Numbered from the stretch's first letter, positions 1 to 64,000 are shown. The stretch: 64,000 bases of DNA from Candidatus Hydrogenedentota bacterium (GCA_045863335.1 BTVY01000019.1:47039-111038); one strand, 5' to 3'. Notes: generated by a model from the letters alone, not told the origin. Made by a program: numbers and translations.

Positions 1-1
1 G

Positions 2-403
2 TCTGTCGCGTTGGTCGGCACTGCTCGGCGCGTGCTCCCTGGCGCACTTCCAGACTGGTCACAGGTCATGTACCGGTTGTCTTTGCCGGCAGTCTTTTTG
101 GCTCTTCCCGGTCCCTGGATGGCGTGGATTGCGGGAACCCGGAATGGCGAATTCACCTGGGATCGGATGATCGCGGTAGCGTTGCGGCGCGGCTTCGTCG
201 ATCCCTGGCCGTGGTTGACGCCCATGTACGTTGGGTTGGGCCTGTTTGCGTTCGCGGTTCAAATCGCAATCTATTGCAGGCTCTTCCGCGGGACCGCGCG
301 ACAGCTTTGGGTTATTTATCCGTTGGCCATGATCGTGCTGGTTCTTGTTTCGAGCGTCTTGGCGGCGATGGCGGCGATTCCGTTGCGCTGGTTACTCGAG
401 TAA
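2..403 (+). CDS. Membrane protein, 3' part (frame open to the window edge)
   Basis: Three hydrophobic segments; no stop codon upstream of the track start at 11; ends TAA at 403. Confidence 0.6.
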   Translation, partial: SVALVGTARRVLPGALPDWSQVMYRLSLPAVFLALPGPWMAWIAGTRNGEFTWDRMIAVALRRGFVDPWPWLTPMYVGLGLFAFAVQIAIYCRLFRGTARQLWVIYPLAMIVLVLVSSVLAAMAAIPLRWLLE

Positions 404-428
404 GACCAGAGGAAAAGAACTCAATACG

Positions 429-821
429 ATGCTCGTGGCGCTCGACTACTTTTTCCTGGTTCTGCACACCGGACTGATCTTCTTCAATCTGTTCGGGTGG
501 GTGTGGCGCCGTGCGCGCCCGTTCCATCTGGCTTGCGCGACGCTGACGCTGGGTTCCTGGATCGTGCTGGGGTTTTGGTACGGGTTCGGATATTGTCCGC
601 TCACGGAATGGCATTGGTGCGTGCGCGAAGGCTTGGGGGATTCGGAACTGCCCTACTCGTATCTCAAATTCCTCTTCGACAGATTAACAGGGCTGGACGT
701 AAACGCCCGCCTTGTAGATGCCGCGGCGGTGGCGTCTATGGCGGTCGTCTTTCCGCTGTCGATCGCACTCAACATTCGCGACTTCCGCCGTCGTAGAGCC
801 TCAAGATACAACCCCGTATAG
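429..821 (+). CDS. DUF2784-like small membrane protein
   Basis: LH..FNLFGW and G.CPLT.W motifs; ATG 429 after AGAGGA. Confidence 0.75.
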   Translation: MLVALDYFFLVLHTGLIFFNLFGWVWRRARPFHLACATLTLGSWIVLGFWYGFGYCPLTEWHWCVREGLGDSELPYSYLKFLFDRLTGLDVNARLVDAAAVASMAVVFPLSIALNIRDFRRRRASRYNPV

Positions 822-906
822 TTCGTCGCGCGGCTCGGGTTTTCTCGCGGCCTTCTCGTCCGGTACACTATGCGGAACTGTCTTGGAAAGGAGTCTCCGC
901 AATTCT

Positions 907-1503
907 ATGAACGCACTCACACGGGCGTATCGCAATTGGGTCCATGCACGGAAGTTCGCGAAACTGGGTAAAGGATGCCGGTTCCTCGGTCGCGACCTGG
1001 AACTGGCGGGTCACGTGGAACTGGGGGATTTCTGCCGGGTTCGCGAGGCCGTGAAGCTGCGCGCGAGTGAGAACGCGAAGATAATCATCGGCAGCCGTTG
1101 CCTGTTAAGTTGGAACGTGATCATCGAAGCCGGCGAGTTGGTGGAGATTCACGATCAGGTTGGGCTCGCGGAATACTCGATCATTCGCGATGGCACCCAC
1201 CTCATTTACGGCACCGAGGCGAATTGGCGATACACGCCCAATTACTACACGCCCGTGATCATCGAGGAGAGCGCCTGGATCGGCAGCGGCGCCTATATCT
1301 CGAAGGGGGTCCGTATCGGAAAGGGCGCCGTCATCGGCGTCGGCAGCGTGGTCACGCGGGATGTCCCGCCGTTCGAAGTGTGGGTGGGCGCGCCGGCGCG
1401 CTTTCTTCGCCACCGGATAGATGATTTGCCCGCGGAGTTGGACGACCTGGCCAAGCGCCTCTTGCAGGAGCAGGGGATAAAGCAGGATCGCCGGGAGTTC
1501 TAG
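907..1503 (+). CDS. Hexapeptide-repeat (LbH) acyltransferase
   Basis: VIIEESAWIGSGAYISKGVRIGKGAVIGVGSVVTRDVPP..VWVGAPAR; ATG 907 downstream of AAGGAG. Confidence 0.85.
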   Translation: MNALTRAYRNWVHARKFAKLGKGCRFLGRDLELAGHVELGDFCRVREAVKLRASENAKIIIGSRCLLSWNVIIEAGELVEIHDQVGLAEYSIIRDGTHLIYGTEANWRYTPNYYTPVIIEESAWIGSGAYISKGVRIGKGAVIGVGSVVTRDVPPFEVWVGAPARFLRHRIDDLPAELDDLAKRLLQEQGIKQDRREF

Positions 1504-1505
1504 GG

Positions 1506-2231
1506 ATGGTTCTGCTCCAGGCAATTACGTTCGACTTTTGGCGCACGCTTTTCCACGATCCCGAGCCGCCGGTTCGCCGCAGGGAGATCCGCGCAGAGGC
1601 CCTGGCGCACGCGACAGGCGTGTCGATGGAACGGGCCGTCGAGGCGCTCCTGCACGCGGAGCGCGAGTTTCTGGAGCATCATATTCGCGAACAGCGTACG
1701 CTCGGTCCGCATGATGCGCTCGAAATGGTGTCCGCGTATCTTCACGTGTCCATTGCCGCGCACCAGGAGCGTGAACTCATTCGTGTGTTCGGCGAGGCGA
1801 TCCTCGAGGATTCGCCCATTCCCATCCCGGGCGCGTTGGAGGCCGTCGAAGCGGCGGCGGCGCGCTACCCAGTGGGCGTCGTATCCGATTCGGGGATAAG
1901 TCCGGGCAGTTCCTTGCGCCAACTGTTGCACCGGCATGGATTCACGAAGCACTTTCGTGTGCTGGCGTTTTCGGATGAAGTGGGTGTTGCGAAACCGCAG
2001 GCGCTCATGTTTCAAACGGCGGCGGAAGGGCTCGAGGTCGAGCCGCAGGGTCTGCTGCACATCGGCGATCTGGAAATGACGGATATCGCCGGCGCAAAGC
2101 GAATCGGCGCGCGCGCGGCGTTGTTCGCGGGGGACAATCGCCGCTATCTCGGCAACACGACGGCGGACTACACCTTTACGGAGTGGCGCGAATTCGTGGA
2201 GTTGCTCCCACGCCTTTCGATGACGAACTAA
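1506..2231 (+). CDS. HAD-superfamily hydrolase
   Basis: Motifs FDFWRTL, VVSD, KP, HIGDLEMTDIAGA. Confidence 0.85.
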   Translation: MVLLQAITFDFWRTLFHDPEPPVRRREIRAEALAHATGVSMERAVEALLHAEREFLEHHIREQRTLGPHDALEMVSAYLHVSIAAHQERELIRVFGEAILEDSPIPIPGALEAVEAAAARYPVGVVSDSGISPGSSLRQLLHRHGFTKHFRVLAFSDEVGVAKPQALMFQTAAEGLEVEPQGLLHIGDLEMTDIAGAKRIGARAALFAGDNRRYLGNTTADYTFTEWREFVELLPRLSMTN

Positions 2232-2935
2232 ACGTATTCGTCGGAAAGGAGCCAGGGAGCTTCCAGGTTGGCTTCGTCAAGTTTTTCGGCAAGGTCGGTC
2301 ATGGAGTACGGAACGTGGTTGAACTGGACCGACCACGGACTGCCTTCGGTGCTGATAGTCGCGTAGCATGCCGTAGGCTTTTCCCCATCCCACAGGCCGG
2401 CGCAACCGGGATTGACAAACAACGTGTCATCCACTAAACGCCAGAAGGGTTGACGTCCTCCACCAAGGATCACGATGTGGACGTTGGCGTACTCGCGCTG
2501 CCGCCGGAACCGGTGTTCGTCGTCTTCGGCGCGCAAGCGCTCGGACTGGGTCGCGGGCGTCCCGTGACAGAGGCAGACGGACAGGCCTTCCACCGTGAAC
2601 ACTTTCTTCTTGGGCAAGGTGCCCAAGTACTCCAGGTTTCGGCTGAACGTCGCTTGATGTGTCCACTCGGTCGCTTCGAATACGGCGGGGTCGACGCGCG
2701 ATTTTAAACTCTCGCCTTTACGCCGGGAGCGCACCGCCAAGCGGTCGAGTTCTCCCTGGACCGTCTGCACGCGTTTCGACTGGATCCGCTGCACGACTTC
2801 GTTGGCCCAGGGATACCCCACAACGAGATTGCCGGCAATTGCGATCGTCTGAATACCGGCGTCCTCGATCTCCTTGAGAACGGCGTTTAAGGCAGGAAGG
2901 TTGCCCGAAATGCCCCCGAATGCGGCCATCAACAC
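2228..2935 (-). CDS. Calcineurin-like metallophosphoesterase-fold protein with degenerate metal ligands
   Basis: GISGNLPALNAVL, AGNLVVGYP, CHGTP and VNPG fit the family scaffold; GTG start after GGAGAGGA. Confidence 0.75.
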   Translation of the reverse strand: MLMAAFGGISGNLPALNAVLKEIEDAGIQTIAIAGNLVVGYPWANEVVQRIQSKRVQTVQGELDRLAVRSRRKGESLKSRVDPAVFEATEWTHQATFSRNLEYLGTLPKKKVFTVEGLSVCLCHGTPATQSERLRAEDDEHRFRRQREYANVHIVILGGGRQPFWRLVDDTLFVNPGCAGLWDGEKPTACYATISTEGSPWSVQFNHVPYSMTDLAEKLDEANLEAPWLLSDEYV

Positions 2936-3164
2936 CGCGAGATCCTCTCCACATCACTTCGCCGAAGGACCCCATGTCCCCGGTCGTGCTTGCCAATTGG
3001 TCACTATACAGGCGCGCCGGAGAGGGGTCAACGGTATCGATAAATCATTTTATTGCAATTGTTTGCGCGAGTGTGCGGATCGGTGTGTGTTCTCCTGCCA
3101 CATCTTGGCCTTTAAAATCAAGGGTTTCGTGTACCCAATTTCATTTTAGGCCCAAAAATAGGGC

Positions 3165-3193
3165 TTGACAAAAGCCTCGTTAGTTTGTAAACA
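3165..3193 (+). promoter_or_regulatory. Putative sigma70 promoter of the HU gene
   Basis: TTGACA (3165-3170), 17 bp, TAAACA; AT-rich sequence upstream. Confidence 0.5.
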
Positions 3194-3331
3194 GACGCCG
3201 AGTCGGGTGGGGTCCCAGCCACCAGGGAAACGCGGAACCTCGAGTGCGGGACGCGCCTCTTGCGCGGATCGGTGTGGCGACGGTTCTAGTGAGGCGAAAT
3301 TACTGGGATAGACTATGCGAGGAGGCTAACC

Positions 3332-3625
3332 ATGGCAGCAAAGAAACCGATGACGAAAGCGCAGATCGTAGGATCGCTGGCCGACAAGACCGGCCTGAGC
3401 AAGAAGGACGTGGGGAACGTGCTCGCCGAGCTGACCAATCTTGCCTACAAAGAGGCAAAGACCGGTTTCACGATTCCGGGTCTTGGCAAGCTGGTCGTCG
3501 TGAATCGCAAGGCGCGCATGGGCCGCAATCCGGCCACCGGCGAATCCATCAAGATTCCGGCCAAGCGCGTGTTGAAGTTCCGCATCGCGAAAGCCGCGAA
3601 GGATGCGATCGCGCCCGCGAAGTAA
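3332..3625 (+). CDS. hup: HU family DNA-binding protein
   Basis: MTKAQIV...IPGLGKL...ARMGRNPATGESIKIPAKRVLKFR; RBS GAGGAGG. Confidence 0.95.
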   Translation: MAAKKPMTKAQIVGSLADKTGLSKKDVGNVLAELTNLAYKEAKTGFTIPGLGKLVVVNRKARMGRNPATGESIKIPAKRVLKFRIAKAAKDAIAPAK

Positions 3626-3650
3626 TTTCGCGCACGCTGCTCCAATTGGT

Positions 3651-3682
3651 GGCCCGGGTTTTTATCCGGGCCTTTTTTCTTT
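3651..3682 (+). terminator. Intrinsic terminator after hup
   Basis: GGCCCGG...CCGGGCC stem followed by TTTTTTCTTT. Confidence 0.8.
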
Positions 3683-3691
3683 GCTCCGCGC

Positions 3692-3720
3692 GTGACCGGC
3701 ATGCGGTGCTGCGCTATACT
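3692..3720 (+). promoter_or_regulatory. Putative sigma70 promoter
   Basis: GTGACC, 17 bp, TATACT, about 50 nt upstream of ATG 3769. Confidence 0.45.
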
Positions 3721-3768
3721 CCGGTCTCGCGCTGCGGCGGCGTGTTCGGTGCTCAACTTCAAAAGGGG

Positions 3769-5790
3769 ATGCCTGTGCCACGTGGAGTGCATATCCTGCT
3801 TGCGGCTGCGATCATCGCTGGGCTGGCAATGTTGCTCACTGCGCGATCGCTGCAAAGCGGGTTCGCCACGGACGATCATTTTGCGCGCGCGACATTCAAT
3901 GGGTTCCCAGGCATCCCTGAGTACGAGAACGACGCCTTCAACGCATTCCTTTTTTCCCGCGGCGACCCGGAGCAGAATCGGGCATTGATGAATCGGGGCG
4001 TCTTCCCCTGGTGGACCGTGCCGGCGGCGCGGCTGGCCTTCTGGCGGCCTATGGCGACGTGGTCGCATTATTTCGATTACCGCGTGTGGGGTGACAATCC
4101 CTGGCCCATGCATCTGGAGAACATGCTGCTGTACGGGCTGGTCTGCCTTTTCGCGGCATTGCTGTACTGGCGGCTCATGGAGCCTCCCTGGGTGGCATTC
4201 TTCGCCGCGCTCCTGTTCACCATCGATGAAAACAATGGCCACGCCGTGGGTTGGCTGGCCAACCGGAACATGCTGATGGCGGCCGCCTGCGTGATCCTGA
4301 TCCTGCTCATTCATGACGGCTGGCGCCGGTCGGGCATGAAATCGTGCGCGGTGCTGGGTCCGCTCGTACTGGCTTTCGGTTTCCTGTGCGCGGAAGCCGT
4401 GATCGCAGTGGGCGGTTACCTGCTCGCCTACGCCTTGTTTCTCGACAAGGGCAAGTGGCCACACCGATTGATAACGCTCCTGCCGTATGGCGTCGTCGTT
4501 ATCATATGGAATGTCTTTTACCGGAGTTCGGGGTTTGGCTCCGCCGGTTCCGGATGGTATACGGACCCCGCCAGCAATCCGGTCGGGTTTTTAGGAGCGC
4601 TTTCGCAACACCTGCCGATCCTGCTGGCCGATCTTTTTCTCATGTGGCCGTCGCCGCTTCTGAACCAATTCAACGCCGCGCAGTTCCCCTATATCGTCGC
4701 GTTGCTGGGTTTGGTCGTCGTCGGAATTCTGTTGCTGCTAGTGCCCATGCTCAAGCGCGATCCCGTTTCGCGATTCTGGCTGCTCGGGCTTGTGCTGGCG
4801 CTCGTACCGGTCTGCGCGGTGACGCCGCAACCGCGCGTCGTTCTGATCGCGGGCATCGGTTGTGCGCCGTTGATAGCGCGCTTCCTTACGGCCTGGGCGA
4901 CGCCGCGCCAATGGCTCGGGTTTGCAGGCGTCCTCGCCGTTCTTGGTCTCATCGCCGTCACAGTCGGCATCCCAACCCTGTCCTTTTACACGCAAGCGGC
5001 GCTGATCGCGACGACTCTACTTGTCATCGCCGTGCTGCTGCGGTTCGCGACGGCGCGGGCGGAGTGGATGCCCCACTCCAAGGCGTGGCGCATTCCCGCG
5101 GCGGTGCTTGCGTTCTTGTGGGTTATCTTTCACGGGATCGCGGCGCCCATCGCCATGCCGGGATCGAGCATGCTGCTGGGCGTCTCGGCGAAAAAGATGG
5201 AACGCGCCTACGCGGCCATTCCGTCCGCTCCAGAAGTGGCGGACCGCACGGTCGTGTTGCTGCGTGCGCCGACGGATTTCATGCCGTGGCATTTCGCGTT
5301 GATCCGCGCATCGCTGAATATCCCCTACCCGGGGCGCATGCGCGTGCTGTCGTCGGGCAATCGCAGCGTAAGGGTCGAACGCGTGGACGAACGCACGCTG
5401 CGCCTGAGCGCCGACCCCAACCTGATTGGGAACGCGTCCACGAGCGTGTTTCGCGCGCCGACGGTCCCGATGCACCCGGGAGACATCGTGGAACTCGATG
5501 GGATGACCGTGACGGTGCTTGCTGTGGACGGCAAGGGGATGCCCGCCGCCGCGGAATACCGCTTCGACCTGCCCTTGGATCACACAAGTGTGGACGTGAT
5601 CACCGTCGCGGACGTCCCGTACAAGCTGGTGAATATCAACCGGTACATTCAAACGGAGACGTACGTGCCGATTTCTTTGCCGGCGGAGGGAAGCTCTGCC
5701 CAACTGGAAGAATTGGTAGAACAGAGCGCCGTGTATCAGGAACTCAATACGCGCGACGCCGCGGACGATACACGCGCATCAGAATCCTGA
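3769..5790 (+). CDS. Polytopic membrane protein, GT-C (PMT/TMTC-like) glycosyltransferase candidate
   Basis: TDD acidic motif after TM1, WRP, AVGWLANR, more than 10 hydrophobic helices and a soluble C-terminal domain. Start moved to ATG 3769 because the track start overlaps hup. Confidence 0.65.
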   Translation: MPVPRGVHILLAAAIIAGLAMLLTARSLQSGFATDDHFARATFNGFPGIPEYENDAFNAFLFSRGDPEQNRALMNRGVFPWWTVPAARLAFWRPMATWSHYFDYRVWGDNPWPMHLENMLLYGLVCLFAALLYWRLMEPPWVAFFAALLFTIDENNGHAVGWLANRNMLMAAACVILILLIHDGWRRSGMKSCAVLGPLVLAFGFLCAEAVIAVGGYLLAYALFLDKGKWPHRLITLLPYGVVVIIWNVFYRSSGFGSAGSGWYTDPASNPVGFLGALSQHLPILLADLFLMWPSPLLNQFNAAQFPYIVALLGLVVVGILLLLVPMLKRDPVSRFWLLGLVLALVPVCAVTPQPRVVLIAGIGCAPLIARFLTAWATPRQWLGFAGVLAVLGLIAVTVGIPTLSFYTQAALIATTLLVIAVLLRFATARAEWMPHSKAWRIPAAVLAFLWVIFHGIAAPIAMPGSSMLLGVSAKKMERAYAAIPSAPEVADRTVVLLRAPTDFMPWHFALIRASLNIPYPGRMRVLSSGNRSVRVERVDERTLRLSADPNLIGNASTSVFRAPTVPMHPGDIVELDGMTVTVLAVDGKGMPAAAEYRFDLPLDHTSVDVITVADVPYKLVNINRYIQTETYVPISLPAEGSSAQLEELVEQSAVYQELNTRDAADDTRASES

Positions 5791-5796
5791 GGGATC

Positions 5797-7506
5797 ATGT
5801 CCGGTCTTGACCCGAGACAGCGCTCCGGCCTTTTGGCCTTGGCGTTGGCGTGCTGTGCGGTCGCGTTGTACGCGCGCACGATGGCTTTCCCCTTCGTCTA
5901 TTTCGACGACGACATGTACGTATTCCAGAATTCCATCGTGTCTTCCGGCCTTACGGGCGCAGGGGTGGTTTGGGCGTTTACAACCGGCCACCTCGCGAAC
6001 TGGCATCCGCTCACCTGGGTATCCCACATGATCGACGCGCAGTGCTTCGGCATGTGGGCGGGCGGGCATCATGCGGTAAACGTACTGATTCACGGCGCCA
6101 ACACGGCCATGCTCTTCCTGGCGCTGCGCGCGTTGACGGGCGCGACGCTTCGAAGCGCGTTCGTGGCGCTACTGTTTGCCGTGCACCCGGTCAACGTGGA
6201 ATCGGTCGCGTGGATTTCCGAGCGGAAGAACGTGCTCAGCACGTTCTTCCTTCTGGCGACACTGATGGCCTACGTCCGCCACGTCGAACTGCCTGGCTTT
6301 CGCCGGTACTTGGTGGTCTCCGTCATTTTCCTGCTCGGCCTGATGACGAAACCCATGCTGGTAACCCTGCCCTTCGTCCTGTTGCTTCTCGATTACTGGC
6401 CGTTGAACCGGTATGCGGGCCGCACGCCCATGCAGGCATTGCGACGCTTCGGACGCCTGGCATACGAGAAGATCCCATTGTTTGCGGTCTCGGTTGTCTC
6501 ATCGATGGTCACCTACGCCGCGCAGCATCGTGGCGAAGCGATGTCGGCGATGGCCGAGTTGCCTTTCGACGCGCGGCTTGCGAATGCCGTTCTCGCGTAT
6601 GGGGCGTATTTGAAGCATCTCCTGTGGCCCGCAGGACTCGCGGCCATCTATCCCCATTCGGGAGAATCCTATTCGCTCGTCACGGTTTTCGTGGCGCTTG
6701 GAATACTTGCAGCCATATCCTTCGCGGCGGTTGCCCTGATTCGTCGCGCGCCGTATCTCTTTGTGGGATGGTTCTGGTTTGCCGGTACCCTCGTGCCCGT
6801 GATCGGCCTCGTCCAGATCGGCTATCAATCCATGGCTGACCGCTATCTCTATGTTCCCGCTATCGGCGTGTTCACCGCCGTCGTGTGGGGGATTGCGGAC
6901 TTTTGTGAAGACCGTCCGTTGCGGCGACGCATCGCTTTGTGGACGGGCGCGGCCTGCGTCGCACTGCTCGCCGCTGTCTGCTGGCGGCAGATGACCTATT
7001 GGCGGGGGACGGTACCCTTGTTCGAGCGCGCGATCGCGGTCACCGAAACGAACGCGGAAGCGCACAATCACCTCGCGTACTACTACCTGACCCAGAACGA
7101 ACCGGAAAAGGCGATCCCGCACTGCGAAGCGGCGCAGGAGGACCGTCCTGGCCTGGCGGCCACGTATACGAACTGGGGCGCGGCACTGCGGATGATGGGA
7201 GACGCGCAGGGCGCCATTGCGAAATACGAGGAGGCCTTGCGGCTCAAGGCCGGCGACTCGGTGATCCATACGAACCTCGGCATCGCGCTGCTCCAGTCGG
7301 GCCGAAACGACGATTCGCGCAAGCACCTGGAAGAAGCGGTCCGAATTGATCCCCGGTCGGCCTCCGCGCATGCCTACCTGGGCGCCGCGCTTGCCGCGAT
7401 GGGGATGCCGGAGGATGCCAAAGCCCACTTCGAAAGAGCCCTGGAAATCGATCCCGAATACGAACTGGCCCGTTCCGCGCTGGACGCTTTGTCGACGATC
7501 CCCTAG
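5797..7506 (+). CDS. TMTC-like membrane glycosyltransferase with C-terminal TPR repeats
   Basis: FDDD, NWHPLTW, HPVNVESVAWISERK, KPMLVTLP, ADRYLY; TPR motifs (AHNHLA, YTNWGAAL, HTNLGIAL). Confidence 0.85.
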   Translation: MSGLDPRQRSGLLALALACCAVALYARTMAFPFVYFDDDMYVFQNSIVSSGLTGAGVVWAFTTGHLANWHPLTWVSHMIDAQCFGMWAGGHHAVNVLIHGANTAMLFLALRALTGATLRSAFVALLFAVHPVNVESVAWISERKNVLSTFFLLATLMAYVRHVELPGFRRYLVVSVIFLLGLMTKPMLVTLPFVLLLLDYWPLNRYAGRTPMQALRRFGRLAYEKIPLFAVSVVSSMVTYAAQHRGEAMSAMAELPFDARLANAVLAYGAYLKHLLWPAGLAAIYPHSGESYSLVTVFVALGILAAISFAAVALIRRAPYLFVGWFWFAGTLVPVIGLVQIGYQSMADRYLYVPAIGVFTAVVWGIADFCEDRPLRRRIALWTGAACVALLAAVCWRQMTYWRGTVPLFERAIAVTETNAEAHNHLAYYYLTQNEPEKAIPHCEAAQEDRPGLAATYTNWGAALRMMGDAQGAIAKYEEALRLKAGDSVIHTNLGIALLQSGRNDDSRKHLEEAVRIDPRSASAHAYLGAALAAMGMPEDAKAHFERALEIDPEYELARSALDALSTIP

Positions 7507-7562
7507 AATAGTTCCCGAGCAATGTGCCGTTGCCGTCCGATTCTCGAGAGGGAGGTCACGCC

Positions 7563-8525
7563 ATGGGAACAGGGGGATTCCAGGATGCAGGCGGGCGCAT
7601 GCGCGTCATGGACGCCGTGCAGGCATCCATCGACCGCACGCGCACGATGTTGTTCGAGCCATTCGATTTCGAGCGTTGGCTCACGTTCGGGGTAATCGCG
7701 TTTCTCGATATCTTTCTGGCCGGCGGTGGCCTGTCCCGATCCGGCGCGCGGTTCTCGGGTCAAGGGCAAGGGGGCTCGCAGTCTTCGCCAAATCTGGACG
7801 GCGTGGCGGAGTGGTTGGGTGAGAATGCCGTTTTGATTGTGATGATCGCCGTCCCTCTTATCCTGATCGCGTTGGCGATTCATGTGGGACTCATGTACGT
7901 GGGGTGTCGCGGCCAGGTCATGTTTGTACGCTCCGTATCCATGAACGGCGGCAAGCTGGGCGAGCACTGGAGCGCCGTAAAGCAGCCCGCGTGGTCACTG
8001 TTCCTCTTCCGGCTCGGGCTGCTCGCCGTTTGGCTGGTATTCGTGCTTGTCCTGATTCTGTTCTTTCTCGTTGCGGTCGGGTTGCAGGGTGGATTCCGAT
8101 CCGGTGAGGCGCTGCTGTATACCCTGATTCCCTTTGGCCTCGTAGTAGTGGCGGGATGGGTAGTTCTGGCGTTGATTCAGGTCATGTTGCGGGCCTTCGT
8201 CGTGCCCCTCATGTGGGCGCGCGATCTGTCGTGCACGGAAGCCTGGCAGGTGTTCGTTCCCCTTGCGAAGGCAAACGCGGGCTCCCTCGCCGGATTCGTC
8301 CTGATCAAGATCGCATATAGCATCGGATTCAGTATCGCGACGCTGTTCGTGGGTTGTCTGACCTGTTGCATCGGCTTGCTGCCCGTCGTTCATCACACGT
8401 TGTTCGCGCCGTTCTATGTGTTTGACCGGGCTTTTCCGATGGAAATGCTGGCCATGTCGGGGGAGGACGAGGGCACGTTGTTTGCCCCCGTGCCATATGA
8501 GGCGCCGCCGCCCCTGGTCCGCTGA
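7563..8525 (+). CDS. Conserved membrane protein of unknown function
   Basis: ATG after GGAGGT; several TM segments; CLTCCIG motif. Confidence 0.7.
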   Translation: MGTGGFQDAGGRMRVMDAVQASIDRTRTMLFEPFDFERWLTFGVIAFLDIFLAGGGLSRSGARFSGQGQGGSQSSPNLDGVAEWLGENAVLIVMIAVPLILIALAIHVGLMYVGCRGQVMFVRSVSMNGGKLGEHWSAVKQPAWSLFLFRLGLLAVWLVFVLVLILFFLVAVGLQGGFRSGEALLYTLIPFGLVVVAGWVVLALIQVMLRAFVVPLMWARDLSCTEAWQVFVPLAKANAGSLAGFVLIKIAYSIGFSIATLFVGCLTCCIGLLPVVHHTLFAPFYVFDRAFPMEMLAMSGEDEGTLFAPVPYEAPPPLVR

Positions 8526-8543
8526 CGCGAAGGCCGCGGGCGA

Positions 8544-9965
8544 TCAGGCGAGGATTTCGTGGATCACGTGGCCGTGCACGTCGGTCAGGCGGCGGTCGAT
8601 CCCGTTATGGCGGACCGTGAGCTTCTCGTGATCGATTCCGAGCAGATACAACACGGTGGCGTGGAGATCGTAGCAGTAAGTCGGTTTGTCGACGGCCTTG
8701 TAGGACCACTCGTCGCTCTCGCCGTACGAGACGCCGCCTTTGAATCCGCCGCCCGCCACCCACGAGGTGAAGGTGAAGGGGTTGTGATCGCGGCCTGCGC
8801 TGCCCTGGCTGCAGGGCATGCGCCCGAACTCCGTGGTCCAGATGACGATCGTGTCGTCCAGCATGCCCCGGCCCTTGAGGTCTTTCAGGAGCGCCGCGGC
8901 CGGTTTGTCCATACTGCCCGCCATGTCGGCGTGATCCTTCTTGAGATCTTCGTGCGAATCCCAATTCCGGCGGGGGAACCCGTTGTCCGCGCCGCTCCAG
9001 ACCTGAACGAATCGGACGCCCCGCTCCAGCAAACGGCGGGCGACCAGACAGTTCCGGCCGAAGTCTTCCGTGACAGGGTCGTCGAGTCCGTACAACTTCC
9101 GCGTCAACTCCGATTCACCGGAAAGATTCAACACTTCCGGCGCGCTCAATTGCAGCTTGGCCGCCATCTCGTAGCTGGCGATGCGCGCGTTGAGCCGCGA
9201 ATCACCCATCCGGCTCGCTTCGTGTTCGCGGTTGAGCGCGTTCAGCACCTCCAGCGCTTCCGCGTCTCCCTCCGGTGTAACGTAGGTGCCGTCCGGCGGG
9301 TGGAGGTCCGCGATAGGATTCGATGCGGCAGGGCGAATGAGCGTTCCTTGATGGTCCGATGGGAGAAATCCCGCGGACCAGTTCTTCGGGCCGCCCGGTG
9401 CGAACCCGCGGGAGTCCGGCAACACAACAAAGGTGGGCAGTTCGTCCGTCTCGCTGCCCAGGCCGTAGCTGACCCAGGAACCGATGCTGGGGAAACCCGG
9501 CAGCACAAAGCCCGTTGTCTGCATGAAAGTCGCGGGACCATGGACATTCGACTTGGCGATCATCGCGTGGAGGAAGGCCATGTCGTCGACACACTCGGCC
9601 AGGTGAGGCACCAGTCCGCTCACCCACTTGCCGCATTCGCCGTGTTGTTTCCACTCCCAGGGACAAGGCATGACGAAGCCGGGGTCGCTCTGAAACAGTT
9701 CGACTTTCTCGCCGGGATCGAAGGGCTCGTTGGCACGCTTGATGAGTTCCGGCTTGTAATCGAAGGTGTCGACCTGGCTGGCGGCGCCGGACATGAAGAG
9801 CTGAATCACGCGCTTCGCCTTGGGAGGGTGATGGAGTCCGTTCAGTGCGCCCGTGTGTCGTTGGGTTGCTGAGGAAGCGTAGGCGTGTTCGCGGCCCAAC
9901 AAATGGGCTAACGCGATTCCACCCAATCCACCGCCAAAATGCCAGAGAAACGATCGTCTATCCAT
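8544..9965 (-). CDS. DUF1501 family (sulfatase-like) protein with Tat-like signal
   Basis: MDRRSFL; AKRVIQLFMSGAASQVDTFDYKP, ARRLLERGVRFVQ, WDSH, EFGR, GRDHNP, DLHAT. Confidence 0.9.
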   Translation of the reverse strand: MDRRSFLWHFGGGLGGIALAHLLGREHAYASSATQRHTGALNGLHHPPKAKRVIQLFMSGAASQVDTFDYKPELIKRANEPFDPGEKVELFQSDPGFVMPCPWEWKQHGECGKWVSGLVPHLAECVDDMAFLHAMIAKSNVHGPATFMQTTGFVLPGFPSIGSWVSYGLGSETDELPTFVVLPDSRGFAPGGPKNWSAGFLPSDHQGTLIRPAASNPIADLHPPDGTYVTPEGDAEALEVLNALNREHEASRMGDSRLNARIASYEMAAKLQLSAPEVLNLSGESELTRKLYGLDDPVTEDFGRNCLVARRLLERGVRFVQVWSGADNGFPRRNWDSHEDLKKDHADMAGSMDKPAAALLKDLKGRGMLDDTIVIWTTEFGRMPCSQGSAGRDHNPFTFTSWVAGGGFKGGVSYGESDEWSYKAVDKPTYCYDLHATVLYLLGIDHEKLTVRHNGIDRRLTDVHGHVIHEILA

Positions 9966-10117
9966 GTCGAACCTTGCGCATTGGTTTCGCGATATGCGTT
10001 TGAGACGGCGTGTGACGCCTAACACCAGGAAAACCTGAGTCGAGTATATCACGGCTCCAGCGGGGAAGCCGTGAGCCACACGCGCGCCCGCCCAAACAGG
10101 CAATCCATTTGCGTTTT

Positions 10118-10139
10118 AATCGTGAATTATGGCACGATT
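10118..10139. promoter_or_regulatory. Palindromic operator candidate (Rex/CRP-type GTG-N8-CAC)
   Basis: AATCGTG-AATTATGG-CACGATT, perfect 7-bp arms, about 85 bp upstream of the respiratory operon. Confidence 0.45.
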
Positions 10140-10224
10140 TCCGCCGCCGCGGGTCCTGCCTGCGGTGCCGATGGCACCATTGCCGCGTCATCGTTGGGGG
10201 ATATTAACAAGGGGGAGTCCGTTC

Positions 10225-11373
10225 ATGGACGTATTTCCTGCCGCGGATCCGATTCCGTTGCCGGCGCCGGTGTGGTTGTTCAAGGCGCTGCATTCGGTCA
10301 CGCTGGTGCTGCATTTCTTTTCGGTGCACTTTCTCGTCGGAGGACTCCTCCTCGCGATTATTTGGTCCTTTGTGGGCCGTTCCCGAAAAGATGCAGTGCT
10401 GCTGAACGCTTCCGGCATGGTGACGCATCGCCTGCCGATCGTGATGACCTACGTGATCAATCTAGGCGTGCCGCCGTTGCTGTTTACCCAGGTGCTGTAC
10501 GGGCGCGGTCTTTATACGAGCAGCGTCCTCATTGGCGCGTGGTGGATCAGCGTCGTCGCCTTGCTCATCGTTTCGTACACCTTCCTCTACATCATGAGCA
10601 GCCGCGCCGAATCGGGGCGCGCGGCCGGTTGGGCAGGGCTCATCGCGCTGATCGTGGTACTGAAAATCGGGTTCATCTACACGAACAATATGACCCTCAT
10701 GCTCCGGCCGGACGTGTGGGGGGCCATGTACGAGAACAGCGCGGCCGGCGTGCAGTTTCATTCCGGCGATCCCACGATGATGCCGCGGTGGCTCTACATG
10801 ATTCTTGGATCCATCGGCGTTGCCGGAATCGCGCTGCTGTTCATCGGCATGAAGAGCACCGTTGACGACGGGGTTGCGGGACTCCTCACGCGGTGGGGCG
10901 GACGCTTGCTCGCCGGATTCACCGTCGTTCAAATCGCGCTCGGGTTCTGGGTGTTTCGCACGCAGCCCGAGGCCGTGCGCGCCGGTCTCACCAGCGGCGC
11001 GGCTTATCCCGCGATGATGGGCCTTTGGGCGGTATCGGCCTTGGCGGCGATCGGACTAGGCGTGATGGTCGCGCGTAGAACCCGCGTGCACGGGGGGCTT
11101 GTTTCAATCGCCGCATTGGCGGCGTTTCTGAATGTATTCGCCATGGTGCTTCTGCGCGACGGCATTCGCGATCTTACGCTCGCTGCGGCTGGTTTCGACG
11201 TGTGGGCGCGCGAGGTCGCAACCAACTGGTCGATCGTCATTATCTTTCTCCTCTGTTTCATGCTTGCGCTGGTCATGATGGTCTGGTTGATCTCCGTCGT
11301 GGCGCGGGCCAAGGCACAGCCGGAATCCTACGCCGCGTTCGCGGATGGATTGGTTGAAAAGGAGGTCGTGTAA
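10225..11373 (+). CDS. CydA-like membrane subunit (CydA'-type) of a bd-like oxidoreductase
   Basis: TM1 LHFFSVHFLVGG and C-terminal LRDGIR parallel the HILISHFAVGGG and REMLR motifs of 12954..14441; about 10 TM helices; RBS GGGGAG. Confidence 0.6.
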   Translation: MDVFPAADPIPLPAPVWLFKALHSVTLVLHFFSVHFLVGGLLLAIIWSFVGRSRKDAVLLNASGMVTHRLPIVMTYVINLGVPPLLFTQVLYGRGLYTSSVLIGAWWISVVALLIVSYTFLYIMSSRAESGRAAGWAGLIALIVVLKIGFIYTNNMTLMLRPDVWGAMYENSAAGVQFHSGDPTMMPRWLYMILGSIGVAGIALLFIGMKSTVDDGVAGLLTRWGGRLLAGFTVVQIALGFWVFRTQPEAVRAGLTSGAAYPAMMGLWAVSALAAIGLGVMVARRTRVHGGLVSIAALAAFLNVFAMVLLRDGIRDLTLAAAGFDVWAREVATNWSIVIIFLLCFMLALVMMVWLISVVARAKAQPESYAAFADGLVEKEVV

Positions 11374-11376
11374 CTC

Positions 11377-11868
11377 ATGGCCGATGCCACGCTGGATTCG
11401 ATGGAAACGCCCGAAGAAAACGGCAGCGCCTCGCCGACGCGCCGCGCGTTTGTGAAGGCGGGATTCGGTTTGGTCGGCGCGTGCTACGCGGGCGCGATCG
11501 GCTATCCCATTTACCGGTACCTGGCCACCCCCGCCGTGCGCGCCGCGGAGATGGGGGCCATCACCGAGGTGGCTTTTCCGGAGACGGACATGCCGCCCGC
11601 GGGTTCCGCGCTGCGCTTCATGTTCGGACCACGCCCGGCCATGCTCATTCATCACACCGACGGCAGCGTGGTTTGTTTCGACGCCGTGTGCACGCATCTG
11701 GGATGCACGGTCGAGTTCCAACCCGACCAGAACCGCATTCATTGCGCATGCCATGGGGGCAATTACGACATGCACACCGGCAAGAACGTGGCGGGCCCGC
11801 CGCCGAAGCCGTTGCGTCAATTCAATGTGGAGGTTGTCGATGGGCAGATCGTCGTCTCTCGCGCCTAG
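11377..11868 (+). CDS. qcrA: Rieske 2Fe-2S subunit of a Rieske/cytochrome b complex
   Basis: Tat anchor TRRAFVK; CTHLGC and CACHGG boxes; GPPPKPL. Confidence 0.93.
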   Translation: MADATLDSMETPEENGSASPTRRAFVKAGFGLVGACYAGAIGYPIYRYLATPAVRAAEMGAITEVAFPETDMPPAGSALRFMFGPRPAMLIHHTDGSVVCFDAVCTHLGCTVEFQPDQNRIHCACHGGNYDMHTGKNVAGPPPKPLRQFNVEVVDGQIVVSRA

Positions 11869-12943
11869 CGCTATACAATCCGGCCTGTATCGTTGGTTGG
11901 ACGCGCGCTTGGGGCTTGCTGAACTTCGGGCCATGGCCCGGAAGAAGGAAGTGCCGCAGCACCGCCATTCGTTCTGGTACTACTGGGGCGGGATCACGCT
12001 TTTCCTATTTCTCATTCAACTGATCAGCGGAATCCTCTTGCTCGTCTACTACCGGCCCGGCGCGGACGCTTATGATTCGGTCCGTCAGATTACGTACGAC
12101 ATCGAGTTCGGCTGGCTGATCCGGTCGGCCCATTCGTGGTCGGCCAATCTCATGGTGCTTGCCGCCTTCGTTCACATGTTCTCCGTGTTTTTCATGAAGG
12201 CGTACCGCAACCCGCGCGAACTCGGGTGGTGGAGCGGTTTGGCCCTGCTCGGACTGACGATGGTCTTCGGGTTCAGCGGCTACCTCTTGCCCATGGACGA
12301 ACTGGCCTTCTTCGCGACCAAGGTGGGGCTTGAAATTCCCGCCAGTATCCCGGGAGTCGGCGCGATCATCGTTACGCTGGTCCAGGGCGGCGAATCGGTA
12401 ACGGCGGTGACCATTCAACGGTTCTTCGCGTTGCACGTCGTCGTGCTGCCCATGGTGTTCATGGCCATTCTCGCGTTTCATCTGTGGCTCGTGCAGAAGC
12501 ACGGCAACGCGGTGCCGCCAAGCGAAGAACTCGTGCCCGAGACCGAACGCCGGTCCATCCCGTTCTTTCCGAACTTTCTGGCGAAGGATCTTGCCATGTG
12601 GCTGATCGCGCTCAACGTGCTCGCGATTCTCGCCTCGATGTATCCCTGGCAATTGGGCGCGCCCGCCGATCCCGCGGCGCCCGCGCCCGAAGGCATTCAT
12701 CCCGAATGGTATTTCATGAGCCAGTTCCAAGCGCTGAAGGTTCTCGGGAATTGGTTGCCGGGCGTAACCGGCGAATTCGCGGGCATTGCGCTGTTCGGGA
12801 TCGGCGGATTGCTTTGGGGCCTGATTCCGCTGTTTGACACCAGCAGCCGGGCCGGCGCGCGCGCGCGGGCGGCCACGTGGTTCGGCGTTATCGCGTTGTT
12901 CGGTTTGATCGCCCTTACAATCTGGGGCTACGCCGAGGTATAG
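11840..12943 (+). CDS. qcrB: Cytochrome b subunit (unsplit) of a bc-type complex
   Basis: Four heme His (SAHSW, FVHMF, ALHVV, AFHLW), SGYLLP, PFFP, PEWY motif. Confidence 0.93.
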   Translation: MGRSSSLAPSAIQSGLYRWLDARLGLAELRAMARKKEVPQHRHSFWYYWGGITLFLFLIQLISGILLLVYYRPGADAYDSVRQITYDIEFGWLIRSAHSWSANLMVLAAFVHMFSVFFMKAYRNPRELGWWSGLALLGLTMVFGFSGYLLPMDELAFFATKVGLEIPASIPGVGAIIVTLVQGGESVTAVTIQRFFALHVVVLPMVFMAILAFHLWLVQKHGNAVPPSEELVPETERRSIPFFPNFLAKDLAMWLIALNVLAILASMYPWQLGAPADPAAPAPEGIHPEWYFMSQFQALKVLGNWLPGVTGEFAGIALFGIGGLLWGLIPLFDTSSRAGARARAATWFGVIALFGLIALTIWGYAEV

Positions 12944-12953
12944 GAGAGTTGGA

Positions 12954-14441
12954 ATGAATTACCCGTTCTGGGACGTGCCGGTTATTGGCAGCGGCTGGGT
13001 GATCGGCGGCATTGCGATCGTCCACATTCTCATCAGCCATTTTGCGGTGGGCGGCGGTTTGTATTTGCCCATGGCGGAACGGAAAGCGCTGCGGGAAGGG
13101 CGCACCGAATGGATGCCCGTGTTGAAACGGCATTCGCGGTTCTTTCTGATCCTCACCGGCGTGTTCGGCGCGGCGACGGGCGTGGGAATCTGGTTTGCCA
13201 TCGGTTTGGCCAATCCGGAAGGCACGAGCACGCTCATTCACAACTTCGTCTTCGGATGGGCGATCGAATGGACCTTTTTCTTCGTGGAGTTGTCCTCGGC
13301 GGCGGTCTATTACTACACGTGGGGGCGCATTCCCGACAAGCTCCACCTCAAAGTCGGTTGGGTCTATGCGTTCTTCTCCTTCCTTACGCTCGTTATCATT
13401 AACGGAATTCTGACCTTCATGCTGACGCCGGGCCAGAGCTGGCTCGAAGTCGCGGGCACCGGAAACGAAGCGACGCGTTTCTGGCAGGCCTTCTTCAATC
13501 CGACGTACTGGCCGAGTCTCGGCATTCGCACCCTGGTCTGCATCTCGCTGGCGGGCGTGTGGGCGCTGGTCACGGCGAGCCGCATCGATGGATTCGAGAA
13601 TCCCGCGCTGAAGACGTCCTTCGTCCGTTGGTCGGCGAAGTGGCTCATCCCCGCCTTCATTCTGTTGCCGGTATTCTTCCTGTGGTTCCTTCACATGGTG
13701 CCCTTCGAGCAGCGCGGGTTAATCAAGCTCGGCATTGCGACCATTGGACAAGGCGTGTTCACGCAGGTGACGCGGGCCGCCTTGGTGACCATGATGACGT
13801 CCGCAACCATCGCGATGATCGTGTACTTCCTCGCGTTCCGCAACCCGCGCGACTTTACCTTCGGTCATGCGGTCGCCGTGTTGTTTCTCGCGCTGGCCGC
13901 GACGGCCTCGACGGAGCAGGCGCGCGAAATGCTGCGTAAACCCTACGTCGTCGTGAACCACATTTACTCCAACGGCGTTCGCGCGAAAACGGAGGTAACG
14001 AAGTTCAATGAGGAGGGCTACCTCACGCGCAGCATCTGGGCCACGGAAGAGCAGAAGGCGGAGTGGGCACGACTCGACGCGGCCACGCCTGTGCCGGGTA
14101 CCGTGGTACCCGCCGCGGAAGCCCCGCAACCCGAACGGGTGCCGCAACTGGATCGCGGCAAGCTCATGCTGCGGGGACAGTGCATGGCCTGCCATACGGT
14201 CGACGGCTACCGATCCTTGCGCAAACTGCTTGCCGAGCGGGACCGGGAATCGATCACCAATGTGCTCACCATGCTGCACGAGTACAAAGACGACTCGCCA
14301 TACCGCGCGTACATGCCGCCCCTCGTCGGCAGCGACGGCGAGATCGCGGCCTTGGCGGATTACCTCGATCACCTCGTGCAGACGGCCAAGCCCGAGCACA
14401 AGGAAGACGCGGAGATCACCGTCGCGACCGCCGATGAGTAG
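12954..14441 (+). CDS. Cytochrome bd subunit I-like protein fused to a C-terminal cytochrome c
   Basis: HILISHF (His19-like), GAATGVGIWF, AIEWTFFFVE (E99/E107-like), FMLTP, FFNP, EMLRKPY (E445/R448-like); CMACH with distal MPP. Confidence 0.85.
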   Translation: MNYPFWDVPVIGSGWVIGGIAIVHILISHFAVGGGLYLPMAERKALREGRTEWMPVLKRHSRFFLILTGVFGAATGVGIWFAIGLANPEGTSTLIHNFVFGWAIEWTFFFVELSSAAVYYYTWGRIPDKLHLKVGWVYAFFSFLTLVIINGILTFMLTPGQSWLEVAGTGNEATRFWQAFFNPTYWPSLGIRTLVCISLAGVWALVTASRIDGFENPALKTSFVRWSAKWLIPAFILLPVFFLWFLHMVPFEQRGLIKLGIATIGQGVFTQVTRAALVTMMTSATIAMIVYFLAFRNPRDFTFGHAVAVLFLALAATASTEQAREMLRKPYVVVNHIYSNGVRAKTEVTKFNEEGYLTRSIWATEEQKAEWARLDAATPVPGTVVPAAEAPQPERVPQLDRGKLMLRGQCMACHTVDGYRSLRKLLAERDRESITNVLTMLHEYKDDSPYRAYMPPLVGSDGEIAALADYLDHLVQTAKPEHKEDAEITVATADE

Positions 14442-14470
14442 GCGGTAAGCGTCAATCCTGTTCTCCACAA

Positions 14471-14631
14471 GAACATCCCCCTTATCCCCCTTCAAAGGGG
14501 GAGTTTCGCGCAACGCGGAGCGTTGCGATAGTTCGGCCCGACGACATGACATCACTGCGTGCGACGCGGAGTTACAAAGGCACCGACCTGGCGCAATTCC
14601 CCCTTCGAAGGGGGATTCAAGGGGGATGTTC
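14471..14631. repeat. REPIN/MITE-like element, copy 1
   Basis: Terminal inverted repeats GAACATCCCCCTT...AAGGGGGATGTTC, each with an internal CCCCCTTxxAAGGGGG palindrome; second copy at 43026-43192. Confidence 0.85.
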
Positions 14632-14757
14632 CTGCCTTCTCGCCGAGGTCTCCACTTGTCATCAAGCGCGCCTTTGATCGTTCTGCAAAGCGCGTGATAG
14701 GCTTTCTGCGCCGGTCATTCCGATCGGTATCACCTTGGTGTAAGGCGAAAACACGTC

Positions 14758-15108
14758 ATGAGCAGTACGATCACGATTTATCACAATCCACGGTGCACCA
14801 AGAGCCGCGAAACATTGGCCCTGCTACGCGAAGAGGGCGTTGAACCCGAGGTGGTCGAATATCTGAAGACGCCGCCGTCGAAGGCCCGCCTCCGGGAGTT
14901 GGCGAAGCTCCTGGGCAATGCGCATGTCTTGCTGCGGACGAAGGAGAAAGAGTACCAGGCGCTCGGTCTGTCGCCGGAAAGCACAACCGCCGCTATTGTC
15001 GACGCGATTGCCGAGCACCCGATTCTGCTGGAGCGCCCCATCGTCGTCTGTGACGGCAAGGCCGCAATCGGCCGGCCGCCGGAGTCGGTGCTGCGCATCC
15101 TTCCCTGA
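14758..15108 (+). CDS. arsC: ArsC/Spx family (glutaredoxin-type arsenate reductase-like) protein
   Basis: IYHNPRCTKSR, YLKTPP, HPILLERPIV, IGRPPE. Confidence 0.88.
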   Translation: MSSTITIYHNPRCTKSRETLALLREEGVEPEVVEYLKTPPSKARLRELAKLLGNAHVLLRTKEKEYQALGLSPESTTAAIVDAIAEHPILLERPIVVCDGKAAIGRPPESVLRILP

Positions 15109-15147
15109 CGACAGTTTCCGCGACATCGCGACTGGAGACCAAAACGA

Positions 15148-16722
15148 ATGCCCCCTTCGAAGAAACGTCCCAAGATCACGACGCGCCCGTGGAAGGAAGA
15201 AGACATTCCCGCGCTGGTGGAATGCCAGTATGCCGCGTATAGCGACTTTCCGCACTACCGGCTCTGCAACGAGCGGCTGTTCCACTTGCAGCACACCGCG
15301 TTCCCGGAGGGCCAGTTCCTTGCGGAGGTGGACGGCCAGATCGCGGGGTACTGCGCGTCGCTGATCGTGATGCTGGACGACTCGGCGCCCTGGCATTCCT
15401 ACAACGAGATTACCGGCAGCGGCACTTTCAATACCCACGACCCCGGCGGCGACACCTTGTACGGCGCGGAGATCGCCGTACGGCCCGAGTATCGCGGGAT
15501 GGGCGTCGCGGGCGCGTTGTACAAGGAACGCATCAAACTCATGAAGCGCTTCAATCTCCGTCGCATGGTGGCGGGCGGGCGCATCCCGGGCTACTGGGAG
15601 TACGCGGGGAAGATGACCGCGGAAGAGTACGTCGACAAGGTCATCGCCGGCGAACTTAAGGATCAGGCGCTGAACGCGCACATCAAGGCAGGGTATTCCG
15701 TCAAGGGGATCCACTACGACTATCTCAGCGACGAGGCAAGCCTGAACTACGCGACCCACCTCGAGTTGATCAATCCCGACTTCAAACTAGAGCGGCGGCG
15801 CATCGCGTCGTCACCCATTACACGACCTGTGCGGCGTGTGCGCGTGTGCGCGGCGCAATACGATCTCCGCGGCATTCGAAGTTGGGAAGATTTCGAACGG
15901 CAGGTGGATTTCTTCGTCACGACGGCGGAAGAGTATCACTGCCATTTTCTCGTGTTTCCGGAACTGTTCACGGCGCAGCTCATCAGCACCATGGACCGCG
16001 ACATGGAGCCGTTGGAGGCCGTGCGCCACCTTGCGGACTATACGGATCAATACACGGAAATGTTCGCCGCCATGTCGCAACGGTTCGGCGGGTACATCAT
16101 CGGCGGATCGCATCCGGTCATGCGGGAAGGCTCGCTCCGCAACGTCTCGCACCTGTTTTCGCCGACAGGACAGATCTACACGCAGGACAAGTTGCACATT
16201 ACGCCGGACGAACGGAAGTTCTGGGGCATTCAGCCCGGCGAAGGGTTGAACGTGTTCGAGACGGAGTTCGCGCGTATCGCGATCCAGGTCTGTTACGACA
16301 TCGAGTTCCCCGAGATGAGCCGGCTCCTCACCTTGTACGGCGCGGAAGTCGTCTTCGTTCCGTTCATGACCGACGAGAAGAAGGCCTACTCCCGCGTGCG
16401 GCTCTGCGCCCAGGCGCGGGCCGTGGAGAACTACATCTATACCGTCATCGCGGGCAACGTGGGGAACTTGCCGCAGGTGCGCAGCTTTCTCATCAACTAC
16501 GGCCAGGCGGCCATCTTTACGCCGAGCGATTTCGCGTTCCCCCCGCATGCGACCGCGGCGGAAGCGGAACCCAACACGGAGATGGTGGTCATCACCGATC
16601 TCGATCTCGAAACCCTCGCGTTGCAGCGGGACATGGGGACCGTGCGGCCGCTGCGCGACCGGCGGCCGGACCTCTACACCCTCGTGCCGAGCCGCGCGGT
16701 CAACGTGATCCGCACTCAGTAG
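15148..16722 (+). CDS. GNAT / carbon-nitrogen hydrolase fusion (YhcX-like)
   Basis: N-terminal GNAT (VRPEYRGMGVA); nitrilase triad FPE, QDKLH, VCYD; ARAVEN. Confidence 0.9.
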   Translation: MPPSKKRPKITTRPWKEEDIPALVECQYAAYSDFPHYRLCNERLFHLQHTAFPEGQFLAEVDGQIAGYCASLIVMLDDSAPWHSYNEITGSGTFNTHDPGGDTLYGAEIAVRPEYRGMGVAGALYKERIKLMKRFNLRRMVAGGRIPGYWEYAGKMTAEEYVDKVIAGELKDQALNAHIKAGYSVKGIHYDYLSDEASLNYATHLELINPDFKLERRRIASSPITRPVRRVRVCAAQYDLRGIRSWEDFERQVDFFVTTAEEYHCHFLVFPELFTAQLISTMDRDMEPLEAVRHLADYTDQYTEMFAAMSQRFGGYIIGGSHPVMREGSLRNVSHLFSPTGQIYTQDKLHITPDERKFWGIQPGEGLNVFETEFARIAIQVCYDIEFPEMSRLLTLYGAEVVFVPFMTDEKKAYSRVRLCAQARAVENYIYTVIAGNVGNLPQVRSFLINYGQAAIFTPSDFAFPPHATAAEAEPNTEMVVITDLDLETLALQRDMGTVRPLRDRRPDLYTLVPSRAVNVIRTQ

Positions 16723-16730
16723 GCCGCAGC

Positions 16731-17393
16731 ATGTTTCGCAAGCACCTGTACGTCTTCGAAGAACTGCGGCCCCGCGAAGCGGTGATCCGCGGTTACACCG
16801 AAGCCGACTTCGACGATCTCATCGATATCCAGCGCGAATGTTTCCCGCCGCCGTTTCCATCGGAATTGTGGTGGAACCAAGAGCAGCTCGGCAACCATGT
16901 GCGCCTGTTTCCCGACGGCGCCTTGTGCGTGGAGGTGGAGGGGAAGCTGGCGGGGTCCATTACCGGACTCGTCGTGCCGTGGGAACCCGGCGACCCCGAC
17001 CATGCGTGGAGCGAAATCACGGACGACGGCTACATCCGCAACCACGACCCCGACGGCAACACCTTGTACATCGTCGATATCAGCGTGCGGCCCTCGCACC
17101 GCAAGCTCGGACTCGGCAAATGGCTCATGCTCTCCATGTACGAAGTGGTCGTCGAGAAAAGGCTGACCCGCCTTCTCGGAGGCGCGCGCATGCCGGGCTA
17201 CCACAGAGTCGCGGACAAGCTGACTCCCGAGGGGTACTTGGACAAGGTCCTGGCCGGGGACATCAGCGACCCCATCGTCACGTTCTTGTTGCGCTGCGGC
17301 CGTGTGCCCGTACGCGTCGTGCCCAACTATCTCGACGACGAGGAATCCGGAAACAACGCCGTGCTCATGGAATGGCGCAACCCTTGGCGGTGA
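16731..17393 (+). CDS. GNAT family N-acetyltransferase (YkwB-like)
   Basis: HDPDGNTLYIVDISVRPSHRKLGLG, GGARMPGY, EWRNP; ATG 8 nt after the upstream stop. Confidence 0.88.
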   Translation: MFRKHLYVFEELRPREAVIRGYTEADFDDLIDIQRECFPPPFPSELWWNQEQLGNHVRLFPDGALCVEVEGKLAGSITGLVVPWEPGDPDHAWSEITDDGYIRNHDPDGNTLYIVDISVRPSHRKLGLGKWLMLSMYEVVVEKRLTRLLGGARMPGYHRVADKLTPEGYLDKVLAGDISDPIVTFLLRCGRVPVRVVPNYLDDEESGNNAVLMEWRNPWR

Positions 17394-17394
17394 A

Positions 17395-17460
17395 ATGGAA
17401 AATTCGAAGCACGAAATCCGAAACAAATTCGAATGTCCAAAATTCAAAACATCCGAAACC
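17395..17460. repeat. AT-rich degenerate heptamer tandem repeat
   Basis: AAATTCG AAGCACG AAATCCG AAAC AAATTCG AATGTCC AAAATTC. Confidence 0.65.
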
Positions 17461-17582
17461 TTGATGAACTGCGGCTGACAAAACCGCTGGCGCGACGCTC
17501 ACGTCCGTGCGCTGGTCAAGGCTCAATCGGTGCCATCGGTGAAATCGGTGGATCGCTTCTTTTAACCTGAGGAGATTCCGGC

Positions 17583-18254
17583 TTGAACTTCGTTCGCATC
17601 ACCCGCATCGATGACCCGCTCTTTGGCAAGATGCATGCCCTCATGCAGGAGGTCTTCCCGCCCGAGGAAGTGCTGGAGTTCTCCGCTTGGGAAGGGCCTT
17701 TGCAGGATGACGGCCTGCGCGTGTGCGTCGCCGTCCACGACGGTGAAGTCGTCGGCGCGACGGAGTACCGCTACTACCCCGACCTGAACGTGGCTATGAC
17801 TGACTTCACCATCGTCGGACGCCCCGGACTCGGCATCGGCCGATTCCTCTACCTCGAACGCCAGCGCGACCTCGACGCGTGGGCCAAGCGCCACGGCCAG
17901 ACCCCCCTCGGCATGTTCGCGGAGATCTACGACCCCTACCGCGTCGAAGGGCACGCCTTCGGCGGCATCAAACCCATGGACCCCTTCGTCCGCCGCGAAG
18001 TCCTGTCTCACCTCGGCTACCGCCGCCTCGACTTCCCGTACATCCACCCGTCCTGGAAGAACAACGGCGAACCCGTCACCGAACTCGACCTCTGCTTCCT
18101 CCCCACCGACGACAGCCGCGAATCAATCCCCGCCGCGTTGATCGCCGAGTTCCTGACCACCTACTACGACATCCTCCCCAACAAGCCCGGGGAATGGCGG
18201 GCCATGGTCGACGCCCTGCGAACCCGGGAAACGGTCGCGCTCTTGCCGTTGTAA
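17583..18254 (+). CDS. GNAT-like acetyltransferase
   Basis: TTG start after GAGGAG; GRPGLGIGRFL acetyl-CoA loop; strongly C-ending codons. Confidence 0.75.
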   Translation: MNFVRITRIDDPLFGKMHALMQEVFPPEEVLEFSAWEGPLQDDGLRVCVAVHDGEVVGATEYRYYPDLNVAMTDFTIVGRPGLGIGRFLYLERQRDLDAWAKRHGQTPLGMFAEIYDPYRVEGHAFGGIKPMDPFVRREVLSHLGYRRLDFPYIHPSWKNNGEPVTELDLCFLPTDDSRESIPAALIAEFLTTYYDILPNKPGEWRAMVDALRTRETVALLPL

Positions 18255-18338
18255 ACGAGCTTTCTCCCCCGCCGTTTTTTTCGCGAAGGATTTCGGGCGC
18301 GAACTGCAATACTATGTAGAAAACAGCGGGGGGGCCGA

Positions 18339-18920
18339 GTGGAAGACGGCGACGCCAGCCAGAGACGGTATGACCGGAAGCTCGCGAAGGCGCTGCGAAA
18401 AGGGAGCGTCCGCGCTTGGCGGGAGTTCTATGCCTTGTACGCAACCCCGGTGTTCCGGTTCGTGCTTTCCCGGTCCCATGGGAACGCGGAAACGGCAAGG
18501 GACCTGGCCCGTGAAGCGCTGGTGATCGGGGTGGAGCGCATCGGCGACTTCGACTGGAGGAAAGGCGACATGTGGGCCTGGTTGTGCGGAATCGCGATGA
18601 ACAAACTGCGCGAAACGGCACGGTCGAAGACCCGCGACGGCCGCATCGCTGAGGGCATGGGCGATCGCGCGGCGAACCGCACCATGGACGCCTCGACGGA
18701 AAGCGCTTTGGATGTCGAGTACGTTCTTTCTACGCTTCGGCCCGATTGGCAGGAGGTGCTTGAACAGAAGTACGTCCTTGGCAGGAGCGTGCGTGAGATT
18801 GCCGAAACGCTGGAGACGTCAGAAAAGGCCGTCGAATCCCGCCTGACCCGCGCGCGCGACGCTTTCCGAGCGGCCTACAGCGCCTCATCGGGAGCGTCGA
18901 AAGGTGACGACCATGGATGA
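18339..18920 (+). CDS. ECF sigma-70 factor
   Basis: Region 2 (ARDLARE...WAWLCGIAMNK); region 4 (SVREIAETLETSEKAVESRLTRAR). Confidence 0.9.
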   Translation: MEDGDASQRRYDRKLAKALRKGSVRAWREFYALYATPVFRFVLSRSHGNAETARDLAREALVIGVERIGDFDWRKGDMWAWLCGIAMNKLRETARSKTRDGRIAEGMGDRAANRTMDASTESALDVEYVLSTLRPDWQEVLEQKYVLGRSVREIAETLETSEKAVESRLTRARDAFRAAYSASSGASKGDDHG

Positions 18921-21525
18921 TCTGCAAGACCTATTGCAGGGCACGAAACGTCCGCCTATTAGAGACCTGAATCGGGACTACCTGGACGCTGAAGTCAGGC
19001 CTCTGCTGAGATCCCGCCGGGCCCATACGCTGAGGCGCCGGGTCGTGTTCACCGTGGGTGTCGTCATCCTTTTGCCCGTGGGCGGCTTCTTCAGTCCTCT
19101 CTTCCTGGAGCGGCTGCCGCAGCCGGTTCTTGTCAAGACAGCCCAACTGCGAAACGAACTGCCACGGTTGCCAATCCCACCGATGGAGCTTGAGACGATA
19201 CCGTGGCCGTTTGATAAGCAGGTAGAGGATGCCGACGTATTTGTACAGGGACGCATCGAATCACTCGACTTCGTCCAGGAAGACTTGGCGAAAAAGGTGG
19301 TAGCCCTTTGTCCGCCGTCAGAACACATCCGGACGACGGTGCGACTGCGGGTTACGAAAAGTTATCCGGAGATCGATGCCGAAACCGTTACGTTTCATAC
19401 CCAAGTGTCCGTCGAGGGCCTGGATAATCTCTACATGGGCGGCGATTGCATCGTGCCGCTTGCCATCCGGGATGGGGAGTATTTTCAACCTTCTCGGGCG
19501 CACCTATTTCGCATCAATCCTGAAACCGGTCGCATCCCAGGGATAATGGACTACGGGCGAAACCTCACGGTAGATGAGGCATGGAAGATTATCCGCGACG
19601 TGTATGATGCAGTTCATAAGTACAACCAAGTGTCCGAAGAGACCATCGCCAAGTGGAAAGAACAACTCCACATTGGTACAGCAGCGCAGTGTATCAGCGC
19701 GATGACTTATTTGCAGACCTTGCCTTACCTTGAACTGTCGTCCGTCGAGTTGACGAGTGCGATCGAGCGCCTGTATCCCGGCGAGGCAGAAATATCCGTG
19801 GAGGAGGAGTCGCAATATTTGCACATGGTCCAGGCTGCTCTGGAATCGCTTATTCCGATTGCAGATTCGGAGAGTGTGGAGGCGTTGTTCAAGTTCTACG
19901 TGCGAGACCGCGATCGGCAGAGTCCAGTGTTCGATCGGCGAGGCCCGTTGGAAGATCGGTTCATCGAATTGTTCCTCCGTGTGCCGGATGCGGGGCGGCG
20001 TGAACGCATTATCAAGTTGCTCGGCGAGACGGGCGAAATCGTTGACGGGCTGAACTCCTGGCAGCACGAGTACGTGAGCGATGAGCACGCGCTCTTTGAT
20101 GTCATGGCCAAAACGCCGGGAGAAGATATCGACGCGTTGTTCCTGGAGATCATGAACGACCCCTCGGCGTTTGGAGTTGATGGCATCTATGATCTGGGAA
20201 ACCTCTGGATCGCCATGGGACGACGCGGCATGGCGGACCTGCGGCCGGCGCTTGAAGACGCGTTGGCGGAACCCGGCGAGATAGCCCGCGGGTTCGCCAA
20301 CCCGCCGGAGCCAAGTCACGTCGTAGATGCGGCGAATCGTGCGATGGGAGAACTAAATCGCAATCTGCCGAGCACCGAAAGTGATTTCGAACTTCTCCTC
20401 GCGTCATACGACGCGGGCGACACCGAATTGATCCACGAGATCCGCAGACGCTTCCCTAAGGATGGGCGTCCTTACAGCTACTGGCTGAAGACAGCGCCCG
20501 TTCGCGATGTTGCCGATCTCATTGCGCATAGCGCGCCGGACCCCTCCTTTATCCCACTGCTTACGGCTGCATTGGACGAGCCGGTGAACCCGCCGCTCAA
20601 TCTAAAGGGCACGCCGGCTTACTGGCAGGACTACAGTGAACGGGCGGCGATGCTGTTCGCGCTCTACCAGTGTGGCGCACGCGAAGATGCCGTGAAACGA
20701 GTCAGCGCATTGCTGGAGTCATTTCCGGCAGATGGTGAACCGGGCAAAAGTGACGAGCAGTGGCACTGGAACTTCGCGCAGTTCCGTTGGAGAGTAGAAC
20801 TGCTCAAATTGGCCGCGTATTTCGGTGACGAAGCGGCCTATCCCGTGGTCGCGTCGTATCTCGACGAGGAATCATTGGGATTGTATTATGGCATGCCGCC
20901 GACCTCCGGGGAGTTTGAAGGTGCGAGCAACAATGCCACCCGCCTTCACGCCGCCGCAATCGTTGCCGCTGCCAGAACGGGCAAGGAACAGGCCATCCCC
21001 CTCTTGCAGAAGCAGTTTGACGGTGAACGAAAGCGTGTCGCGGTTGTTGCGGCCATGGCGTTGTTATATCTCGGCGATCACCGGGGCGAAGAGACGCTGA
21101 TCGCCTGGGCGAATGGGGAAGGAGGCTTCCGAATGCCCCGTGTCTCCGTCACCGGCGAGTGGGAGGATTGGCCGCGCACGGTGTCTATGGAATCCCTCCT
21201 GCGCTCACCGGAAATTGACGCCTTCTACTTGGATGCGTTGCGGAGTGGAAAGCACCAGTTCGGACCGCAACTGATTGTGAAGAGTGGAATCGCGGAGGAG
21301 CGAAGGTCCGAAGTCCTACCGATTCTCGTCGATCTCCTGTCGAACCGCGATCAACTTCTCCGTGGTGATGCGAACGAAGCGCTCCGGCGGCTGACTGGCC
21401 AGGACTTCGGATACAACGGCCGAGAGGTCGTTACGCACCAGCAAGACGCCATTGCCAAATGGCGGGCGTACGTCGACGATCTGGTTGGCGGGCCATTCGA
21501 GGATGTGACATCGCCGGCTTCCTGA
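18913..21525 (+). CDS. Putative anti-sigma factor: single TM plus large alpha-helical (HEAT-like) exported domain
   Basis: Overlaps the sigma stop; short N-terminus then TM VVFTVGVVILLPVGGFF; C-terminal ANEALRRLTGQDFG...W HEAT-like motif. Confidence 0.6.
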   Translation: MDDLQDLLQGTKRPPIRDLNRDYLDAEVRPLLRSRRAHTLRRRVVFTVGVVILLPVGGFFSPLFLERLPQPVLVKTAQLRNELPRLPIPPMELETIPWPFDKQVEDADVFVQGRIESLDFVQEDLAKKVVALCPPSEHIRTTVRLRVTKSYPEIDAETVTFHTQVSVEGLDNLYMGGDCIVPLAIRDGEYFQPSRAHLFRINPETGRIPGIMDYGRNLTVDEAWKIIRDVYDAVHKYNQVSEETIAKWKEQLHIGTAAQCISAMTYLQTLPYLELSSVELTSAIERLYPGEAEISVEEESQYLHMVQAALESLIPIADSESVEALFKFYVRDRDRQSPVFDRRGPLEDRFIELFLRVPDAGRRERIIKLLGETGEIVDGLNSWQHEYVSDEHALFDVMAKTPGEDIDALFLEIMNDPSAFGVDGIYDLGNLWIAMGRRGMADLRPALEDALAEPGEIARGFANPPEPSHVVDAANRAMGELNRNLPSTESDFELLLASYDAGDTELIHEIRRRFPKDGRPYSYWLKTAPVRDVADLIAHSAPDPSFIPLLTAALDEPVNPPLNLKGTPAYWQDYSERAAMLFALYQCGAREDAVKRVSALLESFPADGEPGKSDEQWHWNFAQFRWRVELLKLAAYFGDEAAYPVVASYLDEESLGLYYGMPPTSGEFEGASNNATRLHAAAIVAAARTGKEQAIPLLQKQFDGERKRVAVVAAMALLYLGDHRGEETLIAWANGEGGFRMPRVSVTGEWEDWPRTVSMESLLRSPEIDAFYLDALRSGKHQFGPQLIVKSGIAEERRSEVLPILVDLLSNRDQLLRGDANEALRRLTGQDFGYNGREVVTHQQDAIAKWRAYVDDLVGGPFEDVTSPAS

Positions 21526-21569
21526 CCACCGACTACGCTTTGCCCTCGACCTCGCCCTAGCGGCGCGTG

Positions 21570-21731
21570 TGGAGTGCGGCCACGCCACGGCGTGGCTGCT
21601 TTCATGAAGCGGGCTTGCGGCGGCTTTACGGCAGGCAGGTGTGCAGGTTTAGACCGAATTGGCGTCGCGGCAACTTCTTAGGTGGATGAGAAAGGTCTTG
21701 AAACAAAGCAGTCCCAAGGGACCGCAGTCCA
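21570..21731. repeat. REP-like inverted doublet between convergent genes
   Basis: TGGAGTGCGG-hairpin-CTGCTTT ... AAAGCAG-hairpin-CCGCAGTCCA. Confidence 0.6.
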
Positions 21732-21747
21732 TAGGACGCGTTGCTTG

Positions 21748-23046
21748 TCAGCCGCAGAACAGGGACCGTAGGTAGGGATTCAGAAACACGCCGTTGGGGT
21801 CCAAATCCATTCGCACCTGCTGGAAGCTATGCCAATCGGGATACAGGTCCGCGAGTTCCTTGGCGGTGAGGTTGTGCATTTTGCCCCAGTGGGGGCGGCC
21901 GTCGTAGCGGCGGAAGATGCGTTCGCAGCCTTCGAAGTAGCGCTCGTGGGGCATGCCCTGGAACATGTGGACGGAGATGCACACGGAGTCGCGTCCGTAG
22001 CAGGGGCTCAGGGGGATGTCGTCGCCCTTGACGTAGCGGTATTCAATGGGGAAGTGAACGGCGATGCCTTCCCGTTCGATCCAGCTCTTGATGTCCTGGA
22101 TCGCCTTGGGTCCGTCCGCCATGGGGACGGCGTACTCCATCTCGTTGAACCGCACGTTGCGTTTCGTGGAGAGGACGCGGTGACCCACGTCGATCTCCTG
22201 CGTGTCCGCGATCTGATTCGCCATGAACCGGCACATGGCCGGGCAGCGTTCCGGCTTCTTCCGGCAGCGGCGGCTGATGATGCCGAAGGCGGTGTTTTCG
22301 AGAAGGGTTTCGGAGAACCACTTGCGGAACGCGTGTCGCATGAGCGGCTCAGTCGTCTCGTTCAGGAATTTGAGCTGGACCGTGTCCGTGTAGGGAAAGA
22401 GATAGAACTCGAAATGCCGGTTGGCTTGCGCGAAGGCTTCCCCTTTCTGGAGGGTCTCGTGAAAGTCGCCCTTCTTGCGCACATAGGCGAGCCGGTACAC
22501 GGGAACCAGCCGCAGTTTGACCTCCACGATAATGCCCAACGCGCCCAAGGAAACCTGCGCGGCCTTGAAGATCTCCCGGTTCTGCTCCTCCGAACACTCC
22601 ACCACGTCGCCCGATGCGCATACCAGGGTCAGCCCGATGACTTGGGTGGAAAGATTCCCGAAGGTCAGGCCGGTCCCATGGGTGCCCGTGCCGATAGCGC
22701 CGCCAATGGACTGGCGGTTGATATCGCCGAGGTTCTCCATGTGGAGGCCGTAGCGTTCCAGCGTGTCGTTGAGTTTGTATAGCTTCTTCCCCGCCATCAC
22801 CGTTGCCTCGCGGGTGCGGGTATCGACCTCCACCATCCCGCCGAGATGGTCGAGCGAAACGATGACTTGGTTCGTTTTAACGAGATCCGTGAAGGAATGG
22901 CCGGACCCCGCGACGCGGACGGTCTTCCCGTCCCGGGCCGCGGTGCGGACGATTTCTGACACCTCTTCGACACTGCGGGGTAAAAGAATGGACTCGGGCG
23001 TACACTGGACAGACCCAGACCAGTTGGACCAGAAATGCTTTTTCAT
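21748..23046 (-). CDS. FAD-linked aldonolactone oxidase (ALO/L-gulonolactone oxidase family)
   Basis: WSNWSG, GSGHSF (covalent FAD His), GTGTHGTG, EMEY, IEYR, GRPHWGK. Confidence 0.92.
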   Translation of the reverse strand: MKKHFWSNWSGSVQCTPESILLPRSVEEVSEIVRTAARDGKTVRVAGSGHSFTDLVKTNQVIVSLDHLGGMVEVDTRTREATVMAGKKLYKLNDTLERYGLHMENLGDINRQSIGGAIGTGTHGTGLTFGNLSTQVIGLTLVCASGDVVECSEEQNREIFKAAQVSLGALGIIVEVKLRLVPVYRLAYVRKKGDFHETLQKGEAFAQANRHFEFYLFPYTDTVQLKFLNETTEPLMRHAFRKWFSETLLENTAFGIISRRCRKKPERCPAMCRFMANQIADTQEIDVGHRVLSTKRNVRFNEMEYAVPMADGPKAIQDIKSWIEREGIAVHFPIEYRYVKGDDIPLSPCYGRDSVCISVHMFQGMPHERYFEGCERIFRRYDGRPHWGKMHNLTAKELADLYPDWHSFQQVRMDLDPNGVFLNPYLRSLFCG

Positions 23047-23234
23047 GGGAATCCTTTTCGATAGGGAACTGGTAAGCTTATCGCGCGGGCACCCTTGGAG
23101 TCAAATAAACCACGAGCGCTCCGGTCGGCAGAAAAACGTCGCAACTCATGGGAATAAAATGGCTTAGGATTGTGTCCCTACTCTGAAAAGGACACCATTG
23201 ATCTGTCCATTCCATGACAAGGAGTCTAAGTGCC

Positions 23235-24050
23235 ATGCCATCATGGTTTTCCAAGGTATTCAAGAACGACACGGGAAAGGCGAAGCCCATTGAGAACAGG
23301 CCGACCCGGGACGAACTGGTCGGGGGCATCGACCTTTCCGAGGACGACGAGGAACCCACGCCCCAGCCCGAACCGGCCAAACCGCGGCGCGTGGTCAATG
23401 CGCCGGTCCTGACCGACGACATCGAACAATCGAGCTGGAGCGCCGACATCCGCATCAAGGCGCGGGTTGAGAAGGGCAATGGCGCCTGTGTGTTTATGGT
23501 GGACCGTCCCGTGTTCGAAGGACATTCCGCTTGGTTCCCCAGCGCCGAACTGGCCGGGGAGTCGCCGCTGGCCCAGGCCCTGTTCGCGGTGGACGGTGTG
23601 GACTCGGTGGTCATCCACGACTTTACGGTGACGGTCCGGCGCAAACCGACCGTCTTTGGCGACTGGGACCAGATGGCCAAGGAGATCGGCTCCATCATTC
23701 GCGGGCATCTGCTCGAAGAGAGGCCGGTGGTGAGTGATAAGTTTCTCGCGGATCTCCCCTCGGAGGACACGGTCCGCGAAACCTTGCAGCGGGTCATCGA
23801 CACGGAGATCAATCCCGGCATCGCGGCCCACTCCGGGGCCATCAAGCTGGACCGGGTCGAGGGCAACACCGTGTACATCGAAATGATGGGCGGCTGCCAG
23901 GGCTGCGCGGCGTCGGACATCACCTTGCGGCAGGGGATTCACGAAGCCTTCCGCAGCGCGATGCCGGGCGTGGGCGCGATCCTGGACGTAACCGATCACA
24001 GCGCGGGCAAGAACCCGTTCTACAACGAATTGCCCGCGGGGATGCGTTGA
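23235..24050 (+). CDS. Nfu-type Fe-S cluster carrier (Nfu N-terminal scaffold plus NifU C-terminal domain)
   Basis: SPLAQALFAVDGV; INPGIAAHSG, MMGGCQGCA, DVTDH. Confidence 0.88.
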   Translation: MPSWFSKVFKNDTGKAKPIENRPTRDELVGGIDLSEDDEEPTPQPEPAKPRRVVNAPVLTDDIEQSSWSADIRIKARVEKGNGACVFMVDRPVFEGHSAWFPSAELAGESPLAQALFAVDGVDSVVIHDFTVTVRRKPTVFGDWDQMAKEIGSIIRGHLLEERPVVSDKFLADLPSEDTVRETLQRVIDTEINPGIAAHSGAIKLDRVEGNTVYIEMMGGCQGCAASDITLRQGIHEAFRSAMPGVGAILDVTDHSAGKNPFYNELPAGMR

Positions 24051-24051
24051 T

Positions 24052-24396
24052 ATGCCGAAACTCAATACCTTTGACATCGTCGTAAAGACCGGGAAATCCG
24101 GTCGCAACACGACACCGAAATGGATCATCAACGGGTTCACGGTGGAGTTCGATCAAACCAGCGGCGGCACCGGACCCGGCGAAATCTTCGAGGCCACGGG
24201 CAACCCCGGGAGTTTTCCGCATACGCTGTTGCTGAGCGGCCCGGAAGAAGGGACCTGGGATATCGAAGAGGCAACTGTGACCTACTACCCGAACGGCGCG
24301 CAACCCTACACGGTAAAACTGGGCGCGGTGTCCGTGGACGCCGAGTCCGACCTGAACATCTGGTACGAGCAGCCCCAGCCCGTGTTCGACGTGTAG
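24052..24396 (+). CDS. Small beta-rich hypothetical protein (possibly PLAT/LH2-like)
   Basis: Starts 1 nt after the nfu stop; normal codon usage; FDIVVKTG start and WDIEEATV. Confidence 0.65.
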   Translation: MPKLNTFDIVVKTGKSGRNTTPKWIINGFTVEFDQTSGGTGPGEIFEATGNPGSFPHTLLLSGPEEGTWDIEEATVTYYPNGAQPYTVKLGAVSVDAESDLNIWYEQPQPVFDV

Positions 24397-24421
24397 CCGC
24401 GCCGGAAAGGAGCGACAACCC

Positions 24422-24766
24422 ATGACGCAGGAACTGGCGAAGAAGAAATGCATACCGTGCAAGGGTGGCGTTCCGCCATTGAAAGGTTCTCAGCTCGAAG
24501 GCCTGCACAAGATGCTGGGGAACGATTGGCAGGTGGTGGAAGAGCACCATCTGGAAAAGGAGTACACGTTTCCGAATTTCGTCGAGGCTTTAGCGTTTAC
24601 GAATAAGGTCGGCGCGATTGCCGAGGAAGAGAATCATCATCCCGATATTCTCACGACTTGGGGTAAGACGAAAGTATCGATCTGGACCCACAAGATCGAT
24701 GGATTGACCGAGAGCGACTTCATCTTCGCCGCAAAGGTGGAAGAGGCGAGCAACGGATCGAAATAA
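24422..24766 (+). CDS. phhB: Pterin-4-alpha-carbinolamine dehydratase
   Basis: CIPCKGG, AEEENHHPD, WTHKIDGLTESDFIFAAK; RBS AAGGAG. Confidence 0.92.
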   Translation: MTQELAKKKCIPCKGGVPPLKGSQLEGLHKMLGNDWQVVEEHHLEKEYTFPNFVEALAFTNKVGAIAEEENHHPDILTTWGKTKVSIWTHKIDGLTESDFIFAAKVEEASNGSK

Positions 24767-24892
24767 GTTCTGTCCGCAGATGGCACGGATTGGCGAAGTT
24801 GAATCTGACAAGATGATTGTCAAAACTTGCTGATAATGTCCTCTTTTGAACTCATTAGAAATGTCCTCTTACGTACGGTGGTGTGAGAGGAC

Positions 24893-24914
24893 GGGGGAGG
24901 AACTATCCTCCCCC
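24893..24914. terminator. GC hairpin between convergent genes (terminator-like)
   Basis: GGGGGAGGA-ACTA-TCCTCCCCC; no strong U-tract. Confidence 0.4.
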
Positions 24915-24929
24915 TCCTACTCGATCGTC

Positions 24930-26177
24930 CTATTTGACGTTCAGTTGCTCCTGGGCCTTGCCCTGGGCGATGAGCGACACGTAGGACTCGAGTTCTTTGT
25001 CGGTCTTCGGGTCCGTGAGATCGATGGTCTTGCCGGTCTCTGCGGAAAGGTATCCCGCCTGGCACAGGCGCGTGATCTCGAGGCCGTATTCGAAGTTCAG
25101 CAGCGCGTCTTTGCCCTGTTTGAAGGCGGCGACGGCATCTTCGATCTCATCGAGGTATCCGTACAGGTCCGGCTCGTTCGGCTGGACCGTGAGCAGCCCG
25201 CGCGAAGCGGTGGCCTTTTCCAACGCCATCTCCGCATCGGCGCAAGCTTCGGCAGCCTCGTCGCCGATGAAGATCTCGAGCGGCGACTTGAGCGTATTCA
25301 CTTCAAATGCGTAGCCCGGTCCAAGCCCGTCCATCAGGAGGCGCAGCCCCTGCTTGTCATACATCCAGGAGTTGGTGAACTGGGCCTTGACGCGTTGGCC
25401 GGTATCCGGGTTCTCGAAGGTGACCATGCCGGTGGCGAAATCCTCCGCGGGCGTCTTGGTGTAGTCCACGCCCATGCGATCGAGCAGGCTCTTGCGATAT
25501 TTGGGCTGTCCCCACTTGAGAAGGCCGACTTCCGCGTTGATGGATACCGGCTTCAGGTAGTCCGGCGCAGTCCCGAGGGGATTCAAAACGAACCACGATA
25601 CCGCAATGCTGTGACATCCCATGTCCGACAATACGCCGCCGCCCTGCTGCGTCGGATCCCAGAACCAACCTTCGTGCGGTCCGCCATGTTCCTCTGCGGA
25701 ACGGGCGAGCGCGATGGGACCCATGGCCGCCTGTTGGGGGCCGAGTTGTTTCAGCGCGGACTTGATCGCCTTCATGTGGATCTGGTTTTCGAAGTAGGCC
25801 GTCGGCAGTTTGGTCTGTTTAGCGATTTCGACCAACTGTCTGGCTTCCTTCATCGTGCGGCCGAGCGGCTTTTCGCAGATGATGCCTTTCAGCGGCGCGC
25901 CCTTTTTCACCGCATCCGCAATTGCGTCCATGATTTCGATTCGCGCGAAGTTCGGCGCGACGATCGACACGGAGTCCACGTTGTTGCACAACTCCTCGAT
26001 GGAATCGAAGATCTCGCAGTCGCCGATCCCGTTGGCTTGCGCGTAGGCCTGCAAACTATCAGCACCCTTAGGCGCGAAGACACCGGCCAAATCGGCTACC
26101 CGGGTTGACTTGAGCGCGGCCGCATGAAAATGCGCGACAAACCCCGCCCCGATAAACCCCAACTTGAATGGTTTCAT
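24930..26177 (-). CDS. Gfo/Idh/MocA family oxidoreductase
   Basis: GFIGAGFVA, ICEKPL, GGGVLSDMGCH. Confidence 0.92.
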   Translation of the reverse strand: MKPFKLGFIGAGFVAHFHAAALKSTRVADLAGVFAPKGADSLQAYAQANGIGDCEIFDSIEELCNNVDSVSIVAPNFARIEIMDAIADAVKKGAPLKGIICEKPLGRTMKEARQLVEIAKQTKLPTAYFENQIHMKAIKSALKQLGPQQAAMGPIALARSAEEHGGPHEGWFWDPTQQGGGVLSDMGCHSIAVSWFVLNPLGTAPDYLKPVSINAEVGLLKWGQPKYRKSLLDRMGVDYTKTPAEDFATGMVTFENPDTGQRVKAQFTNSWMYDKQGLRLLMDGLGPGYAFEVNTLKSPLEIFIGDEAAEACADAEMALEKATASRGLLTVQPNEPDLYGYLDEIEDAVAAFKQGKDALLNFEYGLEITRLCQAGYLSAETGKTIDLTDPKTDKELESYVSLIAQGKAQEQLNVK

Positions 26178-26280
26178 TGTGGGAACCCCCTCGCTACGCT
26201 GTCCGAACCACTATCAAACAGCAACCCGGTCATTATAGCGACTGCATCCCTGCGACATAAAGCGCCGCCACCCCTCCCGG

Positions 26281-26309
26281 TTGCGCACCGCGCGGGACGC
26301 CGGTAGAAT
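26281..26309 (+). promoter_or_regulatory. Putative sigma70 promoter of the DUF2946-like/DUF1559 unit
   Basis: TTGCGC, 17 bp, TAGAAT. Confidence 0.55.
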
Positions 26310-26339
26310 GGCGTTTCCTTGTTAGCTGCGAGGAAGTCG

Positions 26340-26711
26340 GTGCGTATTCGATCGAAATCGTACCGCGCGATTGCCGCGGTGTTGGCGGGGTACACCCTGC
26401 TTGCCAGCGGCCGCGCCTTGATCCCCGGCCTGTGCGCCACCCAGGCCGCCGTGGAGTCGCGTCTCGCAACTTGTTGCGAGGCGCCACCCGCCGCAACTGG
26501 GGGAGCGCCGTCGTTGGATGCGCCACCGCCGGAGACGCGCGCGTGTGCGTTCTGCAACCTTGCGAAAGGGCTTGCCGAACCCGTCGCGCGCGTGGCGCCA
26601 CCGCAGCCTGCCTTCGAGGACTTGGCCTCCGCGCCATCCGTGCCACTCAGACACCCGCAAGATCCCTCCCGGGATACGACGCGATCCCGTTCGCCGCCCG
26701 CCCCTGCGTAG
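26340..26711 (+). CDS. DUF2946/CruR-like leader protein (signal peptide, CC, CxxC, C-terminal RSPP)
   Basis: GTG after GAGGAAG; basic then hydrophobic N-terminus; TCCE, CAFC, Pro-rich linker, ends RSRSPPAPA. Confidence 0.65.
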   Translation: MRIRSKSYRAIAAVLAGYTLLASGRALIPGLCATQAAVESRLATCCEAPPAATGGAPSLDAPPPETRACAFCNLAKGLAEPVARVAPPQPAFEDLASAPSVPLRHPQDPSRDTTRSRSPPAPA

Positions 26712-26844
26712 TTGGTGATACGAAATCTCATTGTGTGCGCTGACTGGATGTTGCCGCTGGAATCCCATGCCATCGGCGATGGAGCGCGCACGTACCAAAC
26801 AACGCATGAAACGCGCGGGTTTTCACCCGCCGCAGGAGCGCATC

Positions 26845-27726
26845 ATGGATCGAAAAGGCTTTACCCTCATCGAACTACTGGTCGTCATTGCGATTATTGG
26901 CATTCTCGCTGCAATTCTACTACCGGCACTGGCTCGGGCACGCGAAGCCGCACGACGGGCGAGTTGCCAGAATAACCTGAAACAACTGGGACTCGTGCTA
27001 AAGATGTACAGCTCCGAAAGTAGCGGCGAGAAACTTCCTCCGATCAAAGTCTTCGATTGCGATGGCGGTATTCACGCATTGAATCTGGTTTTCGATGCCC
27101 AGGGCGTCTACCCAGAGTACCTCTCGGATTGGAACGTGCTCGTTTGTCCCAGCGCCGCGATGTCCGGAGACCCCGTGGAACTGTGGGACGCGGGCGCCAT
27201 CGACTCGCCCCATTGGATTGCGACGGCGGAGTCCAACGACGGAGAGGTCCTTCCCTGTGAGATTACCGACCACCCATACATCTACCTGGGATGGGCCATT
27301 GGAAGAGACACGCTCGTGGACGCTGCCGATTTCAACGATCTGGAGCATGAAGGCCCGTTGCTGCGCGAGAATATCGAGTTGGACCCCACGTATGTCGACC
27401 AGGACTGGGAATTGGATCACCATACCTTCGGCGGATATACGACGGTGTTTCGCTTGCGCGAGGGCATCGAGCGCTTCTTCGTGACGGATGTGAACAATCC
27501 GGCGGGCTCCTCGTTGGCCCAGTCCGAACTGCCGGTCATGTGGGACTCCATCGCCGGCGAGGAAACGTCGCATTTCAATCATCTTCCGGGCGGTAGCAAC
27601 GTGTTGTACCTGGACGGACACGTGGAGTTTCTTCGGTACAGCGGCGAGGTGGGCGAATCGTTCCCGGTAAACGGCGGCGGCCTCGCGCTCCACGAACTTG
27701 CACACGGTCACGGTGGACACCATTAG
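26845..27726 (+). CDS. DUF1559 prepilin-type protein with H-X9-DG motif and His-rich tail
   Basis: [42 protein letters not shown]; [15 protein letters not shown]; ends [12 protein letters not shown]; RBS CAGGAG. Confidence 0.92.
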
Positions 27727-27855
27727 CGGCCCGGCAGTGGAAGCAGGGCGTGGGCGCGAGGTATCATGCCGGTTCCCGCGCGGCGCACGATTGCGGCGCT
27801 TGGGCATTGCGAGACTCAGCAAACCAACCCTTCATCCCGTGAAAGGAGATCGATT

Positions 27856-29097
27856 ATGCGTGGTTGTGCGGTGTTGTGCTCCCTCGGCTTGGCCGCTTTC
27901 GTGGCGGCCCTGTCGATAGTCCCTGTGGCCCATGGACAAGACGATACCATGCCCCCGGGCGTGCTTCCGGCCGAGGAAGCCGAGGCCGGCTGGATTAACC
28001 TCTTCGACAAGGAAACGACCTTCGGCTGGAACGCTATCGGCGACGCCGAGTGGACGGTCGTGGACGGCGTACTCACCTGCCAGAGCGGTTCGGGCGGCTT
28101 GCTGGCGACCAGAAGCCAGTTTGCAGATTACGAATTGGTCGTCAAGATCCGCGTCTCCGGCGAGACGCCCACGACCGGTCTGGAAGTCCGCGCGCCGCTC
28201 CAGGGCCACTACACCGAGAACGGAGCCGTCTGTGTACCGGTGGCCGGGTCCAAGGAAGCGGCCGGCGATTGGCATACCATCGAAGTTACGGCAAACGGCG
28301 GCGACATCACGGCAAAGCTGGACGGCAACGCCGTCACGCTGGACGGCCGCGCCCGCTCACTTGGTTACATCGCCATCCAATACCACGGCCACGGCGGCAA
28401 GGTCGAAGTCTCCGAGGCGAAATTGAAGCCCATCAATATGAGTGCGATTTTCAATGGTGAAGACTTGACGGGTTGGAACATCATCGAGGGCCATGCCTCG
28501 GTGTTTACGGTGAAGGATGGCGGTATCAATATCGAGAATGGCAACGGCCAGATCGAGACCGCGAACCTGTACAAGGATTTCGTCCTGCAATTGGATATCA
28601 TTTCCAATGGCACGGAATTGAATAGCGGCGTGTTTTACCGCGGCCCCGTCGGCATATTCTGGAAGGGATACGAGTCGCAGGTGCGCAATCACTGGACGGA
28701 CAATCGCCGCAATCCCTATGACTTCGGCACTGGCGGCAACTACGGCAATCAACCGGCCCGCATGGTCGTATCGAGCGACCACGAGTGGTTCCACAAGACC
28801 ATCGTTGTCGATGGCAATCATGCGGCTGTCTGGGTCAACGGCTATCAGACGAGCGATTTCACCGACACGCGCCCAGTCTCCGAGAACAACGACGGCAAGG
28901 CCGGCTACGTTCCGGGTCCGGGTACGATCCATTTGCAGGGCCACGATCCCACGACAAACCTGACGTTCAAGAACATCGAGATCCAGGAATATCCGCAGCG
29001 TGGACCGCGCGCGGGCGGCCGTCCGGAAGGCGCCGGAGGCGAAGCCGGACGCGGTGAGCGCACAGGCCGCGGCGGCCGCGGACGCCAGGCCGAGTAA
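27856..29097 (+). CDS. Secreted tandem DUF1080 (3-keto-disaccharide hydrolase-like) protein
   Basis: Signal peptide; GWINLFD...GW and IFNGEDLTGW...NSGV...GYESQ...GTIHLQGH...FKNI; RG-rich tail. Confidence 0.88.
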   Translation: MRGCAVLCSLGLAAFVAALSIVPVAHGQDDTMPPGVLPAEEAEAGWINLFDKETTFGWNAIGDAEWTVVDGVLTCQSGSGGLLATRSQFADYELVVKIRVSGETPTTGLEVRAPLQGHYTENGAVCVPVAGSKEAAGDWHTIEVTANGGDITAKLDGNAVTLDGRARSLGYIAIQYHGHGGKVEVSEAKLKPINMSAIFNGEDLTGWNIIEGHASVFTVKDGGINIENGNGQIETANLYKDFVLQLDIISNGTELNSGVFYRGPVGIFWKGYESQVRNHWTDNRRNPYDFGTGGNYGNQPARMVVSSDHEWFHKTIVVDGNHAAVWVNGYQTSDFTDTRPVSENNDGKAGYVPGPGTIHLQGHDPTTNLTFKNIEIQEYPQRGPRAGGRPEGAGGEAGRGERTGRGGRGRQAE

Positions 29098-29112
29098 ACG
29101 ATTTGCAGCGTG

Positions 29113-29153
29113 CGGGGGCAAGAGCGGCCATGAGACCCTCTTGCCCCCGTTTT
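29113..29153 (+). terminator. Intrinsic terminator
   Basis: 12-bp stem CGGGGGCAAGAG...CTCTTGCCCCCG followed by TTTT. Confidence 0.65.
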
Positions 29154-29173
29154 GATGAGCAACCGGAGGAACC

Positions 29174-29431
29174 ATGGCAAAACATATCGTACTCTACTCA
29201 GCGGCCTTGTGCGGTGATTGCCAGCGCCTGAAGTCTTTCATGGATTCCGAGGGCGTGGCGTACGAGCTGCGCGACATCAAGGAAGACCCCGCACACGGCA
29301 GGGAACTGGAGGAAAAAACGGGCAAGCTCGGGGTGCCTTACCTCATCATCGACGGCGAATGGAAGCGCGGTTACGTCCCCGGCCAGCCCTTCTCCGAAGA
29401 CTTCGCCCGCGACTTGCTCGGTATTGCGTAG
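29174..29431 (+). CDS. Glutaredoxin/NrdH-like redoxin
   Basis: CGDC, GVPYLIIDG; RBS GGAGG. Confidence 0.88.
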   Translation: MAKHIVLYSAALCGDCQRLKSFMDSEGVAYELRDIKEDPAHGRELEEKTGKLGVPYLIIDGEWKRGYVPGQPFSEDFARDLLGIA

Positions 29432-29446
29432 AACAACCCTCCGAAG

Positions 29447-30442
29447 CTACTGCGGCGTTCCGCCCGGCGCCCAATTGGTGAAGATGCAGATCGCCAGAAA
29501 GACGATCGTCACGCACCAGAGTATCCCGGAGACCACTGCGGCCGCGTCCCATATCCGGCCGATGGCCCGTGTCCGCGCCGTGTCGCCCATGGGCAGGAAT
29601 CCCAAGACGATGCCGCCCAGCATGCCACCGATGTGCGCCGCGTTATTTGCACCAATCAGGAATCCGAAAATCAGGGCGTAAATCGCCCATTGGACAAGCA
29701 CGTCGCGATACATCTTCGCGGAACCATGCGACGACCACAGATACGCTATTCCGAAGCCAATCAGCCCGAATAACCAGCCGGAAGCGCCCGCGGTCGCGGC
29801 ATGAATCGCGCCATGATAGTTGTAGTACCAGAACTGGGACGCAAAGGCGCAGGTGAGTTGCGTCACCGTGATGACGACCAGCATGCGGGACTTGCCGATC
29901 TGACTTTCCACCACCGGTCCGACCTGCATCAGGGCAAACGAATTAAACCCGATGTGAATGATGCCGATATGCGCCAGGCCAAAGCTGAGATAGCGCCAGT
30001 ACTGCTGCTCGCCGATGGCCAGTTGCGCCGTCCATCCGCCGAACACGCGCAAGGTATAGCCTGTAGGCCCAAATATCGCGGAAGCGCCCTGCATCGCAAT
30101 CTCGAGCAAGAACACGATGACCATGATCGCGAGGAATACCATGATTGTCGGTGGCGCGGAGCCCGGTTGGGCCAGCCCCAGCAGGCGCGCGATGCGGTAC
30201 GTTGTTAGCCCCATGACGCGGCGGTTGCATTGCGGGCAGGTCCGGGCGTCGCCATCCACCAACTTGCCGCAGTGCAGGCAGTGCTTATTGGGATACTTCA
30301 GCCAATGCAAGGACGCCGGAAGCTGTACGCCCGGTTGTTTATTCTCCCGGCGTTTCTGCCACTGATAGAGCTTCCATTTCAGGCGGGTGGTGTTGATCCC
30401 CATACGTTCCAGGAGTTGAAAGATCTGTGATTCGCGATCCAT
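29447..30442 (-). CDS. Rhomboid intramembrane serine protease with N-terminal zinc ribbon
   Basis: WR motif, HIGFNS, catalytic GASG and AHIGG; CLHC...CPQC. Confidence 0.9.
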   Translation of the reverse strand: MDRESQIFQLLERMGINTTRLKWKLYQWQKRRENKQPGVQLPASLHWLKYPNKHCLHCGKLVDGDARTCPQCNRRVMGLTTYRIARLLGLAQPGSAPPTIMVFLAIMVIVFLLEIAMQGASAIFGPTGYTLRVFGGWTAQLAIGEQQYWRYLSFGLAHIGIIHIGFNSFALMQVGPVVESQIGKSRMLVVITVTQLTCAFASQFWYYNYHGAIHAATAGASGWLFGLIGFGIAYLWSSHGSAKMYRDVLVQWAIYALIFGFLIGANNAAHIGGMLGGIVLGFLPMGDTARTRAIGRIWDAAAVVSGILWCVTIVFLAICIFTNWAPGGTPQ

Positions 30443-30445
30443 GAC

Positions 30446-31456
30446 CTACTGCCGTTGGAACAGGAGCACGGGATTGTACTCGAGTTCCGCTTCCTCGATG
30501 TTGGTGACGCCGATCCGGCCCCGTTCGTAAAGGTACTCCATGTGCGCTCCCGTCTCTAGAAACGCGAGTAGTACGTGGTAGTCCTGGCGCTCGCCAAAGA
30601 GCTCCAGCGAGACTTCCTTGATCGATTTGGGCCGATCGCACAACGCCAGGGTCTTCTCCAGCCGCTTCTCGTGGAACGCGAGCGTCTCGTCAATGCGCCG
30701 GTGAAGCTCCGTCATGTCGCCTTCATGGCCTCCGAGTCCCAGCGTGATGCCCGGCACCGATCGGACCTTCTGAAGCGATTCCATGTAGTGCCCGAGACCC
30801 GTGTACCGGGTGATGAATTCCGGCGATTGGTTCGGCGTGATGCGCTGCAACACGTGGTCCGCCGTGAACAGAATGTCGTCGAGCCGAATGCAGACCTGCC
30901 CGGGGCAGTGTCCCGGGGTGTGAAAGATCTCGAAGGGTGTTCCAGGAAGCGGTCCTTCGTCGAACGTGAAATCCACGTGGGCGGGTTGGAAAAGATCTTT
31001 CGACCACTTGTTCATGCTCAGCAGTTTTTCCACGGCCGATGCGGACAAGCCCGCCCGATCGAGAAAGAAATGCAGGTTCTTCGTATTGAGAATGAGCCGT
31101 TCTTTGAACGAGCGAATTACGCTGACGTCCAGTTCGTGGATGCCGAGTTCCGCGCCCGACTGTTCCACCACGAAGTTCGCGCCGCCGAAATGGTCGATGT
31201 GGCCATGGGTCAAGATGAGCCGGCCCACGTCAAAGACCTGTACCCGTTCGTCGAACTCGTCTCCCAGCCTCCGGAAACAATCCTGCAGCGACGCGTTCGA
31301 GTTTTCCTGGCCGGAACCGGCGTCAAGCAGCGTGATTGGATCGGTCATGACGAGGTAGCAGTTCGTGAAGTGCTTTGGAAAGGCCTCCACGGGCAGCTTG
31401 TACACAATCGTGCCGCCGGCGCTCTCGTACCTTCGAATGGTCGGGTCGTTTTGCAT
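30446..31456 (-). CDS. MBL-fold metallo-hydrolase
   Basis: THGHIDHFG, TPGHCPG, ADH, GGH; start moved to ATG 31456 after GGAG. Confidence 0.9.
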   Translation of the reverse strand: MQNDPTIRRYESAGGTIVYKLPVEAFPKHFTNCYLVMTDPITLLDAGSGQENSNASLQDCFRRLGDEFDERVQVFDVGRLILTHGHIDHFGGANFVVEQSGAELGIHELDVSVIRSFKERLILNTKNLHFFLDRAGLSASAVEKLLSMNKWSKDLFQPAHVDFTFDEGPLPGTPFEIFHTPGHCPGQVCIRLDDILFTADHVLQRITPNQSPEFITRYTGLGHYMESLQKVRSVPGITLGLGGHEGDMTELHRRIDETLAFHEKRLEKTLALCDRPKSIKEVSLELFGERQDYHVLLAFLETGAHMEYLYERGRIGVTNIEEAELEYNPVLLFQRQ

Positions 31457-31598
31457 GGCGTTCTCCAGAGAAGGCGTACAGTACACCGAAACCGGTATCA
31501 CATGGAAATCGGTGGGCGACGCATTCGCGTTGCGTTGCCAATGATCGGTTAAGCAGATCCGACCGATCTGGCGCAGGGTCCGCTGAGCTATCGCTTCT

Positions 31599-31627
31599 TT
31601 GCGCCACTTTCCAGGAGCAGGTATGAT
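31599..31627 (+). promoter_or_regulatory. Putative sigma70 promoter
   Basis: TTGCGC, 17 bp, TATGAT. Confidence 0.55.
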
Positions 31628-31670
31628 GGAGCGATTCTACGCAGATTCGATTAGTTTTGGAGGTTTCGCC

Positions 31671-32363
31671 ATGCGCACCGTGTTGATTTCATGTCTGCTG
31701 TTGACGGTGGTTCAATTCCTTGCGATCGCCGAGGATGCCGAGATTCCCCAGGAGATGAATGGACTGCCCCTCGTGTTCTCCGAGGATTTCGAATCCGGAC
31801 GCGATAACTGGGTCGAGACCGATCCCAATGCGTGGAAGATCGTGGAAGAAGACGGCAACCACGTGTTCTCGAACTTTCAATCCAGCCAGTACGAGCCGCC
31901 GGTGCGGTCTCCCCACAATATCGCGCGTATCAAGGATCTGGAGGTCAGCGATTTTGTCATCGAGGTCAAGATGAAGCAGACAGGCCGCGAGTATGGCCAC
32001 CGTGACCAGTGCATCTTCTACGGATACAACGACCCCGCTCATTTCTACTACACCCACCTGGCGACCAAAGCGGATGAACACGCCAATTCGATCTTTCTCG
32101 TGAACGGCGAACCCCGCGTTTCCATCGCCGAAGAGCGCACTGACGGAACCCAGTGGACCGACGCGTATCACACGATTCGCATCGAGCGCGATACGGCGGC
32201 CGGGACCATTCTGGTGTACTTCGACGACATGACCAAACCGGTCATGAAGGCGACGGATACCACGTTCCTTTCCGGCGGAATTGGGTTTGGGTCCTTCGAC
32301 GACGTGGGCAACATTGACGATGTCCGGGTCTGGGGGAAGAAGGTCGGCGAGAATAAGCCGTAA
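31671..32363 (+). CDS. Secreted concanavalin A-like/DUF1080-related protein
   Basis: Signal peptide; FSEDFE, GGIGFGSFDD..IDDVRV; RBS GGAGG. Confidence 0.75.
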   Translation: MRTVLISCLLLTVVQFLAIAEDAEIPQEMNGLPLVFSEDFESGRDNWVETDPNAWKIVEEDGNHVFSNFQSSQYEPPVRSPHNIARIKDLEVSDFVIEVKMKQTGREYGHRDQCIFYGYNDPAHFYYTHLATKADEHANSIFLVNGEPRVSIAEERTDGTQWTDAYHTIRIERDTAAGTILVYFDDMTKPVMKATDTTFLSGGIGFGSFDDVGNIDDVRVWGKKVGENKP

Positions 32364-32385
32364 GGCAGAAGCGTTAACACATGGC

Positions 32386-32426
32386 AAGGCCGCCCGGTGA
32401 GGGATGCCGGGCGGCCTTCTTCGTTT
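32386..32426 (+). terminator. Terminator-like hairpin
   Basis: AAGGCCGCCCGG...CCGGGCGGCCTT followed by CTTCGTTT. Confidence 0.55.
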
Positions 32427-32461
32427 GGCCAATGCCCGTGCGGGATGCGGAGGGAATGAAG

Positions 32462-33043
32462 ATGGCGTATACGCCCAAAATCCTGGCCTTTGCCGGAAGT
32501 CTTCGGAAGGACTCGTACAACAAGAAGCTCGTGAAGATTGCCGTGTCCGGCGCAGAGGCCGCCGGCGCCGACGTGACGTACCTCGATTTGCGCGACTACC
32601 CCTTGCCCGTGTTCGACGAAGACCTCGAACGGGAACAGGGAATGCCGGAAAACGGCCGGAAGCTAAAGGACTTGTTTCTTGCGAACGACGGACTGCTCAT
32701 CGCGTGTCCCGAGTACAATAGCTCCATCACGGCGGTGTTAAAGAACACCATCGACTGGGTCTCCCGCCGGGAAGGGGACGAGGCACCGCTTGCGTGTTAC
32801 GCGGGAAAAGTCGCCGCCATCATGAGCGCCTCGCCGGGCGCCTTGGGTGGATTGCGCGGACTGGTCACGGTGCGGTCGATTTTAGGCAATATCCAGGTGA
32901 CCATGTTGCCCGATCAGATTGCGATTCCCAAGGCCAACGAAGCCTTCACCCCCGACGGCATGCTCCTCGATGGCGCGAAGCAGAAAGCGGTCATGGCGAT
33001 TGGCGAAAAGCTTGCGGGGGTCTTGGCGAAACTGCATGGGTGA
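32462..33043 (+). CDS. NADPH-dependent FMN reductase (SsuE/ChrR family)
   Basis: GSLRKDSYN, PEYNSS, LKNTIDWVSR, ASPGALGG. Confidence 0.93.
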   Translation: MAYTPKILAFAGSLRKDSYNKKLVKIAVSGAEAAGADVTYLDLRDYPLPVFDEDLEREQGMPENGRKLKDLFLANDGLLIACPEYNSSITAVLKNTIDWVSRREGDEAPLACYAGKVAAIMSASPGALGGLRGLVTVRSILGNIQVTMLPDQIAIPKANEAFTPDGMLLDGAKQKAVMAIGEKLAGVLAKLHG

Positions 33044-33054
33044 AGGCAGGCGCG

Positions 33055-33186
33055 AAGAATAGGACGTATAGGACCAATAGGACCAATAGGACCTATGGGA
33101 CAGAAAACGGCCAATCGCATCTGCGATTGGCCGCCGAAACACCGGTGTGTCCTATAAGTCGTATACGTCCTATAGGTCCTATTCTT
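33055..33186. repeat. Inverted array of 9-mer (W)ATAGGACN repeats with a central palindrome
   Basis: 5 units at 33058-33102, palindrome CGGCCAATCGCA..TGCGATTGGCCG at 33108-33133, 4 inverted units at 33148-33183. Confidence 0.85.
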
Positions 33187-33194
33187 TCTCCCGC

Positions 33195-34337
33195 TCACAC
33201 CTTCGCGAAGGCCTGCTCGAGGTCCTTGATCAGGTCTTCCAGATCTTCGATCCCCACGCTCACGCGAATCAGGTTCTGCGTAATGCCCATCTTCGCGCGC
33301 GCTTCTTCGGGCATGGACACGTGGGTCATCGTCCACGGATGCTCGATGAGCGATTCCACGCCGCCGAGCGATTCCGCGAGGGCAAACAGCTCCACGTTGC
33401 TGAGCAGGCGGAATGCTTCGTCTTTGCCGCCCTTCACGCGGAACGAGAACGTCCCGCCGAAGCCGGTCATCTGCTTCTGCGCCAGCGCGTATTGCGGGTG
33501 ACTCTCCAGTCCCGGGTGTAGCACCGAATCGACCTTGGGATGCCGCTCCAGCCACTGGGCGATGCCCAGCGCGTTCTTGTTGTGCTCTTCCATGCGAACG
33601 GCCAGCGTCTTCACGCCGCGCAAGACGAGGAAGCAGTCCATGGGGCCCGCGCAGGTGCCCATGCCGTTTTGCAGAAACGCAATCTTCTCGGCCAACGCTT
33701 CATCGTTGGTAATGAGCGCGCCGCCGACCACGTCGGAATGGCCGTTGATGTATTTGGTGGTCGAGTGCAACACCACGTCGATGCCGAGTTCCAGCGGCCG
33801 CTGAAAGTAGGGGGAGAGGAAGGTGTTGTCGCAGATGGTGTGAATGCCGTGTTCCCTGGCGATGGCCGTGACCGCGCCGAGGTCCTGCAAATTCATGAGT
33901 GGATTGGTGGGCGTCTCCAGCCAGATCAGCTTGGTCTCCGGCCGGATGGCCGCGCGAATGGCGTCGAGATCGCGCAGGTTCACGAACTCCACGTCGACGC
34001 CTTTGTCCGCGATCACGGTCGTCAAGAGACGGTAGGTGCCGCCGTAGAGGTCGTCATGCACGATGATGTGGTCGCCGTGGCCGTACATGGCCAGAAATGT
34101 CGCCTCGGCCGCCATGCCGGTCGCGAAGGCGTAGCCGAACTTGGCCCCTTCCAGCGCCGCCAGGCAGTTCTCCAAGGCTTTGCGCGTGGGGTTTCCGCTG
34201 CGCGAGTAATCGAAGGGTCCCGGCTGTTCGACCCCGCGAAACGCGAAGGTCGACGTCTGATAGATCGGGGTCATGACGGCCCCGTACGCGGGGTCCGGAC
34301 CCTGCCCGGCATGGATCGACAAGGTCTTGAAACGCAT
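33195..34337 (-). CDS. Cystathionine gamma-lyase/synthase (Cys/Met PLP family)
   Basis: PIYQTSTF, YSRSGNPTR, YGGT, ETPTNP, DNTF, HSTTKYINGHSD, AESLGG. Confidence 0.95.
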   Translation of the reverse strand: MRFKTLSIHAGQGPDPAYGAVMTPIYQTSTFAFRGVEQPGPFDYSRSGNPTRKALENCLAALEGAKFGYAFATGMAAEATFLAMYGHGDHIIVHDDLYGGTYRLLTTVIADKGVDVEFVNLRDLDAIRAAIRPETKLIWLETPTNPLMNLQDLGAVTAIAREHGIHTICDNTFLSPYFQRPLELGIDVVLHSTTKYINGHSDVVGGALITNDEALAEKIAFLQNGMGTCAGPMDCFLVLRGVKTLAVRMEEHNKNALGIAQWLERHPKVDSVLHPGLESHPQYALAQKQMTGFGGTFSFRVKGGKDEAFRLLSNVELFALAESLGGVESLIEHPWTMTHVSMPEEARAKMGITQNLIRVSVGIEDLEDLIKDLEQAFAKV

Positions 34338-34623
34338 GAGGTACTCCTTGTAGCTGCGCCCGGTGCGGCGCGGGTCACCAAGAACTGGGGAAAACGCCAG
34401 ACTCGCCAAGACACAATGTATGCGCACGACCGAAGAGAGTTGGCGAAACAGGTCCCGCGAAAACGGGAATTATACGCGGAAACCACGGCGGCCCGCAATT
34501 TTGGTGCGCAACGATTGCCGAGGGACAGCAGGGACAACAGAGACAGCAGACGCGATGTACGGGTGATTGCTTTGAAAGCGAGACCGCGTCGCCCGATGGA
34601 CGCTCATGTGCCCGCTTTCGCGT

Positions 34624-34669
34624 GCCGCCCGTCCTATTTGTCCTATCGGTCCTATACGTCCTATTCCTA
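34624..34669. repeat. 46-bp direct repeat, copy 1 (9-mer family)
   Basis: GCCGCCCGTCCTATTTGTCCTATCGGTCCTATACGTCCTATtCCTA; one mismatch to 36280-36325. Confidence 0.9.
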
Positions 34670-34699
34670 AAACGGTATCGCCCGCAGGCGCATTTCGCC

Positions 34700-36175
34700 T
34701 CAGTGAATCCAAGAAGCGACAATGTCCACTACCAGCCACTCGTCCCCAAAGCGACGTAGACGGAGGGTTGTTGCGCCGGAAATTTCCACCGCAATCTCTC
34801 CCGTTTCGTAATTTGAATCAACGCGGGCGCCATCGATACTGATTGCGAGGACAGCGTCCTCAGAATCAGGAATGACAAACAAGGTCATCCTCGTAGCCTC
34901 AGCCATCTTCTCCGCGTGGGTATAGCTTTCCTTGCGCGCGGGCGCGCCAGCCTTTTTTAGGGCTGCGTTACGAAGACGCACAAACGCGTCCACACTTTCC
35001 CGCGTGCCTAAATGCCCAAGTCCCATGATGGCGTGCGCACGAACCTTTGGGTCCACATTGGGATTCTGTGCCAGATTCGCGAGGAACTTGATGCAGTCGT
35101 CTCCGGCGAGTGATGCGATCGTTGCGATAGCCGCCCAAGACCATCCGCCATACATCCCGCTCAACTCCGTATCCTCTCTCGTGCGCAGCAGGAGATTCTC
35201 GAAAGGCCGAACTGTGTCCTTGTCATTCAACGCGCGGGCGATCGTGGCGTATTGGGTTACCTCGTCTCGATTTTTCACGTGAACCCGATCGATCCCATCC
35301 ACACGATCGATGAGGATACGAACCAGTTCACTTCTGCTCGCTGTAGTGGGCAGCCGCAGTTTCTCCAGGTTGATTCGTCCTTCGCTGAACGCATCAGTCC
35401 ACTCGTTGGGCCGAGACGCGGCGATATCACGTCGCGTGGTAGCGGCTAAATCAACGTTCTGGCCCGCCCGCCCGGCCTTTCCAAAGAACGGCGATAGACC
35501 CGGTTGCCCGGATATCACCCGCTCCATTGGCTCCAAAGCGCGCGACTGCGATTCCCAGTAGTCCACAGAACGTATAAGACGCCGAAGGTCCTTTGCTGGA
35601 AGCCGCTTTAGAATTTCGCTCAGTGCCGTAAGGTCGTCTTCGGCGTTCATCAACACCATTGCGCGTGCGAGAGCGCTTCTGGGCCGCCAATCCTCAGAAC
35701 CGGCGAGTTCCTCTAATACAGATGACGCAGCATCTGGACGGTTCACCGCCAGCATATTGCAGAGCATTCCCAATTCTCCAAAGTCCTTCTCGCCTTGTTT
35801 TTCCTTACGTGCAAGCCAGCGGACTCGGCATTGAAGATAGGTCATCGCTCTTGGAAAAGGCGACGTCACGAGTAGAAGCGCCGCGCCGTACCGGTGATCC
35901 GACCACTGCGGATCCTCATACAAGTCCCGGACAACGGGTACGGCCTCTTCGCCCCATTGCTCCCAGTAAGCGGCCATTTGCGATTCGTCGGCGGCAAGGG
36001 AACGTTCAGCGTGGTTCAACGCGATCTCGACAACGACCGTTTCGATGGCAGGCGTGAACGCCGCACTTGCACCGTCTTCCCCATTAGCCAGGGGCAGACC
36101 AGCGGCGACTGTCCAATGTCCAACACCGGCGAGCTGGATTACGAGTATGCCGATGCCGCACGCGATTCGTCGCAT
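34700..36175 (-). CDS. Secreted hypothetical protein with HEAT-like repeats
   Basis: ATG after GGGAGGT; signal-like N-terminus; VRAHAIMGLGHLG; relaxed codon usage. Confidence 0.65.
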   Translation of the reverse strand: MRRIACGIGILVIQLAGVGHWTVAAGLPLANGEDGASAAFTPAIETVVVEIALNHAERSLAADESQMAAYWEQWGEEAVPVVRDLYEDPQWSDHRYGAALLLVTSPFPRAMTYLQCRVRWLARKEKQGEKDFGELGMLCNMLAVNRPDAASSVLEELAGSEDWRPRSALARAMVLMNAEDDLTALSEILKRLPAKDLRRLIRSVDYWESQSRALEPMERVISGQPGLSPFFGKAGRAGQNVDLAATTRRDIAASRPNEWTDAFSEGRINLEKLRLPTTASRSELVRILIDRVDGIDRVHVKNRDEVTQYATIARALNDKDTVRPFENLLLRTREDTELSGMYGGWSWAAIATIASLAGDDCIKFLANLAQNPNVDPKVRAHAIMGLGHLGTRESVDAFVRLRNAALKKAGAPARKESYTHAEKMAEATRMTLFVIPDSEDAVLAISIDGARVDSNYETGEIAVEISGATTLRLRRFGDEWLVVDIVASWIH

Positions 36176-36279
36176 TTTGAACGACCTCCCCGCTGTGAGT
36201 TATTCCCCACGTAATTGGACACCGCGGATGGAGTCGAGTTCGACCAACTTTTCATTTCTCGGAGCAAGCCGACGCGGTC

Positions 36280-36325
36280 GCCGCCCGTCCTATTTGTCCT
36301 ATCGGTCCTATACGTCCTATCCCTA
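36280..36325. repeat. 46-bp direct repeat, copy 2, containing the copA stop codon
   Basis: Matches 34624-34669 at 45 of 46 positions. Confidence 0.9.
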
Positions 36326-38917
36326 CAACCGAGTCGCCCGGAGGCGCAGGGCGTTGGTTATCACCGAAACCGAACTGAAACTCATCGCCGCGGCGGCGAT
36401 CATGGGGCTGAGCAGCATGCCCATGACGGGATACAACACGCCCGCGGCGATGGGCACGCCGAGGGAGTTGTACACGAAGGCCAGGAAGAGGTTCTGCCGG
36501 ATGTTGCGCATGACGGCGCGGCTGAGGCGGATGGCTTTCGCGATGCCGCGCAGGTCGCCTTTGACGAGCGTGATTCCCGCGCTTTCCATGGCCACGTCGG
36601 TGCCGGAACCCATGGCGATGCCGACGTGGGCCTGGGCCAACGCGGGCGCGTCGTTGATGCCGTCTCCCGCCATGGCGACGATCTTCCCTTCGGATTGCAG
36701 CCGTTTGACGACTTCTACTTTGCGCTCGGGAAGCACGTCCGCTTCGACCTCATCGATGCCGAGATCGTCGGCCACGGCCTGGGCCGTCGTTTTGCTGTCG
36801 CCGGTGACCATGACCACACGAACGCCCGCCTCGTGCAAGGTCTTCAGCGCTTCCGGGGTGGATTCCTTGATGGGATCGGCCACGCCGAGCAGGCCGGCGG
36901 GTTGGTCATCGACGACTACGAACATAACGGTTTGCGCTTTGCCGCGCAGTTCTTCCGCCCGTTCCGGCAAGCTGCCCAGGTCGATGGCCTGCTCCTCGAA
37001 GAGCGCGCGGTTGCCGAGGTGGATGGTCTTACCGTCCAGCTTCCCGGTGACTCCTTTGCCCGTGATGGAATCGAAATCCTGCACGTCCGTCAGGGACACG
37101 TCCCGTTCGCGCGCGCCTTGCACGATGGCTTCGGCTAGAGGATGCTCGCTGGCGCGTTCCAAACTGGCCGCATGCCGAAGGAGATCCTTTTCGTCCCATC
37201 CGTTCGCCGGTTCCACGGTTACGAGCCGGGGCTTGCCTTCGGTCAACGTGCCCGTCTTGTCGACGACCAGCGTGTCGACCTTCTCGAAGATTTCCAGGGA
37301 CTCCGCGTTTTTCACGAGCACGCCTTCCGACGCGCCGCGTCCCGTGCCGACCATGATGGACATGGGTGTGGCAAGGCCCAGCGCACAGGGACAGGCGATG
37401 ATCAACACCGACACCGCGCTGACAAGCGCATGGGCCAAGCGAGGTTCCGGACCCACGAGCATCCATACGATAAACGCGACAACGGCCACCGCGACGACGG
37501 CGGGTACGAAGTAGCTCGCCACCACGTCCGCCAATCGCTGGATCGGCGCCCGGCTTCGTTGGGCCTCACTGACCATCCGCACGATCTGCGCGAGGAGTGT
37601 GTCGCTGCCCACCCGCTCGGCCTTCATGACGAAACTGCCTTTGCCGTTGACCGTACCGCCCGTGACGGAATCGTCGGCATTCTTCTCCACGGGCACCGGC
37701 TCGCCGGTAACCATCGATTCATCGATGGTGGTTTTCCCTTCGAGGACCGTTCCATCGACGGGCACCTTCTCGCCGGGGCGGACGCGCAACCGGTCTCCGG
37801 CCTGGACGTCCTTCAGCGGGACATCCACTTCGTCTCCGTTCTCCTTGATGCGGCGCGCGGTTTTAGGCGCCAGCCCGAGGAGTTTCTTGATGGCGCCGCT
37901 AGTCTGGGCGCGGGCACGAAGTTCCAACACCTGCCCCAGGAGCACCAAGGCAATGATGACCGCCGACGCCTCGAAATAGACCGGCACCATGCCACCGTGG
38001 GTTTTCAACGAATCCGGAAACAGTTCCGGCGCGACTGTTGCGACGATGCTGTATCCGTAAGCGACCCCGGTGCCGAGGGCGATGAGCGTGAACATGTTCA
38101 GGTTCCAACTGACGACCGAACGCCAACCGCGTATGAAGAAGGGGAGACCGCAGTACAGCACGACCGGCGTGGCGAGGATGAATTGCAACCACGTCTGCAC
38201 GGCCATGGGGATCACGTTTGTCAGCGGCTTGCCCGGGATCATCTCCGACATGGACAGGATGAACACCGGCACAGTGAACCCGAGGCTGAGCCAGAAGCGC
38301 CGCTTCATGTCGTCGAGTTCGGCATTCGATTCCTCCGCCGTCACCTCGCGTGGTTCCAGCGCCATGCCGCACTTGGGGCAGTCCCCCGGCTCGTCCTGGA
38401 CGATTTCGGGATGCATGGGGCAGGTGTACTCGGTGCGCGTGGCCGCCGGTTCGTACGTGGCGGGCTCGAGCGCCATACCGCATTTCGGACAGTCCCCGGG
38501 GCCTTTCTGCCGCACCTCGGGGCACATGGGGCAGACATATTCGCGTTGGTCGTCCTTATGCGATTCCGCCGGCTTTGGTTGAGGCGAAAGGTACTTCTCC
38601 GGATCGCCCGAGAACTTCTCTTTGCATCCCGCGGAACAGAAGTAGTAGGTCTGCCCTTCATGTTCGAAACGGTGCTTCGCCGTCTCGGGGTTCACTTTCA
38701 TGCCGCAGACCGGGTCGTTCGCGTCCGTCTGCGCATAGGACTCCGGCGCGGCGTCGAACTTGGTCTTGCACCCCGCGCTGCAAAAGTAAATCGTCCGGCC
38801 GCCGTACTCCGAGGTCAGTTTCGCCCGCGCCGGATTGACGGTCATTCCGCACACGGGATCCGTAGCCAACTCCCCTGCGGTCGAATCCGTATGGTGGGAT
38901 TCCTCTTCGTTCTCCAT
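36323..38917 (-). CDS. copA: P1B-type Cu(I)/Ag(I) ATPase with two YHS domains and two CPM(H/C)P metal-binding domains
   Basis: DPVCGM...YFCS x2; CPMCP and CPMHP..CPKCGM; TGE, CPC, DKTGT, SEHP, GDGIND, YN, MSFSS. Confidence 0.95.
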
Positions 38918-39138
38918 AGGGTGTTTTGCTCCTCCCTGATGCGTTGTCGAAGCCTTTAAGCTATAATGCGGTATCGGTTTACATGCGTTAGAGCTAACGC
39001 GGGGGAATCCTCGGGCATTCCAGCGTAGACGTGAAATGAAACCCCGGGATTGTGTGTTAACGGGCCTGATACACGAAATCTCTAAGCAATCGTATCGAAG
39101 TGAAATGGAGTAATGCCACGATGCCAGGGCGTAAGAAA

Positions 39139-39627
39139 ATGACTACCAAGCTAATCGAGGGCGGCAATCCGGCCAATCCCGAGCACCCGCACGACGAGCC
39201 ATTCATTCGAGGCCTCACCCAAGTCATTCGTTGGTCGGTGCGCGCGCTGGCATTGCTCATGACGGCCGTCATTGTGTGGGGCGTGGTAGACGTGGTGTAC
39301 GTATTGTACGAGCGCCTGCTCGAGCCGCCGTTCCTCCTGCTCAGTATCAGCGACATACTCGCTACCTTTGGCGCGTTTATGGCGGTGCTCATTGCCATCG
39401 AAATCTTCATCAATATTACCGTCTATCTGCGTGAAGATGTCATCCACGTGAAGATCGTCATCGCGACGGCGCTCATGGCCATTGCCCGGAAGGTAATCAT
39501 CATGGACCTCGAGGAGCTGGTCTGGCAGGAGGTCTTGGCGATTGCCGCAGTCGTCCTGGCCCTGAGTATCGGCTATTGGCTCGTCGTGGTGAAGGACGAG
39601 CGCGACGCGGGGGCTATCCCGCACTAG
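39139..39627 (+). CDS. PsiE family membrane protein
   Basis: [19 protein letters not shown]; four TM helices. Confidence 0.8.
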
Positions 39628-39706
39628 CGCCAAAGAGTTGACTTTCCCGCGCGATTGCTTCAGGCTCCTCCCCGGCAATCATCTGTCTGCAAGGAGGGAG
39701 CTACCT

Positions 39707-41086
39707 GTGGATACGCGGGACACGTCTGCCCAAGCAAAGCCTGAACTGAACGAAGAACCGCCCTATCCGCCCATCGGATACGCGTGGTACGTCGTCGGCG
39801 TATTGATGATCCTCTACGTGCTGTCGTTCATCGACCGGCAGATCATGTCGCTGATCGTCGAACCGATGAAACGCGACCTGGAAGTCAGTGACACGCTCAT
39901 GGGGCTTCTCATGGGCACTTCCTTCGCCATCTTCTACACCTTGTTCGGCATGCCCCTCGGCCGCCTTGCGGACAGTCGCAGCCGCCGCGGTATTATCGCC
40001 GCGGGGGTGTTTCTCTGGAGCCTGATGACCGCGTTTTGCGGCATCGCGCGCAACTACGCCCAACTCTTCGCGTACCGCGTGGGCGTCGGTATCGGGGAAG
40101 CCGCCCTGTCGCCGGCGGCCTATTCGCTGATAACGGATTACTTTCCGCGCAATCGGCTTGCCACGGCGATCAGCGTGTACGGAATGGGCATCTACCTCGG
40201 GTCAGGTCTCGCCTATCTGCTGGGCGGTTACGTGATCCAGTTCGTCTATGGCGCGGACATGATCGACGTCCCCATTCTCGGCGCCGTGCGCCCCTGGCAG
40301 ACGGTCTTCCTGATTGTCGGCATCCCCGGCATCTTTTTCTCGCTGCTCATGCTGACCGTTCGGGAACCGTTCCGGCGGGGACTGAAGGCTCGCGCCGGCG
40401 CATCGTCAAGCGTTCCATTGAAGGCGGTGCTCGACTACATCCACGCGAACAAAGCGACGTTCTTCTGCCACAACATGAGTTTCGCGCTGATGGCCATGGC
40501 CGGCTATGGCAGCATCAGTTGGATTCCGGCGTTCTTCATCCGCACCCACGGTTGGGAAGCGGCGGACGTGGGCAAGACCTACGGGGCCATCATGATGGTT
40601 TTCGGCTCCACCGGAATCGTGTTTGGCGGTTACCTCGCAGACCGGCTCGCCGCCAAGGGCCACATCGATTCCAAGATGCGCGCGGGCGTCGTCGCCGCGC
40701 TGGCATCCGTTCCCTTGAGTCTTGCCTATCCGCTGGTGCCGGACGGCCGTCTCGCCATGGTTTTGCTTGCGCCGCTGGCCTTCGCGGTGGCCATGCCCTT
40801 TGGCGCCGCGCCCGCGGCCATGCAGGAAGTCATGCCCGCCAACATGCGGGGCCAGGCCGGCGCTCTGTATCTTTTCGTGGTGAACTTGATCGGCATTGGA
40901 TTGGGCGCCCCGACCGTTGGCGCTTTGACGGATTTTGTGTTCAAAGACGAGTCCATGGTGCGCTACTCGCTGTGCATCGTTGGAACGGCATGCGGCATTG
41001 TGGCAGCCGGGTTACTCATTCTCGGTCTCGCGCCCTTCCGCCGCAGCATGCAGCACCTGGAAGAATGGCACACGAGCAACGTGTAG
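39707..41086 (+). CDS. MFS transporter (spinster-like)
   Basis: SFIDRQ, GRLADSRSRR, RVGVGIGEA, LITDYFP; GTG after AGGAGG. Confidence 0.92.
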   Translation: MDTRDTSAQAKPELNEEPPYPPIGYAWYVVGVLMILYVLSFIDRQIMSLIVEPMKRDLEVSDTLMGLLMGTSFAIFYTLFGMPLGRLADSRSRRGIIAAGVFLWSLMTAFCGIARNYAQLFAYRVGVGIGEAALSPAAYSLITDYFPRNRLATAISVYGMGIYLGSGLAYLLGGYVIQFVYGADMIDVPILGAVRPWQTVFLIVGIPGIFFSLLMLTVREPFRRGLKARAGASSSVPLKAVLDYIHANKATFFCHNMSFALMAMAGYGSISWIPAFFIRTHGWEAADVGKTYGAIMMVFGSTGIVFGGYLADRLAAKGHIDSKMRAGVVAALASVPLSLAYPLVPDGRLAMVLLAPLAFAVAMPFGAAPAAMQEVMPANMRGQAGALYLFVVNLIGIGLGAPTVGALTDFVFKDESMVRYSLCIVGTACGIVAAGLLILGLAPFRRSMQHLEEWHTSNV

Positions 41087-42210
41087 ACGGAACGCTCATC
41101 GTGGGCGCGGGGCCCGCCGGCCTCGCTCTGGGCGCTTGTTTGCGCCGGCTAAACCATCCGTTCACGATTCTGGAACGGGGCGACGCGCCGGGCGCTTCGT
41201 GGCGCAACCATTACGAACGCCTTCACCTGCACACGGTAAAGCAGCATTCGGGTTTGCCGCACTTGCCCTTTCCGGAGCACGTGGATCAGTATCCATCGCG
41301 CCAGGACGTGGTGGATTATCTTGACGCTTATTCGCGGCATTTCGAGTTGAACCCGCGCTGTGGTGAGGAAGTACAATCGATCCGGCGCGATGGCGATTTG
41401 TGGCATACCACGACGTCCGGCGGGTCATACATTTCCGGGCAGGTTGTCATCGCGGCGGGTTACAACCGGCATCCCTACATTCCTCCGTTTGCCGGGATAG
41501 AAGACTTCGGCGGTGATGTCGTTCACAGCCGCGAGTACCGGAACGGCAGTGCGTACCGCGGCAAGCGCGTGCTGGTCGTCGGATTCGGCAACACGGGCGG
41601 CGAGATCGCCATCGACCTTCACGAGCATGGCGCCGCGTCGATCGCGGTCTGTGTGCGGACCCCCGTCCACGTCATCCCCCGCGAGTTTCTCGGCACGCCG
41701 ACGCAGATCTCCGGGATTATGTTGAGTAAGCTTCCCACGTTCCTGTCGGACTTCATCAGCTCCACCGTCGCGCGCATCGCCGTGGGCGATCTGTCGCAGT
41801 ATGGCATTCATCGTCCGAAGATCAGTCCCGCGGCGCAGATCAACCGGTACGGACGCGTTCCCCTGATCGACATCGGGACCATCGATCTGGTTAAGCGCGG
41901 CATCGTCCGAATCGTCCCCGGAATCAACGCATTCACTGCGGCCGGCGCGTCGTTCGTGGATGGCACGACGCTGGAGTTCGACTCCGTTATCCTCGCCACC
42001 GGGTATCGTCCTGCTCTGGACGAGTTTCTCGAAGACGCCGCGGCGGTCACGGACCCGCACGGATTCCCGATTCCGCGCGCGGGCGCGTCGGCCTTGGCGG
42101 GATTGTATTTTCTGGGATACACCAATCCGTCGACCGGTCTGCTTCGACAAATCGCCATCGACGCGCAGCGTGTCGCGAATGAGATTGCTGCCGTTCCGGT
42201 TGCTCGCTGA
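41065..42210 (+). CDS. Class B flavin monooxygenase (YUCCA/TrkA-like)
   Basis: GAGPAG, YERLHLH, FGGDVVHSREY (FxGxxxHxxxY), GFGNTG, ATGY. Confidence 0.9.
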   Translation: MAHEQRVDGTLIVGAGPAGLALGACLRRLNHPFTILERGDAPGASWRNHYERLHLHTVKQHSGLPHLPFPEHVDQYPSRQDVVDYLDAYSRHFELNPRCGEEVQSIRRDGDLWHTTTSGGSYISGQVVIAAGYNRHPYIPPFAGIEDFGGDVVHSREYRNGSAYRGKRVLVVGFGNTGGEIAIDLHEHGAASIAVCVRTPVHVIPREFLGTPTQISGIMLSKLPTFLSDFISSTVARIAVGDLSQYGIHRPKISPAAQINRYGRVPLIDIGTIDLVKRGIVRIVPGINAFTAAGASFVDGTTLEFDSVILATGYRPALDEFLEDAAAVTDPHGFPIPRAGASALAGLYFLGYTNPSTGLLRQIAIDAQRVANEIAAVPVAR

Positions 42211-42250
42211 TCGCCACTGGGTTCAAGTCTGGCGGAACCACGACCCATTC

Positions 42251-42347
42251 TCGAAATCGGGATCGCTATCGGTATCGGGATCGAAATCCAGATCGGGATT
42301 AACTCACGTCACCCACCTCGATCCCGATAGCAATCGCGAACCCGATT
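42251..42347. repeat. Inverted hexamer (ATCGNN) array
   Basis: ATCGGG ATCGCT ATCGGT ATCGGG ATCGAA ... CTCGAT CCCGAT ... CCCGAT. Confidence 0.7.
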
Positions 42348-42446
42348 ACAGGAACGGCGGAATAGGCGCGTGCCGTCGCGAGGTTTCAAGGGATAGGGCT
42401 GCACTCCAACTTCAATCTCACCCAAACCAGAAATCGGGAGGATCCC

Positions 42447-42974
42447 ATGGCCAAATCTTCCAAAGGACTTGCCGTCGTGTTGGCGGAGAACATGTACGAG
42501 AACCTCGAACTGCACTATCCGAAGCTTCGTCTCGAAGAAGCGGGCTACGAGGTCAAGGTCGTCGGACCCGAGAAGGGCGCGTCCTACGGCTCGAAAGAAG
42601 GCTATCCCGCCGTCGCGGATTGCACCTTCAGCGACGTGGAACCGAGTGCCGTGAGAGTGCTCGTCGTCCCGGGCGGTTTCGCGCCGGACAAGTTGCGCCG
42701 CTATCGCGAGTGCAACGAGTTTGTCGCGGCCTGCTGGAAGGCGGGCGCGGTTGTCGGGGCAATCTGTCATGCGGGTTGGGTGCCCATCAGCGCCAAGATC
42801 GTGAAGGGCGTGCGCATGACGAGCGTCAGCGCCATCAAGGACGATCTGGAAAATGCGGGGGCGACATGGGTCGACGAACGCTGTGTCGTGGACGGTAGAT
42901 TCGTCTCCGCGCAGATTCCTCGCGACCTGCCCGCGTTCATGAAAGCGATCCTTGAAGTGGCGGAAGGGAACTGA
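42447..42974 (+). CDS. PfpI/DJ-1 family protein
   Basis: YENLELHYP, VPGGFAPDKLR, nucleophile AICHAG, DLPAF. Confidence 0.92.
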   Translation: MAKSSKGLAVVLAENMYENLELHYPKLRLEEAGYEVKVVGPEKGASYGSKEGYPAVADCTFSDVEPSAVRVLVVPGGFAPDKLRRYRECNEFVAACWKAGAVVGAICHAGWVPISAKIVKGVRMTSVSAIKDDLENAGATWVDERCVVDGRFVSAQIPRDLPAFMKAILEVAEGN

Positions 42975-43025
42975 GCGCAACTTTCCGCAACTACGGGTAC
43001 ATTCTATGGGACGGTCCAGACCTCA

Positions 43026-43192
43026 AAGAACATCCCCCTTGATCCCCCTTCAAAGGGGGAGTGTGCGCGAGACGCAGACTATCTAGATCCTTATCGTTCC
43101 CGCCACGAAACCGAGCCGTTTGGCCGTACCCAACGCAACACGAAGTGTTGCGAGAATTCCCCCTTTGAAGGGGGATTGAGGGGGATGTTCTT
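43026..43192. repeat. REPIN/MITE-like element, copy 2
   Basis: AAGAACATCCCCCTTGATCCCCCTTCAAAGGGGGAG...TTCCCCCTTTGAAGGGGGATTGAGGGGGATGTTCTT; same termini as 14471-14631. Confidence 0.85.
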
Positions 43193-43305
43193 CGAGGCAG
43201 GGCAGACATCTGGTGTGTTTTTTACTGCGTTGACGTGAATTCAGCAAGTTGTCGCGTTGACTTGGTTGACTGAGGCGGCGAGGCTGGACCACACTTACGG
43301 CCACC

Positions 43306-45387
43306 ATGCCGAAATTCACCCGGGATACTCTCATCAATGCCGCGATCGCTGCCGCAATCGTAGCAGCGACACTTGCCGTGTACTGGCAGGTCAACGCGTT
43401 TGGTTTCCTGAACGACGGCGACACTGTCAACATCACCGAGAACCCTTACGTCGCGCGCGGCGTCACGCGGGACGGTATTGTCGCCGCTTTCACGAAACCA
43501 CAGGGCGGGGGATGGAGTCCCGTCGCCACGTTGACGCATATGATCGATGTGGATATCTTCGGGCTCGATCCGGGGCCGCCGCATGTCATCAATGTCATCT
43601 TTCACTGCTCGAACACGGTGGTTCTCTTCCTGCTGCTCTTCACAATGACGCGCGCGCGATGGCCGAGCGCGTTCGTTGCGGCGCTGTTCGCGTTACACCC
43701 GCTCCACGTGGAACCTGTGGCGTGGCTGTCGGGCCGTAAAGACGTGCTCAGCATGCACTTCATGCTGATGACCATCCGGTTTTACCTGCGCTATGTCGAG
43801 AAGCCGAACTGGAAGACCTCCGGCCTCGTCATCGTGCATTTCCTGGCGGCGTTGCTGTCCAAGCCCATGGTTGTGACGCTGCCGGTGCTGCTTCTGCTGC
43901 TCGACTACTGGCCCTTGGGCCGACTCGATGCGACTCCCGTGCTCGCGGAAAAGAAACGCGTGGCGCTCCGGCTGATGCGCGAGAAGATTCCGCTGTTGCT
44001 GTGCTCCATCGTGGTGTCCGTGATTACGGTCATCGTTCAACGGGCGGGCGGGACGGTGCGCAGCTTCGACGAGTACTCCTGGTACGAGCGCATGGGGAAC
44101 GCGCTGGTGTCGTACGTGACGTATGTGTGGGTCACGCTGTGGCCGGTGAACCTCGCGCCGCACTATCCTCATCCAGGCGCGTTGCCGGTGTGGATGGTGC
44201 TCGGCGCGGCCGCGCTGCTCCTCGCGATCACGGCGGCGGCCTTGTTGCGCATGGGGAAGAGTCCGTACCTCATAACGGGGTGGGGATGGTGGCTGGTTTC
44301 GCTGTTCCCGGTCATCGGCATCATCCCGATCGGCAGCTTTGCCCGGGCGGACCGGTTCACCTACATGCCCCACATCGGCCTGTTCATCGTCTTTGCGTGG
44401 GGCATTAATGAACTGACACGGCGCGTGCCCCAGCGCAAACTGTTGATCGCCGCGTGCGCGGTCGTCCTGTTCATTCCGATGACCGTCGCGACTTTTCACC
44501 AGGCGGCGCACTGGCGCGAAAGCATCGCCTTGTTCGAGCATGCCGTGGCCGTGTCGCCGGAGAGTTCCGTGGCGCGGAACAACCTGGGCGTGGCGTTGAT
44601 GCAACGGGCGGACTCGCCCGGCGCGCAGGAAGGCGATTTGGAATTGGCGGAGCAGCACTTGCGCGAAGCCATTGCCGTCGCGCCCGCCTCTGTGGATGCG
44701 CACAACAACCTCGGCATCGCCCTGCTGCTGCAAGGCGAGGACGAAGCGGCCGCGGCGCAGTTTGAACAGGCGCTGGAACTGAATCCAGACGACCCCGACG
44801 CGCTCATCAATGCGGCGAACGCGCAACTCGCCCAAGGCGATGCCGAAGCGGCCATCGAGATGTACCGCCGGGCCATCGCTGCGACGCCGTTCAACGTGAA
44901 GGCCCATTACAACCTCGGCGTCGCCCTCGCGCAGTCGGGCGATCTGGAGGACGCGGTCGCGTCATACCGTGAGGCCGTGGCGTTGCAGCCGGACGATGCG
45001 AGCCTGCACGCGAGTCTGGCCAACGGGCTGCTGCAACAGGGGAAGTATCCCGAAGCCGCGACGGAGGCTCTGGAAGCGGTGAAGCGAGACCCTGACGACG
45101 CCTTCGCGCACTACAATCTGGGCATGGCGCAGTACCTCATGAACCGGATCGACGAGGCGATTGCGAGCTTTCGCAGGGCCGTAGCGCTAGAGCCGGATTT
45201 CCTGGACGCCCACTTGAATCTTGCGGGGGCGTTCACGCATGCGAAACAGTGGGACGAAGCGAAACGCCATTTTGAAGCGGCGCTTCGCATCGATCCCGGC
45301 AATCCCCAGGCCGCGGAGTCCTTGCAGTCCATCGCCGATATGGCCGCGCAAGACGCGGAGGGGCAATCGCCGAAAGAGGGGTCGTGA
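43306..45387 (+). CDS. TMTC-like membrane protein with about 8 TPR repeats (paralog of 5797..7506)
   Basis: HPLHVEPVAWLSGRK, KPMVVTLP, ADRFTY; repeated NNLG/YNLG TPR motifs. Confidence 0.85.
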   Translation: MPKFTRDTLINAAIAAAIVAATLAVYWQVNAFGFLNDGDTVNITENPYVARGVTRDGIVAAFTKPQGGGWSPVATLTHMIDVDIFGLDPGPPHVINVIFHCSNTVVLFLLLFTMTRARWPSAFVAALFALHPLHVEPVAWLSGRKDVLSMHFMLMTIRFYLRYVEKPNWKTSGLVIVHFLAALLSKPMVVTLPVLLLLLDYWPLGRLDATPVLAEKKRVALRLMREKIPLLLCSIVVSVITVIVQRAGGTVRSFDEYSWYERMGNALVSYVTYVWVTLWPVNLAPHYPHPGALPVWMVLGAAALLLAITAAALLRMGKSPYLITGWGWWLVSLFPVIGIIPIGSFARADRFTYMPHIGLFIVFAWGINELTRRVPQRKLLIAACAVVLFIPMTVATFHQAAHWRESIALFEHAVAVSPESSVARNNLGVALMQRADSPGAQEGDLELAEQHLREAIAVAPASVDAHNNLGIALLLQGEDEAAAAQFEQALELNPDDPDALINAANAQLAQGDAEAAIEMYRRAIAATPFNVKAHYNLGVALAQSGDLEDAVASYREAVALQPDDASLHASLANGLLQQGKYPEAATEALEAVKRDPDDAFAHYNLGMAQYLMNRIDEAIASFRRAVALEPDFLDAHLNLAGAFTHAKQWDEAKRHFEAALRIDPGNPQAAESLQSIADMAAQDAEGQSPKEGS

Positions 45388-45391
45388 CACG

Positions 45392-47092
45392 ATGGATCGG
45401 AACCGTGAAGCATTGGGTGTTCAAGGAGAACAGGCGTCCCGCCTGTTTCCCCAACATCAAAGAAAGCAGGCGGGACGCCTACTCTCCTTGGGATCACGAA
45501 AGCAGGCGAGACGCCTGCGCTACATTCAGGTCGCCATCCTGCTGATTCTCACCGCAGTGTCCGTGTCCTGCCCACGGCCTTCCGGACCGTGGCGGAGCGA
45601 ATTGTATCCGGTTGATTGGACGCCGGAAGCAACTTATGCGGGGGGACGTTTCCTTCACGATTTTTCCTACGCGGGCTACCATTACGGCGAAGACCCATTG
45701 CCGGATGCGAAGATAGGGCCGCCCGTATTTGATGTGGCGACGGCCTACGGCGCGGACAACACGGGCGTAGCGGACGCGACCACGGCGATTCAGAATGCGA
45801 TCGACGCGGCCGAGGTGGCGGGCGGCGTCGTTTACTTGCCGGCGGGGCTTTACCGGTGCGATGGCGTGTTGCGCGTGGACGAGCCCGGCGTCACGATTCG
45901 CGGCGACGGGGCGGACGCGACGAAGCTGTATTTCACCAAGTCCCAGGACATGGCCTACAAGAGCCACATCACCTTCCAGGGGTCCGTGTCGCGCGGACCG
46001 GAAATTCCCCTCGCGGTGGATGGGGAGAACCGCGCCTTCGACGTGTTCGTGAACGATGCGTCGTCGTTAAGCCCCGGCGATGAGGTCAGCCTCGGCTGGG
46101 TCATCACCGACGATTTCGTGGCGGAGCACGGCATGACCGGCACGTGGCAAGCCTTTAATGGCAACTGGCAGGCCATCTTCCGGCGCACGGTGGTGGCGGT
46201 CGATACCGCCGCGAACCCGGATCGCGTCACGCTGGACGTGCCCCTGCGGTATCCGGCGCTCGTGCGCGATGGGGCGAGTCTGCGTAAGGAAAGCGGGTAT
46301 CTCAGCGAATGCGGCGTCGAAGACCTCGCGTTGGCGAACGCGGTCGATTGGGACGACGCGTGGGACATCTATCAGGTGCATATCCTGTTGTTTTCCGGCG
46401 TGAAAGATTGCTGGGTGCGCGGCGTGGATTCCTTTGCGTCACCTTATCCTCCCGCCGACGGCTACCACCTTCAGAGCTGCGGTATCGAAGTCGTGAATTC
46501 CAAGCGCGTAACCGTGGCGGATAGCGTGATGCAGACCGCGCAGAACCGGGGCGGCGGCGGATGCGGATACCTCTTCGAGATCTCGCAGTCCAACGAGGTG
46601 CTCATCCGCGATTGTGCGGGCCTCGACGGGCGGCACAACTTCATTCAGAACTGGGGATTCGGCACGACAGGCTGCGTCTTTCTCCGGTGCTACAGCGCGG
46701 GCAGCACGAACCTCGCGTACCGCAATCTGCCCGTGGGCCTGCCCGCCAACAACGAGTACCACCATTCCCTCGCCATGGCGAACCTCGTCGATCAGTGCAC
46801 CCTCGACGACGGCTGGTACGCCGGCAACCGCAAGAACGAGAGCTCCGGCGCGGGGCATACCTCGACGCAGTGCGTGTTCTGGAACACGGACGGCCGCGGC
46901 GTGTTGCGCTCCTTCCAGTACGGCACGGGCTACGTCATCGGGACCGAAAACATCCGCGTCGACGTGAGCCTCGCCAACGGCCCCGCCCAGGGCACCGCGC
47001 CCGCCGACTACGTCGAAGGCGAAGGGCGGGGCGCGCAACTGGTCCCGGAATCGCTGTATGAAGACCAGTTGGAGGGGAGAATTGGGAATTGA
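45392..47092 (+). CDS. Pectate-lyase-3/GH28-like beta-helix protein, probable lipoprotein (start uncertain)
   Basis: DFSYAGY, YGADNTGVADATTAIQNAIDAA..GGVVYLPAGLY, IRGDG; lipobox-like AVSVSC; alternative TTG start at 45488. Confidence 0.8.
   Translation: MDRNREALGVQGEQASRLFPQHQRKQAGRLLSLGSRKQARRLRYIQVAILLILTAVSVSCPRPSGPWRSELYPVDWTPEATYAGGRFLHDFSYAGYHYGEDPLPDAKIGPPVFDVATAYGADNTGVADATTAIQNAIDAAEVAGGVVYLPAGLYRCDGVLRVDEPGVTIRGDGADATKLYFTKSQDMAYKSHITFQGSVSRGPEIPLAVDGENRAFDVFVNDASSLSPGDEVSLGWVITDDFVAEHGMTGTWQAFNGNWQAIFRRTVVAVDTAANPDRVTLDVPLRYPALVRDGASLRKESGYLSECGVEDLALANAVDWDDAWDIYQVHILLFSGVKDCWVRGVDSFASPYPPADGYHLQSCGIEVVNSKRVTVADSVMQTAQNRGGGGCGYLFEISQSNEVLIRDCAGLDGRHNFIQNWGFGTTGCVFLRCYSAGSTNLAYRNLPVGLPANNEYHHSLAMANLVDQCTLDDGWYAGNRKNESSGAGHTSTQCVFWNTDGRGVLRSFQYGTGYVIGTENIRVDVSLANGPAQGTAPADYVEGEGRGAQLVPESLYEDQLEGRIGN
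45422..45523. repeat. REP-like palindromes (CAGGCG.GACGCCT family), three copies
   Basis: CAAGGAGAACAGGCGTCCCGCCTGTTT / AAAGCAGGCGGGACGCCTACTCTCCTTG inverted pair, plus AAAGCAGGCGAGACGCCTGCGCTAC. Confidence 0.75.
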
Positions 47093-47372
47093 GAATTGGG
47101 AATTAAGAATTAAGAATTAAGAATTGGGGACTAAGAACTACGAATTAAGAATTGTGAATTAAGAATTGACTGTCCCTGTCTTTTCAGGAGTGGAGATCTT
47201 CGAAAGGGTCAATCGCCATCCATTGGTGAACGAGATTCTCCCGGCTTCGCCGCTGGCGATGCCGTGTCTTATCGCCGGCGCTCCGCTGTCGATCCGAGTC
47301 CCAGTGCCCTCGCCCCCCAATCCCCAGTTCTTAATTCGTAATTCTTAATTCATAATTCTTAACTCCCAATTT
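47079..47372. repeat. Inverted heptamer arrays (GAATTNN x13 ... NNAATTC x8)
   Basis: 13 units at 47079-47169 and 8 inverted units at 47317-47372, with a 147-bp spacer. Confidence 0.9.
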
Positions 47373-47475
47373 CCCACCCCTTCCCGGTGCAACGCGCCGC
47401 GCCCACGGGGTAGCAACCTGTTACCCCAACTGCGGGCGCGTCTGCCGGCCCGCGCCCACCGCGAAAGGAAATCTC

Positions 47476-48252
47476 ATGAGAAACCGCCTCGTCTTCGCCG
47501 TTCTTCTAACCCTGTGCGTCATCGTCCTTACCGCCATCGGCGCCGCGCCTCGTTATCTCGAAGAACTCCGCATCGGCGGCGGTTACGGCGAACCCGTGGA
47601 CGGCGGCGCCGACTTCGAGTCCGACGGCGACCTCCTCACCGACGGCAACCTCACCGTCGACGGCAACGCGACCATCGAACAAGACCTCTACGTCAACGGC
47701 AACGATATCCTGACTGACGGGGACCTGCTCGCATTGAATCCCGCGGGGGCAGGACACTTCTTTGTAAGTTCCAACACTGCGCAGTTTCAAAACACGGGGG
47801 GTAGATTGTGGTTTGTGAATACGCTTGGGAATACGTCCCACATTCGGTTCTACATGCCAGACGGGATAGGTCTCAGTCAGGACTATGGGTCCATCTGGTG
47901 CGTGGCTTCCGACGTAACTGATAGTAGTGAAGACGGCTCCTTCAAGCTAGCTCTGATCCGTGATGGAGTCTACGACTACGATGTTCTCTCGCTTGATAGC
48001 CAGGGAAACGGCCGATTCGACGGCAATGTATCTGCGAACGGCGGCACTCTTGTCGCTGGCATCGCGGGCTCGAGACGAGGTATCGTGTCACTAACCAATG
48101 GTGCAGCGGGAACTGAGCCGGCAAGTATTGCCATTCAGTCACGCAACGGAACTACTTGGTACTTGTTTGTCGAAGATGATGGAACGGTTCGAGTACACAA
48201 TACATTGCCAAGTAGTAACGCGGATGGAAATATCGTGGGATTGCAGAACTAA
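47476..48252 (+). CDS. Secreted hypothetical protein with fibre-like beta repeats
   Basis: Signal peptide; DGDLLTDGNLTVDGNATIEQDLYVNG repeats; RBS AAGGA. Confidence 0.7.
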   Translation: MRNRLVFAVLLTLCVIVLTAIGAAPRYLEELRIGGGYGEPVDGGADFESDGDLLTDGNLTVDGNATIEQDLYVNGNDILTDGDLLALNPAGAGHFFVSSNTAQFQNTGGRLWFVNTLGNTSHIRFYMPDGIGLSQDYGSIWCVASDVTDSSEDGSFKLALIRDGVYDYDVLSLDSQGNGRFDGNVSANGGTLVAGIAGSRRGIVSLTNGAAGTEPASIAIQSRNGTTWYLFVEDDGTVRVHNTLPSSNADGNIVGLQN

Positions 48253-48319
48253 CTTTCAACAGAGAGACGGACAAATGCGTAGCCAGTTTGGTGCAACTTC
48301 GCTTTCTCGCACACGCCAA

Positions 48320-50932
48320 TTAGCGGACTTTCATTAGTCGGAAGTTGTCGAGGTTGATATGCGCCGGATAGGACCCACCCTGCATCGCAACGGCAAGAAC
48401 AATAGAAGCTCGACTCTCCCCGACTGTTACAAACCGACCTGCTTTGGTGACGAACCCATCGTTGGTTTCAAAAGAAATCACTGAGGGGGTGAGTCGCACG
48501 AACTCAATGCCGCCAGCCCCGGTGTCACTAAGTTGCCAACCGGAGATGCTCACTGCATTCGCAGAAGGGTTGAAACAATCAACGAAAAGCTCATACTCAC
48601 TGCCGCTCTCCAATTCGATCGGCTCTGTACGAAATCTGGCGTTGACAGAGGTAGGTCCAGGCGGATGTTCCCAAGAGACTCTGGCTGACTGTTGTCCGTT
48701 AGTAGAGAGCGTGTAGTCTCTTTCGACCCGGATCGTTTCGGGGGGATAGTCGAAACTTTCTAGTGTATCTATTGATGACCAGAGTTCGAGATTCCCATTC
48801 GGGAACTCGTTGTGCTTGTGTGCGAAGCGGGCGCGCGGATAGAACGGTAGAGGGTTTGTGGTAATCGTTGCGTACGCTGGCAACGCCTGCTCCCCAGGCC
48901 GGAGCGTCATTGGAAGTAATACAGGAAAAGCAGCTCGGTCCCGCACCGTATAGACGCCGCGAACGCAAGGCAGTAGGTCTCTTTCGATAAGGAAACCTCG
49001 GAATTCTCGCCCTCCCCACGTGCTCGATTCTGATGCTTCAAATACAGGGAGGAAGTATCGAATTAAGCGGGCATCTCCTTTGTTCGGGGACAGCTCAACC
49101 CGGTGGGTGAAGTCATTGAATGTAGTTCGCGCTTCGTACCGCGGCCAAAACGTCACGGGACGGTCCAGTTCGAAATCAATTGCAAAGTACGAAGAGCGCA
49201 CGAAGTCGGGATCGGCGGATGCGAATCCTTCCTCGCCGATGTCGAAAGATACCCATGCTGTACCCTCGTTTTCAAATGCCTGCGACGCCACGGGAACAAG
49301 TTCTGTCTTCTGGTATCGGTCGTATAATTGGCGCGCGATGCCTGCCTGGTACATGCGCGCGATCACCAATGGCAACACGACCGTGCATGCAGATACTAAA
49401 GCGACAGTTCCGATGCGGATCGCGTGTGGTCTTAAACCCATAATTTTCTCACGTGGTCGCCTAGGAGGATTCTGGGCTGACCGGGCTATTCTCCACGACT
49501 GGACAGCACACCAAACTATGGAGAGCAAAGCGACGAGCGACCACCAAAGCGCACACTCCAAGTGAAAAAAGTGGCGTTGGGAGAATTGAAGACTGGAGTA
49601 GCCGGTGAAATAAAGCATCAAGAACAGATACGAAAGGCCGAACCGAATGCAACGCGTACTCAATATGATAGCGAGCGTCGCGCACACCAGTACTCCTTTG
49701 CCTGAGAGGAATCCGAGGTATTTCCAGCGCAGAGAGAACAATCGATGGACAAACGTGTTGGGGTTCCATTCCTCGTCGGGGGCTTCGGTGAAATACGGTC
49801 CGTAGTTCAGTATTCTGATTGCTGCCGCGTACCATCGTGTGAGCATGTCTGCCGGAAAATTGCCTGCGACCCAGCGGTACGTGTCTGCACAGATTTCGTC
49901 GTATTCTGGTGTTCCGTAGAGGATCTCTTCCGTTACTCCTCCCTGTTGGGCAAAGTCTTTAGCCAAGCTATATGCATACGGATCTCGATAGATGGGGCCG
50001 AAAGCATAAGGCGTATTGCCGACTCCCATGGCTTTTTCGAACGGTTCCATGAGGCCCAAGATTAGTACGTGAGAAGTTGTACCACCCTTCTCTCTCATCG
50101 CACCCAAGAGCGGGAAGCCTGTTGTGAGGAATGCCACAATCAGCAGTGCAATTGCGAATGCGCGCCTGCGCCAGTCTTGCCTCAGCGAACCAGGAATAAA
50201 GATTGCAAGCACGACTACGGTCGGCGGGATGCAAATCACGACATCTTTACGAAATCCGAGTCCTATTCCGAGAGTTGCGCCAAGTAGTGCTATCAGTACG
50301 TAACGGTTTCGCCACGAAAAGTTTCGGCTTACCAAATACGCCAGTGCCGCGATCGTGGCGATTATGAATGGTACCTTCGAGTAGTCGCGCAAGAATGCGA
50401 GGTAGTAGAGATTGAATGGCGACAGTATGCAAAGGAGCGTGCCTAGAAGCGAAAGGCTACGTCCGCATACCGATCGAAACAGCGCATACAGGGCCAAGCC
50501 AGAAACAGCGAACATCGCGCCAAAAAGTGGTAGCAGAGCCTGCCATGAAATGCCGAAGAACTTCCACAACAATCCAGAGGTGTATAGCAAATAGCGCCAC
50601 CGGGCCTGAAGCTGAGTCAGGGGTTCCGTGGCTACTTCAGAGGGAATATCGGAAAGCGCCAGCGACTGGGACCGGCCCTCCAGGAATTCGTCCAGTCCGG
50701 GAACGGTACCGGAGACTGGGTTGACGAACCCATTACCGGCTGCAATCATCACGGCAGGGCCATATTCTCGTTGGTAGTAGTCCGCACCATCTCCCCAGAC
50801 TGCGACATATGTCATCCCGAGCGTACTTGAGAAGAGCAGAAGGGAAAGACAGATGACCCATTCAACGAGCGAATCGCGCGTGAATGTCGGCTGCAACCGT
50901 GTCGCAAGATAATCTCGATCTAACAGCTGCAT
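48320..50932 (-). CDS. Large polytopic membrane protein, GT-C/GtrC-like candidate with a CBM-like C-terminal domain
   Basis: About 12 TM segments then a soluble domain; NEFPNGNLE resembles CBM4/9 starts; overlaps the stop of the upstream GT2; lower GC. Confidence 0.6.
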   Translation of the reverse strand: MQLLDRDYLATRLQPTFTRDSLVEWVICLSLLLFSSTLGMTYVAVWGDGADYYQREYGPAVMIAAGNGFVNPVSGTVPGLDEFLEGRSQSLALSDIPSEVATEPLTQLQARWRYLLYTSGLLWKFFGISWQALLPLFGAMFAVSGLALYALFRSVCGRSLSLLGTLLCILSPFNLYYLAFLRDYSKVPFIIATIAALAYLVSRNFSWRNRYVLIALLGATLGIGLGFRKDVVICIPPTVVVLAIFIPGSLRQDWRRRAFAIALLIVAFLTTGFPLLGAMREKGGTTSHVLILGLMEPFEKAMGVGNTPYAFGPIYRDPYAYSLAKDFAQQGGVTEEILYGTPEYDEICADTYRWVAGNFPADMLTRWYAAAIRILNYGPYFTEAPDEEWNPNTFVHRLFSLRWKYLGFLSGKGVLVCATLAIILSTRCIRFGLSYLFLMLYFTGYSSLQFSQRHFFHLECALWWSLVALLSIVWCAVQSWRIARSAQNPPRRPREKIMGLRPHAIRIGTVALVSACTVVLPLVIARMYQAGIARQLYDRYQKTELVPVASQAFENEGTAWVSFDIGEEGFASADPDFVRSSYFAIDFELDRPVTFWPRYEARTTFNDFTHRVELSPNKGDARLIRYFLPVFEASESSTWGGREFRGFLIERDLLPCVRGVYTVRDRAAFPVLLPMTLRPGEQALPAYATITTNPLPFYPRARFAHKHNEFPNGNLELWSSIDTLESFDYPPETIRVERDYTLSTNGQQSARVSWEHPPGPTSVNARFRTEPIELESGSEYELFVDCFNPSANAVSISGWQLSDTGAGGIEFVRLTPSVISFETNDGFVTKAGRFVTVGESRASIVLAVAMQGGSYPAHINLDNFRLMKVR

Positions 50933-51888
50933 GGGCCGTTGCTTTGGCGGGAGATGCATTCCCGTTCGATGTAGGCGGGATACCGTTGGTTAAGCAGGAA
51001 TCCTCGAATGGTGAACTCGCCGACGATGCAGAGGAGGCCGAGTGTGGCGAGGCAGGAGATGACGAGGGCGTTGAGGATGAGGCCGTTGGTGACGGTGGAG
51101 AGGATTCTGATGTGGAACACGAGGTCGATGCCGATGCGCAGGGCGACGAGGGCGGCGAGGAGGAGGCAGAGTCCTCCGATGAGTTGGAACGGTTTGTGGG
51201 AGAGGTTCACGATGTTCTCCATGTTGAATTGCCAGAGTTTGCGGAAGGTCCAGCCGCTGCGTCCGTAGGGACGGGGGAAGTGGGTCACGGGGACCTCGGT
51301 CCAGCGTCCGATGCGGGAGATGACGCTGGCGGTGTTGAAGAGTTTGAAGGGGCCGAGATCGAAGGCGTGGAGGATCTTGGCGTTGTAGAGTTTGAAGGTG
51401 CAGCCGAAGTCGCTGAGGGTGGTCTGTGAGACGCGGCGCATGATCATGTTGGCGATTTTCGAGGGGAGCACGCGGAAGGGGGAATCGCGGCGGTCGACGC
51501 GGTAGCCGCTGACGAGGTCGTAGCCTTCGTCGTATTTTTCGACGAGGCGCGGCAGGTCTTTGGGCGTGAGTTGGAGGTCGCTGTCGATAAAGAGAATGGC
51601 CTTTCCCCGGGCGCGGGTGGCGCCGGCGGTCATGGCGGCGAGTTGGCCGCTGTTTTTGAAGAAGTCGACGATGGCGTAGATGTTGGGGTCTTTCTCGAAG
51701 AGTTCTTTCATGATGTCGAAGGTGCGGTCGGTGCTGCCGTCGTTGATCATGATGATTTCGTAGGGGCGGCCGAGGCCGCGGAGGGCGTCGGACAACTGGG
51801 CGTAGAATTCGGGGAGGCTTTTCTCCTCGAAGTAGGATGTGACGATGGCGGTGATGTCGGGTTGGGGGCTGTTCTCGTCCACGCTCAT
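50920..51888 (-). CDS. GT2 polyprenyl-phosphate glycosyltransferase (ArnC/GtrB-like)
   Basis: INDGSTD, KNSGQLAA, IDSDLQ, GYDLVSGYR, DFGC, two C-terminal TM helices. Confidence 0.92.
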   Translation of the reverse strand: MSVDENSPQPDITAIVTSYFEEKSLPEFYAQLSDALRGLGRPYEIIMINDGSTDRTFDIMKELFEKDPNIYAIVDFFKNSGQLAAMTAGATRARGKAILFIDSDLQLTPKDLPRLVEKYDEGYDLVSGYRVDRRDSPFRVLPSKIANMIMRRVSQTTLSDFGCTFKLYNAKILHAFDLGPFKLFNTASVISRIGRWTEVPVTHFPRPYGRSGWTFRKLWQFNMENIVNLSHKPFQLIGGLCLLLAALVALRIGIDLVFHIRILSTVTNGLILNALVISCLATLGLLCIVGEFTIRGFLLNQRYPAYIERECISRQSNGPCSC

Positions 51889-51931
51889 GGTTCCCCGTTG
51901 AACTTGGTCTCTATCCGTTGCGGTTTCTGCC

Positions 51932-52034
51932 GCCCCCGTTCGGGGGCTGTATGGACTAGGAAATGATACTTCCCCAGGGATTCGCTCGTGCCTCGCTGCA
52001 CCCTGGGCCAGGGGACTGGTCGCCCCTCCGGGGC
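51932..52034. repeat. REP-like hairpin cluster inside the operon
   Basis: GCCCCCGTTCGGGGGC; CCCAGGG...CCCTGGG; GCCCCTCCGGGGC. Confidence 0.6.
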
Positions 52035-52043
52035 TGCGCTAGT

Positions 52044-52712
52044 TCATAGGCGATCGTCCGGATCGAATTCCCGGATGACGGCGGCGGGCACGCCGGCGAC
52101 GATGGTGTTGGGGGCGACGTGCCGGGTGACGACAGCGCCCGCGCCGACGAGGGCGCCGCGGCCGATTCGTATCCGGGGGAGTATCGTACAGTTTGCTCCC
52201 AGTTCAGCGCCATAGCCAAGGTGTACGTGCCCGGTAACGGTAGCACACGGCGCGACGGTGACAAAATCTTCGATAACGCAATCGTGGCTGATGGAGGCGT
52301 TGTTGTTGAGGATGACGTGTTGTCCGATGCGCACGTTCACGGTGATCACCGCGCCCGGCGCGATGATGGTTCCTTCGCCGATCTCGTGTTGCGTGTGGCA
52401 TACGGCGGCCGGATGGACGGCGGTCAGGAAGGTGGCGCCGGACTGGGTCAGCCGTTGAACGACGGCCATGCGGGCGCGTGGATCGCCGATGGCGCAGATG
52501 CTGCGCGCCCCGGGATAGCCGGCCACCGCAGTCTCAGGTCCGAGCACGGACTGGCCATCGACCTGTAAACCGTGTTGATCCTGCTGGTTGGTCAGGAACC
52601 CGAGAATCTCAAGAGGCGGCTGTGCGCCGCTCCGGTTGTGGGCTTCCAGAATTGCGAGCGTTTCGCGCCCCATGCCACCCGTGCCGACGACGATTGCGGG
52701 AACCGGCATCAT
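52044..52712 (-). CDS. Sugar N/O-acetyltransferase (NeuD/PglD/VioB family)
   Basis: GTGGMGRE, AIGDPRAR, ISHDC, hexapeptide repeats, GVPA. Confidence 0.9.
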   Translation of the reverse strand: MMPVPAIVVGTGGMGRETLAILEAHNRSGAQPPLEILGFLTNQQDQHGLQVDGQSVLGPETAVAGYPGARSICAIGDPRARMAVVQRLTQSGATFLTAVHPAAVCHTQHEIGEGTIIAPGAVITVNVRIGQHVILNNNASISHDCVIEDFVTVAPCATVTGHVHLGYGAELGANCTILPRIRIGRGALVGAGAVVTRHVAPNTIVAGVPAAVIREFDPDDRL

Positions 52713-53911
52713 GAGGCCACCGCGGCATTGTGGATCGCTTCGATGACGTCGCAGACCGCTCCGACCGTTTCCGGCGGCAGCGATCCGAAGATGGGCAGGC
52801 AGAGGATGCGTTCCGCGACGCGCTCGGCCACGGGCAGGTTCTCCGGCCGCGCGGACGGCAGCGCCGCGTAGCAGGGATAGTGCGAGCAGAGCGGATGAAA
52901 GTATTTGCGCGTAACGATGTTGCAGTCCCGCAGGGCCTGATGCAAGGCGTCGCGCGAGATGCCGAATTGCGCCTCGTCGATCAGGATGGGGAAGTAGCTG
53001 TGGTTCGGCGTGAAGTCCTTGCTATGGGGAAGCAACGCGATACCCGGCAGCGTCGCCAGCCGTTCGCGATAGAGGCGCGCGATCGCGGCGCGTTGCGCGA
53101 TCTCCTGGTCGACGGTTTCGAGTTGAAGCAATCCGAAGGCTGCCTGGAACTCGTTGAGCTTGCCGTTGATGCCGGGACCGATCACCGTTTCCTCGTCGGC
53201 GATGCCGAAGTTCTTGAGGAAGTCGACGCGCTCCTTGTGCTGCGGCGACGAAGCGACCACCGCGCCGCCTTCGATGGTCGTGTAGAGTTTCGTCGCGTGA
53301 AAGCTGAGCACCGAGGCGTTGCCGTAGCGCAGGATCGACTGGCCCTTATAGCGTACGCCGAACGCGTGGGCGGCGTCGTAGACTACGGCGAGTCCGTGGC
53401 GGTCGGCGATGGTCTGGATGGCGTCCACATCGCAGGGCGTGCCGTAGACATGAACGGCGAGAATGGCGCGGGTGTTCGAGCCGATGTGCTGTTCGATGCG
53501 GGCCGGATCCAGGTTGTACGTGCCGGGATCGATGTCGGCGAACACGGGGGTCACCCCGTTCCAGTGGAGGACGTGCGGCGTGGCCGCGAAGGTGAACGGC
53601 GTGGTGATGACTTCGCCGCCATTGATCCGCAGGCTTTGCAGCGCGACCAGCAGCGCGATGGTGCCGTTGCAGAAGAGGCTCAGGTTTTCCACACCGAGGT
53701 GCTGCTCCAAGCGGCGTTCCAGGTCTTGATGCATACACCCCTGGTTCGTGAGCCATCCCGTTTTCCACAGACGTTCAAGTTCCTGGGTGTAGCGTCCCAG
53801 ATCGGGCATGGTCGGTTTCGTCACATACACGGGTTCCGGCAGCCGGTGGCTATCGAGGACGCGTTTCCAATCGTTTGTCGGGTCGTTCACGTTGTGTTGC
53901 CTCGTGTGCAT
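52709..53911 (-). CDS. DegT/DnrJ/EryC1/StrS aminotransferase (VioA-like)
   Basis: NGTIAL, TTPFTFAAT, YDAAHAFG, SFHATK, GINGKLNEFQAA. Confidence 0.93.
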   Translation of the reverse strand: MHTRQHNVNDPTNDWKRVLDSHRLPEPVYVTKPTMPDLGRYTQELERLWKTGWLTNQGCMHQDLERRLEQHLGVENLSLFCNGTIALLVALQSLRINGGEVITTPFTFAATPHVLHWNGVTPVFADIDPGTYNLDPARIEQHIGSNTRAILAVHVYGTPCDVDAIQTIADRHGLAVVYDAAHAFGVRYKGQSILRYGNASVLSFHATKLYTTIEGGAVVASSPQHKERVDFLKNFGIADEETVIGPGINGKLNEFQAAFGLLQLETVDQEIAQRAAIARLYRERLATLPGIALLPHSKDFTPNHSYFPILIDEAQFGISRDALHQALRDCNIVTRKYFHPLCSHYPCYAALPSARPENLPVAERVAERILCLPIFGSLPPETVGAVCDVIEAIHNAAVAS

Positions 53912-53923
53912 GCGTGGTTGCGC

Positions 53924-54988
53924 CTACGTAACCGGCGCGTTCAGATTCTCGTAGATCTCGTTGAGGATCGCAGGAACATCGTACCGGCGACGCCACTCGG
54001 GGTAGTGGGAATGGAATCGCCGCGTATCGCTGATCCACCAGCGGTGGTCGCCCTGGCGGGGTTCATCGATCGTCGTGGTCGTCATGGAGCGTCCGGTGAT
54101 TTCGTCACACAACGCGATGGCTTCGCGAACGGAGCAGTTCGATTCGCGGCCTCCGCCGATGTTATAGACCTCGCCGCAGCGCGGGGCTTTGAATACCAGC
54201 CAGAAGGCCTCGGCGAGGTCGCGGGCGTGGAGGTTGTCGCGGACCTGTTTCCCGCCGTAGCCATAGATTCGGTATTCCCGGTTGCGCACGGCGCAGCGCA
54301 TGAGGTAGGCGAGAAAGCCGTGGAGTTCCGCGCCGGCGTGGCCGGGGCCGGTGATGCAGCCCGCGCGGAAGCAGACCGTCTTCATGCCGAAGTAGCGGCC
54401 GTATTCCTGGACCATGACGTCGGCGGCGACCTTGGATGCGCCGAAGACGGAATGCTTGCACTGGTCGATGGAGAGGGATTCGTCGATGCCGTGTTCGGCG
54501 TAGGGGTGGGCGGGATCGAGTTCCCATCGGGTGTCGCCTTCCACAAAGGGCAGGGCGTTCGGCGCGTCGCCATAGACCTTGTTAGTGGAAGTGAAGATAA
54601 ACGGGGCGTCCGGCGCGTGGCGGCGCGTGAGTTCCAGCAGGTTCACGGTGCCCGTGGCGTTGACGGCGAAATCCGTTTGGGGATCGCGGGCGGCCCAGTC
54701 GTGGCTTGGCTGGCCGGCCGCATGCACGATGAGATCGATGGCGCCGGCCTGTTCCTGGAACACGGCGCTGAGCGCCCCTTCGTCGCGGATGTCGATCGGG
54801 TGATGGACGTAGTTTTCAGATTCCGCGGCAAGGCGTTCGGCGGTGGGCCGCGTCGACGCGTCGTCGCCGAAAAACCGGGCGCGGAGGTCGTTGTCGATGC
54901 CGTGGACATGGTGGCCTTCGAGGCAAAACCGGCGGACGGTTTCGCTGCCGACGAGCCCTGCTGATCCCGTTACGATGACACAACCCAT
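53924..54988 (-). CDS. NAD-dependent nucleotide-sugar epimerase (CDP-paratose 2-epimerase-like)
   Basis: [35 protein letters not shown]. Confidence 0.9.
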
Positions 54989-55067
54989 GTAAACCCCGGC
55001 CCCTCCTGCTGTGCTGTCGAGCAGATGAACGGGCAGTCTATGCAATGGAGAAAGGAAGTTTCAATTT

Positions 55068-55257
55068 GATTGCGGAATGCGGAATGCGGGATTGCGCAAT
55101 GCGGGATTGCGCAATGCGGAATGTAGGATTGCGGACAGACAGTCGGGGCTGGGAAGAAGACTGGGGAGCGGGCTTGTGGCTGGGAGAAAGGTAGATTTGA
55201 GGTATTCCGGTGAGAATTGAGATCTTAGATTTGGAATTTGAGATCTCAGATTTCTGG
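55068..55257. repeat. Two degenerate heptamer arrays
   Basis: GATTGCG/GAATGCG/CAATGCG units at 55068-55135; GAATTGA GATCTTA GATTTGG AATTTGA GATCTCA units up to about 55257. Confidence 0.8.
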
Positions 55258-55270
55258 AAACTTGGACCGA

Positions 55271-55383
55271 CTTGGAGCATGCGGTTTTGGGTTGAGGTCT
55301 TGTGGCTTGGAGCATGCGGTTCTGGGTTGAGGTCTTGTGGCTTGGAGCATGCGGTTCTGGGTTGAGGTCTTGCTTCTTGGAGC
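55271..55383. repeat. 35-bp tandem repeat, about 3.2 copies
   Basis: CTTGGAGCATGCGGTTYTGGGTTGAGGTCTTGTGG at 55271, 55306 and 55341, plus a partial copy at 55376; no spacers. Confidence 0.92.
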
Positions 55384-55496
55384 GGGTGGGTTGTAGTTGG
55401 CGTGTTGTGGCGTGGCATGGGCGGGTTGAGGTTGCAGGCATTTGGGGCGGGTTTGTTTTGGTTGAAGTTCGTGCGGGCTGAACTCTACCATGCCAA

Positions 55497-55525
55497 TTGC
55501 ACGGAGGTTGGTTGGGTGCTAGCAT
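55497..55525 (+). promoter_or_regulatory. Putative extended -10 sigma70 promoter
   Basis: TTGCAC, 17 bp, TAGCAT preceded by TGC. Confidence 0.5.
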
Positions 55526-55554
55526 GAAGCCTCGGGACGGAGCAGGATTACCTT

Positions 55555-56520
55555 ATGCATGATTTGGGCAAACTAAAGCGTCTGTCGGAGTGGCCGGAGG
55601 TACGCGTCAGTATCGAGACCGCAGTGGCGGCAGTTGTCGGCGAGATTCCGAAGGAGCGGGTTGATCTCCAGCTCAAGACGCTAGATGAGCTGTCCTTCCC
55701 GGGCTATACGCGGCGACGCGTCAGCTACTTCGTGACGGACTGGGAACGGGTCCAGGCGTGGCTCTTCGTTCCCGATGGCAAAGACGAAGTTCCCGCCATC
55801 CTGTGTTGTCACCAGACCGTGCCGCAAGGAAAAGACGAGCCGGCGGGTATCGAGGGCGATCCCAAGCTTGCCTTCGCCCGTCACTTTGCCGAGCAAGGCT
55901 ATGTGACCATCGCGCCGGACACCATCACCGCAGGCGACCGCGTGCCGCTCAAACACGAGCCTTTCGATACGCGATCTTTCTACAAGGACTATCCCAAGAT
56001 GTCCGCCATCGGAAAGAACGTGGCCGATCATAGCCGCGCATTGGACGTGTTGTGTGAGACGAAACGCGTGGACCCGGCGCGGCTGGGTGTCGTGGGCCAT
56101 AGTTTTGGCGGTTACAACGGGCTTTTTCTGGCCGGTTACGATGACCGCATTCAGTGTTGCGTAGCGAGTTGCGCGTTCACCCGGTTTGCCGAGGATAAGA
56201 AGCCGGAGCGGTGGGTTTCGGACGGCGGTTTTGTCCACTTGCCGAAACTGAAAGAGGCAGTTGACTCGAAGAATTTCCCATTCGACTGGGAGCATCTGCT
56301 GGCGCGGATCGCGCCATGCCCGACGCTGATCGTAACGGCGTTGAATGACGATACGTTCTCCAATACGAAGAGTTGCGCGAAGGCGGTGAAACAAGCGCAG
56401 TCCGTCTACAGATTGCTCGGTGCCCAAGGCGCCCTCGAACACTACGTACATTCGGATGGGCATCGGGTTACCCAAGACACGCTCGATATGATGGATGACT
56501 GGTTCGAGCGGTGGCTCTAA
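55555..56520 (+). CDS. Alpha/beta hydrolase (dienelactone hydrolase-like)
   Basis: Nucleophile elbow GHSFGG, ALNDD, DGH. Confidence 0.88.
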   Translation: MHDLGKLKRLSEWPEVRVSIETAVAAVVGEIPKERVDLQLKTLDELSFPGYTRRRVSYFVTDWERVQAWLFVPDGKDEVPAILCCHQTVPQGKDEPAGIEGDPKLAFARHFAEQGYVTIAPDTITAGDRVPLKHEPFDTRSFYKDYPKMSAIGKNVADHSRALDVLCETKRVDPARLGVVGHSFGGYNGLFLAGYDDRIQCCVASCAFTRFAEDKKPERWVSDGGFVHLPKLKEAVDSKNFPFDWEHLLARIAPCPTLIVTALNDDTFSNTKSCAKAVKQAQSVYRLLGAQGALEHYVHSDGHRVTQDTLDMMDDWFERWL

Positions 56521-56686
56521 GGCAGGGCACGTAAGGGAATTCCCTTTGACTCATAAACGGTTCGAGAGGGAATACATAGATGGAAACCTATCCTGTGCCC
56601 GCGAGAATCGCTGAGAATAAGCGGGGGGCCTTGGGTGTTAGGCCCATCGCCGCGCACGTCGTTTCGAACACGGTCGGGGAGTGCCT

Positions 56687-57673
56687 ATGTCCAGTCTTCA
56701 GAGAGCGCAGATGCCGGATTTAAGACCAGAAGTTGTTGTCGATAAACGAGTTATTTCCCTGGTCGATAATATCGAGCAGGTCATTTTCGGCAAGCGTGAA
56801 GTGATCAAACTGTGTGTGGCGGGATTGCTCGCGCGGGGGCATCTCCTCATCGAGGACGTTCCGGGAATGGGGAAGACGACCTTGGCGCAAGGGTTGGCCC
56901 GATCCATCGAGGGGACATTCCACCGGGTTCAATTCACGAGCGACATGTTGCCGTCTGACATCCTGGGCGTATCGATCCTGAGCCAGCGTACCCAGGAATT
57001 CGAATTCCGGCCCGGCCCCATTTTTGCGAACGTCGTTTTGGCCGACGAAGTGAACCGCACGCCGCCGAAGACCCAGAGCGCGTTGCTGGAGGCCATGAGC
57101 GAGTTTCAGGTGTCCGTGGATGGGGCGACGCGTCCCCTACCCAATCCCTTTCTCGTGATGGCAACGCAGAATCCAATCGAATACGAGGGCACCTATACCT
57201 TGCCGGAGTCGCAGTTGGACCGCTTCATGCTTCGCGTTGAGATGGGCTACCCCGGAGACGAGGACGAGCTTCATATTATGCGCCGGCGGGATCCGCGCGT
57301 CGCGCTGGACCAATTGCAGCCGGTTGTTACTGCGCGCGAGGTGGTGGAGTTGCAGCAATTGACCGGCACCGTGATGGTGGAGGAAAGTGTCGCGCGCTAT
57401 ATCCTGGCGATTGTGAAGGGAACGCGGGACCACGAATTCGTGCAACTGGGCGCGAGTCCGCGGGCGTCCGTATCGTATTATGAAGCGTGTCAGGCGCGCG
57501 CGCTTGTCGAAGGCCGGGACTTTGTGACGCCCGACGACGTTCGCCAGATGGCCGTGCCCGTCTTGTCGCATCGTATCCTCGCCAAATCGCGGGATGGCAA
57601 CCCCATTGCGTCTGCCCGAGCCCGCGCCTCGGCGATTCAAGACATCCTCGAGCAGACGCCCTGTCCGGAATAG
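56687..57673 (+). CDS. moxR: MoxR family AAA+ ATPase
   Basis: EDVPGMGKT, VQFTSDMLPSD, LADEVNR, ATQNP, LPESQLDRF, GASPR. Confidence 0.95.
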   Translation: MSSLQRAQMPDLRPEVVVDKRVISLVDNIEQVIFGKREVIKLCVAGLLARGHLLIEDVPGMGKTTLAQGLARSIEGTFHRVQFTSDMLPSDILGVSILSQRTQEFEFRPGPIFANVVLADEVNRTPPKTQSALLEAMSEFQVSVDGATRPLPNPFLVMATQNPIEYEGTYTLPESQLDRFMLRVEMGYPGDEDELHIMRRRDPRVALDQLQPVVTAREVVELQQLTGTVMVEESVARYILAIVKGTRDHEFVQLGASPRASVSYYEACQARALVEGRDFVTPDDVRQMAVPVLSHRILAKSRDGNPIASARARASAIQDILEQTPCPE

Positions 57674-57677
57674 CACA

Positions 57678-58757
57678 ATGTTCCTCATAAAACGGTCCCG
57701 TGTCCGGCGGCTGGAGCGTGGCGGCTTCGTGTTTCTCATTGCTGTTCTGGCCGCCTTGGCCGCAGCATGGAATTCCGGCACCAGCCTCTATTACCTCGTC
57801 TTCGGCGGCATGGCGAGTATCATGGTTGCGTCGTATTTTCTGGCCGGCAGCGCCGTGCGCCGCATTCGCGTTGAGCGCGAGGCTCCTCACGCGGTAACGC
57901 GCGGTGAAGGATTCGGCATGGTGCTACGCGTGACGAACGAACGGCGATTGTTGCCGGTTGTGTCTTTGCGCGTGTCATTTGCCGATTCGCCCAAGGACGT
58001 CGCGGGTGTGTTTATCTCCATTCCGCCTCGGCGGACCGCGCAACTCCGGCTCAGTCAATGTTTTGAGAAACGGGGGGTGTATCCGCTGCCTCCGGTCGTA
58101 ATCTCAACCTCTTTTCCTTTTGGCTTGATCGCGTCGAGTAAGACCTTTCCGGACCAGCGCGAGGTCGTCGTATACCCGCGGGTGCAGGCGGCGCGCACGG
58201 CCGTGGTCGAGCAAGCGGGCGGGGCAGGCCACATGCCGAAGGTATTTCAAGGGTCGGGCGATGAGTTCTTCAGTCTGCGTCCCTATGTTCCGGGAGACGA
58301 TCCGAGGCAGATCGCGTGGCGGGCGAGCGCCAAGAGCCAAACGTTGCTGATCAAGGAACTGGAGCAAGAGTACTCGCGCCATGTGATTTTCGTGCTGGAC
58401 ACGCGCGTGATTCCGAGCCTTGAAGATTTCGACGAACGATTTGAGGACGCGATCGAGTTGGTGGCTTCGCTCGCCGTGACCTTGCTGAACCGGCAGTACA
58501 TGGTCGCGTTGGTAACGCCGACCGATTCGCTGAAGGAGGGGGAAGGGAAAGCGCAAGCCATCAAGGTGTTGGAATTCCTCGCCCGTGTCACCACCACCGG
58601 CGCAGACAGCCCGGAACCTTTTTCGCGCGCCCTCTCAACGGCGCATCCGCGGCACACGTGTTTTCTGATGGTCTCCGCCGATCCGCGAGAGTGGGGAAAG
58701 CGGTATGCCGGGGGGGCGTCGCGTGTGCTCGACCCTCGGGAGGTCATCCATGCCTGA
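57678..58757 (+). CDS. DUF58 family protein
   Basis: FPFGL, VVYP, EFFSLRPYVPGDDPRQIAWRASAK. Confidence 0.92.
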   Translation: MFLIKRSRVRRLERGGFVFLIAVLAALAAAWNSGTSLYYLVFGGMASIMVASYFLAGSAVRRIRVEREAPHAVTRGEGFGMVLRVTNERRLLPVVSLRVSFADSPKDVAGVFISIPPRRTAQLRLSQCFEKRGVYPLPPVVISTSFPFGLIASSKTFPDQREVVVYPRVQAARTAVVEQAGGAGHMPKVFQGSGDEFFSLRPYVPGDDPRQIAWRASAKSQTLLIKELEQEYSRHVIFVLDTRVIPSLEDFDERFEDAIELVASLAVTLLNRQYMVALVTPTDSLKEGEGKAQAIKVLEFLARVTTTGADSPEPFSRALSTAHPRHTCFLMVSADPREWGKRYAGGASRVLDPREVIHA

Positions 58758-60993
58758 TAGCGTAAATCGGGCGCTCCGCTTCAGCACCGTGTGCCTCGTG
58801 TTGCTGAGTTATCTTGCCCTGACCTCGGTGAGCAGTTTTGGCGGGGAAGTCGTTCTGGTGGGCATTGTAATCCTGGCGATCGCCCCCTTGCTCGAAGCCG
58901 TTGATCGGGGCACGCCGCTATTTCGGCGAATTACCTCGCTGTTCACCCTCGTATTCGCGTTGGTGATTCTGCCTCAAATGGTGATGAAAGTCGGGGTACT
59001 TATCGCGCTGACGATACTTTGCCTCTACATTCAAGCCTATTTATTAATCCACGACCGTTCGATCCGAGACTACCAGTACATATTTCTGATGGCCTTCTTC
59101 CTGATGGTGTCCGCGTGCGCGCAGAATCCGGAGCCGAGCCTGGGTCTGGTCATTCCGTTCTTCATGATAGCGATCGTGTGGTGTTTTGGAATGCTGCAGA
59201 TTCGCAAGGACGTGACCGGTCATGCGGACGTGTCCGTGGGCATGCTTTTGACACCATCCACGAATGAGCGTCTCGTGCCGACGGAAGGGATGTCGCGGTT
59301 GCAGGAACCGCGGATCATCGGGGGGGCGCTGAGTTCCTTTCTGGTGCTGACGGCGGTTTGTTGTTTCTTGCTTTCCCTGGCCATCTTCGCGCTGACGCCG
59401 AGAATGGAAGTGGGGATGTTGGGTGGCAGTTCGCTCGCGGTGTCTGCGCCCGACGTTACGGACTCCGTCGACCTGGCCCGTGGCGGCCGGATTGGATCGA
59501 GCGGTACTCCCGTGATGCGGGTGCGGTTTCCCGAGGAGCCGGACGGAATCTACGACGGGGAATTGTTGTGGCGGGTGACCACACTGAATGAATACGTCGG
59601 TACACGATGGGGGCGAACACGGATTGACGAGGCGGATTTCGCGGATCGGCAGCGGCGCGAACGCAACGGTGACGTGGAGCAGACCGGACGGCGCCAGTCG
59701 AACCAGTACCGGGTGGTGCAACAGGAAATCTACCTGGACGACCCGCCCCCGACCGGGGTGCCGTGTCTCGCGTTACCACGAGACGCGGAACCGACTGACC
59801 AAGGCGGTGGGCGGCTGGATATTGATGTGTCGGGCGATTACACCGTCTATTCCAGGCAACGACGACGGGTCGCGTTGAGTTATGAGGTCACGTCCGTCGT
59901 ACCTGTGGCGGAACCGGAGCAATTGCGCGAATACCCGGAGCACTTCGCATCGCTGCGGGGGCAGCGGGGGTTTCCGTTTTTCTACGAGCGTGTGATGGGA
60001 TTGCGCGCTTATGAGACGTTCACGCAGGAAGAGCTTTCGGACCCGGCGCGAGAACTGGCCAGAGCGATCACCGATCCCTACGACAATCCATACGATCAAG
60101 CGGAGGCTATCGTACGGTGGTTTCAAGAAGAGGACTTTGTCTACTCCCTTACCGTACCCGAGGCAGACGGGGTGGATCCGATCGACCAGTTTCTATTGGA
60201 GACGCGTACCGGGCATTGTGAACTTTATGCGAGTGCCATGACGCTGATGTTGCGCAGTATCGGTATCCCGGCGCGCGTGGTCTCCGGCTATCGCGGGGGC
60301 GAGTGGTCGGATGCCGACGGCGCGTACATCGTGCGCAAGAGCATGGCGCACATGTGGGTTGAAGTGTACTTCATCAACTACGGGTGGACGACCTTCGATC
60401 CAACTCCCGAAAGCGACCTGCCGGAGTTGGAAATCGGCGCCTTCTCACGACTGGTCTCGCGGCAGATCTTGAATCTGAAGATGATGTGGTTTCGCGATGT
60501 CGTCGGCTACACCGGCGGCATCCATATTGGCGATATAGGACGTTTTACCTTGGGCCTGCTGTGGTTCGATTTCGATGCCATCAACACGACGATTTTGAAT
60601 CGGCCCATATTGTCCGGTGTCGTGCCCAGGATTGTTTTCTGGGGTACGATTCTGATCGCACTCGCACTGGGCGTAATCGCCTTGGTGTCGCGACGGCCGA
60701 GGCGCAGAGTCGCGCACGTGATTTTCTCGCCGGACCAGATGCGAGCGACCCGGCTCTACGGGAAGATGAAACGCCGGCTCACCCGGATGGGAGTTGATTG
60801 TTCCGGTAAGACCGCCGGTGAAGTGTTCGCGGCGTTGAATGGCGATTTTCTGGCTTACGAGAAACCCGTGGGGGAGATCATCCGGGCGTACCGCGAAGCG
60901 AGGTTTGGGGGTCGACCTATGGATCGCCACCGGTACGCGGCGCTGAGTCGCGCGCTCGACGCCCTGGATCGGAAGGCGGATCCGTCCACTTGA
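58750..60993 (+). CDS. TgpA-like transglutaminase-domain membrane protein (DUF3488)
   Basis: N-terminal TM helices; triad GHCELYA, HMWVEVY, FDPTP; IPARVVSGY. Confidence 0.92.
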   Translation: MPDSVNRALRFSTVCLVLLSYLALTSVSSFGGEVVLVGIVILAIAPLLEAVDRGTPLFRRITSLFTLVFALVILPQMVMKVGVLIALTILCLYIQAYLLIHDRSIRDYQYIFLMAFFLMVSACAQNPEPSLGLVIPFFMIAIVWCFGMLQIRKDVTGHADVSVGMLLTPSTNERLVPTEGMSRLQEPRIIGGALSSFLVLTAVCCFLLSLAIFALTPRMEVGMLGGSSLAVSAPDVTDSVDLARGGRIGSSGTPVMRVRFPEEPDGIYDGELLWRVTTLNEYVGTRWGRTRIDEADFADRQRRERNGDVEQTGRRQSNQYRVVQQEIYLDDPPPTGVPCLALPRDAEPTDQGGGRLDIDVSGDYTVYSRQRRRVALSYEVTSVVPVAEPEQLREYPEHFASLRGQRGFPFFYERVMGLRAYETFTQEELSDPARELARAITDPYDNPYDQAEAIVRWFQEEDFVYSLTVPEADGVDPIDQFLLETRTGHCELYASAMTLMLRSIGIPARVVSGYRGGEWSDADGAYIVRKSMAHMWVEVYFINYGWTTFDPTPESDLPELEIGAFSRLVSRQILNLKMMWFRDVVGYTGGIHIGDIGRFTLGLLWFDFDAINTTILNRPILSGVVPRIVFWGTILIALALGVIALVSRRPRRRVAHVIFSPDQMRATRLYGKMKRRLTRMGVDCSGKTAGEVFAALNGDFLAYEKPVGEIIRAYREARFGGRPMDRHRYAALSRALDALDRKADPST

Positions 60994-61011
60994 TCCGGGC
61001 GTTGCTTGACC

Positions 61012-62265
61012 TCACTTGCCCAGGAGGATAGCGACCTGATTAGCTTCCCATAGGGCGATGGCGATATCGAGGGAGCCGTCTGCATTAAGATCTGCCGCGC
61101 TCAGGGCGTACGGCCGCGCGTCCTTGTAGGTGTAGACTTCCCGTTCCATCATCAGGGGCGTGCCGCTTCCCTGCGATCGGTTCATCAGAACGACAACGCG
61201 CGCCGACGCAAAACACGCTGCGGCGATATCCGGCCTTCCATCACCGTCAAAGTCATCGACGACGATATCGCGGATCTCATCCTGCACGATTCGCCGGTCG
61301 TTGTCCGTGCCTACTTCGATTTCTTGCGAGACTTCAAAAGAGAAGTCGCCGTCGGCAAAGAATATGGCGATGGAGTCCGACGAGAAACAATGGGAGACCA
61401 CGAGGTCCAACCGTCCGTCGCCATTCATATCGGCAGTGCGGACCTTGTGAGGGAGAGGGCCCCGGCTGGGAAATCGCTTCACCTCGGAGAATTGGCCTGC
61501 GCCGTCGCCCTTCCAAAGCGCGATTTCGTTTGTGCTGTACATGGTCGTGACCATGTCAACTTTGCCGTCGCCGTTGAAGTCGGCGAGTTGAAGGTCCCGG
61601 GGACCTCCGGGCGCGTCAATCATGTGCGGTTCCGCGAAGTAGGTTTCACCATGACCGGGAAAGACGACGATTACGCCGCTTGACCAACCGGTGGCCACAG
61701 CGTCACGAAAGGGATCTCCGGTGATTTCACGGACGGCAACGGCCGTGATACCCGGCACCGAATAGATTGCGCGGTCGTCATCGTCGCGCACACTCTCGTA
61801 TCGCAGCCCTCCCTCGGGAACGGTGTAGGATGACGGTTCAAAACCCGTGGCGCCGAGATTACGAAAGAGCGTGAGATCTCGGCCGCGTGTGGCATGAAAG
61901 CTGCCGACGACCAAGTCCGGCGCCTTTAGCGCGTCCACGTTCGCGACCGCAATTGCCCACGGCGCGAACCCCGCACGAAGCGGCGGCATTTTTTCATACG
62001 TGAGATCCGGCCTTGCGACCAGGAGCGAAAGCTCATCGTTTGCCGGTCGCTCTTCCCGTGTGTCCGCCATTTCTCCGCGATCCGCGGTGATGATCTCCGG
62101 GAGGCCGTCGTCGTTGAGATCGGCAGTCACGATGGCGCAAGGATTCGGGCCGACCTGAATCCAGCGGCTGTGCTTCACGAAGGTCTCTGCGGTGGCCCAA
62201 TGGACGCAGATGCCCGTGAACAAGGAAAGAACCGCCACATTCCACGATCGCACGTTCAGGCCCAT
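61012..62265 (-). CDS. Secreted FG-GAP/VCBS repeat protein
   Basis: Repeated DxNxDGxxD motifs (ADLNDDGLPE, ADFNGDGKVD, ADMNGDGRLD, ADLNADGSLD). Confidence 0.88.
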   Translation of the reverse strand: MGLNVRSWNVAVLSLFTGICVHWATAETFVKHSRWIQVGPNPCAIVTADLNDDGLPEIITADRGEMADTREERPANDELSLLVARPDLTYEKMPPLRAGFAPWAIAVANVDALKAPDLVVGSFHATRGRDLTLFRNLGATGFEPSSYTVPEGGLRYESVRDDDDRAIYSVPGITAVAVREITGDPFRDAVATGWSSGVIVVFPGHGETYFAEPHMIDAPGGPRDLQLADFNGDGKVDMVTTMYSTNEIALWKGDGAGQFSEVKRFPSRGPLPHKVRTADMNGDGRLDLVVSHCFSSDSIAIFFADGDFSFEVSQEIEVGTDNDRRIVQDEIRDIVVDDFDGDGRPDIAAACFASARVVVLMNRSQGSGTPLMMEREVYTYKDARPYALSAADLNADGSLDIAIALWEANQVAILLGK

Positions 62266-63272
62266 GATTTTCCTGTCAGGCGTGCCGCCAGCCGAATCGC
62301 CGCGCACAAGCTGTCATCCCGTGCGACTCCCGTTCCGGCGATGTCGTACGCGGTGCCGTGATCGACCGACGTGCGCACAATCGGAATTCCCAGTGTGACG
62401 TTCACGCCCTCGTCCATCGCGATGAGCTTCAAGGGAATATGACCTTGGTCATGATACATCGCCACGACGAGGTCGAACTCACCATCCGCCATTCTACGGA
62501 AGACCGTGTCCGGCGGATAAGGCCCGCTGCAGTCGATGCCTTCGGTTTGGCAACGTGCAATGGCGGGTTCGATTTCACGCGATTCCTCGTCTCCGAGCAA
62601 ACCAGCTTCTCCGGCGTGCGGATTGAGCCCGGCGACGGCGATCCGTTTGCGCGGCAGGCCAATTCTGTTCAAGGCATCGTGGGCGATCCGAATCGAGGTT
62701 TCAATGCGATCGGTTCTCACCATCTCCACCGCTTCGCGCAAGGGAAAGTGCGCGGAAATATGCACGATTCGCATCTGGTCGGTAAAGAGACACATGCGGT
62801 AGTCCGGCGATCCGGTCATTTCCGCAATGATCTCAGTGTGCCCGGTTGACGGGCACCCGCCCAACTTGATGCCTTCCTTGTTGATTGGGCACGTTACGAT
62901 GCCGTCGACCACACCGTCGAGGGTGAGTTGCACGGCTGCTCGAATCCACGCCACAGCGGCCGCGCCGGCCACGCCGTCGAGTACGCCCGGCGTGTGTGGC
63001 GGATCCGCGACACCGGCGCTGAATACCGACAGCGTTCCGGGTTCGTGCCGCCAGCCCGCCGGATCCCGCACTTCACGCAGTTGGGGCAAGTTCGCAAGCA
63101 TCGGCCCTTGGGCTGCCAGGATCGACGCGCTGCCGACTACGAGTGGGTCGCAGACCGAAAAGACCGCGTCGCGGGAAAGCGCCTTGGCGAGGATTTCCGG
63201 TCCGATTCCGTTCACATCGCCCATCGTGATGGCGAGACGCGGACGCAACGCGCGCTCCGATTCAAGAATCAC
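62256..63272 (-). CDS. pdxA: 4-hydroxythreonine-4-phosphate dehydrogenase (start uncertain)
   Basis: ITMGDVNGIGPEI, TCPINK, GHTE, GLNPHAGE, YHDQG, RTSVDHGTA. Confidence 0.93.
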   Translation of the reverse strand: MILESERALRPRLAITMGDVNGIGPEILAKALSRDAVFSVCDPLVVGSASILAAQGPMLANLPQLREVRDPAGWRHEPGTLSVFSAGVADPPHTPGVLDGVAGAAAVAWIRAAVQLTLDGVVDGIVTCPINKEGIKLGGCPSTGHTEIIAEMTGSPDYRMCLFTDQMRIVHISAHFPLREAVEMVRTDRIETSIRIAHDALNRIGLPRKRIAVAGLNPHAGEAGLLGDEESREIEPAIARCQTEGIDCSGPYPPDTVFRRMADGEFDLVVAMYHDQGHIPLKLIAMDEGVNVTLGIPIVRTSVDHGTAYDIAGTGVARDDSLCAAIRLAARLTGKSWA

Positions 63273-63388
63273 TACGATTGTCCTTTTGCAGATTTGGCGA
63301 TGAGGTAAACCAGCATGGTGCGAGACATAGCATACGCCATTGCGGGACGAAATCTCCACACGTTGTGAATTCCGATCGAAAAGATCGC

Positions 63389-63417
63389 TTGCGGATATCG
63401 CCCTCGGGTGGTATACT
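63389..63417 (+). promoter_or_regulatory. Putative extended -10 sigma70 promoter, divergent from pdxA
   Basis: TTGCGG, 17 bp, TATACT preceded by TGG. Confidence 0.55.
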
Positions 63418-63836
63418 GCGCGAATCTAATGGTCGGAGCATAGAGTCGGGTTAGTAAGGCCGAAGCTGGACCGGCAAGAACCCGCAGTTGCTCGTCAAAT
63501 TCACGTACCTTCACGTAGTCATGCGCAATCCCCTAGAGGGAGACGTGTGTCTGTTTACAGGAGTAAGCGGCGTGCGCGAGGTGCAGTCGGCAGACCGATG
63601 TATAGCCCTTCTTTGCACGATCCCTTCAACGACTCCGATTCCACTTCAACGCGCCCGAGTCGGGAAAAACCACCAGTCTCTGTTCGCGTCCTTACTCCGG
63701 CAACAATGGCATGGCGAGAGGAAATCGTTCGTAAACTCGCGTGTGTCTTGGGTGCAAAAGGAGTGCTTGACAAGGGCGCCGATCATGATGCACACTCGCT
63801 CCCCATTTGAGCTAAAAAGGCCTAATTTTATTGGGT

Positions 63837-63878
63837 TGTGGAAAGATTGTGGATAGCCCGTGGATAAGCTGTGGATAA
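63837..63878. promoter_or_regulatory. Cluster of four DnaA boxes (oriC/dnaA promoter candidate)
   Basis: TGTGGAAAG (63837), TGTGGATAG (63848), CGTGGATAA (63859), TGTGGATAA (63870, perfect reverse complement of TTATCCACA); 11-bp period. Confidence 0.8.
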
Positions 63879-64000
63879 GTTTTTGAGGTTCTGGATTTGC
63901 CGCGCGCAGCGGTCGCGCGCGGTTTGCGTAGAACGGGAGGAACGAAGTCGGCTCTGGGGTCAGTACGACGTCGATCCAACTGCAGGTGTGAACGAGTAGG

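Follow-up and report, generated by a model that had tools for sequence, protein, structure and literature searches.

A conserved four-gene operon joining a Rieske/cytochrome b pair to two cytochrome bd-fold subunits, one with a fused haem c

The four genes of the cassette

The window analysed here is a stretch of 64,000 nucleotides from a Candidatus Hydrogenedentota bacterium (BTVY01000019.1:47039-111038 of GCA_045863335.1). Positions 10225-14441 of its plus strand hold one compact operon of four genes in the order g1-g2-g3-g4. The first-pass annotation had described four tightly packed genes in this place, and this observation is confirmed, as all four were located on the plus strand at the coordinates given below.

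The first gene, g1 (10225..11373, +), encodes a membrane protein of 382 amino acids for which eight helices are predicted. Its start was set at 10225 and not at the upstream ATG at 10129 because its homologues begin with the motif MxxFPAVDPIPLP, as g1 itself does from 10225. The protein matched no Pfam and no NCBIfam family, and its annotation is 'hypothetical' everywhere. The AlphaFold2 model (pLDDT 91.1, pTM 0.89) was searched against the PDB with Foldseek, and the top 21 matches were CydA or CydB chains only, each with a probability of 1.00; in addition, the model matched a PF01654 cluster of the protein atlas with a TM score of 0.73. The earlier proposal that g1 is CydA-like thus holds at the level of the fold, which is that of a cytochrome bd subunit, and the protein can be described as a CydA/CydB-fold paralogue resembling OR-C1b. 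At the level of profiles the similarity to g4 is weak (hhalign E 2.5e-4, probability 42.7), and no profile likeness to canonical CydA or CydB was found (probability 0.1, the value obtained with the genome's own CydB). H30 in the first transmembrane helix (TM1) is invariant, and the stretch R311-D312-G-I-R315-D316 aligns to R324-E325-M-L-R328-K329 of g4. Since His30 is a counterpart of His19 and an Asp takes the place of the E445-like residue, g1 may accommodate an additional haem.

The second gene, g2 (11377..11868, +), codes for a Tat-type Rieske [2Fe-2S] protein of 163 amino acids (PF00355, E 1.5e-14). A twin-arginine motif lies near its N-terminus (the RR pair at residues 21-22), and in the cluster-binding boxes CTHLGC...CACHGG the residues C105, H107, C110, C123, C125 and H126 are invariant among 44 sequences. 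Its best NCBIfam matches are the b6f and bc1 Rieske models, all of them under their cut-offs.

The third gene, g3 (11840..12943, +), encodes a fused cytochrome b of 367 amino acids, which consists of a b6-like N-terminal part and a subunit-IV-like C-terminal part (Cytochrome_B PF00033, E 8.9e-45; PF13631, 9.7e-45; Cytochrom_B_C PF00032, 5.4e-8). Reading of the sequence revealed a GGAGG ribosome-binding site within the 3' end of the Rieske gene (11829..11833, +), six bases ahead of the start codon; g3 was placed at the ATG at 11840 behind it and therefore overlaps the end of the Rieske gene, stop codon included, by 29 nt. The cytochrome b with a PEWY motif and four histidines that had been read from the DNA is fully borne out, as the haem ligands H98, H112, H199 and H214 and the Qo-site motif P288-E-W-Y291 are invariant in all 44 sequences.

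The fourth gene, g4 (12954..14441, +), encodes a CydA-like subunit of 495 amino acids that resembles OR-C1a and is mislabelled 'ubiquinol oxidase subunit I' in the annotation. The match to PF01654 (E 1.6e-16) is restricted to profile positions 8-190 of 418. H24, E105, E112, E325 and R328 are invariant in the 44 sequences; in the alignment to the solved CydA 5doq_A (E 1.4e-5) they fall on its His, both of its Glu residues and its ExGRQPW-like motif, so that the His19-, E99/E107- and E445/R448-like residues are indeed kept. The two glutamates are spaced by 7 residues, as in the Geobacillus chain, and the alignment to the genome's own canonical CydA has a probability of 88. In this alignment the His of the LTHVW motif, which we take to be the ligand of haem b558, falls on I191 in the 'GIRT' of g4, in agreement with the earlier remark that 'GIRT' occupies the place of this ligand. 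The model of g4 (pLDDT 81.2) has eight long helices spanning residues 14-335 and lacks the ninth helix of canonical CydA, and its Foldseek top 10 consists exclusively of CydA chains. As the connection between TM6 and TM7 is only about 20 residues long in the model, g4 has no Q-loop, which is likewise what had been noted.

The C-terminal end of g4 is a periplasmic cytochrome c domain with a single haem c attachment motif, C410-x-x-C413-H414 (14181..14195, +), which is invariant in the 44 sequences. The fusion of CxxCH to the CydA-like gene, already seen in the window, recurs throughout, with exactly one such motif in 44/44 sequences. The match to the cytochrome c family PF13442 is weak (E 0.0051; 17.6 bits against a curated cut-off of 27). 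The sixth ligand of this haem is probably M454, which lies within an invariant M-P pair.

The prediction of a g1:g4 complex supports a heterodimer of the two CydA/CydB-fold proteins. It gave an ipSAE of 0.89 against 0.00 for the best of three controls, a score to which the predictor's prior exposure to solved CydAB structures may have contributed. Of 157 solved complexes 116 reach this ipSAE mark, as do 2 of 215 mismatched pairs, a calibration that holds only roughly because the alignments were self-made. Contact agreement among the runs was at least 98% and partner pLDDT at least 89. The predicted interface comprises both invariant N-termini, TM2-3 of g1 and g4 and TM8 of g1, and in addition g4 residues 343-362 and 407, beside the CxxCH motif.

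Conservation of the cassette

The gene order, which the first-pass annotation had left to a survey, proved to be the same wherever contig ends permit, both in genomes and in metagenomes. The genome set consisted of 80 loci retrieved via g4, 10 of which are clipped by contig ends, and g1-g2-g3-g4 follow one another on one strand in all 70 loci with room for g1. The metagenome set consisted of 80 loci retrieved via cytochrome b; where the flank was long enough, g4 was present in 71/71 loci, g2 in 68/68 and g1 in 61/61. Such a consistent arrangement across all examined loci with room for it lies far beyond chance. No flanking gene is conserved, no flanking family being found in more than four loci. 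The cassette is widespread and carries at least seven phylum-level labels; it occurs in Verrucomicrobiota, Acidobacteriota, Planctomycetota, Hydrogenedentota, Armatimonadota and aerobic relatives of the Chlorobiota, phyla that are abundant in soil, freshwater and sludge.

Two absences that had been pointed out could be substantiated. None of the four proteins matches CydB (PF02322), and the cydAB genes of the genome sit on another contig (C73). The genome is 99.4% complete, and a search of it for cytochrome c1 (PF02167) gave no match; besides the domain in g4 there is no c-type cytochrome within the cassette or as a conserved neighbour. As g1, g2 and g3 contain no CxxCH, the only haem c of the cassette is the one fused to g4. 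The host genome also has a second Rieske/cytochrome b cluster, which includes a multi-haem c-type cytochrome.

Relation to known respiratory complexes

With canonical CydAB (qOR; 5doq, 6rko, 7ose), g4 and g1 have in common the fold of both subunits, g4 shares the di-haem-site ligands and the proton-channel glutamates, and the predicted g1:g4 interface likewise runs via TM2-3. However, the Q-loop, the b558-position His, the ninth helix and CydB are missing from the cassette, and electrons would enter g4 through the fused haem c instead of coming from quinol. An identity as canonical CydAB quinol oxidase was therefore rejected, given that g4 has no Q-loop and no CydB partner and that the PF01654 match stops at position 190 of 418. 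Similarly, g2 and g3 share the Rieske boxes, the four histidines and PEWY with bc1/b6f-type complexes, but the cassette has no dedicated cytochrome c1 or cytochrome f subunit.

The actinobacterial bcc-aa3 supercomplex forms a chain from quinol to O2 that needs no soluble cytochrome c, as a fixed c-type haem domain bridges the Rieske cluster and the oxidase. The bridging domain is part of the bc complex (QcrC), and the role of oxidase is filled by a proton-pumping haem-copper enzyme, which contains copper. In the cassette, by contrast, the haem c sits on the oxidase subunit and the putative oxidase is copper-free.

Judged by features, and not by the authors' family HMMs or tree, the closest published kind appears to be the OR-C1a/OR-C1b branch of the bd superfamily, which in the preprint of Murali, Gennis and Hemp (2021) is defined solely from sequence; the first-pass annotation was correct in calling such clades known mainly from sequence. 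Like OR-C1a as described there, g4 has about eight transmembrane helices, of which the first four contain the equivalents of His19, E99 and E107, lacks the quinol site and extends C-terminally into a periplasmic haem c domain; the glutamate spacing of 7 residues is given as common to OR-C and OR-N. Like OR-C1b, g1 is a paralogue with the His19 equivalent and without the channel glutamates. There are differences, too. OR-C1b is called 'adjacent' to OR-C1a in the preprint, whereas g1 is not adjacent to g4 because the Rieske and cytochrome b genes sit between them, and the cassette has one haem c as compared with up to eight in OR-C members of Desulfovibrionia. The word 'Rieske' does not occur in the main text of the preprint, whose operon contexts are given in Figure 1 and the supplements.

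A comparable clustering has been described for Nitrospira, where complex III adjoins 'bd-like' oxidases of the OR-N type and a III-IV supercomplex has been speculated on the basis of gene clustering and co-expression (Mundinger et al. 2019, PMC6606698). As far as this account goes, Rieske/cytochrome b genes are clustered there, as in the cassette, with CydA-like proteins without a quinol site. The Nitrospira oxidases belong, however, to a different branch of the bd superfamily, and the region is larger and looser, encoding cytochrome c separately and including NXR-related subunits, in contrast to the fixed four genes and the fused haem c found here.

Proposed electron path and competing explanations

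The cassette probably carries electrons from quinol through to oxygen. We consider it fairly likely that it is a single operon for a self-contained respiratory end-piece of two modules, in which the fused haem c connects quinol to O2. The first module, g2 and g3, would be a quinol-oxidising Rieske/cytochrome b unit with a Q-cycle core. The second, g4 with g1, would be a pseudo-symmetric CydA/CydB-like heterodimer of the OR-C type within the cytochrome bd superfamily. The first four helices of g4 retain the two active-site haem ligands and the two proton-channel glutamates, and the protein has lost the Q-loop and the b558-position His and has the C-terminal periplasmic mono-haem cytochrome c instead. 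The Qo site of cytochrome b would oxidise menaquinol; one electron would pass to the Rieske cluster and on to the haem c of g4, which would substitute for cytochrome c1, and from there to the di-haem site, where O2 would be reduced with protons from the cytoplasm. The second electron would be recycled via haems bL and bH, and the yield would be roughly two charges per electron.

The supercomplex interpretation of the first-pass annotation is thus upheld in part. The g1 fold, the gene order, the missing c1, the lack of any conserved neighbour that encodes another c-type cytochrome and the predicted g1:g4 pairing speak for it, and gene content, residue conservation, the folds of both bd-type subunits and the invariance of the cassette are likewise supported here; the path of the electrons, the docking of the two modules, O2 as acceptor and about two charges per electron are what we infer. 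In favour of the proposed path there is also a link with aerobic capacity, seen in the frequency of haem-copper oxidases among the carriers (see below) and in two near-complete genomes, G162 (100% complete) and G082 (97%), that combine the cassette with complex I but possess neither PF00115 nor CydB; G162 also encodes the nitrite reductase NrfA, which gives it another possible respiratory outlet. A more far-reaching version, whose chances we put somewhat short of even, is that the four proteins make up an obligate quinol:O2 oxidoreductase that is free of copper. This would be a third kind of III-IV supercomplex, in which a Q-cycle is hard-wired to a bd-type di-haem site with about twice the charge yield of canonical bd. 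It would be the sole O2 reductase in some lineages (the genomes G162 and G082), and g1 would perhaps bind haem.

The two modules might instead be co-expressed but physically separate complexes, without an obligate supercomplex: Rieske/cytochrome b would then reduce a soluble or tethered cytochrome c encoded elsewhere, and the haem c of g1/g4 would draw on that pool. The complex prediction covered g1:g4 only, and other c-type cytochromes exist in the genome, such as the multi-haem one of the second Rieske/cytochrome b cluster. However, both sets of loci, those retrieved via g4 and those retrieved via cytochrome b, show the same order and tight packing wherever there is room, a cytochrome c gene is never found inside the cassette or conserved beside it, and c1 was not found in the genome, so that we regard separate complexes as unlikely.

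Rather improbable is the explanation that the bd-like module reduces an acceptor other than O2 (nitric oxide, hydrogen peroxide or another small oxidant) in detoxification or anaerobic respiration. NO and H2O2 are known to react with canonical bd oxidases as well. O2 as acceptor is our own inference, and a haem-copper oxidase is missing from 5 of the 34 Hydrogenedentota genomes that carry the cassette. One of these five is G162 with its NrfA, so that an anaerobic life is possible for some carriers. On the other hand, the set of His, two Glu and E445-like ligand, which the Murali preprint treats as the defining O2-reduction site, is invariant throughout. In addition, a haem-copper oxidase is present in 29/34 Hydrogenedentota genomes with the cassette against 47/101 without it, although related genomes are not independent, and in 44 of 50 cassette genomes from several phyla, a count without a comparison group.

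Finally, g4/g1 might chiefly be a membrane scaffold that displays haem c as a substitute for c1, its transmembrane part being non-catalytic and the electrons leaving for haem-copper oxidases or for other acceptors in the periplasm. The fused haem c could send electrons elsewhere because most carriers (the same 44 of 50) also have haem-copper oxidases, which require reduced cytochrome c, and the genome has no detectable c1. We nevertheless consider this very improbable. In g4, the residues that ligate haem and those of the proton channel do not vary among 44 sequences with at least seven phylum-level labels, and the identity of g4 to this set (57-80%, conservation about equal to that of cytochrome b) is unexpected for a mere anchor; moreover, the near-complete G162 and G082 carry the cassette but neither a haem-copper oxidase nor CydB.

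To our knowledge, only two enzyme superfamilies are in wide use for respiratory O2 reduction, and all characterised bd-type members that we know of are reduced by quinol directly, with little energy conserved. If the proposed path from quinol to oxygen is correct, the cassette would show a bd-type site that receives its electrons from a Q-cycle via a haem c of its own, and thereby a way to link quinol to oxygen without copper and with more energy gained. The scoring of aerobic capacity from genomes would then change, because g1 passes as 'hypothetical' and g4 is mislabelled. The cassette would also offer cultivable systems in which the function of the OR-C branch can be probed.

Gene order and surroundings of the cassette

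The cassette occupies 10225-14441 on the plus strand of a contig that belongs to a genome of 6.75 Mb (99.4% complete), whose closest proteins in other sources carry names that point to Hydrogenedentota. Its first gene, g1 (10225-11373, +), encodes a protein of 382 amino acids which matched no model of Pfam or NCBIfam. The second, g2 (11377-11868, +), encodes a Rieske protein (PF00355, E 1.5e-14) and the third, g3 (+), a cytochrome b with both its N-terminal (PF00033, 8.9e-45) and C-terminal (PF00032, 5.4e-8) domains. For the fourth, g4 (12954-14441, +, 495 aa), the match to cytochrome bd subunit I (PF01654, 1.6e-16) is confined to positions 8-190 of the 418 in the profile, and near its C-terminus there is a weak match to cytochrome c (PF13442, E 0.0051) which falls under the cut-off. 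The start of g3 was placed at the ATG at 11840, which is preceded six bases earlier by GGAGG and leads to a 29-nt overlap with the g2 stop; the intergenic gaps in the cassette measure 3 nt and 10 nt. A divergent DUF1501 gene is located upstream and an ArsC-family gene downstream, and scans for promoters and terminators gave nothing useful within the operon. Contigs from the RNA-labelled run X3 span all of 9000-16000, divergent neighbours included, and their word depth stays level at about 3-13 over the cassette and its neighbours; DNA is possible in such libraries. The contigs cross the g2/g3 and g3/g4 junctions, but contigs of this kind are no proof of a transcript.

The stretch 14469-14633 lies between g4 and the ArsC-family gene and consists of about 95 bases bracketed by a palindromic, G/C-rich motif (CCCCCTT..AAGGGGG hairpins) in two inverted copies. 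A 17-base core of this motif has 146 exact occurrences on both strands of the 6.75-Mb genome, and 641 when up to two mismatches are allowed. The element resembles a dispersed repeat of the REP or MITE type. A spike in depth at 14382-14849 had been considered as an RNA gene; it contains no tRNA, and nothing from Rfam reached the gathering score (only two matches at chance level, E about 0.4); it is accounted for by the dispersed repeat.

The order g1-g2-g3-g4 on a single strand was found in all 70 loci with room for g1, out of 80 genome loci found through g4. The remaining 10 are truncated by contig ends and every gene that fits is present. Record titles of these loci carry at least seven phylum-level labels, namely Hydrogenedentota, Verrucomicrobiota, Acidobacteriota, Planctomycetota, Chlorobiota relatives, Armatimonadota and Omnitrophota; the few further labels may be binning errors. 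Two loci from records named 'uncultured Nitrospiraceae' (L007 and L038) encode g4 proteins that are 97% and 71% identical to that of the window and group with Hydrogenedentota sequences, so that these bins may be taxonomically mislabelled. To avoid the bias of a g4 query, metagenome contigs were searched with cytochrome b instead (80 loci). Wherever the flank was long enough, the other genes were present: g4 downstream (71 of 71 loci), g2 upstream (68 of 68) and g1 (61 of 61).

Some cassettes contain inserted genes. An extra gene lies between g2 and g3 in L103, L105, L111 and L120, and between g3 and g4 in L028, L103, L117, L129, L155 and L167; to judge from their sequences, the inserts are a short-chain dehydrogenase-like ORF of about 254 aa or a four-helix-bundle-like ORF of about 105-180 aa, often seen as an insert. 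Another ORF of about 150 aa is found between g3 and g4 in L120 and L142. None of the genes inserted in metagenome cassettes encodes a cytochrome c. A conserved fifth gene was also considered, but clustering of 1655 flanking ORFs gave no family in more than four loci, where the limit of at least 80 aa means that a small CydX-like subunit could escape.

Conserved residues and predicted folds of g4 and g1

For the analysis of residue conservation, each cassette protein was aligned with 43 homologues from the loci found through g4 (44 sequences). In g4, H24, E105, E112, E325, R328, C410, C413, H414 and M454 are invariant, and each of the 44 proteins contains exactly one CxxCH motif, whereas none was found in g1, g2 or g3. 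In g3, H98, H112, H199, H214 and the PEWY motif (288-291) are invariant, as are both Cys-x-His boxes of g2, which also has an RR pair close to its N-terminus.

The alignment profile of g4 retrieves solved CydA chains (5doq_A, E 1.4e-5). In the alignment to 5doq_A, H24 corresponds to the histidine of TM1, E105 and E112 to the two channel glutamates and REMLRKPY to the ExGRQPW-type motif. The two glutamates of g4 are spaced by seven residues, matching the Geobacillus chain. When g4 was compared by hhalign with the canonical CydA of its own genome (contig C73), residues 19-205 were aligned with a probability of 88 and Ile191 of 'GIRT' was placed opposite the histidine of 'LTHVW'. In E. coli CydA, the corresponding numbers are H186, M393, E445 and R448. 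The preprint of Murali, Gennis and Hemp (2021) names His19, E99 and E107, and gives the seven-residue glutamate spacing for both the OR-C and OR-N branches of the bd superfamily. These alignments and the model described next suggest that g4 has lost the quinol site and the b558 histidine and has kept an intact di-haem site and proton channel.

The predicted structure of g4 (pLDDT 81.2) shows eight long helices, of which the sixth and seventh are joined by a link of no more than about 20 residues, and a periplasmic helical domain after residue 345. Its best ten PDB matches are CydA chains. The names given to relatives of g4 are 'cytochrome ubiquinol oxidase subunit I' and 'cytochrome c family protein'.

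The first-pass annotation had taken g1 for a CydA-like protein as well, and its tie to the bd family comes only from its predicted structure and from a weak similarity between its profile and that of g4. The model of g1 is confident (pLDDT 91.1, pTM 0.89) and each of its best 21 Foldseek matches in the PDB is a bd oxidase chain, either CydA or CydB (probability 1.00, TM 0.49-0.70, best E 9.8e-5). A separate model of g1 in the protein atlas has a TM of 0.73 to a PF01654 cluster, and the nearest atlas clusters are unnamed 'hypothetical protein' entries from Acidobacteriota, Thermodesulfobacteriota, Myxococcota, Verrucomicrobiota and Planctomycetota. Proteins of the g1 type form 1864 clusters, in which no Pfam domain was found and whose source names are all 'hypothetical protein' except for one DUF202/YidH label. 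By hhalign, g1 and g4 are weakly similar (E 2.5e-4, probability 42.7) and collinear over about 180 columns, with the pairings LMLRP/FMLTP, DPTxxPRW/NPTYWPS and RDGIR/REMLR; no link was obtained by the same method between g1 and the CydA or CydB of its own genome, nor did the g1 profile match any PDB sequence. In g1, His30 in TM1 is invariant and D312 (in at least 90% of sequences) occupies the position of E325 of g4; no counterparts of the channel glutamates were found. The 'b'-type partners in the preprint likewise keep a His19 equivalent and have no channel glutamates (Murali, Gennis and Hemp 2021).

Complex prediction for g1 and g4 gave a median ipSAE of 0.89 in three runs, as compared with 0.00 for the best of three controls. 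Of 157 solved complexes 116 attain this mark, as do 2 of 215 mismatched pairs, a calibration that is only roughly valid here since our own alignments were fed to the prediction, and the pass may partly reflect likeness to the solved CydAB complexes. At least 98% of contacts recur between the runs, with a partner pLDDT of at least 89. The predicted interface comprises residues 2-9 of g4 and residues 2-14 of g1, which would account for the near-invariance of both N-termini, together with TM2-3 of both subunits and the last helix of g1. In addition, g4 residues 343-362 and 407, just N-terminal of CxxCH, contact a conserved periplasmic loop of g1 (165-175) in the model. The model lends support to, rather than proof of, binding of g1 to g4.

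Known relatives and a possible electron path

The closest published kind is the pair OR-C1a/OR-C1b, to which g4 and g1, respectively, can be likened. In the sequence-based description by Murali, Gennis and Hemp (2021), the protein has eight helices and an extension that carries haem c, a paralogue is encoded next to it, and a cytochrome c is the likely donor. The word 'Rieske' does not occur in the main text of that preprint; the operon contexts of its Figure 1 and its supplements lie outside this count and may already draw the link. In Nitrospira, the clustering and expression of genes have led to the speculation that complex III and bd-like oxidases of the OR-N type form a supercomplex (PMC6606698). 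Our literature search, which for the preprint covered the main text, found no description of the four-gene cassette. The parts and the family are already known, and it is their hard-wired combination that is uncharacterised.

As the only haem c of the cassette is on g4, whose quinol site appears lost and whose di-haem site appears intact, the simplest reading is that this haem c substitutes for cytochrome c1. We infer that the g2/g3 pair would provide a Qo site and a bifurcated Q-cycle, and that the haem c of g4 would feed the di-haem site, at which O2 would be reduced. Since the Rieske head reaches a nearby haem only, this reading implies that the bd-like g1/g4 heterodimer docks on cytochrome b. 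By textbook bookkeeping, about 2 charges per electron would be gained, as against 1 for a canonical bd oxidase.

Respiratory setting of the carriers

The genome of the window also encodes a canonical cydAB (contig C73) and three haem-copper oxidase genes, and no cytochrome c1 was found in this 99.4% complete genome. A second Rieske/cytochrome b cluster is present at L088 (G000:C9:84000-98000, ORFs 4044-13770, +), with the order NAD(P)-binding FeS flavoprotein, Rieske protein, 515-aa cytochrome b, multi-haem cytochrome c, 999-aa molybdopterin oxidoreductase and 4Fe-4S protein; in this it is similar to the Rieske/cytochrome b complexes with a link to NAD(P) that have been described in anammox bacteria.

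A haem-copper oxidase was found in 44 of 50 cassette-bearing genomes. In five of the six carriers without one, which may be incomplete genomes, CydB was looked for, and it was also absent from four. Within Hydrogenedentota the cassette is patchy (34 of 135 genomes, 18 of 66 genera) and a haem-copper oxidase is present in 76 of the 135. Both occur in 29 genomes, the cassette only in 5, the oxidase only in 47 and neither in 54, which should be read as a tendency and not as a test because related genomes are not independent.

Two genomes, G162 (100% complete) and G082 (97% complete), have the cassette and complex I, and in both the haem-copper oxidase (PF00115) and CydB are absent. G162 has a gene for an NrfA-type nitrite reductase with one in-frame TGA, and in G082 other molybdopterin enzymes are present. 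These two genomes would be natural cases for seeing what the cassette does alone.
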